Of a stretch of 32,000 nt of DNA, positions 1 to 32,000 are shown in pieces. The notes under the pieces were generated by a model that ran no database searches, was not told the DNA's origin, and saw only the letters and a list, made by a program, of their open reading frames with translations. A program made the position numbers and the translations under genes. How positions within the stretch are numbered: the first letter of the stretch is position 1; each line of letters starts with the position of its first letter. Origin of the DNA: Candidatus Iainarchaeum sp. (GTDB lineage Archaea > Iainarchaeota > Iainarchaeia > Iainarchaeales > 0-14-0-20-30-16); assembly GCA_028710695.1 (NCBI GenBank), contig JAQTTP010000004.1, forward strand, positions 30,001 through 62,000, read 5' to 3'.

Positions 1-2
1 TA

Positions 3-2435
3 ACTAAGAACGATGTTTTAGACACAACAGGCCACGCAGTTCTAGTAAATGGAATTGTAGTTGGTGAAACAGCTCACGTTAGCGATGTTTTAGCTGCAAA
101 CAAATTGTCAACTGAGGTTGCAAAGTTAGCAGTATACACAACTGGCGGAGAAGTAGTACCTGGGGCAGAAACTTGTGTTGATGCAACAGGAACCGTAGAT
201 GACGGCCTAACAGTTAAGAAGAAATTCGTTGGAACTGCTTTAGGAGAAACAAAAGGATCAGATAACTTTGCTGCTGCAGATGTTATTGCAAAAGGTGCAA
301 ATGTTGGAACTGACCTTTTGGCAGATGAAAGTTCAGCAAGCTATAAAGTTGGTGGAACAACATATACATCTTCAATTAGAGAACAAGTAGCTCTTGGTGC
401 TCAAGCATTATTTGATGACAGATATTATGTTGGAGACATGGGCTTAGCTTATGATGCAGAAGACTTTGTATACACAGTGACTTTTGGAGATTTGAACTTT
501 GCTAAAGATACTGCAACAGGCGGATATACAAGCCCATCATGGACAGATGGAACTAATGATAAGGTAGTTATTCCTTTTTTAGGATCAACTTATATGGTGT
601 ATAGTATTAACGATAGTTCAGACCAGATAGTATTAGTAAACGAAAGTTCAGTAAAATCCTATGCTCCTGGTGCAAAGTTAGAAAACTTAGTTGGTAAAGA
701 TGGTAAAGCATATTATGCCACAATAGATGGTGTAGTATATAGTTCTACAGACCCAACTACAGTAAAGATGACTTTGTATAACGCAGAAACTGGCGTTGCA
801 GAGACAGAGAGTACAAAAGTAGCTGAAGGAGAAACTTTTGCAGAAGATTTATTAGATACTGGTGTAGATGTTCACCAAGTTGATAACATAGGTACTTCTG
901 ATGTTCCTGCCTACGATATACAAATATTGTTGGGTGAAGACAAATTAACAATAAAGAACAACGAAGGATTCCCATATGATTCAACAAAAACAAAAACAAA
1001 TACACAGTATGACTGGAAATCAACAATAAGTTTAACTGGTGGTAAATTAACAAATATAGTAATAAAGAACACTGCCAAAAATGATAAAACTTACACAGAA
1101 AAAAGTATGTTAAACGCTGGAGAAACAGCATGGTTATACGGTGACTTTATTGGTGTAAGATTTAGCGGACTAGAATTGCCAGATTATAGTTCATATGTAT
1201 CTACAACTAAAGAAACAACAACAATAGAATTTACTGATGCATTAGAAAACTCAGATAATATGCCTGGTATAAAATACTATGGTACTGATGATGCATTACA
1301 CGAGCTTCCATTCTATTATCAGTTAACTTTGAGTGCTGCAGATGATACTAACCTAGCTGCAACATTTACTATGGATGGCCAAGACAAGATTCTAAAAATA
1401 GTTGCAGAAGCAGATGGTAACTATAGTGTGTACACTGGTACTGGTAGCGATGTTGATGGAGAATATACAATAAAAATAACTGGTGCAACAGACTGGAAAT
1501 ATACTGCAGATGGAGATATTGATATCAATAGTCCATTAGCATTTACAAATAGTGGAGATATAAGCCAATATTATATCTTTGGTTATGACGCTACAAATAG
1601 TGTTGGATGGTTATTCCTGGGGGCAGATGTTCCTTATAACTTGAAGAGTTCAGCAGCATCTTATGGATCATTTGAGTTAGAAGGGTCTGATCAAGCAGTA
1701 GCATCTTCAACAGTAGCTGATGACTTTAACTTCTATTTACCTCACTTAGAAGGAGAAATAGATTCTTTGACATCAATAGCTGCATACACAGATAACCAAA
1801 TTTCAGCTGCTTACTTTAAAGTAGATCAAGATGCAGCAACAGCTAACTCTGGTGAATTTGCGGTGTATATAAACACAGAAACTGGAAAAGCACCATTAGT
1901 TGGTGAAGGTGGATCAACTAATGATATACCAACTGGATCACAAATCAACTATAGTAGTTCAACAACCTTGATAAAGGCCGGTAAAGATACTGGAATAAGC
2001 TGGGCATACAATGCATTCGGAACAAAGTTCGGTGTTGAAAGCGACTTCCCATTCTTTGTAATACCTGAAGCACAAGCATACCCTGAAGTACACATTGTGA
2101 CTGGAACTGCAACAGTAAATGCTGAAGGTCAAGTATGTACTACTGGTCCTGAAACAACAACTCCAAGTGTTGATACTCCATACACTAATGCTACATTACC
2201 TGTAATAGAAGCAGATAAAGCAGGAACAGGTAAATACATAGTAATTGGTGGATGGGCTGTTAATAGTTTGTTCCCTGAAGAATTAACTGCAAACTTAGTT
2301 AAGGAAGGAGACAAAGTATTAGAGACAGTTGCTGGTAACGTAATAGCTGCTGGTTTCACAAAGGAAAACACAGTTGCAGTTGTTGACGAGCTAATTGCTT
2401 TGTTAACTGCTGATGACGTAGTAGTTCCATTGTAA
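3..2435 (+). CDS. S-layer-like surface protein (5' partial; continues upstream of window)
   Basis: This frame is open from the window edge, so the TTG at 105 is only the ORF caller's first start. The N-terminal stretch LVNGIVVGETAHVSDVLAANKL and the C-terminal KYIVIGGWAVNSLFPEELTANL...VVDELIALL resemble the conserved end domains of archaeal S-layer proteins (from memory). The protein is Thr/Ser/Asp/Gly-rich with only two Cys and many N-x-S/T sequons. A hairpin plus oligo-T follows. Confidence 0.65.
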   Translation, partial: TKNDVLDTTGHAVLVNGIVVGETAHVSDVLAANKLSTEVAKLAVYTTGGEVVPGAETCVDATGTVDDGLTVKKKFVGTALGETKGSDNFAAADVIAKGANVGTDLLADESSASYKVGGTTYTSSIREQVALGAQALFDDRYYVGDMGLAYDAEDFVYTVTFGDLNFAKDTATGGYTSPSWTDGTNDKVVIPFLGSTYMVYSINDSSDQIVLVNESSVKSYAPGAKLENLVGKDGKAYYATIDGVVYSSTDPTTVKMTLYNAETGVAETESTKVAEGETFAEDLLDTGVDVHQVDNIGTSDVPAYDIQILLGEDKLTIKNNEGFPYDSTKTKTNTQYDWKSTISLTGGKLTNIVIKNTAKNDKTYTEKSMLNAGETAWLYGDFIGVRFSGLELPDYSSYVSTTKETTTIEFTDALENSDNMPGIKYYGTDDALHELPFYYQLTLSAADDTNLAATFTMDGQDKILKIVAEADGNYSVYTGTGSDVDGEYTIKITGATDWKYTADGDIDINSPLAFTNSGDISQYYIFGYDATNSVGWLFLGADVPYNLKSSAASYGSFELEGSDQAVASSTVADDFNFYLPHLEGEIDSLTSIAAYTDNQISAAYFKVDQDAATANSGEFAVYINTETGKAPLVGEGGSTNDIPTGSQINYSSSTTLIKAGKDTGISWAYNAFGTKFGVESDFPFFVIPEAQAYPEVHIVTGTATVNAEGQVCTTGPETTTPSVDTPYTNATLPVIEADKAGTGKYIVIGGWAVNSLFPEELTANLVKEGDKVLETVAGNVIAAGFTKENTVAVVDELIALLTADDVVVPL

Positions 2436-2440
2436 GAGTA

Positions 2441-2491
2441 AGGAATTAATTTTCCTTTCTTTTTTCTTTTTTTTTATTTATTTACTTTTTT
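2441..2491 (+). terminator. Hairpin (aggaa-ttaatt-ttcct) followed by a long T-rich tract
   Basis: The 5-bp stem at 2441-2445/2452-2456 sits 6 nt after the stop codon. It is followed by ttcttttttctttttttttatttatttacttttttg. Oligo-T tracts are the established archaeal termination signal. Confidence 0.6.
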
Positions 2492-2600
2492 GATTCCTGA
2501 CTTTAATCTCTTAAAATAAGTTCTCATAGACTTAACTTTTTAATTCTTTTATTAAAAATATCTTGTTGCTTGCAAAAGAATTTTTCACAAAAATAAATAA

Positions 2601-2610
2601 AAGTTTATAA
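2601..2610 (+). promoter_or_regulatory. Candidate BRE/TATA (aagtttataa) in the 374-bp AT-rich spacer upstream of the giant gene
   Basis: One-mismatch variant of the AAGGTTTATA motif found upstream of three other transcription units. It lies 200 bp from the ATG, and other TATA-like boxes (2671-2684, 2706-2716) are closer, so the assignment is uncertain. Confidence 0.25.
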
Positions 2611-2809
2611 CCTATATTTATAACTTATAGAGTGATTAAGTTATATATAAAATAACAATTTTTTATCACACACTTTATAAAGTTATCTGCTTTATTATTT
2701 TCGACAAAATATAATTAAACCACATTTTTTGATGGCCAAAAAAATCATATGGTTGTTAGATGTGGTAGTTGCTAAGGAGAAAATAAACTAATCTGTTGGA
2801 GGGTTATAA

Positions 2810-5800
2810 ATGAATAAAAATAGTGTTGGACGAAGTAAATTGAAAAATTTGTTTTTAAGTTTTTTTGTTTTGTTTTTTGTGGTGTTATGCGCAGGCTTTG
2901 TAAGTGCTGCAATAACAAGCATAACAGTAACAGATCCAGATGGTGGTGAATACTGGAGCGGTGACAGGAATATTACCTGGACTGCAGTAGGATGTGCTAC
3001 TGATCTAAACGTTAATATTTATTGGCAGGATGTATCTTTGGGCAATTCAACACAAATTGCTGTGGATGTAAACTGTGAATTACAATATTATCAATGGGAT
3101 ACAACCTCCGTAGCGAATGATACAGATTATAAAATAAAAATTCGTGCATCTGCTGATTCTGAGACTTATGATATTTCAAATGCTGTTTTTATAATTGATA
3201 ACACCGTTCCAACATTAACCCCTGTGACTATTGCTTCCGGTGATAGCAATACTTCTTCAGCAAAAGTAGGTAGTACAATAACATTATCTTTTACTGCAAG
3301 TGAAACATTGTCTGTTTTACCTACAGTAACAATAGCAACACATAGTGTGGTTGCAACAAATACTGGTGGATTAAATTATACAGCAACATATGCTATGGTT
3401 ACTGGTGATTCAACTGGGCTGGTGCCATTTACAATAGATTTTAATGATTTGGCAGGAAATGATGGTGTTCAGGTAGCTGCAACAACTAACTCTAGTTATG
3501 TTATTTTTGATAAAACTGCGCCTACTGTATCTGACGTAAATTCTACTAATACAGATAATAATTACAAGGTGGGCGATGATATTAATATTACAGTTGAGTT
3601 TAGTGAGGCCGTAATTGTAACTGGTACACCATTGATTTTCTTAGAATTGGGTGCAACCGATAGAAATGCAACTTATGAAAGTGGAACCGGTACAACTACT
3701 TTGACTTTTACTTATACAGTACAAGCAGGCGACACAAGTGCTGATTTAGATTATAATGGCACTGGCGCTTTAATTTTGAATAGTGGAACTATAGCTGATG
3801 CTGCCGGTAACACTGCAACTTTAACTTTAGCTGCCCCTGGTGCAGAGGGCTCTTTAGCACACGGTAAAGCAATAGTAATTGATACTACTGCTCCAATTAT
3901 AAGTGGTGTTTATTCTAATGCTACTGCGGCAGGTGTCTTAAAAATAGGTGACACAATAATATTTACTGTAGAAATTGATGTTGACGAAAATGGTTTGACA
4001 ATTCTTCCTGCGGGTTATAATGGTCATGCTTTTGTTCCTAGTTGGGCAAGTGATGATGGAAATTCTTACACAGCAACTTATACTGTTGTAGCTGGTGATG
4101 ACTTAGTTACAGCTTTACAGCTAACTGATGTAAACGCAGAGGATGCTACTGGTAATATTAGTGCTGATGTAAATGGTTCTGATGTAGCAAAAACAATTGA
4201 TGCAACATATCCAACTGTAAGTGATGTAAACTCTACAAAAGATGATGGTTCTTACAAAGCGGGTGTAGATATTAATATTACAGTTGGGTTTAGTGAAGCT
4301 GTAACTGTAACTGGTGCTCCTTTACTTGTTTTAGAATTGGGTGCAACCGACAGGAATGCAATTTATGCAAGTGGTTCTGGCACAACAACTTTAACCTTTA
4401 CTTACACTGTTGAGGCTGGCGACACCAGTAGTGATTTAGATTATAATGCTACTGATGGTTTAGATTTGAATAGTGGGACTATAAAAGATGCTGCAGGCAA
4501 TGCTGCAACTTTAACTTTAGCTGCTCCTGGTGCTGCAGGCTCATTAGCTGATGGTAAAGCAATAGTAATTGATACTACTGCTCCAACTGTATCTGACGTA
4601 AATTCTACTAATACAGATAATAATTACAAGGTGGGTGATGATATTAATATTACAGTTGAATTTACTGAGGCTGTAATTGTAACAGGTACTCCTTTGATTT
4701 ACTTAGAATTAGGTGCCACAGACAGAAATGCAAGTTATGTAAGTGGATCTGGTACAACAACTTTAACTTTTACTTATACAGTACAAACCGGTGATACCTC
4801 TGCAGATTTAGATTATAATGGTACTGGTGCTTTAATTTTGAATAGTGGAACTATAAACGATGCTGCATTGAATAATGCAACATTGACTTTGGCTACTCCT
4901 GGTGACGTAGGCTCTTTAGCACACGGTAAAGCAATAGTAATTGATACTACTGCTCCAATTATAAGTGGTGTTTATTCTAATGCTACTGCGGCAGGTGTCT
5001 TAAAAATAGGTGACACAATAATATTTACTGTAGAAATTGATGTTGACGAAAATGGTTTGACAATTCTTCCTGCGGGTTATAATGGTCATGCTTTTGTTCC
5101 TAGTTGGGCAAGTGATGATGGAAATTCTTACACAGCAACTTATACTGTTGTAGCTGGTGATGACTTAGTTACAGCTTTACAGCTAACTGATGTAAACGCA
5201 GAGGATGCTACTGGTAATATTAGTGCTGATGTAAATGGTTCTGATGTAGCAAAAACAATTGATGCAACATATCCAACTGTAAGTGATGTAAACTCTACAA
5301 AAGATGATGGTTCTTACAAAGCGGGTGTAGATATTAATATTACAGTTGGGTTTAGTGAAGCTGTAACTGTAACTGGTGCTCCTTTACTTGTTTTAGAATT
5401 GGGTGCAACCGACAGGAATGCAATTTATGCAAGTGGTTCTGGCACAACAACTTTAACCTTTACTTACACTGTTGAGGCTGGCGACACCAGTAGTGATTTA
5501 GATTATAATGCTACTGATGGTTTAGATTTGAATAGTGGGACTATAAAAGATGCTGCAGGCAATGCTGCAACTTTAACTTTAGCTGCTCCTGGTGCTGCAG
5601 GCTCATTAGCTGATGGTAAAGCAATAGTAATTGATACTACTGCTCCAACTGTATCTAATGTAACATCTACAAAAGATAATGGTACTTACAAAGCAGGTAC
5701 GGATCTTAACATTACTGTAACTTTTACTCAAGCAGTAACTGTAACTGGCACACCAATTTTAACCTTAAATACTGGTGATATAAATAGAAATGCGCAATAC

Positions 5801-8242
5801 CTTACTGGATCTGGCACAACAACTTTAACTTTTACTTACACTGTCCAAGCCGGTGATACATCCTTAGATTTAGATTATAATGGCACAGATGCTTTAGATT
5901 TGAATAGCGGAACTATAACTGATGCTGCTTTGAATAACGCAACTTTGACATTGGCTACTCCAGGTGCTGCTGGTTCATTAGGTGCCAATAAAGCTTTAGT
6001 AATTGATACTACTGCTCCGATTATTAGTTCAGTAACTTCTAATGCTACTGAAGCAGGTGTTTTGAAGATTGGTGACACAATAATATTTACTGCTGATATA
6101 AGTGTAACTGAAGCAGGTTTAACTCTCCTTCCAACAACTTATAATGGTCAAGTAATAGCATGGGGTACTGTTAATGGTGGAGATACTTACACAGCAACCT
6201 ATACTGTTATAGCTGGTGATGATACTGCAGTAGCTATTCAGTTGACTGATGTAAATGCAACTGATGCTGTAGGTAACATAAGTGCAAATGTAAGCGGCTC
6301 AGATGTAGCTAAGACAATTGATGCAACTAGACCTACTGTACTTGATGTGAACTCAACTAAGGCAGATGGTTATTACAAGGCGGGTGTAGATATTAATATT
6401 ACAGTTGGGTTTAGTGAAGATGTAAATATAACTGGTGCACCATTAATTGTTTTAGAATTAGGTGCTACTGATAGAAATGCGATTTATGTTGATGGTAATG
6501 GTACTGATACCTTAACATTTACTTATACTGTTCAGGCAGGCGATACATCTTTAGATTTAGATTATAACGCTACTGATGGTTTAGATTTGAATGGTGGAAC
6601 TATAACTGATTCAACTGCTGGTAACGCTGCAACTTTGACATTAGCTGCTCCTGGTGCTGCAGGTTCATTAGCCAATGGTAAGGCAATAGTAATTGATACT
6701 ACTGCTCCAACTGTAACTGGTGTTACTCCAGTAACTTTGGCAGATGCGAGTGTAGGAACAGTTGATGTAAATATAACATTCTCAGAAACAATGGATGAGG
6801 CTACTTTAGGAACTATGACTGTGGAAGGTTTAAATGATAGTCCAATAACTATAACTAACAGTTCTTGGGCGAATAGCTCGACTATTTGGCAAGGAACATT
6901 TACCTTTACAGATGATAATGAGGTTGTAACTGATGCATTTTATGGAATATTAGGTGCAAAAGATTTAGCAGGTAATGTAATGAGTACCTTAAGTACAAGA
7001 GGAGAAAATAACGATTTAAATGCAGATACTAACAATCCGACAGTAGCAATAACAATGAGTGATTATGCTTTGAAAGCTGGAGAAACAGCAACAGTAACAT
7101 TTACATTCTCAGAAGCTCCAACTGGATTTGCAGTGGGGGATATAAACTCTCCTAGTGGAGCGATTTCAGGGTTATCTGGAACTACAGTATATACTGCAAC
7201 ATTTACTCCAACTGTAAGTACAACGGATGCAACAAATGTAATCACTGTTGGTACTGACTGGACAGATGCAGCAGGTAATGCTCCTGGCGTATCAACTACA
7301 TCAAGTAATTATGCAGTAGATACTTTATTACCAACAGTTTCTTCTGCGACAGCAGATTCAGATCCGGCAACAGCAGGAGTAATTACAATTACTGTAATAT
7401 TTAGTGAGACAATAGATACTGGAACAAGTCCAACAGTAAGAGTTACTGGTTTGGCTACAAATCCATATTCAGTAACAGAAACAGATTTCAATTCAACAAC
7501 TTGGACTGGAACATTTACTTTGTTAAATAATGATGAGAATGCAACTGCAACAATAACAGTATCCGGGGCAAAAGATGTTGCAGGTAACACAATGACTGCA
7601 AATAATAGTGCAGGAACATTTACTGCTGACACTATTGCTCCAGTAGTAAGTAGTGTTTCCTTTGATAAAGCAACTTACAGGATTACTCCAGATGTAAATG
7701 TAACAGTGACTGTAGTTGAAGACACCACAGCAGCAACAATAACTGTTAATGGTAGTGGTGCAACAGAGGGTGTTAATGGAACTTGGACATATACATTTGC
7801 ACATGGAAAAGCAGTAGTTGGAACATATAGTTTGTTAATAACTGCTACTGATGCCGCAGGAAATAGTAAACAATCTCTTGCTTACTATAATGTCTCTGCT
7901 GCAGATACAACTGGTGATTATAACTATACCCAGAGCTTAAATGTAAACTGGAATACATTGTGGTTACCTCCAAATATAAGTGCTTTAAATGATAGCAACA
8001 CCTCGGTTGCAGGTGTTGTTGGTTATAAGTCTGGAGACCACGGTTATGATAACCACTGGGAATCTGGTGGAGCTTTATGGACAATACTGTATCACTATGA
8101 TTCAGATTCTGCAGAATGGCTTGTTCAGTACCAGGGTGGCGAATCAGAAGGAACTGGGACTTTAACTGATATGAATTCAGATTTACAAAGTCCATATTGG
8201 ATTTACCTGAGTTCTGCTGATAGATTCCAGCTTGATAACTAA
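2810..8242 (+). CDS. Giant secreted surface protein/adhesin (1810 aa) made of tandem Ig-like beta-sandwich repeats
   Basis: GGAGGG lies 8 nt upstream of the ATG. The N-terminal signal peptide is KLKNLFLSFFVLFFVVLCAGFVSA|A. It is followed by a GEYW...ITW...YKIKI domain and then about 118-aa repeats with the motif TLTFTYTVxAGDTSxDLDY...LNxGTIxDAAGNxATLTL...AIVIDTTAP. A second repeat class (VNITFSETMD..., ATVTFTFSEAP...) and a unique W/Y-rich C-terminal domain follow. N-x-S/T sequons are dense and there is no C-terminal TM segment. Confidence 0.9.
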   Translation: MNKNSVGRSKLKNLFLSFFVLFFVVLCAGFVSAAITSITVTDPDGGEYWSGDRNITWTAVGCATDLNVNIYWQDVSLGNSTQIAVDVNCELQYYQWDTTSVANDTDYKIKIRASADSETYDISNAVFIIDNTVPTLTPVTIASGDSNTSSAKVGSTITLSFTASETLSVLPTVTIATHSVVATNTGGLNYTATYAMVTGDSTGLVPFTIDFNDLAGNDGVQVAATTNSSYVIFDKTAPTVSDVNSTNTDNNYKVGDDINITVEFSEAVIVTGTPLIFLELGATDRNATYESGTGTTTLTFTYTVQAGDTSADLDYNGTGALILNSGTIADAAGNTATLTLAAPGAEGSLAHGKAIVIDTTAPIISGVYSNATAAGVLKIGDTIIFTVEIDVDENGLTILPAGYNGHAFVPSWASDDGNSYTATYTVVAGDDLVTALQLTDVNAEDATGNISADVNGSDVAKTIDATYPTVSDVNSTKDDGSYKAGVDINITVGFSEAVTVTGAPLLVLELGATDRNAIYASGSGTTTLTFTYTVEAGDTSSDLDYNATDGLDLNSGTIKDAAGNAATLTLAAPGAAGSLADGKAIVIDTTAPTVSDVNSTNTDNNYKVGDDINITVEFTEAVIVTGTPLIYLELGATDRNASYVSGSGTTTLTFTYTVQTGDTSADLDYNGTGALILNSGTINDAALNNATLTLATPGDVGSLAHGKAIVIDTTAPIISGVYSNATAAGVLKIGDTIIFTVEIDVDENGLTILPAGYNGHAFVPSWASDDGNSYTATYTVVAGDDLVTALQLTDVNAEDATGNISADVNGSDVAKTIDATYPTVSDVNSTKDDGSYKAGVDINITVGFSEAVTVTGAPLLVLELGATDRNAIYASGSGTTTLTFTYTVEAGDTSSDLDYNATDGLDLNSGTIKDAAGNAATLTLAAPGAAGSLADGKAIVIDTTAPTVSNVTSTKDNGTYKAGTDLNITVTFTQAVTVTGTPILTLNTGDINRNAQYLTGSGTTTLTFTYTVQAGDTSLDLDYNGTDALDLNSGTITDAALNNATLTLATPGAAGSLGANKALVIDTTAPIISSVTSNATEAGVLKIGDTIIFTADISVTEAGLTLLPTTYNGQVIAWGTVNGGDTYTATYTVIAGDDTAVAIQLTDVNATDAVGNISANVSGSDVAKTIDATRPTVLDVNSTKADGYYKAGVDINITVGFSEDVNITGAPLIVLELGATDRNAIYVDGNGTDTLTFTYTVQAGDTSLDLDYNATDGLDLNGGTITDSTAGNAATLTLAAPGAAGSLANGKAIVIDTTAPTVTGVTPVTLADASVGTVDVNITFSETMDEATLGTMTVEGLNDSPITITNSSWANSSTIWQGTFTFTDDNEVVTDAFYGILGAKDLAGNVMSTLSTRGENNDLNADTNNPTVAITMSDYALKAGETATVTFTFSEAPTGFAVGDINSPSGAISGLSGTTVYTATFTPTVSTTDATNVITVGTDWTDAAGNAPGVSTTSSNYAVDTLLPTVSSATADSDPATAGVITITVIFSETIDTGTSPTVRVTGLATNPYSVTETDFNSTTWTGTFTLLNNDENATATITVSGAKDVAGNTMTANNSAGTFTADTIAPVVSSVSFDKATYRITPDVNVTVTVVEDTTAATITVNGSGATEGVNGTWTYTFAHGKAVVGTYSLLITATDAAGNSKQSLAYYNVSAADTTGDYNYTQSLNVNWNTLWLPPNISALNDSNTSVAGVVGYKSGDHGYDNHWESGGALWTILYHYDSDSAEWLVQYQGGESEGTGTLTDMNSDLQSPYWIYLSSADRFQLDN
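3848..4594 (+). repeat. Perfect 747-bp direct repeat, copy 1
   Basis: Compared line by line with 4910-5656. I found no mismatch, and the offset is exactly 1062 bp. Confidence 0.85.
4910..5656 (+). repeat. Perfect 747-bp direct repeat, copy 2
   Basis: Identical to 3848-4594 by eye. Identity stops sharply on both sides. Confidence 0.85.
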
Positions 8243-8252
8243 CCCAAAAATA

Positions 8253-8290
8253 ATGTTCACAAAAAGTGAACATTTTTTTTTATTTTTATA
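8253..8290 (+). terminator. Hairpin atgttcac-aaaaa-gtgaacat followed by T9
   Basis: Perfect 8-bp stem at 8253-8260/8266-8273, starting 11 nt after the stop codon and running into tttttttttatttttat. Confidence 0.75.
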
Positions 8291-8305
8291 TTTTGAGGTG
8301 TATAT

Positions 8306-9385
8306 ATGAAACGGTATTTAAGCGCACTAATTTTTTTGATATTTTGCGTATCTTTTGTTTTTGCAACTCCTGGAGATTGGAAAGGAATTGTTGACATAAA
8401 CGGTTCAGAGCCAGAGGTGGGGACAACAGTATCAGCATATACTGGAAGTACATTGCTGGATAGTACAACTACTCCAACTACTTCTGCGGGTGCAACTGCG
8501 TATGATTCAAATGGTTTTTATATTCTTGTTTTTGAAACCACAATTGACGCAGCCCTTACATTTAAAGTTTGTGGAATAACTGCAGATACAAATACTTTTA
8601 GTGTTGGTACCCATGATTTAAATATTTCAGCAACTCTTCAAGCAAATGGGACTGCGGCTTGTACTTGTGATGGGATTTGTTCTGGAGGGCATTGTGTAAA
8701 CCCTGGAGCATCAGGAGTATGTTCGGCTAATACTTATTATTGTAATAGTAATGGTTCTTGTGAAACTGCATATGGTGAAACATCATCAAATTGTTCTGCT
8801 GATTGTTCATCAGGGGGTGGATCTGGTGGATCTGGTGGATCATCAACAATTATAATAGCAGAAACTACGGAAGAAGCAATAGAAATCGGTAGTGAGGAAA
8901 CAATAACAACAACAGTTTCAAGTGGTGGAAGTAGAACAATCAAAGTAAAGGATGAAGAACACACTGTAACTGTTGATGAAACAAATGTTGAAGAACAAAC
9001 AGCAAGAATAACTATTGCTTCAACTCCAATGACATACATATTGAAAACAGGTCAATCTGTAAAAGCAGACTTTGAGAACGATGGAGTATACGATCTAAAG
9101 GTAACTTTGGGTGGCGTAGATGCTTCTGGGGCTAAGCTGTATTTATTGCAGATTGCAGAACCAGTAGCTAAAGCAGCAGACACAACAAAAGAGCCTACTG
9201 GCGGAACAATAACTACTGAAGACAAAACAACTACCACAACTGATGATGGTAGTACAACAACAGATAACACAACTGGAACTACAGACACCGAAGAAACAAT
9301 AAGCAGTGCTTGGGTATGGTGGGTTCTAGGGGTAATAATTGTTTTAGTAGTTGTTTACCTAGGATATGCAATGATCAAGAAGTAA
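8306..9385 (+). CDS. Secreted, C-terminally membrane-anchored modular surface protein (359 aa)
   Basis: GAGGTG lies upstream of the ATG. Signal peptide: MKRYLSALIFLIFCVSFVFA|TP. The modules are a beta-rich N-domain, a Cys-rich module (CTCDGICSGGHCVNPG...CNSNGSCETAYGETSSNCSADC), a GGSGGSGGS linker, a second beta domain, a Thr-rich stalk (TTTTTDDGSTTTDNTTGTTDTEET) and a terminal TM helix plus KK (WVWWVLGVIIVLVVVYLGYAMIKK). Confidence 0.85.
   Translation: MKRYLSALIFLIFCVSFVFATPGDWKGIVDINGSEPEVGTTVSAYTGSTLLDSTTTPTTSAGATAYDSNGFYILVFETTIDAALTFKVCGITADTNTFSVGTHDLNISATLQANGTAACTCDGICSGGHCVNPGASGVCSANTYYCNSNGSCETAYGETSSNCSADCSSGGGSGGSGGSSTIIIAETTEEAIEIGSEETITTTVSSGGSRTIKVKDEEHTVTVDETNVEEQTARITIASTPMTYILKTGQSVKADFENDGVYDLKVTLGGVDASGAKLYLLQIAEPVAKAADTTKEPTGGTITTEDKTTTTTDDGSTTTDNTTGTTDTEETISSAWVWWVLGVIIVLVVVYLGYAMIKK
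8816..8842 (+). repeat. 3 x 9-bp microsatellite (ggtggatct ggtggatct ggtggatca) encoding the GGS linker
   Basis: Read directly from the sequence. It is in frame and encodes GGSGGSGGS. Confidence 0.9.
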
Positions 9386-9425
9386 AGGGATTCTTTCCCT
9401 CTTTTTTTATTTTTATTTATTTGTT
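9386..9425 (+). terminator. Hairpin aggga-ttctt-tccct followed by T7 and a T-rich tract
   Basis: The stem is at 9386-9390/9396-9400, immediately after the stop codon. It is followed by ctttttttatttttatttatttg. Confidence 0.6.
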
Positions 9426-9570
9426 TTTATTCTTTCTTTTGTCTAATTTGTATTTAACTAAAGCCGATCTTGCCCTATCTGGCGTAAAAGCAGTTAATCT
9501 TGTGACTCAAAACATAACCTTTTATATATATCCTGCTTTAATATATATAGGCTTATGAGTGTGAGATACT

Positions 9571-10293
9571 ATGTTTGGTGAGCATGTAAATAACCTCAAA
9601 TATTTGGGATTAACTGAATACCAGGCGAAAGTATTGTATGCTCTTATGAAAAACAAAGTAAGTACTATTTCTGAGATAGAAAACATTGCTGGCGTGCCAA
9701 AGACCAGAATTTATGATGTAATGAAGGAACTAATGGACAAAGATTATGTTATCCAGATAGAAGATAAGCCAAAAAAATATAGAATAAGAAATGTTGATCT
9801 AGTTTTAGATAATCTTGTTGAAACAAAAGAAAAGGAGTTCAATAACGTTAAAGTAACTGTGGGCACAATGAAAGAAATGTTTAAAACAAATGAAATGCCT
9901 TTACAGAACAAAATGATCCATATGGATAAAAAGAACTTCCTAAAGCTATTAAATGAAGAGTTAGCTAATGCCAATCTTAATATCTGTGCTTTCTCTGGTT
10001 CAGAGATAGGGGAAAAAGAGCTAAAAGAGAGGCTTAAGAAGGCAGTAGAGAAGAATATAAGTGTAAAGATTGTCACTCACCCAGAGCATAAAAAGCACAT
10101 TTGGGAGATAGGTGGAGAAGGTAGAGAATTTAACCACAACCTTTTGGCATACCTAATAGATGGGAAAAAAGCTATTTTTAGATTAAATACTGATAGTGAA
10201 CAGCAATATAAAGTGTCAATAGTAGAGAATAATGATGGCTTAGTGAATATGATGAAGTCATACTTTGACAATTGCTGGGCCCAAGGAAAATAA
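9571..10293 (+). CDS. TrmB-family transcriptional regulator
   Basis: The N-terminal winged HTH LGLTEYQAKVLYALMKNKVSTISEIENIAGVPKTRIYDVMKELMDKDYV matches the TrmB N-terminal domain pattern (LGLSEYEAKVY..L...G..TA.EIa..sgVPR.rVYdVL..L...G). Confidence 0.8.
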   Translation: MFGEHVNNLKYLGLTEYQAKVLYALMKNKVSTISEIENIAGVPKTRIYDVMKELMDKDYVIQIEDKPKKYRIRNVDLVLDNLVETKEKEFNNVKVTVGTMKEMFKTNEMPLQNKMIHMDKKNFLKLLNEELANANLNICAFSGSEIGEKELKERLKKAVEKNISVKIVTHPEHKKHIWEIGGEGREFNHNLLAYLIDGKKAIFRLNTDSEQQYKVSIVENNDGLVNMMKSYFDNCWAQGK

Positions 10294-10304
10294 CTGCAAA
10301 TAAT

Positions 10305-10568
10305 TCAGTAAATATTATCGTGGTGCTCATAATCTAAAAGTCGAACAACTTTTGTATTTTCATCTATTTCGTAAGTAAGGACAAATGATTTACAAATATG
10401 TACTCGACGAGTACCGTGCATATCGCCTTTAAGTGGTTTGTAATGATTTGGTGCCTCTAATATTTCATCTACTTTTTTACGAATTATTTTTAGTTGCTTT
10501 TTGTCTTTTTTTGCTAGCTTTGAAAAAACTTTATCTAAGTGTTCAGGTATTTCTAAAGCATATGTCAT
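10305..10568 (-). CDS. relE: Type II toxin, RelE/ParE superfamily mRNA interferase
   Basis: 87 aa. The pattern KLAKKDKKQLKIIRKKVDEILEAP.HYKPLKGDMHGTRRVHI.KSFVLTYEIDE..KVVRLLDYEHHDNIY is the typical RelE/StbE layout. The start lies 2 nt after the stop of the upstream small ORF. Confidence 0.75.
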   Translation of the reverse strand: MTYALEIPEHLDKVFSKLAKKDKKQLKIIRKKVDEILEAPNHYKPLKGDMHGTRRVHICKSFVLTYEIDENTKVVRLLDYEHHDNIY

Positions 10569-10570
10569 AG

Positions 10571-10792
10571 TTATAACCCATACCTTTTAGCAAAATTATC
10601 AACTTTTATAAATTTGCCTTGCCTAATTCTTTCTAATTTTTGAATATATTCTTGTTTTACTTCTGGTTCGTTTTCTATTATGGATCGCATAAAAAACTCT
10701 ATTTGTTTACTCATACTCATTCCATTGCTTTTACAAAAATCAGAAAATCTCTTGTATACTGTTTCTTCAACATTAAACGTCTTTAAAGTCAT
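10571..10792 (-). CDS. Ribbon-helix-helix type antitoxin (73 aa)
   Basis: The N-terminal beta-strand plus helices (LKTFNVEETVYKRFSDFCKSNGMSMSKQIEFFMRSII) fit the RHH/CopG antitoxin pattern, and it is translationally coupled to relE. The ORF-track start at 10801 is a GTG inside the SD-like GTGATA, so I chose the ATG at 10792. Confidence 0.65.
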   Translation of the reverse strand: MTLKTFNVEETVYKRFSDFCKSNGMSMSKQIEFFMRSIIENEPEVKQEYIQKLERIRQGKFIKVDNFAKRYGL

Positions 10793-10804
10793 AATTATCA
10801 CTTA

Positions 10805-10822
10805 TTATTTAATATTAAATAA
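10805..10822. promoter_or_regulatory. 18-bp perfect palindrome ttatttaatattaaataa just upstream of the antitoxin gene (candidate operator/TATA)
   Basis: The reverse complement equals the sequence itself. A third half-site ttatttaa lies at 10826-10833. RHH antitoxins are established autorepressors that bind inverted repeats in their own promoter. Confidence 0.45.
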
Positions 10823-10874
10823 CATTATTTAAACTTATTGTTTTTGTGCTTTGGGTTGTGAAGGGATTCTTTTT

Positions 10875-10890
10875 AAAGGTTACTATATAA
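10875..10890 (+). promoter_or_regulatory. Candidate BRE/TATA (aaaggttactatataa) for the L7Ae superoperon
   Basis: It lies about 55 bp upstream of the L7Ae ATG and is related to the recurring AAGGTTTATA motif. Confidence 0.45.
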
Positions 10891-10944
10891 TACTTATATA
10901 ATATCTTATTTTCAACCTGTGAACTGTAATAGGGAGGTGTTGTG

Positions 10945-11310
10945 ATGCCACAGTTTGTGAAATTTGAAACCCCACAAGAGACTTATGAGAAAATAAAAGC
11001 TTTACTTTCTAAGGTGTCTAAGGGTGGAAAAATAAAAGCCGGAGTTAATGAAGTAACTAAGGTAATTGAAAGAGGAATGGCTAAGTTTGTAGTAATGGCT
11101 GAGGATGTTAGCCCTGAGGAACTTTTAATGCACATACCTGTTTTGTGTAAGGAGAAAAAAGTAACATTTGCTTACTTGCCAACAAAAAAGGATTTGGGCG
11201 AAGCTTCAGGATTAAAGATTTCAGCATCATGTATTGCAATAACTGATGAAGGAACTTTAGCTAAAGACGTTGAACAGTTGAAGAAGCAATTGTTGGAACT
11301 GGTTAAATGA
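10945..11310 (+). CDS. rpl7ae: Ribosomal protein L7Ae (eL8)
   Basis: GVNEVTKVIERGMAKFVVMAEDVSPEELLMHIPVLCKEKKVTFAYLPTKKDLGEASG is the L7Ae/L30e family core. GGAGGTG lies upstream of the ATG at 10945. Confidence 0.93.
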   Translation: MPQFVKFETPQETYEKIKALLSKVSKGGKIKAGVNEVTKVIERGMAKFVVMAEDVSPEELLMHIPVLCKEKKVTFAYLPTKKDLGEASGLKISASCIAITDEGTLAKDVEQLKKQLLELVK

Positions 11311-11320
11311 GGTGTTTTGA

Positions 11321-11533
11321 ATGGCTGATGAAATGGGAACACCTGCAGAAATAGTGGAACTAATAAAAAGAACAGGTGTGAGTGGAGAAATAACTCAAGT
11401 TCTTTGTAGAATCCTTGATGGCCCTGAAAAAGGAAGAGTAAAAAGAAGAAATGTTAAAGGCCCAGTACAGAAAGGAGATGTCTTAGTTTTGCTAAATGTA
11501 CAGAAGGAAGCAAAAGAGATAAGAGCAAGGTGA
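11321..11533 (+). CDS. rps28e: Ribosomal protein S28e
   Basis: [51 protein letters not shown] matches S28e. It sits in the conserved L7Ae-S28e-L24e order. Confidence 0.93.
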
Positions 11534-11537
11534 TAGC

Positions 11538-11705
11538 ATGAAGTGTTCATTCTGTAGTAAGGAAATTAAGGAAGGCAACGGAGTAGAATATGTGAAAAAT
11601 GATGGAACCATATTCTTCTTTTGTAGTTCTAAGTGCCAGAAGAATAAATTAAAGCTCAAGAGAAACCCAAACAAAGTAAGATGGGTTAAAAGAGTTAAGA
11701 AGTAA
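11538..11705 (+). CDS. rpl24e: Ribosomal protein L24e (55 aa; absent from the ORF track)
   Basis: Hand translation gives [55 protein letters not shown]. The C..C...C..C zinc ribbon and RNPRK.W-like tail are typical of L24e. AAGGTGAT lies upstream. Confidence 0.88.
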
Positions 11706-11717
11706 AGGAGTCAGGAT

Positions 11718-13421
11718 ATGATTAGAGAGCCGATAGTTGTTGTTGCAGGCCATGTTGATCATGGAAAAACAACACTATTAGATGCAATTAGAGGAAGTAC
11801 AGTTGCATTGAAAGAAGCGGGGAGAATTACTCAGCACATTGGAGCAACAGATGTTCCAATGGAAGTAGTAAATAGCTTTGCAGGGCCTCTAATCGAAAAA
11901 TTCAAATTTGATTTGAAGATTCCGGGGCTTTTGTTTATAGATACTCCTGGGCACGAGGCATTCTTTACCTTAAGGCAAAGAGGATGCGGCCTTGCAGATA
12001 TTGCAATTTTGATTGTTGATATAATGCAAGGATTGCAACCACAAACAAAAGAGGTAATAAAATACTTAAAAGAGAATAAAACCCCCTTTATTGTGGCTTT
12101 GACAAAGGCGGATATGCTCCAAGGTTGGGACAAAACTCAGAAAATAGATATTTTAATGAGAGAAGTTGATGAAGGCACAAGCAATTTAGCAAAAGACTTT
12201 AATAATAGATTTTACAAAATCTATGGAGATCTTTACGAACAGGGTTATCCTGTTGAAAGATTTGACAAAATAAAGGATTTTACTAGAGAGGTAATTCTTT
12301 TACCAGTAAGTGCAAAGACTGGACAAGGGTTAGAATACTTGCTCTTGTTTTTGTCCGGTTTGTCTCAGAAATACTTAGAAAAAAAGCTTGCTTTGAATGT
12401 TGAAGGCAAAGCAAAAGGATTTGTTCTAGAAGTGAAAGAAGCAAAAGGGCTTGGAACAGTAATAGATGTAATAATTACTGATGGAGTAATTAGAAAAAAT
12501 GATTTTATTTGCCTAAGCGGAAAGCTTGGCACAATGTACACTAAAATCAAAGGTATTTTGAAACCAAAAGAACTGCAAGAAATAATGCAGAAGAAGGTTG
12601 ACTTTGATTATGTTGACGAAGCAACTGCTGCAGCAGGAGTTAGGATTGTAGCACATAAGCTTGATTCTGTTGTTGCGGGAGATAGCTTGGCAGTTGTAGA
12701 TGTAATCTGCGACGAAGAAAAGTGTGAAGTATTGTGTAGGGAAAAAGGGATACTTGTTAAAGCAGACACAATAGGATCTTTAGAAGCATTAGATTCATTG
12801 ATAAAGAAAGAAGGTTTAGAAGTATTGCAATCAGGAATTGGCAATATAACAAAAGAAGATATTCTGAAGGCATCTATTGCAGATAGCTGGAAAGATAGAG
12901 TGATATTTGGATTTAATGTAAATATCCTAGATAATGCTTTAGATTTGCAGAAAAGCAAGGATGTTCATGTGATCCAGAGTTCAGTAGTTTATGATTTAAT
13001 TGAGAAATATAAAAAATGGATAACAGAGCAAGATAGCAAAAACTTTGAAGAGCTTGTGAAGAAATCAGGGCACCCTGTTTCCTTTAAAATATTTCCTGAG
13101 CATATATTTAAAAGGACCAAACCTTTGGTTTGCGGAGTAAAGGTAATAAGTGGAAAGCTTTATCCTGGAACAAAGGTAGCAATTGATGGAAAAGTTCTTG
13201 GAGTAGTTAAGCAAGTTCAGGATAATGGAAAATCAATAGAATTTGCATCTGAAGGCCAAGAAGTTGCTGTTTCAATTGATGGCGGAAATTCAGACAAAAT
13301 TGATTTAAATAAGGAAGTAATATCCTATTTTAGAGAATATGAAATGGGAGAATTCAAGAAATATTTATCAAATGATTTGATTAAAAAAGTTGAGGAATTA
13401 AGTAGGAGTTTGTTAGACTAA
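11718..13421 (+). CDS. infB: Translation initiation factor aIF5B (IF2 homologue)
   Basis: G-domain motifs are present: VVAGHVDHGKTTLLD, DTPGH and LTKAD. Length and domain order match aIF5B. Confidence 0.93.
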   Translation: MIREPIVVVAGHVDHGKTTLLDAIRGSTVALKEAGRITQHIGATDVPMEVVNSFAGPLIEKFKFDLKIPGLLFIDTPGHEAFFTLRQRGCGLADIAILIVDIMQGLQPQTKEVIKYLKENKTPFIVALTKADMLQGWDKTQKIDILMREVDEGTSNLAKDFNNRFYKIYGDLYEQGYPVERFDKIKDFTREVILLPVSAKTGQGLEYLLLFLSGLSQKYLEKKLALNVEGKAKGFVLEVKEAKGLGTVIDVIITDGVIRKNDFICLSGKLGTMYTKIKGILKPKELQEIMQKKVDFDYVDEATAAAGVRIVAHKLDSVVAGDSLAVVDVICDEEKCEVLCREKGILVKADTIGSLEALDSLIKKEGLEVLQSGIGNITKEDILKASIADSWKDRVIFGFNVNILDNALDLQKSKDVHVIQSSVVYDLIEKYKKWITEQDSKNFEELVKKSGHPVSFKIFPEHIFKRTKPLVCGVKVISGKLYPGTKVAIDGKVLGVVKQVQDNGKSIEFASEGQEVAVSIDGGNSDKIDLNKEVISYFREYEMGEFKKYLSNDLIKKVEELSRSLLD

Positions 13422-13431
13422 GGTGATAAAA

Positions 13432-13824
13432 ATGATAGTGAATTTATCTAATCCAAAAACATCAAAAACATATACTGTTAAAGTTGATAGTCCTGTTTAC
13501 ATCGGAAAAAAAATTGGGGACGAAGTTCAATTAGAAACAATTGGAGTTAATGGAAAAGGAATTATAACTGGCGGTTCAACAAAAGAAGGAATGGCAATGG
13601 CTTCTTTTTTAGGTAATCAAGGCCACAAAAGAGTTTTGTTAAGCCCAGGGTTTGGGTTCAAAGACTCAAAAATTAAAGGCGAAAAAGTAAGAAAAACTTT
13701 GCACGGAACTTTTGTTGATGATAGAATCGCACAAATAAATATAAAATTAGTTGAATTAAAAGAAGACAATTTAGATGCTAAATTTGGAAAACCAAAGGAA
13801 GAAAAGAAGGATAAGAAAGAATAA
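13432..13824 (+). CDS. rps6e: Ribosomal protein S6e
   Basis: The sequence KIGDEVQLETIGVNGKGIITGGSTKEGMAM...HKRVLLS.G.GFK...GEKVRKTLHG matches S6e. The ATG at 13432 lies 4 nt after GGTGAT. Confidence 0.9.
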   Translation: MIVNLSNPKTSKTYTVKVDSPVYIGKKIGDEVQLETIGVNGKGIITGGSTKEGMAMASFLGNQGHKRVLLSPGFGFKDSKIKGEKVRKTLHGTFVDDRIAQINIKLVELKEDNLDAKFGKPKEEKKDKKE

Positions 13825-13835
13825 TGTGATAGCTT

Positions 13836-15017
13836 ATGGTAGATACTAAACAGGCAGTAGTAAATATTGGTTTAATTGGCCACGTAGACCATGGAAAAAC
13901 CAGTATTACAAAAATGCTGTCTGGAAAGTGGACCGACACTCATTCTGAAGAAATAAAAAGAGGAATCTCAATTAGATTGGGATTTGCAGATACTGTTTTT
14001 TATAAATGTAACAAATGTGGTGCCTATACCTCCGAAGAAAAATGTAAGTGTGGTGGAAAGGCAACTGCTTTACGAAGAGTTTCATTTGTTGATGCTCCTG
14101 GCCACGAAACTTTGATGGCAACTATGCTTAGTGGTGCAACAATAATGGACGGTGCTTTGCTAATAATTGCTGCAAACGAAGAATGCCCTCAGCCAAGAAC
14201 AAAAGAGCATTTGATGGCGGTTAAGATGTCTGGGGTAAAGAACGTTGTTGTTGTTCAAAATAAAGTTGACTTGGTAACTAAAGAAAAAGCACTTGAAAAT
14301 TATAATCAAATAAAGACTTTTTTAGAATCTGTTGGATATAAAGATGTTCCAATAATCCCTGTTTCAGCAAATATGGGTTTGAACAAGTCTGAATTAATTC
14401 AAGCAATAGAAGAAACAATAGAAACTCCTAAGCACGATGATAAAGCAAATCTGTATATGTGTATAGTTAGGTCATTTGATATTAATAAACCAGGGAATGA
14501 TATAGAGAATTTAATTGGCGGTGTTCTTGGTGGAACAATCCTTAAAGGCCAGATAAAAGTTGGAGACGAAATAGAGATTTCACCAATGGATGGGGAAAAA
14601 CTAATAACTAAAGTTGTATCTTTAAGAACTGATAAAGGCGAATTAGAAGTAGCAAAATCAGGTGGTTTAATTGCTGTTGGGACAGAATTGGACCCAGCAA
14701 TGAGTTACAATGATTCTATGAAAGGAAAAGTAGTTGGGCATGTTGGAAAATTGCCAAACCCTGTATCACAAATAGAGTTGGATGTTACTTCTCTAGAAAG
14801 AGAATTAATGAAATTTGATAAACCAATATTTATTAATGAACCATTAGTTTTGACTATTGGAACAAGCACAAATTTGGGAATTGCAAGTGCAATAACTAAA
14901 AATAAGGTAAAAATAAATCTGAAGTTAAAGAGTATAATAGAAAAAGGACAGAATATTGCAATAAGTAGGAATTTCCAGAACGGCTGGCATTTGTATGGTT
15001 ATGGAAGAAGTATATGA
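13836..15017 (+). CDS. eif2g: Translation initiation factor aIF2 gamma subunit
   Basis: NIGLIGHVDHGKTS, DAPGH and NKVD motifs are present, plus the characteristic zinc knuckle CNKCG...CKCGG inserted in the G domain. Confidence 0.93.
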   Translation: MVDTKQAVVNIGLIGHVDHGKTSITKMLSGKWTDTHSEEIKRGISIRLGFADTVFYKCNKCGAYTSEEKCKCGGKATALRRVSFVDAPGHETLMATMLSGATIMDGALLIIAANEECPQPRTKEHLMAVKMSGVKNVVVVQNKVDLVTKEKALENYNQIKTFLESVGYKDVPIIPVSANMGLNKSELIQAIEETIETPKHDDKANLYMCIVRSFDINKPGNDIENLIGGVLGGTILKGQIKVGDEIEISPMDGEKLITKVVSLRTDKGELEVAKSGGLIAVGTELDPAMSYNDSMKGKVVGHVGKLPNPVSQIELDVTSLERELMKFDKPIFINEPLVLTIGTSTNLGIASAITKNKVKINLKLKSIIEKGQNIAISRNFQNGWHLYGYGRSI

Positions 15018-15375
15018 TATTGTAGTTGTTGATACAAGTGTTTTGATATCAGCTTATGAACTTAAAAAAGATCCTTTTGAAGGATTAGATGTTAAACAAA
15101 TATACATTCCGGGAAGCGTTGTTAGAGAGCTTGAAAAATTGGAGAAAACCGCAACAAAATACAATGTTGCTAAAAGGTTAATATTTAAGTTATTATCCTT
15201 ATACAATATTATAATCGGGAAAGACGAAGGAAGCTTTGCCGACAAAGAAATGTTAAATTTAGTGGGAAAATATAAAGTATTTTTCACAAATGATAAAATG
15301 CTTAAAAAAGAAATAAAAAATAAAGGTGGAATAGTTTATTCTTTTTCAGCAAAAGGATTAAGAAAATATAATTAA
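14995..15375 (+). CDS. PIN-domain protein (Fcf1/Utp24-like nuclease conserved downstream of aIF2-gamma)
   Basis: The N-terminal sequence IVVVDTSVLI carries the acidic PIN residue. The size of about 125 aa and the position between eif2g and rpoE' match the conserved archaeal arrangement. The start may be the ATG at 15001. Confidence 0.7.
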   Translation: MVMEEVYDIVVVDTSVLISAYELKKDPFEGLDVKQIYIPGSVVRELEKLEKTATKYNVAKRLIFKLLSLYNIIIGKDEGSFADKEMLNLVGKYKVFFTNDKMLKKEIKNKGGIVYSFSAKGLRKYN

Positions 15376-15387
15376 TGGGTGGAAAAC

Positions 15388-16011
15388 ATGTTTTACATTG
15401 TAGATATGGAAAAAGTTGTAAGAATACCAGCATCAAAGTTTGGATCTGAATTAAAAGAAATAGTAAAAGATGTTCTGAACGACGAGATTGAGGGAAAGAT
15501 TGATGAAAGATATGGTGTTGTAATTTGTGTTGTTGATATTCTTGACTTTGGAGAAGCAAAAGTTCCTTTAGGGGACAGCGCGGCATATATAACTGTAAAA
15601 TACAAAACTTTAGTATTCTCTCCAGAAATTGGAGCAATATACGAAACAAATGTAAAAGATGTAGTTGAGTTTGGAGTATTCTTGGGTTTGGGTCCTTTTG
15701 ATGGGCTTGTTCACGTATCACAATTAATGGACGATTTCATAAATTTTGATACAAAAGACAGAAAATTTGTTGGTAGAGATACAAAGCTAACTTTGGAAAA
15801 CGAAGATTTAGTTTATGCTAAACTAATTAATTGTAGTTATGGAAGCGATGTAGTTCAATCAAAGATCGGATTGACAATGAGACAAAAAGGATTAGGAAAA
15901 ATGGAATGGATAATGAAAGCAAGAAAGGATGTTGAAGGCGGAGAAGAAACCGCTAAAAAAGAAGCAAAGAAAGAAGGAACAAAAAAAGTAACTAAAAAAG
16001 AAGCAAAATAA
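15388..16011 (+). CDS. rpoE1: DNA-directed RNA polymerase subunit E' (Rpo7) with a Lys-rich C-terminal extension
   Basis: The protein begins MFYIVDMEKVVRIPASKFG and has an S1-like domain (YETNVKDVVEFGVFLGLGPFDGLVHVSQL). It ends in KKEAKKEGTKKVTKKEAK. Confidence 0.88.
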   Translation: MFYIVDMEKVVRIPASKFGSELKEIVKDVLNDEIEGKIDERYGVVICVVDILDFGEAKVPLGDSAAYITVKYKTLVFSPEIGAIYETNVKDVVEFGVFLGLGPFDGLVHVSQLMDDFINFDTKDRKFVGRDTKLTLENEDLVYAKLINCSYGSDVVQSKIGLTMRQKGLGKMEWIMKARKDVEGGEETAKKEAKKEGTKKVTKKEAK

Positions 16012-16030
16012 TTACGCGGGATGATTAATT

Positions 16031-16228
16031 ATGGTAAAAAGAGATTTTGCATGTAAGACTTGTGGATATATAAGTGAGGAAGAAATAGAATTATGTCCTG
16101 CTTGTAATAATAAAAAATTCACAACTTTTTGGCAAGGATATGTAGTTATAATTGATGTTGAAAAGTCTCAAGTAGCAAAAATACTTGGGATAACAAAACC
16201 AGGAAAGTTTGCATTAAGGATAGGATAA
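16031..16228 (+). CDS. spt4: Transcription elongation factor Spt4 (RpoE'')
   Basis: Zinc ribbon CKTCGY...CPACNN, followed by W.G.VVIID...S.VAK.LGI..PG.FALRI. Confidence 0.88.
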   Translation: MVKRDFACKTCGYISEEEIELCPACNNKKFTTFWQGYVVIIDVEKSQVAKILGITKPGKFALRIG

Positions 16229-16237
16229 GGTGATAAA

Positions 16238-16636
16238 ATGAAATTTAAGACAGTAAAAGAATCAGACAATAGATTGCTTAATAGAAGAGAGTTTATGATT
16301 TTGGTTGAGGATACAGATAAAACTCCAAAGAGAGACGATCTTGTAAAACAAATCTCTGCAAAAATGGGATTCGACGACAAGAAAGTAGTTGTTGATAAGA
16401 TCTTCACAACATATGGTATACCAGAAGTTAGAGTTTATGTTAAAGTTTATGACAACGTAAAGGATTTAGAAGAAATAGAATCAAAGAAAAACAACAAGGT
16501 AAGAGCAAAAATATTAGGGCTAGAAGTTAAAGATGGAAAGAAAGGAGCAAAAGGAAAAGCACCTGCTAAAGCACCCGCAAAGGAAGAAGCTAAAGTAGAG
16601 GCTCCAAAAGCACCAAAAGAAGAGAAGAAAGAATAA
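16238..16636 (+). CDS. rps24e: Ribosomal protein S24e with a KAPAK-type C-terminal extension
   Basis: The S24e core is NRLLNRREFMILVEDTDKTPKRDDLVKQISAKMG. The tail is GKKGAKGKAPAKAPAKEEAKVEAPKAPKEEKKE. Confidence 0.9.
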   Translation: MKFKTVKESDNRLLNRREFMILVEDTDKTPKRDDLVKQISAKMGFDDKKVVVDKIFTTYGIPEVRVYVKVYDNVKDLEEIESKKNNKVRAKILGLEVKDGKKGAKGKAPAKAPAKEEAKVEAPKAPKEEKKE

Positions 16637-16652
16637 TAGGAAGTGAATAGTT

Positions 16653-16844
16653 ATGGCTGAAGAAAAGAAAAAAGAAAGTAAGAAGACAAAGAGAATAAAG
16701 AAATCAGCTTTTTATAAAGTTGAAGAAGACAAGATAGTTAGAGATCACAAGTGCTGCCCTAAATGCGGATCAGGAGTATTCTTGGCAAGCCACAAAGACA
16801 GATACACTTGCGGAAAATGTCAGTATACTGAATGGAAAAAATGA
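16653..16844 (+). CDS. rps27ae: Ribosomal protein S27ae
   Basis: [27 protein letters not shown] is the S27ae zinc ribbon. The N-terminus is basic. Confidence 0.9.
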
Positions 16845-16855
16845 GTAAGTAAATA

Positions 16856-16881
16856 AGGGTCAAATCTTTTACCCTCTTTTT
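16856..16881 (+). terminator. Hairpin agggt-caaatctttt-accct followed by cttttt
   Basis: The stem is at 16856-16860/16871-16875. It marks the end of the 12-gene superoperon and has the same design as the terminators at 2441 and 9386. Confidence 0.5.
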
Positions 16882-17001
16882 ATATATTTATTTTGTTTGT
16901 CTTTATCTTGGCCTTATAATGTCGGACTCAACAGGATCTTTTTCCTACCTGTGGATCCAAGGGGCATTTTATTTATAAATTATCCTGATTTTATTAATAC
17001 T

Positions 17002-17550
17002 ATGGCATGGTGGTTGAATCTAATTTTTTTAATCCTACCAATAATCTATTTTTTTATTTATCGAAAGTATCACTCTGACGGGACAATTGTTGAAGACTTA
17101 AAGAAGTTTTTTGGGCTTAAAAAAATAAAATTCGAAAGTTTGTATCTTGGAGTAAAGCTATTTTTTATTCTTATTTTTGTATCTCTTGCAATAAACTTGG
17201 TTGTGTACTTTGCTTTGCCGCAATATAATGATCTGGGAAATGTAAAACAGAACTTTATGTTCTATGTTGAATCTGGGAAACTAGTTTACTTTTTCGTAAT
17301 GTTGGTCATAGGGGTGTTTTTAGAGGAATACTTCTTTAGGGCATTCTTGGTAAGCAGGATTGGAATGTTCCTTTCTACTCTTGCCTTTGCTTTGTTGCAC
17401 TATGGTTATGGTTCTTGGGTTGAAATGATTGGGGCTTTTGTGTTGGGGCTTATATTGGCTTGGTATTATAAGAAACACCAAGACCTTTTCGTTAATTTTT
17501 ATGCACATATATTGTATAACATATTTGCAATTGTTTTGATGCTTATTTAG
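17002..17550 (+). CDS. CPBP-family (CAAX/Abi) intramembrane glutamic metalloprotease
   Basis: Multi-TM protein with the three family motifs: EEYFFRAFL (EExxxR), FALLH (FxxxH) and HILYN (HxxxN). The ATG at 17002 (MAWWLN...) is preferred over the TTG at 16897. Confidence 0.8.
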   Translation: MAWWLNLIFLILPIIYFFIYRKYHSDGTIVEDLKKFFGLKKIKFESLYLGVKLFFILIFVSLAINLVVYFALPQYNDLGNVKQNFMFYVESGKLVYFFVMLVIGVFLEEYFFRAFLVSRIGMFLSTLAFALLHYGYGSWVEMIGAFVLGLILAWYYKKHQDLFVNFYAHILYNIFAIVLMLI

Positions 17551-17558
17551 TGATCTAA

Positions 17559-18536
17559 ATGAATATACTTGGAATTGAGAGTACTGCACACACATTAGGG
17601 GTGGGGATCGTAACTGACAAAGGTAAGATCTTTGCTAATGAACGAGATACCCTTAAAACAGAAGGTAGAGGATTTCTTCCTCGAGAGATTGCTGAACATA
17701 ATTTTGCAGTAGCTCCCTCTATTCTAGATTCTGCTTTAGAGAAAAGCAAATTATCTATGAAAGATATTGATTTGATCTCTTTCTCACAAGGTCCTGGGTT
17801 TGGGCAGTGCTTGGGTTGTGGTGCTGTTTTTGGAAGATCTTTATCTCTTAAGTATGGAATTCCCTTAATTGGAATAAATCACTGTGTTGCACATATTGAA
17901 ATTGGTAAGCTTGTTACTGGATTAAAAGATCCTTTGACTATATTCACCTCTGGAGCAAATACCCAGATTATAGCCCATAAGAATGGCAGATATAGGGTAT
18001 TTGGAGAAACTTTAGATATGGGGCTAGGGAATGCAATTGATCACTTGGGGCGATATTTAGGATATGGATTCCCTTCGGGCCAAATAATGGATAGTATGTA
18101 TTCTCAAGGAAACTATATTGACTTGCCTTATACTGTGAAGGGAATGGATTTGGCCTTTTCGGGGATTCTAACTGCTGCAAGGAATAAGATTGGGAAAGAG
18201 AGTAAGGAAGATATCTCGCATTCATTTCTACATAACGTGTATTCAATGCTTTTAGAAGTTACAGAGAGGGCCTTGGCCTACACCCAGAAGAAAGAACTTT
18301 TGGTTGTTGGTGGTGTTGCAGCATCTAAGCCGCTTAGAGAAATGACTGGAATAATGGCAAAAGATAGAGGGATCAAGGTGGCATATCCTGAGATGCAGTA
18401 TTGTGGTGATAATGGGGCCATGATTGCTTGGCAAGGATATTTGCAGTATGTAAAGGGCAAGGAAAGAATGAAAATAGAAGATACAGTAGTTAAGCCTTAT
18501 CAGAGATTGGATAGTGTGGAGATTAGTTATATTTAA
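17559..18536 (+). CDS. kae1: tRNA N6-adenosine threonylcarbamoyltransferase Kae1
   Basis: The N-terminus ILGIESTAHTLGVGIV, the metal-binding INHCVAHIE and the C-terminal GGVAAS...CGDNGAMIAW are present. It is a stand-alone protein with no Bud32 fusion. Confidence 0.92.
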   Translation: MNILGIESTAHTLGVGIVTDKGKIFANERDTLKTEGRGFLPREIAEHNFAVAPSILDSALEKSKLSMKDIDLISFSQGPGFGQCLGCGAVFGRSLSLKYGIPLIGINHCVAHIEIGKLVTGLKDPLTIFTSGANTQIIAHKNGRYRVFGETLDMGLGNAIDHLGRYLGYGFPSGQIMDSMYSQGNYIDLPYTVKGMDLAFSGILTAARNKIGKESKEDISHSFLHNVYSMLLEVTERALAYTQKKELLVVGGVAASKPLREMTGIMAKDRGIKVAYPEMQYCGDNGAMIAWQGYLQYVKGKERMKIEDTVVKPYQRLDSVEISYI

Positions 18537-18559
18537 CTGTGGCAGGAATTGGGATTGTT

Positions 18560-19234
18560 ATGGATGTAAAGAAACAATATGATAAAATTGGAAAAGATTA
18601 TTGTAAATTACAGGAACAGTTCTTTTCTAAAAAAATAGACTGGTCCCATAAAACAATTGAATTATTATTGCCAAATCTTGTAGGAAAAAAGGTTCTTGAT
18701 TTGGGTTGTGGGTATGGCCGAGCAATTAAGTTATATGAATCTCTTGGTGCAAAAGATAATTATGGTGTTGATGTTTGCAAGAATCTAATTGAGGAAGGAA
18801 AGAAGTTGGTTTCTAAGCCACAAAACCTTTTTGTTGCGAATATGGAAAAAATGCCTTTTGAAAATGGCTTTTTTGATGTGGTAGTTGGAAGATTTTCTTT
18901 GCATTATTTGAAAAATTTTGAAAAAGCTTACAGAGAAATTGCAAGGGTTATGAAGTCTGGTGCAATTTTAATATTGATTGTACATCATCCAATTTATGAT
19001 TTAATTCGCCAGAAAAAAAAGAACTATGGAAAACAGGAGATAATTATTGGAAATTTATTTAACAATAAAATAAAATTACAATTTCCAAGCCATACACTTT
19101 GGGACTATTTCTCAAAAGAGTTTTTTAATAAATTCCAGCTTGTTGATTTTGTAGAAGGGCAAGGCTTGGCAGAATTAAGAATAAATGATTTTAAAGTTCC
19201 AACTTTTATGGCAATAAAAGCAATAAAGAAATAA
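18560..19234 (+). CDS. Class I SAM-dependent methyltransferase
   Basis: Motif I VLDLGCGYGR and the post-I/II-like FDVVVGRFSLHYL are present. The substrate is unknown. Confidence 0.75.
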   Translation: MDVKKQYDKIGKDYCKLQEQFFSKKIDWSHKTIELLLPNLVGKKVLDLGCGYGRAIKLYESLGAKDNYGVDVCKNLIEEGKKLVSKPQNLFVANMEKMPFENGFFDVVVGRFSLHYLKNFEKAYREIARVMKSGAILILIVHHPIYDLIRQKKKNYGKQEIIIGNLFNNKIKLQFPSHTLWDYFSKEFFNKFQLVDFVEGQGLAELRINDFKVPTFMAIKAIKK

Positions 19235-19239
19235 TTATT

Positions 19240-20034
19240 TTATTTTTTGGGTGTGGGATTTAAATGTGTGTGTACAAAGAATCTTCCTGCGAAAAATAGT
19301 ATCTCTCTTATTGTTTTTGGATTTAAATTATATCTTAAAGTTAAATCCACGGTTTTGTTAATGACCTTCCTAGGGTATAACTTTTGCTTTCCAATCGCTT
19401 GGCCACCAACAAAATTTAAATGTTCAAAACTTGTATTATGTTCTTTAAATGCAGATTCTAGCCTTCTTTTTGTAAGCCCGAAATCAACGAAATCAATCAT
19501 AATTATTTTTTTTGGCTTTGTAGACGCATATATTTTGCCTGCTTGTTTAATAAGGGCCTGCTTCTCCTGTATTGCTGGTAGGCCACGCAGATCACTTGGT
19601 GCGGCAGCAGCGGGGGTTATTATTGTTGTTGCGGAAATATTTGTCACTCCTTGCTTTCTTAATTCTTCAATAAGCCCACGCATGAAGTAAAATGTAAATA
19701 ACTGCCCAGTTAGTGGAAATAAGAATAAAGTTTTTTCTTTGGATTGTATTGCGGACGTTATGACAGTTTCTAAACCAGATTTGTGGGTATTTTCAGGCTG
19801 TGGGTTATATTTTTGGCCTAATAAAGACTTTATTTGTTCATTATATTCTACACCGTATCTTTTCTTGAAAAACTCTTCTGCCTTTTCTGTTGTAATTTCC
19901 TGTCTTTTCTTTAGTCCTGCCCTTTCAAGCTCTCTTCTTCGTTCTCTTAAGAATGCCTTTCTGTTTTGTCTTGCACCCAACTCTCCGTCTTTTAATTTTC
20001 TGTATTCTGCTTTGAATTTTGGAAGTTCTGGCAT
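19240..20034 (-). CDS. Hypothetical protein: Arg/Lys/Glu-rich helical N-terminus plus a domain with a weak phosphoribosyltransferase-like motif
   Basis: 264 aa from the ATG at 20034 (the GTG at 20043 lies in the SD-like GTGATT). KKIIMIDFVDFGLTKRRL loosely resembles the PRPP-binding loop (hydrophobic x4-D/E-D-x-x-x-T-G-x-T). The match is imperfect and made by eye only. Confidence 0.5.
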   Translation of the reverse strand: MPELPKFKAEYRKLKDGELGARQNRKAFLRERRRELERAGLKKRQEITTEKAEEFFKKRYGVEYNEQIKSLLGQKYNPQPENTHKSGLETVITSAIQSKEKTLFLFPLTGQLFTFYFMRGLIEELRKQGVTNISATTIITPAAAAPSDLRGLPAIQEKQALIKQAGKIYASTKPKKIIMIDFVDFGLTKRRLESAFKEHNTSFEHLNFVGGQAIGKQKLYPRKVINKTVDLTLRYNLNPKTIREILFFAGRFFVHTHLNPTPKK

Positions 20035-20052
20035 GATAATCACTATGTGAGC

Positions 20053-20667
20053 TTACCAAAGCCCAGTTACAACTAATACAATTCCTGCTGCTAGGCTGAT
20101 GATGTGTAATAGTAAATAATCAAGAGTTGTTGTGCTGCCTAGAAGAATGAACTTAGCAATTACTATTAAGATCAGCAGAATTCCTAAGCCCAAAATGACT
20201 TTTTTGAATATTGCCATCTTTCCTGTTCCTGGAGAGAAATGTTCTATCTTGTAATCTAAAGTATTAATGTCCTTTTTCTGGAGATCAACTTTCTGTTTCA
20301 TATCATTTACAATATCTGAAACAGTCTCTGATTTCTTGTTTATGTTCTGCTCGAACTTGTCCTGTTTTCTTGCTGTCTCTTTTACAAACTCATCTGTTTC
20401 TGTAGCAATTAAAGTTTTGTTCTTTTCCATTATGTCTTCAAGAATTTTCTTTTCGATCTCTGATTCTTTTTCTTCTAAATAATTGATAGTTTCTTTTTTT
20501 GTTTCTGATAAAATTAAGTCGAAAGTATTGGCTTCTGACATGAGCAGAAGATTCTTTATTTGGGCTTCATCAACACCCAAAGACTTTAAAGTTTCAACAA
20601 TCTTCTCTTCGCTTTCTCCTTTGCTTAACATATCTTTTATTGTCTTAATAATATTTGGCTCTACCAT
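20053..20667 (-). CDS. Hypothetical tail-anchored coiled-coil membrane protein
   Basis: GAGGGA lies upstream of the ATG. The protein has a small helical N-domain (IKTIKDMLSKGESEEKIVETLKSLGVDEAQIKNLL), a long charged heptad-like region and two C-terminal TM helices (AIFKKVILGLGILLILIVIAKFILL, LLLHIISLAAGIVLVVTGLW). Confidence 0.6.
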   Translation of the reverse strand: MVEPNIIKTIKDMLSKGESEEKIVETLKSLGVDEAQIKNLLLMSEANTFDLILSETKKETINYLEEKESEIEKKILEDIMEKNKTLIATETDEFVKETARKQDKFEQNINKKSETVSDIVNDMKQKVDLQKKDINTLDYKIEHFSPGTGKMAIFKKVILGLGILLILIVIAKFILLGSTTTLDYLLLHIISLAAGIVLVVTGLW

Positions 20668-20677
20668 ACATATCCCT

Positions 20678-21313
20678 CTAGCTTACCTTCAAATCAAAAT
20701 TTATTTCTTCGTCAATGTTATTTGCTTCATTAAAAATATGGAAAAATATTTTATTTGTTCCTTGTAATTTTGGAATAATTATAAAAGAAAAATCTTCACA
20801 TTTGTCTTTTTCAATGATCTTTGTTTTTTCTGTGTCATTTATTTCAAATCCCTCATTTTTATAAACTTCTGTAGTTAGTCCTATATCGTCACCAGTATTG
20901 CAAATTGAAAGCATTATCTCTGTAGAAATATCTTTCTTTAGCTCTTTGTAACTTATGTTGAAATTAAGATAATTAAATCCTTTGAAATCCTTTAGATCTA
21001 CCTCTTTGTAGAATTTTTGGACTCCTGCTGCATTTACTTCCAAAATGTTTTTTCCTTTTGCAAGGGTTATATTAACTGTTTTTTGTTCTCCTGGGTTTAA
21101 ACTAAAATTTTCTCCTTTTTCACCATTGAGAGTTACAAAGATGTTTGTTATAATGTGGTTTTGAGTATTAGTCATCTTTAGTTCTAAGCTATCTTCTTTA
21201 AGCTCTGCTTTAACGTCTAGATCTTTGTTTATGAATAATAAAACTAAGACAGAAACAAGTACAAGAATTAAAAAAATTAAAAGAGCACCTTGAAGTATTT
21301 TCTTTGAAAACAT
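20678..21313 (-). CDS. Hypothetical signal-anchored beta-rich protein
   Basis: N-terminal TM segment ALLIFLILVLVSVLVLLFI, then two segments with beta-sandwich-like patterning (LNPGEQKTVNITLAKGKNILEV...). I recognise no family. Confidence 0.55.
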   Translation of the reverse strand: MFSKKILQGALLIFLILVLVSVLVLLFINKDLDVKAELKEDSLELKMTNTQNHIITNIFVTLNGEKGENFSLNPGEQKTVNITLAKGKNILEVNAAGVQKFYKEVDLKDFKGFNYLNFNISYKELKKDISTEIMLSICNTGDDIGLTTEVYKNEGFEINDTEKTKIIEKDKCEDFSFIIIPKLQGTNKIFFHIFNEANNIDEEINFDLKVS

Positions 21314-21318
21314 GCTAT

Positions 21319-21672
21319 TTAAAGAAGTTTTAATTTATTTATATATCTATCGATTTCTTTTTCCTTTACTGGCCCTATCCCAATACAAGTGTGGGTGTTT
21401 GGCTCTACCTGGGTGTGACCAGCATCAGTGATTAAAACTGTTGGAAATTTTGGCTTTAACATATTGTAAAGTTTTAATAATTCGTCTTCGCTTTCAACTT
21501 TTAGAACAATTTTTTTCTGGTATGGAAGCCATTCTTCTATTATGTCTTTGTCTCTATTTTTTGCAATTAAAAATGCAGAAAGGGAGGCGTGCGATGCCTG
21601 CGCAGCTATCTTTCCTTTCCCCATTTTTAAGTCAGATCTAACTATAATAACTTGTTTACACAATTGTGTCAC
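21319..21672 (-). CDS. pth2: Peptidyl-tRNA hydrolase, archaeal type (Pth2)
   Basis: QVIIVRSDLKMGKGKIAAQASHASL...ITDAGHTQVEPNTHTCIGIGP matches the PTH2 family. It has an apparent GTG start 3 nt after the upstream stop. Confidence 0.9.
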   Translation of the reverse strand: MTQLCKQVIIVRSDLKMGKGKIAAQASHASLSAFLIAKNRDKDIIEEWLPYQKKIVLKVESEDELLKLYNMLKPKFPTVLITDAGHTQVEPNTHTCIGIGPVKEKEIDRYINKLKLL

Positions 21673-21675
21673 GTC

Positions 21676-22152
21676 CTATTGTCCTTCTTCGCTAGTTTCA
21701 TCTTCTTCAGGCTCATCTTCTGGTTCGTCTTCAGGTTCTTCGCCGTCTTCATCATCGTTTGGGTCATCTTCTTGTTCATCATCTGGATCTACGGCAGCCT
21801 TAACTGCGCCATCAGTAGGCATTAGGTAAGTTATTGTTTTTGTTATTCCGTAATCTCCCCACATGTGACTGAATGAAACTTCTTTACCTATTGGTAACTT
21901 TAGAGCTTTGTACCCTTGGAACATTAATTCTTCAACTTCTTCTTTTGATCTCTTTAGGTGGAATGTGCTGTTGTATCCTATAATTGCATAATTTGAGTTA
22001 GCATCAAGTAGCTTGAATACCTTTTGTTTTGTGATCTTGTCTAAATGAAATTCTTCTCCTGTGCTTACATTAATTTCTTCGGTTTCCTTTTCTTTACTAA
22101 AAGGAGGAACCCACATATTCTTGATTGAATTTACCTGCATTTTTGTTTTCAT
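21676..22152 (-). CDS. Hypothetical protein with a 37-residue polyacidic C-terminal tail
   Basis: The ORF has GAGGGG directly upstream. The start is ATG 22152 or 22158. The tail is DPDDEQEDDPNDDEDGEEPEDEPEDEPEEDETSEEGQ. It is the first gene of the operon divergent from ftsZ. Confidence 0.6.
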   Translation of the reverse strand: MKTKMQVNSIKNMWVPPFSKEKETEEINVSTGEEFHLDKITKQKVFKLLDANSNYAIIGYNSTFHLKRSKEEVEELMFQGYKALKLPIGKEVSFSHMWGDYGITKTITYLMPTDGAVKAAVDPDDEQEDDPNDDEDGEEPEDEPEDEPEEDETSEEGQ

Positions 22153-22204
22153 AATCATCCCCTCTGTTAAATAAAAAAAATTTACTCAAAAAAAAGGCTT
22201 TAAT

Positions 22205-22219
22205 CCTATATATACCTTT
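22205..22219 (-). promoter_or_regulatory. Candidate BRE/TATA on the minus strand (aaaggtatatatagg) for the five-gene operon
   Basis: It lies about 50 bp upstream of the first minus-strand start and is related to the AAGGTTTATA consensus. Confidence 0.4.
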
Positions 22220-22257
22220 TCTTTTATGTATTAAAGATAAGAATTTAAAGCTAAGTT

Positions 22258-22267
22258 GGTTTATAAT
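22258..22267 (+). promoter_or_regulatory. Candidate BRE/TATA (ggtttataat) for ftsZ
   Basis: It lies about 70 bp upstream of the ftsZ ATG and shares the GGTTTATA core. Confidence 0.4.
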
Positions 22268-22332
22268 TATTACTTTTCTATAAATATAGTAACTACTTGT
22301 GTAGTTTTTTATGCTAATTTGGGGGAATAAAA

Positions 22333-23487
22333 ATGAAGAGTCTATTAAGCAACGCGATAGTAAAGGCAAAAGAAGAGGCTAAGAAGCCGGCTTTAGATAA
22401 ACACGCAAATACAGCTATTGATGAAGATATTATTAAAGTTTTAGAAGAATCAAAGGCAAAGATTAAAGTTTTCGGTGCTGGGGGGGCAGGTGGAAACGCA
22501 GTGAATAGAATGAAAGAAAGTGAAATAGACGGCGTTGAACTTGTTGCAGTTAATACTGATGCACAAGCATTGATTAATAATATTGCAGACAAAAAAATAT
22601 TAGTTGGAAGAAAATTGACAAAAGGATTAGGTGCTGGTTCTGAACCAAATGTTGGTGAAGCTGCAGCAAAAGAATCAAAAACAGAATTAGAAAAAGAGAT
22701 TAAAGGTTCTGATTTAGTTTTCATTACTTGTGGAATGGGTGGTGGAACTGGAACTGGTGTTGCTCCTGTAATTGCAGAAATTGCAAAAGAGAATGCCTCT
22801 TTGACTATTGCAGTAGTAACTTTGCCTTTTACAGTAGAAGGAAGAGTAAGAACTGCTAATGCTTTAGAAGGGCTAAAGAAATTAAGAAGCGTTGTTGACA
22901 CAGTAATTGTGATCCCAAATGATAAAATACTTGAAATAGCACCAGATTTACCATTGAATACTGCATTCAGAGTTGCTGATGAAGTTTTAACAAATGCAGT
23001 AAAAGGAATTGCAGAAATGATTACAAAGCCAGGATTGATTAACTTGGACTTTGCAGACTTGAGAACAATAATGTGTCGTGGTGGAGCAGCAATGATAGGT
23101 TTAGGAGAAAGTACTCCTGAAGCAAATTCAACTGACCGGGCGCTATTGGCTGCAGAAAATGCATTAACATCTCCTTTATTAGATATTGATATTTCAAAAG
23201 CAAAAAGAGCTTTAGTAAATGTTGTCGGTGGAACAGATATGAGTATTAAAGAAGCCCAAACTATTGTTGAAGCAGTAGCAAGTAAGATTGATCCAGAAGC
23301 ACATATAATTTGGGGTGCAATGATTGACCCTGAAATGGCAAAAACTCAGATTAGGGCAATGATAGTAATTGTTGGCGGATACTTCCCATATATTGACGGG
23401 CCTGTGCCTGGAAAATCAGACAAAGTAAAGTTTAAGGACTCAGATGATGGGGAATTAGACGACTTTGATATAGGATATACTGGCTAA
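22333..23487 (+). CDS. ftsZ: Cell division GTPase FtsZ
   Basis: FGAGGAGGNAVNRM and the tubulin signature GMGGGTGTGVAPVIAEIAKE are present. The C-terminal peptide is DDGELDDFDIGYTG. Confidence 0.95.
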   Translation: MKSLLSNAIVKAKEEAKKPALDKHANTAIDEDIIKVLEESKAKIKVFGAGGAGGNAVNRMKESEIDGVELVAVNTDAQALINNIADKKILVGRKLTKGLGAGSEPNVGEAAAKESKTELEKEIKGSDLVFITCGMGGGTGTGVAPVIAEIAKENASLTIAVVTLPFTVEGRVRTANALEGLKKLRSVVDTVIVIPNDKILEIAPDLPLNTAFRVADEVLTNAVKGIAEMITKPGLINLDFADLRTIMCRGGAAMIGLGESTPEANSTDRALLAAENALTSPLLDIDISKAKRALVNVVGGTDMSIKEAQTIVEAVASKIDPEAHIIWGAMIDPEMAKTQIRAMIVIVGGYFPYIDGPVPGKSDKVKFKDSDDGELDDFDIGYTG

Positions 23488-23505
23488 AATAGATCTAAAG
23501 TTTAA

Positions 23506-23529
23506 GGGTTGTATTTAAAAAGACAACCC
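23506..23529 (+). promoter_or_regulatory. 7-bp hairpin gggttgt-atttaaaaag-acaaccc between ftsZ and secE (no T-tract)
   Basis: Perfect stem. The loop contains a TATA-like tatttaaaa 36-44 bp upstream of the secE ATG. The function (weak terminator, processing site or promoter context) is unresolved. Confidence 0.3.
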
Positions 23530-23555
23530 ACTTATTAGGTATTAAAAGTGAGATT

Positions 23556-23717
23556 ATGAGCGGTTTAGTTGAAAATTCAAAAAGAGTATTTACTGTTGCT
23601 AAAAAGCCAGATAAACAAGAGTTTTGGGGCATCGCAAAGTCAACAGGCTTGGGGATATTGTTTATTGGGCTTGTGGGGTTTGTGATTTATTTAATATTTC
23701 AATTTTTCTTATTATAA
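23556..23717 (+). CDS. secE: Protein translocase subunit SecE (Sec61-gamma), 53 aa; absent from the ORF track
   Basis: Hand translation gives MSGLVENSKRVFTVAKKPDKQEFWGIAKSTGLGILFIGLVGFVIYLIFQFFLL. It has a single C-terminal TM helix, a K.P...EF motif and the conserved position before spt5. Confidence 0.8.
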   Translation: MSGLVENSKRVFTVAKKPDKQEFWGIAKSTGLGILFIGLVGFVIYLIFQFFLL

Positions 23718-23735
23718 AATATTGTGTGATCACCG

Positions 23736-24173
23736 ATGATGTTTACTTTGAGAACAATGTATGGAAGAGAAGAGCTAGTTGCATGTATCCTTAAGAAAAA
23801 GGTTGAGGATGAAAACTTAGCAATTTATTCTGTAATTATGATGCCTAATGTAAAGAACTATTTGTTGGTTGAATCTGACAATGAAACAACCTTGAAGAGG
23901 GCAATTATAGATATTCCATATGTTAGAAAGACCAATATTACTGTTGGAAATGTAAGCCAAGAAGAGCTAAAATCTCTGTTAAAAGTTGAGCCTATGATGC
24001 AGAAACTTGATGTTGGTACAGTAGTAGAGATAAAGAATGGATACTTAAAGGGAAATAGGGCAAGAGTAGTAAGAGTAAACCCAACAAAGGAAGAAGTAAC
24101 TGTTGAAGTACTTGATGCTGCTGTTAAGATCCCAATAACAATTAAAGCAGAGAGCGTAAAGATAATAGAGTAA
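23736..24173 (+). CDS. spt5: Transcription elongation factor Spt5 (NusG)
   Basis: An NGN domain is followed by the KOW motif VGTVVEIKNGYLKGNRARVVRVNPTKEEVTVEV. It sits in the conserved secE-spt5 pair. Confidence 0.88.
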   Translation: MMFTLRTMYGREELVACILKKKVEDENLAIYSVIMMPNVKNYLLVESDNETTLKRAIIDIPYVRKTNITVGNVSQEELKSLLKVEPMMQKLDVGTVVEIKNGYLKGNRARVVRVNPTKEEVTVEVLDAAVKIPITIKAESVKIIE

Positions 24174-24240
24174 TTAGGCCATTAAAACAGAATCTTGGCT
24201 GTCCTGGCTTTACAAGTAGTTTTGTGAAGGAAAACGGGGA

Positions 24241-24264
24241 AAGGTTTATAAATTTATATAAACC
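24241..24264 (+). promoter_or_regulatory. BRE/TATA (aaggtttataaatttatataaacc) for the L1-P0-P1 operon
   Basis: It carries an exact copy of the recurring 10-mer AAGGTTTATA, 80 bp upstream of the L1 TTG start. Confidence 0.5.
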
Positions 24265-24278
24265 TAATATAACCATAA

Positions 24279-24313
24279 GCCTAGTTTTAGGCCGTACTGC
24301 ATATTGCAGGAGG
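24279..24313 (+). promoter_or_regulatory. Two small hairpins in the L1 mRNA leader abutting the SD (candidate L1 autoregulatory site)
   Basis: The hairpins are gccta-gttt-taggc (24279-24292) and ctgca-tat-tgcag (24297-24309). The second runs into GGAGG (24309-24313). L1 autoregulation through an rRNA-mimic in its own mRNA is established in Methanococcus. Confidence 0.3.
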
Positions 24314-24320
24314 TTTTAAC

Positions 24321-24980
24321 TTGAATAAAAATTTAGTAGAATTCTTGAAAAAAGTGGTAGTAGAGTCTAAACCAAGGAAATTTCCACAATCAGTAGACGT
24401 TAGTATCAACTTTAAGAATATAAACTTTAAACAACCTCAGAACAGGATAGAAGTAAATGTAGAAATACCAAAACCTTTTGGAAAAAAGATGAAGGTTTTA
24501 TTGTTTGCTTCAGACCAAGGTGTAAAAACTGAGTTAAAAGATGTTGTTGATAAAGTAGTTGGAATTGAAGAAATACCTAATTTGGATAAGAAAGCAATAA
24601 AGAAAATTGCTGTTGGTTACGATTTGTTTTTTGCTGAAAACAAAGCTATGCAAACAGTTGGTAAATATTTAGGACAGACTTTAGCTCCAAGAGGAAAGAT
24701 GCCAAAATTGGCTTTGCCAAATAAGAATGCAATGTTGGCTATGATAAACAAGGAGCAAAATTCTATAAAAATAACAAATAAGAAAGGTAAGTTCTTGCCT
24801 ACAGTACATTTTAAGATAGGGTCAGAGAAGACATCCGCTGAAGACTTGACAATGAACTTAGGGGCAGCAATGGAAAAATTAATTGCGGCTTTGCCATCTA
24901 AAGAACAGAATATTAAATCAATTTATGTAAAGACTACAATGGGAGCAGCATCACAAGCAGATATTAAATTTTTCTTGTGA
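24321..24980 (+). CDS. rpl1: Ribosomal protein L1 (TTG start)
   Basis: KPRKFPQSVDVSINFKNINFKQPQNRIEVNVEIP.PFGK and GKYLGQTLAPRGKMP are L1 hallmarks. The TTG preceded by GGAGG gives a full-length N-terminus. The next in-frame ATG would delete 55 aa. Confidence 0.9.
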   Translation: MNKNLVEFLKKVVVESKPRKFPQSVDVSINFKNINFKQPQNRIEVNVEIPKPFGKKMKVLLFASDQGVKTELKDVVDKVVGIEEIPNLDKKAIKKIAVGYDLFFAENKAMQTVGKYLGQTLAPRGKMPKLALPNKNAMLAMINKEQNSIKITNKKGKFLPTVHFKIGSEKTSAEDLTMNLGAAMEKLIAALPSKEQNIKSIYVKTTMGAASQADIKFFL

Positions 24981-25001
24981 GGCTAACCGAGTGTGATACT
25001 T

Positions 25002-25799
25002 ATGATACAAAGAAAAGGCCATAACAGGCAATGGAAAGAAAAACAGATGGAAAAAGTAAAGTCAAAGTTTAATGACTATCCAACTGTTGCAATTGCTACT
25101 GTTGAAGCTTTGCCAGCGGCAATTGAAAGAAAGTATAGAGATATTCTAAAGAAGAATGATTCATGTATATTTACTATAAAGAATAAACCAGTAATGAAAT
25201 TCTTTGAAGAATCAAAATTGCCTTTGGGCGAAAAAATACACGGGACATCAGTTGTAATACTATCAAAAAAGAGCCCATTTGAATTATTTGCATTGATAAA
25301 AAAGAATGCAGGTTTAACTGCTGCAAAAGTAGGATCAGTAGTTGACATATCTATAACAGTTCCCGAAGGGGACACTGGGATTGCTGCAGGTCCAGCACTA
25401 TCAGACTTTAAAGCACTAAAGTTAGATACTCAGATAAGAAATGGAAAGATTTTCATTGCTAAGCCAAAGGTTGTTGTTGAACCGGGCCAGCAAGTTGATG
25501 AAAAGATTGCTACAATCTTGAATAAACTGAAGATAAAGCCAATGAAAGTTTATATGAAGATTTTAGGAGTTTATAACAAAACAGAATCATTATTATACTT
25601 ACCAGAGGCATTGGACGTTGATTACGACGTTTACAGAAGCAAGTTTGCTAAGGCCTATAATGAAGCAACATCAGTGGCAATAGAAGCACGTTATATAGCT
25701 AAAGAAATAGTTGATAAGTTTATAGCTAAAGCATACAGAGAAGCTAAAGCAGTTGATTCAAAAACTGCTGGCGGTAAGACTGAAGAAGTAAAAGGATGA
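25002..25799 (+). CDS. rpl10: Ribosomal stalk protein P0 (uL10), short form
   Basis: It has the uL10 N-domain (YPTVAIATVEALPAAIERKYRDIL...) and sits between L1 and P1. At 265 aa it ends ...KTAGGKTEEVKG, without the acidic/LGxLFG terminus. Confidence 0.85.
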   Translation: MIQRKGHNRQWKEKQMEKVKSKFNDYPTVAIATVEALPAAIERKYRDILKKNDSCIFTIKNKPVMKFFEESKLPLGEKIHGTSVVILSKKSPFELFALIKKNAGLTAAKVGSVVDISITVPEGDTGIAAGPALSDFKALKLDTQIRNGKIFIAKPKVVVEPGQQVDEKIATILNKLKIKPMKVYMKILGVYNKTESLLYLPEALDVDYDVYRSKFAKAYNEATSVAIEARYIAKEIVDKFIAKAYREAKAVDSKTAGGKTEEVKG

Positions 25800-25816
25800 T
25801 ATTAAGAGGTGAAACT

Positions 25817-26110
25817 ATGCAATATGTGTACGCTGCGATGTTATTGCATTCAGCAAAGAAGGAAATAAACGAAGCTGCAGTTGAAAAAATAATTAACGCT
25901 GCAGGTTTAGAACTAGATAAAGGAAAAGTAAAAGCATTAGTAGAAGCTTTAAAAGAAGTAAACATAGACGAAGTAATTAAGCAAGCATCTACTGTAGTTG
26001 CCGTAGCTCCATCCGCTGGTTCCGCAAAAGCTGAAGCAAAAGAAGAAGTAAAGGATGACAAGAAAACTGAAGAAGAAGCAGCAGCAGGCTTAGGATCATT
26101 GTTCGGTTAG
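25817..26110 (+). CDS. rpl12: Ribosomal stalk protein P1 (aL12)
   Basis: MQYVYAAMLLHSAKKEINEAAVEKIINAAG...KKTEEEAAAGLGSLFG shows the canonical archaeal P1 N-domain and conserved C-terminal peptide. GAGGTGA lies upstream of the ATG. Confidence 0.92.
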   Translation: MQYVYAAMLLHSAKKEINEAAVEKIINAAGLELDKGKVKALVEALKEVNIDEVIKQASTVVAVAPSAGSAKAEAKEEVKDDKKTEEEAAAGLGSLFG

Positions 26111-26137
26111 AATTTCTAACCTTACATTATTTTTTTA
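26105..26137 (+). terminator. Hairpin ggttag-aattt-ctaacc (includes the P1 stop codon), with T7 downstream
   Basis: Perfect 6-bp stem at 26105-26110/26116-26121, with a T-run at 26130-26136. Confidence 0.6.
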
Positions 26138-26252
26138 TGCCTTCTGTTTAATCTGTTCAGACAACAGTATTTTTTCTAATTTTTTTGCTAACTTTGTAAT
26201 TTTAATATATAAACCACCCATGTTAAACTAATTATCTATTTTTGTATTCTTT

Positions 26253-26295
26253 GTTTGCAAACCTTTTGTTATCTGTGTAAAATGGTTTGGAAAAC
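26253..26295. promoter_or_regulatory. Palindrome GTTTGCAAAC plus related GTTTGGAAAAC 32 bp downstream, upstream of the nrdJ TATA
   Basis: The 10-bp perfect palindrome is at 26253-26262 and the near repeat is at 26285-26295. Both lie 40-80 bp upstream of the TATA at 26333-26350. Confidence 0.3.
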
Positions 26296-26332
26296 TAAAA
26301 AATTATACATAAAGTATCTACATAAAATAGAA

Positions 26333-26350
26333 AGTATATAAAGGTTTATA
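26333..26350 (+). promoter_or_regulatory. BRE/TATA (gtatataaaggtttatag) for nrdJ
   Basis: It contains an exact AAGGTTTATA at 26341-26350, about 70 bp upstream of the ATG. Confidence 0.5.
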
Positions 26351-26414
26351 GCTAGTTTCTTATATCCAATTTTGGTATTAATTTTTTTGTAAAATCTTGT
26401 GATGGGTGTTTGTT

Positions 26415-28613
26415 ATGATAAAGAAAGTAAAGAAGAGAGATGGCAGAATAGTTGACTTTGATAAAGAAAGAATTGAGGGTGCAGTAACTAAAGCCTTTGA
26501 ATCTGTTAATGTGCCTATAGTTTATGTTAAAGATATTGTTGACACTGTACTAGTTGATCTTGAGGATAAAGATCCAAAAGAAGTGCCATCTGTTGAAAAC
26601 ATTTCAGACCTTATAGAAAAAGCCTTGATGAATAAGGGCTATATGGAAGTAGCAAAGTCATTTATTCTTTATAGAGAATATAGGCGAAAAATAAGAGAAC
26701 TTAAGAAAGCAGTATTTGGAACTGAAACAAAAACTAAATTATCTTTAAATGCAATAAAAGTTCTGGAAGGAAGATGTTTGCTAAAAGACAATTCTGGAAA
26801 GATTATTGAAACTCCTGAAATGATGTTTAGAAGAGTAGCAAATAACATTGCTTCTGCAGAAGCAAATTATGCTGAAGATCGAAAAAAAGGAAAAGAGCTG
26901 ACTAAAGATTATGCGGATGAATATTTTGATTTAATGACGTCTTTAAAATTTTTACCTAATAGCCCAGCCCTTATGAATGCGGGTGCTGCACTACAACAAT
27001 TAACTGCTTGTTTTGTTTTGCCTATTGATGATTCAATGACCGGAATATTTGATTCTTTAAAGAATGCCGCTTTGATACATCAGTCTGGAGGGGGCACAGG
27101 TTTTTCATTTTCAAGACTTAGGCCAAAAGGAGATGCAGTAAAGAGCACTCAGGGTGTGGCTTCAGGTCCTGTGTCATTTATGAAAGTATTTGACGCCGCA
27201 ACAGAAGTTATAAAACAAGGTGGGAAAAGGCGTGGTGCAAATATGGGTGTACTAAGAGTAGATCACCCAGATATTATTGAGTTTATTACTTGTAAACAGC
27301 AAGAAGGAAATATTGCAAATTTCAATATTTCAGTAGCAATTACTGATGAGTTTATGGATGCGTTAGATACTAATAGTGAATATGATTTAGTTAACCCTAG
27401 AACCGGCGATGTAGTAAAGAAATCAAGTGCAAAGTCAGTATTTGATTTGATAGTAACTATGGCTTGGAACAATGGTGAGCCAGGAGTAATATTTATTGAT
27501 GAAGTTAATAGAGGCAATAAAGTACCTAATATGGGGACAATAGAATCAACTAACCCTTGTGGTGAACAGCCTCTGCTTCCATATGAGAGCTGTAATTTGG
27601 GATCTATAAATCTGGCTGCTTTTGTGGAAGATGGAAAAATCCAATGGGATGAACTTAAGAAAGTGGCTGAATTGGGAGTAAGATTTTTAGATGATCTTAT
27701 TGATATGAATAGGTTTCCAACTGAGACAATTGATCTGATGTCTAAGTCAAGCAGAAAGATTGGGTTGGGGGTAATGGGTTTAGCAGATGTATTTTATCTT
27801 TTGAAAATACCATATAATTCTGATGAGGCCTTGTATCTGGCGGATAAAATTATGAAATTCATTGAAGATGCTGCAATAGAATACTCTTCAAAATTGGGCC
27901 AAGAAAGAGGAAGCTTCCCTGCTTTTAAAGGAAGTTTATGGGAAAGACAAAGTTATCCTTGTATGAGAAATGCGGCAATAACAACTGTTGCTCCGACAGG
28001 AACTTTAAGTATGATTGCTGATGTATCTTCAGGAATTGAGCCTTTCTTTTCTTTAGTTTATACAAAAACAGTTTTAAGTGGACAAGACTTTGTTTATGTT
28101 AATAAGTACCTTGAAGAGGAACTGAGAAAAAAAGGATTGTATAATGATGCAATAATTTACAAAATAAAAGACGCAGGATCTTTGCAAGATATTGAAGAAA
28201 TTCCTGAAGACTTAAAAAGGGTTTTTGTTGTTTCAAGTGATATTGCTCCTGAATGGCATATTAGAATGCAGGCAGTATTCCAGAAAAGAGTTCATAGTGC
28301 AGTTTCAAAAACAATAAATATGCAAAATAATGCAACTATTGAAGATGTTTCTAAAGCATATAAGCTTGCTTATGATTTGAAATGTAAAGGTTTGACTATC
28401 TATAGAGACGGAAGTAGGCAGGTTCAAGTTCTCACAAAAGGGGATAAAAGCCAAAATCAAGAAAAAATTACTGCAAAAGATAACCCTGTTTCAAAGCAAA
28501 AAACAATGGTAGAGATTCCAAAAGATGAGTGCCCAGTTTGTAAAAAGAAAATGGTTGCAAAAGAGGGTTGTTATACCTGTGTTTCTTGCGGATATTCTAA
28601 ATGTAGTATGTAA
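26415..28613 (+). CDS. nrdJ: Class II (adenosylcobalamin-dependent) ribonucleotide reductase NrdJ with an N-terminal ATP-cone
   Basis: The ATP-cone is VKKRDGRIVDFDKERIEGAV. The active-site region is TNPCGEQPLLPYESCNLGS. The C-terminal Cys cluster is CPVCKKKMVAKEGCYTCVSCGYSKC. It is a single polypeptide with no NrdB/NrdF partner nearby. Confidence 0.88.
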   Translation: MIKKVKKRDGRIVDFDKERIEGAVTKAFESVNVPIVYVKDIVDTVLVDLEDKDPKEVPSVENISDLIEKALMNKGYMEVAKSFILYREYRRKIRELKKAVFGTETKTKLSLNAIKVLEGRCLLKDNSGKIIETPEMMFRRVANNIASAEANYAEDRKKGKELTKDYADEYFDLMTSLKFLPNSPALMNAGAALQQLTACFVLPIDDSMTGIFDSLKNAALIHQSGGGTGFSFSRLRPKGDAVKSTQGVASGPVSFMKVFDAATEVIKQGGKRRGANMGVLRVDHPDIIEFITCKQQEGNIANFNISVAITDEFMDALDTNSEYDLVNPRTGDVVKKSSAKSVFDLIVTMAWNNGEPGVIFIDEVNRGNKVPNMGTIESTNPCGEQPLLPYESCNLGSINLAAFVEDGKIQWDELKKVAELGVRFLDDLIDMNRFPTETIDLMSKSSRKIGLGVMGLADVFYLLKIPYNSDEALYLADKIMKFIEDAAIEYSSKLGQERGSFPAFKGSLWERQSYPCMRNAAITTVAPTGTLSMIADVSSGIEPFFSLVYTKTVLSGQDFVYVNKYLEEELRKKGLYNDAIIYKIKDAGSLQDIEEIPEDLKRVFVVSSDIAPEWHIRMQAVFQKRVHSAVSKTINMQNNATIEDVSKAYKLAYDLKCKGLTIYRDGSRQVQVLTKGDKSQNQEKITAKDNPVSKQKTMVEIPKDECPVCKKKMVAKEGCYTCVSCGYSKCSM

Positions 28614-28675
28614 CTGGGCTTGTAAGGAAATGGACTTGTTGTAGTCAGGTATTGCCTGCAGTTTAGTGGTGTAAA

Positions 28676-29158
28676 ATGATAATCTACTATTATGGCACAG
28701 GAAAGGGCAAGACTACTGCTGGGCTTGGTGCTCTTGTGAGGGCGAAAGCATATAACAAAAAGATCCTGTTGATCCAATCCCTAAAAAATAATCCTGTTGA
28801 AAGCAAATTGTTTAATGGGTTTTGCTTTGGTGATTCTTCTTTTATAAACAAAACTCCTGAGAAAAAACATTACTCTTTTGCACAAGATGCTTTTGATTTC
28901 TTTAAAGAGCAGAAGGGTAAGTATGATGTTATAATGTTTGATGAGCTTTCAATTCTTCTACACTATGGCTTGCTTGATGTTGAACAAGTTGTTGAGTCTT
29001 TATCTGAGTTTGTAGGGCCTGAATACCCTGTTCTGATTATTACTGGACGTTATAAGATAAAGGGTTTAGAAGAAGTTGCAGATATAGTTACTGAAATGAA
29101 AGAAAAGAAACATATTTACAAGAAAGGAATAAAAGCTTTGAAGGGGATTGATTACTAG
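28676..29158 (+). CDS. cobO: ATP:cob(I)alamin adenosyltransferase (CobA/CobO/BtuR family)
   Basis: The P-loop is YYGTGKGKTTAGLGALVRA. MFDELSILLHYGLLDVEQVVESL and ITGRYKIKGLEEVADIVTEMKEKKHIYKKGIKALKGIDY match the family consensus (..DE......g.l....v...l......vvlTGR.....l...AD.VTEm...KH....G..A..GiE.). Confidence 0.85.
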   Translation: MIIYYYGTGKGKTTAGLGALVRAKAYNKKILLIQSLKNNPVESKLFNGFCFGDSSFINKTPEKKHYSFAQDAFDFFKEQKGKYDVIMFDELSILLHYGLLDVEQVVESLSEFVGPEYPVLIITGRYKIKGLEEVADIVTEMKEKKHIYKKGIKALKGIDY

Positions 29159-29166
29159 TGAGCAGA

Positions 29167-30417
29167 ATGCTGTCTGGAAAAATATTAATTTTTTTATTAT
29201 TGGTTGTGGGACTTTTTTTAAGTGGTTGTGTTACTGATTCAAAGACTTCAAAACCGTCTGATTTTAAATCCGCCATAGAACCACAAAAAATTGGGCCAGA
29301 GTGCGTAGAACTTTTTTTAGGTCATAATAAACAAGATGAAAATAGAATTAATTTTGTGATAGTTGGAATTGATTTTTTTGATCTCGAGGCCGTAAAAATG
29401 GCCGGAGAAAATATATTTGATTTAAATGAACAACACAACGGCCTTTTTTCTAAACAACCTTTTAAATCAAACAAAGAAAAATTTAATGTTTGGTACGTAA
29501 CCGAACTAGGAAATTCAACACAAAGCATTGTACCTGAAGAACATCCGGCTGTTTCGGAGTCGAAAAGGCTATTAAAACTTTGTGATGTAAAAAATAAGGT
29601 TACTCTTAGTATAATTTATGAAACTCAACCTTATGAACAGCAATTTAAATCTATACTTGAAAACCCAATAATTGCCCCAGTAAATATATTGCTGCCAAAA
29701 GACAAGGCGGAACTTAAAGAGGGATATATTGGAACGGGGATGCATGAAATTGGTCATGCGTTAAGCAAATTTTTAAAAGATCAATGGCTTGATAAAGACT
29801 GGGACACAACTGCAATAAATGATGAATATTATACTCCTGGTTCTATAAACAAAAAAACAATTTCTGAAGGGAAAACAATAAATTTTGGAAACTGTTATGG
29901 TCAATCTACTTATAATGACTGTTTAGAAAATTCTAAATGGGGTTTTTTGATAGGAAATGGGTGTGGCCAAGACGGAGTAATTGATTGTTTGGCAGGAATA
30001 GAACAAAAATGTGAATCTCTTGAAACAATGTGCAAAAGCAAAAATTGTGAGGATGCAGAAGAAGTAAAACAGATATGTGAGAAATATTTCCCTGAACAGA
30101 AAAATTGTACAATTCAAAATCTTAAAGAGTCTAAGACTTGTAAAGATTTAGTTACTTTCACAGAACCTGCTGGAGCGCAGGAAGTGAACTGCTGGGCGGG
30201 CTGTGGTTCCAGTGATATCTGGAGACCAACATATACCTCTATAATGAGTTATTATCAAGAAGTTGAGAATTTGTCATATGGGCCAGTAAATGAAAGGATT
30301 CTTTGTCTTGCAATAAGGCACGTAACTGGGTCAGTAAGTGATTACTGTAATCAATTATGCTTGGATGGCTGTGAAAAAGGAGAAAAATGTATAAAGGGTG
30401 GCTGTAAAAAAACATAG
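29167..30417 (+). CDS. Secreted Cys-rich zinc metallopeptidase, M64 (IgA-peptidase)-like, with a lipobox
   Basis: The signal peptide ends in the lipobox LFLSG|C. NRINFVIVGIDFF...PFKSNKEKFNVWYV resembles the M64 N-terminal pattern. The HExxH motif is MHEIGHAL, followed by NDEYY and SIMSY. The C-terminal half has about 25 Cys. The alternative GTG at 29158 overlaps the cobO stop. Confidence 0.65.
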   Translation: MLSGKILIFLLLVVGLFLSGCVTDSKTSKPSDFKSAIEPQKIGPECVELFLGHNKQDENRINFVIVGIDFFDLEAVKMAGENIFDLNEQHNGLFSKQPFKSNKEKFNVWYVTELGNSTQSIVPEEHPAVSESKRLLKLCDVKNKVTLSIIYETQPYEQQFKSILENPIIAPVNILLPKDKAELKEGYIGTGMHEIGHALSKFLKDQWLDKDWDTTAINDEYYTPGSINKKTISEGKTINFGNCYGQSTYNDCLENSKWGFLIGNGCGQDGVIDCLAGIEQKCESLETMCKSKNCEDAEEVKQICEKYFPEQKNCTIQNLKESKTCKDLVTFTEPAGAQEVNCWAGCGSSDIWRPTYTSIMSYYQEVENLSYGPVNERILCLAIRHVTGSVSDYCNQLCLDGCEKGEKCIKGGCKKT

Positions 30418-30422
30418 CGCCC

Positions 30423-31427
30423 TTATTGTTTTTTTAGTAATTTTGTAATTGCTTCCGTTATTTCCTCTATATCTTTTTCAGATAAGTGATTTAAATCAAG
30501 AGTGAAGTCTTTTTGTGGTTTTATCTCTTTAAAGCTAGCTTTGAAGTCATCCACTTCTCTTGGGAGCATCATGTCTTTCTTTGTGTAGATTATTATGAAC
30601 TCTTTATTTACTTTTGCTAGAAGTTTTGAAATCAACTTCTTTTGTTTATCTGCATCTTCTGTTAAATCAATTAAGAATATTGCCGCTTTTGCAAGTTTTT
30701 CTAAAGCAATAATTGTTTGCTTTTCAATAATATTTAGTTTTGAGAAGTCTCTAACTAGAAGGCCAGGGGAGTCAATAACCTGGTATTTTTCATATCTTTG
30801 TTCATACAGCCCAACTTGGAGTCTTTTGGTTGTAAATGCATAATCTCTAATTTCTACCTTGCTTCCAGTAATCTTGTTTAAGAATGTGCTTTTTCCAGAA
30901 TTTGGTATTCCTACTAAAACTGCGGTAGGATAATCTTTGAAAGATGGTGCTTTCCTTATTGTCCTTGATGCAATCAGAATGTATGATAAAGATGGGTCAA
31001 GCTTTTTTACGATTGATTGAACTCTTCCGTAAAATTCAGTTCTTAGTTTTGGTGCTGCTTTTAGATTTGTTCTTATCTTTTGGATGTAATTATTTTTCAA
31101 ACTATTAATTAAAAATTTTGTTTTTGCAACATGGCTTAAACTCTTTTTTAAAGTTTCTAAATCGATTTCGTTTAGTAAAAGTTCTTTGTAAACATCCTTT
31201 AGCTTATCAATGTTTGGGAATGGTTTTACAACCCCCTCAAGAGTTGTTTTTACTTCATCTGCAAAATGGTAAATCCTCTTTTTTTCTTTATCAGCAATAA
31301 AAAAGTGCTTTGCAACCCTGTTGTCGTTTTCTATTTTGTCAACTTCGTCTTTTACTTTCTTGATTGCATTGTCTATAATCTCTTTTGCTTTTGGGATATA
31401 AATAGAATCGTTGTTAGTTTTAGTCAT
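30423..31427 (-). CDS. nog1: Nog1-type GTPase (Obg/DRG-related, COG1084-like)
   Basis: It has a helical N-domain followed by G1 GIPNSGKST, G2 FTT, G3 DSPGLL and G4 TKKD. Confidence 0.85.
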   Translation of the reverse strand: MTKTNNDSIYIPKAKEIIDNAIKKVKDEVDKIENDNRVAKHFFIADKEKKRIYHFADEVKTTLEGVVKPFPNIDKLKDVYKELLLNEIDLETLKKSLSHVAKTKFLINSLKNNYIQKIRTNLKAAPKLRTEFYGRVQSIVKKLDPSLSYILIASRTIRKAPSFKDYPTAVLVGIPNSGKSTFLNKITGSKVEIRDYAFTTKRLQVGLYEQRYEKYQVIDSPGLLVRDFSKLNIIEKQTIIALEKLAKAAIFLIDLTEDADKQKKLISKLLAKVNKEFIIIYTKKDMMLPREVDDFKASFKEIKPQKDFTLDLNHLSEKDIEEITEAITKLLKKQ

Positions 31428-31444
31428 ACTATAATTAGAACGAT

Positions 31445-31454
31445 AAGGTTTATA
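31445..31454 (+). promoter_or_regulatory. BRE/TATA (aaggtttata) for the terminal secreted-protein gene
   Basis: This is the third exact copy of AAGGTTTATA, about 95 bp upstream of the GTG at 31546. Confidence 0.45.
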
Positions 31455-31545
31455 TAGTTCGTTATATTATATAAATAGTGAACTTTCTGCTCTTTTAGCG
31501 GAGCATAAATAGATATATTAATCAGTCTTGTTGGAGGGGAATATT

Positions 31546-32000
31546 GTGAAAGCATATTTTATTGGACTTTTAGGAATCTTTTTTGTTTTATCTGCATCTT
31601 GCCTTTTTTCTGCAAGCATGTGGTATAAATTTGATGATGGCTGGGCAACAGATGGTAACGCCATTCTTAAGGTTTTTGTTGATACTGGTACTGATGGTGT
31701 GGCAAATACAGGTGTAAGTGTTGCTACTACACTAACTCTTGATAGCAATGACTGTGCTTATGCGGCAACAACTGCTGCTTATGCAGATGGTAATTATGCT
31801 AATTTTAATTTAGACTTAAATTGTGACGGCGTTTTAGATGCAAATGGTGCAGATTTAAATATAGTAATTTCAACTACTACTCCTGCTTTGTCTAAAGACT
31901 TTGAATTCTACCTTCCTGGATTCAAAGATATGGATATTAACTTTGATGTTGGTAGTTTAGATTCAGTGGTAGATATACAAACAGATTATAATCTAGTTTT
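31546..32000 (+). CDS. Secreted protein (3' partial; runs off the window), not in the ORF track
   Basis: GGAGGGG lies 6 nt upstream of the GTG. Hand translation is open to the window end: VKAYFIGLLGIFFVLSASCLFSASMWYKFDDGWATDGNAILKVFVDTGTDG... It has a signal peptide, Thr/Asp/Asn/Ala-rich composition and a DFEFYLP motif that also occurs in the S-layer-like protein (DFNFYLP). Confidence 0.6.
   Translation, partial: MKAYFIGLLGIFFVLSASCLFSASMWYKFDDGWATDGNAILKVFVDTGTDGVANTGVSVATTLTLDSNDCAYAATTAAYADGNYANFNLDLNCDGVLDANGADLNIVISTTTPALSKDFEFYLPGFKDMDINFDVGSLDSVVDIQTDYNLV

Follow-up and report, generated by a model that had tools for sequence, protein, structure and literature searches.

That tandem repeats evolve in concert, through gene conversion or unequal crossing-over, is a classical model, and the alpha C/Rib and Lig repeats of bacteria are among its examples. 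In the Periscope Proteins of bacteria (e.g., SasG/Aap, Rib, Sgo_0707, Esp, and CdrA), high DNA identity between repeats was proposed to enable intragenic recombination and change of the repeat number (Whelan et al., 2021; PNAS, PMC8201768). Archaea are never mentioned in that work. DPANN archaea lead an obligate cell-to-cell life that is mediated by their cell surface. Ig-like glycosylated or S-layer-type proteins such as MJ1_0160 of Nanobdella aerobiophila have been described from this group, where repeat homogenisation is not discussed (bioRxiv 10.1101/2023.10.27.564410). Here, a surface-protein gene of a DPANN archaeon is compared with these systems. Its central array contains two identical copies of a 747-bp block, embedded in repeat units that are otherwise diverged.

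The gene and its product

The gene is located at positions 2810..8242 of the 32-kb stretch of DNA analysed (the window); this and all features given below lie on the + strand. It is an ORF of 1810 aa corresponding to NCBI MDD4983735.1, which comes from a Candidatus Iainarchaeum sp. MAG (DPANN), and its product is a 100% match to P0001, a cluster of one from an 89,101-bp contig. In a Pfam search of the protein, Big_12, Big_5, and Big_13 were all above cut-off, and the whole protein reached 44.5 bits for Big_5 (PF13205) against the gathering cut-off of 23.6. The N-terminus (2810..2908; MNKNSVGRSKLKNLFLSFFVLFFVVLCAGFVSA) is signal-peptide-like. Its hydrophobic segment, at residues about 9-33, is the only one with a Kyte-Doolittle mean above 1.6, and a signal cleavage site is presumed near this end. 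The Kyte-Doolittle scan of the 1810-aa protein found no further TM segment, at the C-terminus or elsewhere, beyond this stretch. The protein has 56 N-X-S/T sequons, where 30 are expected. By these heuristics, namely the signal-like segment, the sequons, and an all-Ig-like architecture, the product is probably an exported cell-surface protein. The preliminary description spoke of a giant surface-protein gene; a protein of 1810 aa is better called large than giant. The name adhesin, also used there, is an assumption: neither a recognisable ligand-binding head or adhesive domain nor a C-terminal anchor motif (LPXTG-type or other) was found in the 1810-aa protein.

The non-repeated C-terminal part (6701..8239) contains more Big_5, Big_12, and Big_13 domains according to Pfam, and then a conserved terminal domain of about 135 aa (7823-8239) with the motif GDHGYDNHW. 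No Pfam family was obtained for either the N- or the C-terminal domain. The product of the downstream gene (8306..9385) has 359 aa. It begins with a signal-like N-terminus and ends in a C-terminal TM helix, and the body in between is Cys-rich as well as rich in GGS and Thr. Homologs of this gene are found directly 3' of the orthologous repeat gene in four other assemblies, and the neighbour is a possible membrane-anchored partner of the 1810-aa protein. The conserved N- and C-terminal domains together with this conserved, TM-anchored neighbour suggest that the protein has defined ends.

Architecture of the tandem array

The stalk is made of three 1062-bp super-units, each of which encodes three Ig-like domains in the order A-B-A', when domain boundaries are set at a recurring T-A/Y-P-T/I motif. 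Super-unit 1 (3515..4576) consists of A1 (3515-3886), B1 (3887-4204), and A2 (4205-4576), super-unit 2 (4577..5638) of A3 (4577-4948), B2 (4949-5266), and A4 (5267-5638), and super-unit 3 (5639..6700) of A5 (5639-6010), B3 (6011-6325), and A6 (6326-6700). The A domain corresponds to Big_5 with a borderline score (as single domains, 24.4 bits for A2 and 22.7 bits for A1, the latter just under the cut-off of 23.6), and the B domain is weakly Big_12-like. A PDB sequence search with one super-unit gave no match. The AF2 model of super-unit 1 is all-beta with three beta-sandwich domains (mean pLDDT 82), and the PDB structures closest to this model are tandem Ig arrays.

At the nucleotide level, B2 and A4 are 100% identical to B1 and A2, respectively, and A3 is 87.1% identical to A1. 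A third, older unit had been noticed before; it is placed here at 5639-6700, and is 74-82% identical to super-units 1 and 2. Domain by domain, the identity to the matching parts of units 1 and 2 is 70-75% for A5, 73.7% for B3 (one codon shorter than its counterparts), and 82.3% for A6 (one codon longer). DNA identity among all six A domains ranges from 70 to 100%, and the adjacent domains A2 and A3 are about 77% identical at the protein level. Further copies of A or B DNA were not found elsewhere in the 32-kb window.

Every domain boundary carries an almost identical DNA junction of about 35-55 bp, which encodes …GSLAxGKAIVIDTTAP…. The 34 nt at 3863..3896, encoding …GKAIVIDTTAP…, have exact copies at 4553-4586, 4925-4958, and 5615-5648, and a 33-nt relative lies at 4559-4591, 5621-5653, and 6683-6715. 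Both appear as multi-copy unitigs in the k=31 graph of the window.

A perfect block within diverged repeats

Direct comparison of 3848-4594 with 4910-5656 revealed 0 mismatches over 747 bp, at an offset of 1062 bp (354 codons), and the match is maximal, since an exact-match check could not extend it by one base at either end. The identity and sharp boundaries read by eye in the preliminary description are thus borne out. The block begins on a codon boundary (codon 347) and is 249 codons long. Copy 1 (3848..4594) comprises the last 39 nt of A1, B1, A2, and the first 18 nt of A3, and copy 2 (4910..5656) the last 39 nt of A3, B2, A4, and the first 18 nt of A5. In other words, the block contains one B-A' cassette, with both ends within the junction sequence conserved at domain boundaries: the left end (3848) lies 15 nt upstream of the junction copy at 3863-3896, and the right end (4594) 8 nt past the copy at 4553-4586. 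It is the sole long exact repeat of the window, the next longest being 50 bp.

Outside the block, the same units differ. In the 5' flank (3515-3847 versus 4577-4909), 48 of 333 sites (14.4%) are different, 32 of them at third positions; counted by codon, there are 26 synonymous and 12 replacement differences, the latter including F/Y, E/V, A/N, and G/L. The earlier statement that differences here are mostly synonymous, with these four replacements, agrees with this count. The flanking A cores (A1 versus the non-block part of A3, 4577-4909) are 85.6% identical with a dS of 0.53 and a dN/dS of 0.13, and their divergence is old and shaped by purifying selection. On the 3' side, where strong divergence had likewise been reported, the units are only about 62% identical immediately past the block (4601-4750 versus 5663-5812). 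Given the divergence of the flank, 747 identical sites in a row would arise with a probability of about 1e-50. When the comparison is limited to the 185 synonymous sites (pS 0.38), the expectation is about 70 differences, and 0 were seen (P about 1e-38). Selection holding the block identical was ruled out, because synonymous sites are identical too. At synonymous sites, the upper bound (95%) on the divergence of the block is 0.016, versus 0.53 in the flank, so that the age of the block would be less than 3% of that of the A1/A3 split.

Origin of the block

The block is probably the footprint of a recent intragenic homologous exchange between neighbouring repeat units; both the recombination mechanism and its recency are inferred from the pattern of identity. 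The run of identity is far longer than the flank divergence predicts, and the tract ends lie in the multi-copy junction, whose exact 34-nt copies at four sites are similar enough for homologous pairing. An exchange between super-units 1 and 2 would have started and resolved inside two junctions, and one whole B-A' cassette (747 bp) would have been overwritten by the sequence of the other super-unit's. The A core of 315 bp between the block copies would have retained its old divergence. The event may have been gene conversion or, with the same outcome, expansion by unequal crossover and then contraction, and the conserved inter-domain junction would be the likely site where such exchanges resolve. 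Such identity would leave the array prone to gain or loss of 354-aa units, as in the bacterial Periscope Proteins.

Gene conversion or unequal crossing-over had been proposed from the first inspection. Recombination as such is favoured by the perfect block in old divergence, by the position of its boundaries in junctions, and by the mosaic structure of A3, but one single crossover is not. When X is the A1 core, R the block, Y the A3 core, and Z the part of A5 that follows the block, a single unequal crossover would give X-R-[hybrid]-R-Z, in which some parts of the hybrid match X exactly and others Z, whereas Y is 9-34% diverged from both. The observed order is X-R-Y-R-Z, and therefore a conversion or two crossovers are needed. 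In a single sequence, these two give the same order. The 32 kb contain no other repeat, and a donor cassette from another part of the window was therefore ruled out.

The unconverted A3 core between the block copies (Y, 4595..4909; 315 bp) is itself a mosaic. The left 171 nt of the non-block segment of A3 are 90.6% identical to A1 and 66% to A5, and the right 162 nt are 80% identical to A1 and 84% to A5. The breakpoint, near 4748, is significant in a Max-chi2 test (permutation p = 2e-4). A3 thus combines A1-like with A5-like sequence in an older mosaic, which shows that the array has exchanged sequence before.

Two identical cassettes around a divergent core would also arise if the whole 1062-bp unit was duplicated in tandem very recently and one A core was then replaced, either by conversion from an outside paralog or by DGR-type hypermutation, and DGRs are known in DPANN archaea. 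This scenario is extremely unlikely. It needs two events and an unseen donor. Derived sites are common to the A3 core and A5, both in this gene, and this indicates a donor inside the gene. The differences in question are mostly synonymous, and the 48 flank substitutions include all 12 base-change types, with only 12 of the 48 starting from A. DGR mutagenesis of a VR/TR target was rejected because the substitutions are not adenine-biased and no reverse transcriptase is in the window: an RT domain was found in none of the ORFs of the 32 kb, nor was a template repeat.

Dependence on the assembly

The array comes from one contig, and the Logan assembly of SRR22315508 (k=31) is the only independent assembly found; a literature search on this run accession gave no match. 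The Logan contig begins at 6686, right at the end of the repeats, and this is also the position of the break after the repeats that is expected from a k=31 graph of the window. Because the independent assembly breaks at the repeats, the strict zero divergence and the number of exactly two block copies are assembly-dependent. When copies are near-identical, bubble popping by a metagenome assembler can merge them, and polishing can make them uniform; therefore the true divergence of the block may be small instead of zero. Assemblers usually pass through a simple loop as few times as possible, so that the true count of Y-R units could be more than one.

At least two very similar B-A' cassettes may thus be real, while assembly or polishing made their identity exact or fixed their number at two. 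This is a serious possibility, if on the unlikely side. The exact repeat of 747 bp exceeds any short-read k-mer, the Logan contig begins at the predicted break, and in JGI assemblies the orthologous genes likewise break off within their repeat regions. Moreover, a homolog on a 1.26-Mb contig (P0004) has a duplication of about 750 bp, at an offset of 732 bp, that apparently keeps a single mismatch, so that the better-resolved case is one of near-identity. Against such an effect of assembly, identity steps from 60-85% to 100% within a single base on each side, and flanks at 14-38% divergence cannot be collapsed by bubble popping. Since the step is this abrupt and the flanks are too diverged to collapse, the contrast between block and flank is real. 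If assembly or polishing did act in this way, the biology of homogenised repeats would hold, but "zero divergence" and "exactly three super-units" would not.

The assembly-artefact alternative of the preliminary description is supported as far as the k=31 assembly does break at the repeats. However, an array that lacks R around Y does not agree with the contig, in which the junctions X→R, R→Y, Y→R, and R→Z can be satisfied only with R on both sides of Y. A chimeric misassembly, in which a single B-A' cassette lies between A1 and A5 and Y was stitched in from a co-occurring strain or paralog, is very unlikely. The source is indeed a metagenome-assembled genome, strain mixtures are common in metagenomes, and X and Y share an exact 50-bp run (3524-3573 = 4586-4635) that could mislead a small-k graph. 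Yet the sequence that leads into Y is the tail of A2 and not the N-terminal domain (N), and the N→X and R→Y junctions have only 50 exact bases in common. Upstream of 3507/4569 the contexts are unrelated (identity 0.26-0.40), so a strain variant of X would not make the R→Y junction. Y is also an intact, in-frame domain with a dN/dS of 0.13, its position agrees exactly with the A-B-A' period, and neither A nor B DNA has a further copy in the 32-kb window. The locus, where the assembly breaks, and its orthologs, which are truncated within their repeats, show that repeat-built surface genes are under-resolved in MAGs. For such genes, the length and copy number given by a short-read MAG should therefore not be taken at face value.

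Homologs and orthologs

A scan of genome and metagenome contigs with the whole protein found only distant relatives, with 29-63% identity over parts, and no same-species allele in the collections searched. Looking up the exact product in the contig index, both as the window ORF and as P0001, gave no record either. A search with the neighbouring genes recovered orthologous loci from other species only (neighbour identity 73% and 56%). In the closest orthologs, the middle regions are unrelated, and the length is 1057 aa versus 1810 aa here, whereas the terminal domain (7823-8239) is 52-53% identical. These middle regions show plasticity between species, not variation within one. Among 119 homologs, which contain about 1400 occurrences of the A-type domain, perfect protein repeats of at least 50 aa are present in 34 and of at least 100 aa in 12; long perfect internal repeats thus occur in about 10-30% of the homologs examined. 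The B domain was found in 251 proteins by a profile search. In DPANN, a Woesearchaeota locus (L001) has perfect repeats of 302 and 208 bp.

Comparison with known systems

The protein resembles the DPANN Ig-like proteins represented by MJ1_0160 in that it is large and exported, has many N-glycosylation sequons and several Ig-like folds, and lacks a C-terminal TM helix; this likeness is one of features (bioRxiv 10.1101/2023.10.27.564410). It shares the A-type domain with homologous giant repeat proteins of the Big_5-like type, from bacteria and from other DPANN (P0004, P0020, P0063, and L001), many of which have perfect or near-perfect internal repeats, such as the duplication of a two-domain unit in P0004. 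These are at most 47% identical to the 1810-aa protein, and most are without the B domain and the A-B-A' order.

Like the Periscope Proteins, the product appears to be an exported surface protein with a central tandem array of folded, mostly Ig-like domains. Long, highly identical repeats of folded domains are present (249 aa or 747 bp, twice at 100%), although only two copies are identical, and neighbours break the low-identity rule for adjacent domains, as A2 and A3 do at about 77%. On the other hand, the organism is an archaeon, identity extends to only two of the three units, each repeat comprises the three domains A-B-A' instead of a single one, and neither an anchor (LPXTG-type or other) nor a recognisable ligand-binding head was found. 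The class is defined by length variation between strains, and here one allele is known. It is a speculative and rather improbable reading that the gene is an archaeal counterpart of Periscope Proteins, in which recombination at the junctions would let a DPANN episymbiont change the length of its glycosylated Ig-like stalk by A-B-A' steps of 354 residues. If it were true, such variation could tune distance or contact to the host cell, and the TM-anchored neighbour might serve as a membrane anchor, the two proteins forming a pair like SlaA/SlaB. Provided that the copies really are identical and that array length varies in populations, the recombination-driven, variable-length surface strategy of bacterial pathogens would extend to DPANN archaea.

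With the repeats known to evolve in concert, the locus shares a sharp-edged perfect patch within old, diverged paralogous repeats, plus a mosaic structure; in contrast to those cases, the event is inferred here from a single sequence. The perfect block fits established concerted evolution in repeat proteins and raises no new question. It is an ordinary feature of a Periscope-like surface protein, of a kind frequent in homologous repeat proteins including that of another DPANN MAG.

Anatomy of the surface protein

The gene that contains the repeat lies at 2810-8242 on the forward strand and encodes a protein of 1810 aa. The product is identical to NCBI MDD4983735.1, a protein that clusters with no other and is encoded on a contig of 89,101 bp; among 5.8 billion proteins searched, the closest other homolog has 47% identity. 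A single hydrophobic signal-like segment is present at the N-terminus, with no second TM helix, and N-X-S/T sequons are more numerous (56) than expected from composition (30). In Pfam, the Ig-like domains Big_12, Big_5 and Big_13 score above cut-off. When the stalk is split at the recurring "TAPT/I" motif, nine domains are obtained in the order A1 B1 A2, A3 B2 A4, A5 B3 A6, which make up three super-units of the form A-B-A' (3515-4576, 4577-5638 and 5639-6700, all on the forward strand). The A domain is about 124 aa long and matches Big_5 at a borderline level, and the B domain of about 106 aa has a weak likeness to Big_12. An AlphaFold2 model of A1-B1-A2, built from a 54-row alignment, is all-beta with a mean pLDDT of 82 (A1 93-98, B 57-78, A2 80-92), and its closest PDB structures are tandem Ig arrays: titin I65-I70, LILRB3 and intimin D00-D0. 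The A domain is very abundant, recurring about 1400 times across 119 homologs. B is less frequent but genuine: a B1/B3 profile retrieved 251 representative proteins, including 29 with E<1e-30. A word-indexed protein search with B1 (3887-4204) gave zero matches and missed even the source protein, which looks like a tool artefact. The C-terminal part of about 135 aa (7823-8239, forward strand; motif GDHGYDNHW) is without a Pfam family.

Extent and age of the perfect block

Direct comparison of 3848-4594 with 4910-5656, both on the forward strand, gave zero differences over 747 bp at an offset of 1062 bp, or 354 codons, as the preliminary description had read by eye. Within the ORF, the block begins with codon 347 and is 249 codons long. 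It is the only long exact repeat in the 32-kb window, the next longest being 50 bp. The sharp edges described earlier were reproduced by an exact-match search, in which no further base is identical on either side. On the 5' side, comparison of 3515-3847 with 4577-4909 shows 48 differences over 333 sites, of which 32 fall in third positions; the change is synonymous in 26 codons and a replacement in 12. On the 3' side identity falls immediately to about 62%. The third, older unit does follow the second copy.

Copy 1 runs from the last 39 nt of A1 through the whole of B1 and A2 into the first 18 nt of A3, and copy 2 from the last 39 nt of A3 through the whole of B2 and A4 into the first 18 nt of A5. 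Both edges of the block thus fall at the inter-domain junction (…GSLAxGKAIVIDTTAP…), whose DNA is almost constant across all domain boundaries (there are four exact copies of a 34-nt piece and three of a 33-nt piece). Therefore, one full B-A' cassette with a junction at each end is identical in units 1 and 2, and the A core that separates the copies (4595-4909) is not identical to its counterpart.

The identity of the block is real and far beyond chance. Between A1 and A3 outside the block, dS is 0.53 and dN 0.071 (dN/dS 0.13). With 185 synonymous sites, the block should carry about 70 synonymous differences at this flank rate, and it carries none; the probability of zero differences is about 1e-38 for synonymous sites and about 1e-50 for all sites. 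Synonymous divergence of the block is at most 0.016 (95% upper bound), less than 3% of the flank value. Selection at the protein level is ruled out as the cause, since the synonymous sites are identical too.

Older exchange is recorded in the same array. In a three-way comparison of the non-block segments of A1, A3 and A5 (333 nt each), that of A3 (4577-4909) is a mosaic of A1-like and A5-like sequence: identity over its first 171 nt is 90.6% with A1 against 66% with A5, and over its last 162 nt 80% with A1 against 84% with A5. Informative sites split 48:6 and 15:21, with a maximum chi-square breakpoint near 4748 (permutation p = 2e-4). Thus, the array exchanged sequence earlier too.

Mechanism and dependence on the assembly

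The best explanation, and a fairly probable one, is that one B-A' cassette was recently homogenised by recombination. With the 747-bp block written as R and the A1, A3 and A5 cores around its copies as X, Y and Z, the order is X-R-Y-R-Z, and the cassette of one unit would have been copied over that of the other. This could have happened by non-reciprocal conversion of one cassette by the other, or by an unequal-crossover expansion followed by contraction with every breakpoint within junction sequences. The two histories are indistinguishable from a single sequence, and both are concerted evolution driven by homologous recombination. A single unequal crossover was rejected, because it predicts a hybrid middle core matching its parents in parts, whereas Y is 9-34% diverged from X and Z. 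Plain tandem duplication would leave all 1062 bp identical, and DGR-type mutagenesis fails because substitutions are not adenine-specific and reverse transcriptase is absent from the window. No donor cassette was found elsewhere in the 32-kb window.

A substantial caveat, though less probable than true identity, is that the strict identity and the copy number may depend on the assembly. A few true differences between the copies may have been erased by bubble popping or polishing. Assemblers usually traverse simple loops the minimum number of times, and the true number of Y-R loops may exceed one. In addition, the Logan assembly (k=31) of the public run SRR22315508, which identifies the sample, has a 16,329-bp contig (SRR22315508_25822) that begins at 6686 and matches the window perfectly across the 12.7 kb compared. 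In a k=31 de Bruijn graph of the window, the unitig that follows the final junction repeat is predicted to begin at precisely this position. Thus, the Logan contig independently confirms the population sequence without resolving the array. However, neither bubble popping, polishing nor loop count can create the step from about 60-85% to 100% identity at the block edges. A true chimera is very improbable: a strain variant of X is unable to generate R→Y, as Y is entered from the A2 tail and not from the N-terminal domain, and the contexts 5' of 3507 and 4569 are unrelated to each other. Four junctions occur in the window's own contig (X→R, R→Y, Y→R and R→Z); if reads support them, Y is necessarily flanked by R on either side.

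Neighbourhood, orthologs and wider family

The surroundings are archaeal housekeeping genes (aIF5B, aIF2-gamma, TrmB, ribosomal proteins, Spt4/5, FtsZ and RNR) at a GC content of 34%. The next gene downstream (8306-9385, forward strand) encodes a 359-aa protein whose N-terminus is signal-like and whose C-terminus has a TM helix; it also contains a Cys-rich region, a run of GGS (tandem repeat 8816-8841) and a Thr-rich stretch. Upstream, a forward ORF at 1-2435, open at the window start and at least 776 aa long, has no Pfam match and is dissimilar to the Ig-repeat protein; together with the two genes 3' of it, it forms a series of three probable surface or secreted proteins. A gene for a ParE-like toxin and its small partner ORF (about 10305-10568 and 10571-10792, reverse strand) are placed between the TrmB regulator and ribosomal protein L7Ae genes, according to Pfam marks in the Logan contig annotation. 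At 19240-21313 (reverse strand), three successive ORFs of 267, 204 and 211 aa without Pfam matches lie in housekeeping surroundings.

Orthologous loci were reached via the conserved 359-aa gene, through its homologs P0122 (73% identical) and P0123 (56%); homologs of this gene lie immediately 3' of the orthologous surface gene in four other assemblies. The orthologs share the C-terminal domain of about 135 aa at 52-53% identity, and this part is a candidate conserved attachment or assembly domain. The ortholog at locus L009 (4389-7562; 1057 aa) also shares the N-terminal domain (38% identity) and is without an A-B-A' array. Ortholog middle regions are unrelated to the A-B-A' stalk, and thus the stalk is lineage-specific and plastic between species. 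Such plasticity would fit a length-variable stalk and says nothing on variation within a species; no same-species allele was found in the collections searched. Another ortholog, at L013 (3-1919), is cut at the contig end. In the middle, these orthologs of related archaea carry modules of an entirely different kind, and where JGI assemblies come from the same population, they break within the internal repeat of the ortholog. Metagenome assemblies thus truncate surface genes of this type systematically.

Perfect repeats within one gene are frequent in the wider family. Exact protein repeats of at least 50, 100 and 200 aa occur in 34, 12 and 3 of the 119 homologs, respectively, and the B-domain proteins P0128, P0196 and P0204 have perfect repeats of 294, 252 and 200 aa. 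In the bacterial homolog P0004, encoded on a contig of 1.26 Mb, there are 369-bp DNA repeats that are 92-100% identical and a duplication of a two-domain unit of about 750 bp (L004, 4570-6048; 732-bp offset) with apparently one mismatch and exact runs of 345 and 386 bp. A Woesearchaeota homolog (L001, 3538-8377) has intragenic exact repeats of 302, 208 and 151 bp. Thus, the phenomenon is present elsewhere in the family.

Comparison with Periscope Proteins

Periscope Proteins are surface proteins whose tandem folded domains are highly identical, also in DNA; their repeats are proposed to recombine, altering repeat number and stalk length, and long reads are required to see the change (PMC8201768). 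Archaea are not mentioned in that paper (PMC8201768). The defining feature of Periscope Proteins is strain-to-strain variation in length, whereas the archaeal protein is known here from one allele, and no counterpart of their anchor and functional head was identified in it. The preliminary description spoke of a recombination-driven, copy-number-variable adhesin. Recombination is the best-supported part of that reading, from the synonymous identity, the junction edges and the A3 mosaic; the label adhesin is unsupported. A role of the S-layer type, perhaps in partnership with the TM-anchored neighbour, is as possible as an adhesin role, and the two gene products may form a membrane anchor plus canopy, like SlaB/SlaA. 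Common to Periscope Proteins and this protein are export, predicted here from the signal-like segment, and long identical repeats of folded domains, and the block is a further instance of a well-known type of feature.

What the first reader, a model, noticed from the sequence alone, without database searches (positions are those of the whole stretch)
2810..8242. 1810-aa secreted, anchor-less repeat protein as candidate cell-cell attachment factor
The architecture read from the translation is as follows. A signal peptide is followed by a roughly 100-aa GEYW/ITW/YKIKI domain and one Ig-like domain. Then come 3 x (A-B-A') super-repeats, giving nine 118-aa domains of two alternating classes. About four domains of a second Ig-like class follow (VNITFSETMD, ATVTFTFSEAP...TDAAGN), then a unique C-terminal domain. 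The protein is saturated with N-x-S/T sequons (NST, NIT, NAT, NGT, NSG) and lacks any C-terminal TM or sorting signal. This single gene occupies 17% of the window, in what otherwise looks like a streamlined genome. It sits right after the S-layer gene. Giant Ig-repeat proteins are the established architecture of bacterial adhesins. In a small-genome archaeon such a protein is a prime candidate for host or partner attachment.
Basis: partly seen in the sequence, partly recalled or inferred. Interest (0 to 1): 0.62.

Follow-up and report, generated by a model that had tools for sequence, protein, structure and literature searches.

The report
Giant Ig-repeat surface protein with membrane partner
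A tiny DPANN archaeon carries a real 1810-residue, sugar-site-rich surface fibre gene. Its rare tail domain is always followed by a small membrane-anchored partner gene, so the "anchor-less" protein is probably tethered by that partner, while its proposed role in cell-cell attachment is still untested.

Summary
Window 2810-8242(+) is one 1810-aa ORF. It has a Sec-type signal peptide, a Kre9/KNH-like Ig domain and one Ig domain. Three A-B-A' super-repeats follow (124/106/124 aa, period 1062 nt), then four Big_5/Big_12/Big_13 domains and a 115-aa C-terminal domain (CTD). There is no TM helix beyond the signal peptide. It has the highest N-x-S/T density of all 325 long ORFs in the 0.9-Mb genome.

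New here:
- The CTD belongs to a very rare family: 9 representatives among 1.84 billion proteins, none in Pfam or PDB. It always sits at the extreme C-terminus.
- In all 9 loci recovered, the next gene on the same strand (11-117 nt away) is a homologue of the 359-aa gene at 8306-9385. That protein has a signal peptide, a beta-sandwich head, a Cys-rich module, a Thr-rich stalk and a C-terminal TM helix.
- CTD and head were found in the same 2 of 196 genomes of the order.
- The pair is missing from both assembled congeners searched. In one of them a toxin-antitoxin pair fills the same site.

Best reading: a mobile two-gene surface module in which the partner tethers the fibre, analogous to SlaA/SlaB but not homologous. 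Adhesion is plausible but untested.

Earlier scan notes touch only this same DNA.

The parts
2511..2809 (+). Upstream non-coding part of the cassette, with a GGAGG Shine-Dalgarno at 2798-2802. The left border of the segment that differs from the same-genus genome G001 lies at about 2510.
   Evidence: Sequence. The blastn alignment to G001:C11 stops at window 2510.
2810..2908 (+). Signal peptide (aa 1-33): basic n-region, 20-aa hydrophobic core, VSA|A cleavage-type site.
   Evidence: This is the only Kyte-Doolittle peak in the protein. The same ASA|AIT or VLA|TIT junction occurs in homologues P0124 and P0122. Judged by inspection; no predictor was run.
2909..3202 (+). N-terminal Kre9/KNH-like Ig-like domain (aa 34-131) with two Cys (62, 89). 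Proposed distal tip of the fibre.
   Evidence: Pfam PF10342, E 1.3e-3, 19.8 bits against a 24.6 cut-off. Shared with P0124 at 38.5% identity over 148 aa.
3203..3511 (+). Single Ig-like domain (aa 132-234).
   Evidence: Weak Big_12 match, E 8.5e-4.
3512..6697 (+). Three A-B-A' super-repeats (aa 235-1296), made of domains of 124, 106 and 124 aa, with a period of 1062 nt.
   Evidence: A and A' match Big_5 at threshold. Thousands of bacterial and archaeal repeat proteins match at 40-50% identity.
3848..4594 (+). First copy of the 747-nt block that is 100% identical to 4910-5656.
   Evidence: Flanks diverge by about 10-20% with sharp borders.
4910..5656 (+). Second copy of the 747-nt exact block.
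6698..7894 (+). Four Ig-like domains of a second class: Big_5 (aa 1297-1406), Big_12 (1407-1504), one more Big_5-like domain (1505-1607) and Big_13 (1608-1695).
Evidence: Pfam: Big_12 86 bits, Big_5 44.5 bits, Big_13 27.9 bits in the full-length scan and 35.8 bits alone.
7895..8242 (+). Conserved aromatic-rich C-terminal domain (CTD, aa 1696-1810) plus the stop codon. Proposed docking module.
   Evidence: 9 representatives among 1.84e9 proteins, always at the extreme C-terminus. No Pfam or PDB match. Alignments A1-A3.
8252..8281 (+). 9-bp hairpin followed by a T-run between the two genes. Possibly a partial terminator.
8306..9385 (+). Partner gene (P0131, 359 aa). It has a signal peptide, a beta-sandwich head with a PGDWKG motif (aa ~21-110), a Cys-rich module (~117-167), a GGS linker, a small beta domain, a Thr-rich stalk, a TM helix (334-358) and a short basic tail. 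GAGGTG Shine-Dalgarno at 8295-8300.
   Evidence: Homologues lie directly downstream of every CTD gene recovered.
9386..9484 (+). Terminator-like hairpin with a T-run. The right border of the segment absent from G001 lies at about 9485.

Best explanation
The giant gene and the 359-aa gene after it form one two-gene surface module. Shown: both proteins have Sec-type signal peptides; the giant has no membrane anchor; the small one has a C-terminal TM helix; and the giant's 115-aa C-terminal domain (CTD) and the small protein's N-terminal beta-sandwich plus Cys-rich head form a strictly linked pair of rare families. Inferred: after export and signal-peptide cleavage, the CTD docks non-covalently onto the head of the partner. 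The partner's Thr-rich stalk and TM helix hold the complex on the cell. This is functionally like SlaB holding SlaA, but the proteins are unrelated. The array of about 15 N-glycosylated Ig-like domains then projects as a fibre, with the Kre9/KNH-like domain at its free tip. The fibre most likely mediates adhesion to a partner cell, a glycan or a surface. The stalk length changes by recombination between super-repeats, as the 747-nt exact duplication suggests. The whole cassette is accessory and moves among DPANN lineages.
For: Architecture.

Rarity and position of the CTD: 9 representatives among 1.84e9 proteins, each within 0-3 residues of the C-terminus.

Partner head: equally rare, 8 proteins among 5.8e9.

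Adjacency: in all 9 CTD loci recovered, a P0131 homologue starts 11-117 nt downstream on the same strand. The loci are the window, L015, L016, L018, L022, L019, L021, L044 and L040.

Co-occurrence: in 196 genomes of the order, the CTD is found only in G000 and G068, and the partner head (residues 1-182) only in the same two.

Conservation pattern: between loci only the CTD and the head are conserved (51-61% and 46-77% identity to the window's copies, excluding the divergent L016). The Ig stalks and the partners' C-terminal halves are not alignable.

Modularity: the partner's C-terminal half (beta domain, Thr stalk, TM) is a genus-typical anchor module. It is also found behind a different, repeat-rich head in G001.

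Membrane anchor: 7 of 8 distinct partners carry a C-terminal TM helix. AF2 models the head as a beta sandwich (pLDDT 70-80) and residues 334-358 as a TM helix.

Glycosylation: AglB is present in the genome, and the giant has the top sequon density.

Accessory status: the gene was not found in 40 relatives. In G001, the S-layer-like 3' end is followed by an MNT/HEPN pair and then TrmB at the same site.
Against: No physical interaction has been shown or modelled. The AF2 model of the CTD failed (pLDDT 41) and no complex prediction was available.

Adjacent genes are inherited together, so the distance correlation between CTD and head (r = 0.91) is not independent evidence of binding.

Two divergent partner-like genes (P0138, P0140) follow large genes that have no detectable CTD. 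One partner (L021) lacks a TM helix.

A hairpin with a T-run separates the two genes, so co-transcription is unproven.

The context of three further CTD proteins (P0127, P0128, P0130) could not be examined.

Adhesion itself rests only on the architecture.
Confidence: 0.5

Rival explanations
1. The pair is an alternative or additional two-component S-layer or sheath. The giant would be the lattice-forming, SlaA-like canopy protein and the partner its SlaB-like anchor, not an adhesive fibre.
For: The gene order (large anchor-less protein, then a small TM-anchored protein) mirrors slaA-slaB. DPANN S-layer candidates are Ig-rich, heavily N-glycosylated and lack a C-terminal TM helix, and TM-anchored SlaB-like proteins have been proposed for them (bioRxiv 10.1101/2023.10.27.564410). 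Foldseek lists SlaB chain 8qox_B at rank 7 for the partner model.
Against: That Foldseek hit is weak (E 0.024, TMq 0.16) and sits among generic beta sandwiches. There is no sequence match to any PDB chain. The pair was not found in the two congeners or in 194 of 196 genomes of the order, whereas the upstream S-layer-like gene is conserved in the family. Length and domain content vary from 857 to more than 2300 aa between loci, which fits a fibre better than a lattice.
Confidence: 0.15
2. The giant is released or is held on the cell by something other than the partner, for example by CTD binding to S-layer or host glycans as a lectin-like module. The downstream protein would then be a co-functioning but non-anchoring factor, such as a co-adhesin or a maturation factor.
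For: The CTD is rich in conserved Trp and Tyr (W19, W75, W102 and Y11 are invariant), as in many carbohydrate-binding modules. A terminator-like hairpin separates the genes.
Against: A lectin for host or S-layer glycans would not need strict linkage to one specific membrane-protein head across 9 loci. No CBM or lectin family matches the CTD.
Confidence: 0.2
3. The N-terminal hydrophobic segment is not cleaved and serves as a signal anchor. The protein would then be tethered by its N-terminus, with the CTD as the distal, ligand-binding tip.
For: The hydrophobic core is long, about 20 residues.
Against: A canonical small-x-small site (VSA|A) directly follows the hydrophobic core and is conserved in homologues (ASA|A in P0124). 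This reading also leaves the strict linkage to the partner unexplained.
Confidence: 0.1
4. The three-fold super-repeat, or at least the exact 747-nt duplication, is an assembly artefact, and the true gene is shorter or longer.
For: A 747-nt perfect repeat is longer than short reads. The genome is a 27-contig draft.
Against: The segment between the two exact copies (A2) differs from A1 by about 10% and is flanked by the block on both sides. At least two copies of the block are therefore needed to place it. The reading frame stays open throughout. Only the number of extra cycles is uncertain.
Confidence: 0.1

Closest known systems
SlaA/SlaB two-component S-layer of Sulfolobales (PDB 8qox)
   Same: A large, glycosylated, Ig-rich exported protein without a membrane anchor is encoded directly upstream of a smaller protein. 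That smaller protein has N-terminal beta-sandwich domains, a stalk and a C-terminal TM helix, and it holds the large protein on the cell.
   Different: There is no sequence homology, and the only fold match is a weak, generic beta-sandwich similarity. The stalk is Thr-rich and low in confidence, not a coiled coil. The pair is a rare accessory cassette, not a universal envelope component. The large protein is a tandem Ig array of variable length.
Bacterial giant Ig-repeat adhesins and 'beta strand repeat-containing' proteins (Big_5/Big_12/Big_13 arrays, DUF4347 proteins)
   Same: The A/A' repeats are 40-50% identical to repeats in thousands of bacterial and Asgard proteins. Big_12, Big_5 and Big_13 exceed the Pfam cut-offs. 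Both show a tandem array with recent internal duplication.
   Different: None of the bacterial anchoring or secretion features was seen: the only hydrophobic segment is the signal peptide and Pfam and NCBIfam report only Ig-like domains. It has an archaeal Sec signal peptide, a high N-glycosylation sequon load, and its own rare CTD with a partner gene.
Putative DPANN S-layer and surface proteins (e.g. Nanobdella aerobiophila MJ1_0160 and MJ1_0707; bioRxiv 10.1101/2023.10.27.564410)
   Same: These are also Ig-rich, sequon-rich DPANN surface proteins. The large one lacks a TM helix, and TM-anchored SlaB-like candidates have been proposed.
   Different: Those proteins were proposed from expression data and predicted folds, with no conserved docking domain or gene pair defined. 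Homology to the present proteins was not tested here. The present pair is strain-variable.
SPEARE proteins of Nanohaloarchaeota (from my own knowledge: Hamm et al. 2019, PNAS)
   Same: Very large DPANN surface proteins proposed to mediate host interaction.
   Different: SPEARE proteins carry protease, adhesion and restriction-endonuclease domains. None of these was found here.

Membership tests
Bacterial Ig-like domain arrays (Pfam Big_12 PF19078, Big_5 PF13205, Big_13 PF19077) | Domains score above the Pfam gathering cut-off | tested here: met
   Big_12 scores 86.1 bits against 27, Big_5 44.5 against 23.6, and Big_13 27.9 against 27. A and A' tested alone score 23.7-24.6 against 23.6.
Bacterial giant adhesins (functional class) | A recognised cell-wall or outer-membrane anchoring or secretion signal (LPXTG, RTX/T1SS, autotransporter, T9SS CTD) | tested here: not met
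   Pfam and NCBIfam report only Ig-like domains, and no anchoring or secretion family appears. The C-terminal domain matches no family.
Bacterial giant adhesins (functional class) | Demonstrated binding to a cell or a surface | not testable with these tools
   Needs an experiment.
SlaA/SlaB two-component S-layer | Adjacent genes: a large anchor-less exported protein followed by a smaller C-terminally TM-anchored protein | tested here: met
   The arrangement is conserved in 9 loci.
SlaA/SlaB two-component S-layer | Sequence or fold homology to SlaA or SlaB | tested here: not met
   No PDB sequence hit for the giant. The partner model hits 8qox_B only at E 0.024 and TMq 0.16, among generic sandwiches.
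SlaA/SlaB two-component S-layer | Long coiled-coil stalk in the anchor protein | tested here: not met
   The AF2 model shows no long helix apart from the TM helix. Residues 169-335 have pLDDT below 50 and contain only short strands and the Thr-rich stretch.
SlaA/SlaB two-component S-layer | A core envelope component present throughout the lineage | tested here: not met
   Not found in 40 relatives, including 2 congeners. The CTD is found in 2 of 196 genomes of the order.
Methanococcales-type S-layer proteins (Pfam S_layer_N / S_layer_C) | Pfam match in the giant protein | tested here: not met
   No hit in P0001. Only the upstream 838-aa gene has a sub-threshold S_layer_C hit.
PGF-CTERM / archaeosortase substrates | A C-terminal PGF motif followed by a TM helix and a basic tail | tested here: not met
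   The giant ends ...ADRFQLDN with no hydrophobic segment. The partner has a Thr-rich stretch, a TM helix and a basic tail, but no PGF motif (by inspection).
Kre9/KNH-like Ig-like domain (PF10342) | Score above the gathering cut-off | tested here: inconclusive
   19.8 bits against 24.6, E 1.3e-3, covering profile positions 5-89 of 94.

The most novel reading that the evidence does not exclude
The CTD and the partner head define a previously undescribed docking system for archaeal (DPANN) surface fibres. In it a portable 'plug' domain at the end of giant Ig-repeat proteins fits a 'socket' on a small adapter protein. The adapter's membrane-proximal half is swapped to suit each lineage's envelope, so whole adhesin cassettes can move horizontally between DPANN lineages and still be displayed.
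Probability: 0.35. Interest if true: 0.65.

Novelty: new variant of a known kind. Interest (0 to 1): 0.5.

Why it matters
How DPANN archaea attach surface fibres, and ultimately themselves, to other cells is largely unknown, and most of them cannot be cultured. If confirmed, this two-gene plug-and-socket module would do three things:
- explain how "anchor-less" giant proteins stay on the cell;
- supply two small domains (115 aa and about 150 aa) that can be expressed and tested for binding without growing the organism;
- give a sequence signature for finding strain-variable adhesin cassettes in metagenomes.

By itself, the giant protein is one more Ig-repeat surface protein and is not surprising.

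Tried and rejected
**Searches and predictions that gave nothing**
- AF2 on the CTD with an 8-sequence alignment gave pLDDT 41.5. The model is unusable, so no fold search was run on it.
- Pfam on the CTD (single sequence and all 9 family members), NCBIfam on the full-length giant protein, and a PDB profile search with the CTD alignment gave nothing.
- PDB sequence searches with the giant and with the S-layer-like protein gave nothing.
- A Foldseek search with the partner model gave only weak, generic beta-sandwich hits, all with E > 0.001.
- A viral-contig scan for the CTD found nothing.

**Tool failures and limits**
- The first related-loci run, with the 9-sequence alignment, failed because the alignment was too divergent. 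It was repeated with the 5 closest sequences.
I could therefore check neither expression nor read support for the 747-nt exact repeat.
- An attempt to obtain a taxon name through exact-sequence look-up of congeners' TrmB returned no names. The 'Woesearchaeota' label comes only from the record titles of CTD homologues.
- A word search of earlier findings failed on its word limit.

**Ideas rejected**
- A lipobox: the signal peptide has no L-[AS]-[GA]-C motif.
- A class III (pilin) signal peptide: there is no [KR]-G/A junction before the hydrophobic core.
- An enzymatic function: no catalytic family matches.
- A functional link to the S-layer-like gene: it is not a neighbour in the other seven loci checked.
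- Insertion scars: there are no clear target-site repeats at the cassette borders, only T-rich terminator-like sequence.
Full report
**1. The observation**

Window 2810-8242(+) is a single 1810-codon ORF. A GGAGG Shine-Dalgarno lies 7 nt before the ATG.

The only hydrophobic segment is the N-terminal one, about residues 13-32. It follows a basic n-region and ends in VSA|A. Nothing hydrophobic occurs at the C-terminus.

Repeated TAPxxS linkers give clean domain borders:
- signal peptide, residues 1-33;
- a Kre9/KNH-like Ig-like domain, 34-131 (Pfam E 1.3e-3, below cut-off);
- one Ig domain, 132-234;
- three A-B-A' super-repeats, 235-1296 (124 + 106 + 124 aa, 1062-nt period);
- Big_5, 1297-1406;
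- Big_12, 1407-1504 (86 bits);
- a further Ig-like domain, 1505-1607, called Big_5-like from its sequence motif and linker borders;
- Big_13, 1608-1695;
- a 115-aa aromatic-rich C-terminal domain (CTD), 1696-1810, with no family match.

A and B are distant versions of one Ig-like type, and B lacks a 21-aa C-terminal extension.

Super-repeats 1 and 2 share a 747-nt block that is 100% identical (3848-4594 = 4910-5656), while the flanks differ by 10-20%. The distinct A2 segment lies between two copies of the block, so at least two copies must exist. Only additional cycles could be hidden.

N-x-S/T sequons number 56 against 29.5 +/- 4.6 in shuffles. At 3.09 per 100 aa the density is the highest of all 325 ORFs of at least 300 aa in the genome, whose median is 0.53. 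The genome encodes an AglB/STT3 oligosaccharyltransferase.

The genome is a 0.9-Mb, 27-contig draft that is 86% complete. Named CTD homologues are annotated as Candidatus Woesearchaeota. The window also shows archaeal features: a TrmB regulator and a weak S_layer_C hit.

**2. The repeats are common; the ends are not**

The A/A' repeats match thousands of long bacterial and archaeal proteins at 40-50% identity. These include DUF4347 proteins, 'beta strand repeat-containing' proteins, and NosD-domain proteins of Asgard archaea. This places the stalk in a widespread class of Ig-like repeat modules and says little about function.

The full-length protein has no match at all in 40 relatives: 2 of the same genus, 4 of the same family, and 34 of the same order.

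The CTD has only 9 representatives among 1.84 billion cluster representatives. Each lies within 0-3 residues of the C-terminus of a large, sequon-rich protein of 427 to 2325 aa. Those proteins have unrelated or differently arranged stalks.

One of them, P0124 (1057 aa), shares both the Kre9-like N-terminal domain (38.5%) and the CTD (52%) but lacks the A-B-A' array.

**3. A conserved gene pair**

The gene after the giant (8306-9385, P0131, 359 aa) encodes, in order:
- a signal peptide;
- a beta-sandwich head beginning PGDWKG;
- a Cys-rich module of about 50 aa;
- a GGS linker;
- a small beta domain;
- a Thr-rich stretch;
- a C-terminal TM helix with a short basic tail.

In every locus where I could recover a CTD gene with its flank, a P0131 homologue starts 11-117 nt downstream on the same strand. 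There are 9 such loci (8 if the near-identical L018 and L022 count as one): the window, L015 (P0122), L016 (P0118), L018 (G068), L022, L019, L021, L044 (P0124) and L040.

The head family is as rare as the CTD, with 8 proteins among 5.8 billion. Across 196 genomes of the order, the CTD occurs only in G000 and G068 (the same result across 215 genomes of the phylum). The partner head (residues 1-182) occurs only in the same two genomes.

Between loci only the CTD and the head plus Cys-rich module are conserved. The giants' stalks and the partners' C-terminal halves are not alignable.

The C-terminal half of P0131 (beta domain, Thr stalk, TM helix) is 47% identical to the tail of a 534-aa protein in congener G001 that has a different, repeat-rich head. 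It is thus a lineage-typical anchor module joined to a cassette-specific head.

Seven of eight distinct partners have a C-terminal TM helix. The L021 copy is short and lacks one.

There are exceptions in the other direction. Two divergent head homologues (P0138, P0140) follow large genes that have no detectable CTD.

**4. The cassette is accessory**

In congener G001, the 3' end of the S-layer-like gene and the TrmB gene lie 1.4 kb apart, with an MNT/HEPN-type pair between them. In the window they are 7.1 kb apart. The segment that differs is window ~2511-9484, which is exactly the two genes with their signals.

In congener G002 the contig ends just upstream of TrmB.

In other loci the pair sits beside toxin-antitoxin or abortive-infection genes and not beside an S-layer gene.

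**5. Mechanism**

Best-supported reading (confidence about 0.5): both proteins are exported by Sec. The giant's CTD docks on the partner's head. The partner's stalk and TM helix tether the complex. The glycosylated Ig array projects as a fibre with the Kre9/KNH-like domain at the tip.

Shown: the architecture, the absence of an anchor in the giant, the presence of an anchor in the partner, and the strict linkage and shared rarity of the two domains.

Inferred: the physical docking, the orientation, and the adhesive role.

The CTD model failed (pLDDT 41.5). The partner head is modelled as a beta sandwich (pLDDT 70-80). Its Foldseek matches are weak and generic: carboxypeptidase-regulatory-like domains, pilin domains, and SlaB 8qox_B at rank 7 with E 0.024. 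I do not take these as evidence of homology.

A hairpin with a T-run lies between the genes (8252-8281), so they may be transcribed separately or with attenuation.

**6. Comparison with what is known**

Functionally the closest system is SlaA/SlaB of Sulfolobales. A preprint on Nanobdella aerobiophila proposes SlaA-like (no TM helix) and SlaB-like (TM-anchored) Ig-rich glycoproteins in a DPANN archaeon (10.1101/2023.10.27.564410).

Membership in SlaA/SlaB fails on homology, on the coiled-coil stalk, and on universality. Membership in the Big_5/Big_12/Big_13 domain families is met. No bacterial-adhesin anchoring or secretion family was found.

The S-layer-sheath reading is less likely because the pair was not found in the congeners searched, one of which (G001) retains the S-layer-like gene at this site.

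**7. Verdict**

The finding is real and correctly described. The giant protein alone is an ordinary member of a known kind. The added value lies in the rare CTD and the strictly linked membrane partner, which are not in Pfam (either domain) or in the PDB sequence set (the CTD), and neither full-length protein matches NCBIfam. Together they give a testable explanation for how an 'anchor-less' DPANN surface fibre is held on the cell.

Earlier notes of this scan concern only this same DNA, namely the 747-bp duplication, the C-terminal domain, the downstream protein, and the gene island. None linked the CTD to the partner.

Noticed in passing
L002:481-1276 (G001:C11), the site equivalent to window 2511-9484: In the same-genus genome, a two-gene pair of 130 and 136 aa occupies the place of the giant-plus-partner cassette, between the S-layer-like gene and TrmB. 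By their sequence motifs the two look like a nucleotidyltransferase (MNT) and a HEPN/DUF86 protein. The site is a variable hot-spot.
   Followed up: partly
window 10297-10860: The RelE/RHH toxin-antitoxin stretch downstream of TrmB is missing from both congeners. Their alignments jump from window ~10292-10296 to ~10856-10861, so this is a second small insertion next to the cassette.
   Followed up: partly
window 3-2435 (full gene G000:C23:29919-32435, L047:420-2933): The 838-aa 'S-layer' candidate has only a sub-threshold Pfam S_layer_C hit (18 bits against 23.9). It has few N-glycosylation sequons (0.60 per 100 aa, observed/expected 0.68), unlike the giant next to it. It also has no C-terminal TM helix.
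   Followed up: partly
G000:C19, about 52328-84900 (outside the window): Four tandem paralogous ORFs of 2439-2609 aa share an N-terminus of the form MGLR(E/D)FY..(E/D)(E/D)KYY. They form a second family of giant proteins in this 0.9-Mb genome.
   Followed up: no
L028:478-2082 (G001:C6): A 534-aa protein has a different, repeat-rich head but the same membrane-proximal beta domain, Thr-rich stalk and TM tail as the partner P0131 (47% identity over residues 164-359). This is evidence for shuffling of anchor modules between surface proteins.
   Followed up: partly
window 2440-2490 and 9386-9430: The terminator-like hairpin with a T-run after the partner gene (AGGGATTCTTTCCCT + T-rich) resembles the one after the S-layer-like gene of G001 (AAGGGATTTTCCCTT + T-rich) more than the one after the window's own S-layer-like gene does. 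It may be a trace of how the cassette was inserted.
   Followed up: no
window 31522-32000 (continues to G000:C23:~66650): Another very large ORF (1708 aa, 31 sequons) starts at the end of the window.
   Followed up: no
L015:101-2151 and 15640-16310; L044:2810-4029: In other genomes the CTD-plus-partner cassette lies beside nucleotidyltransferase, Bro-N, RHH/PIN and AbiEii genes. It is followed by further large Ig/PKD surface-protein genes, that is, by variable 'surface and defence' islands.
   Followed up: no
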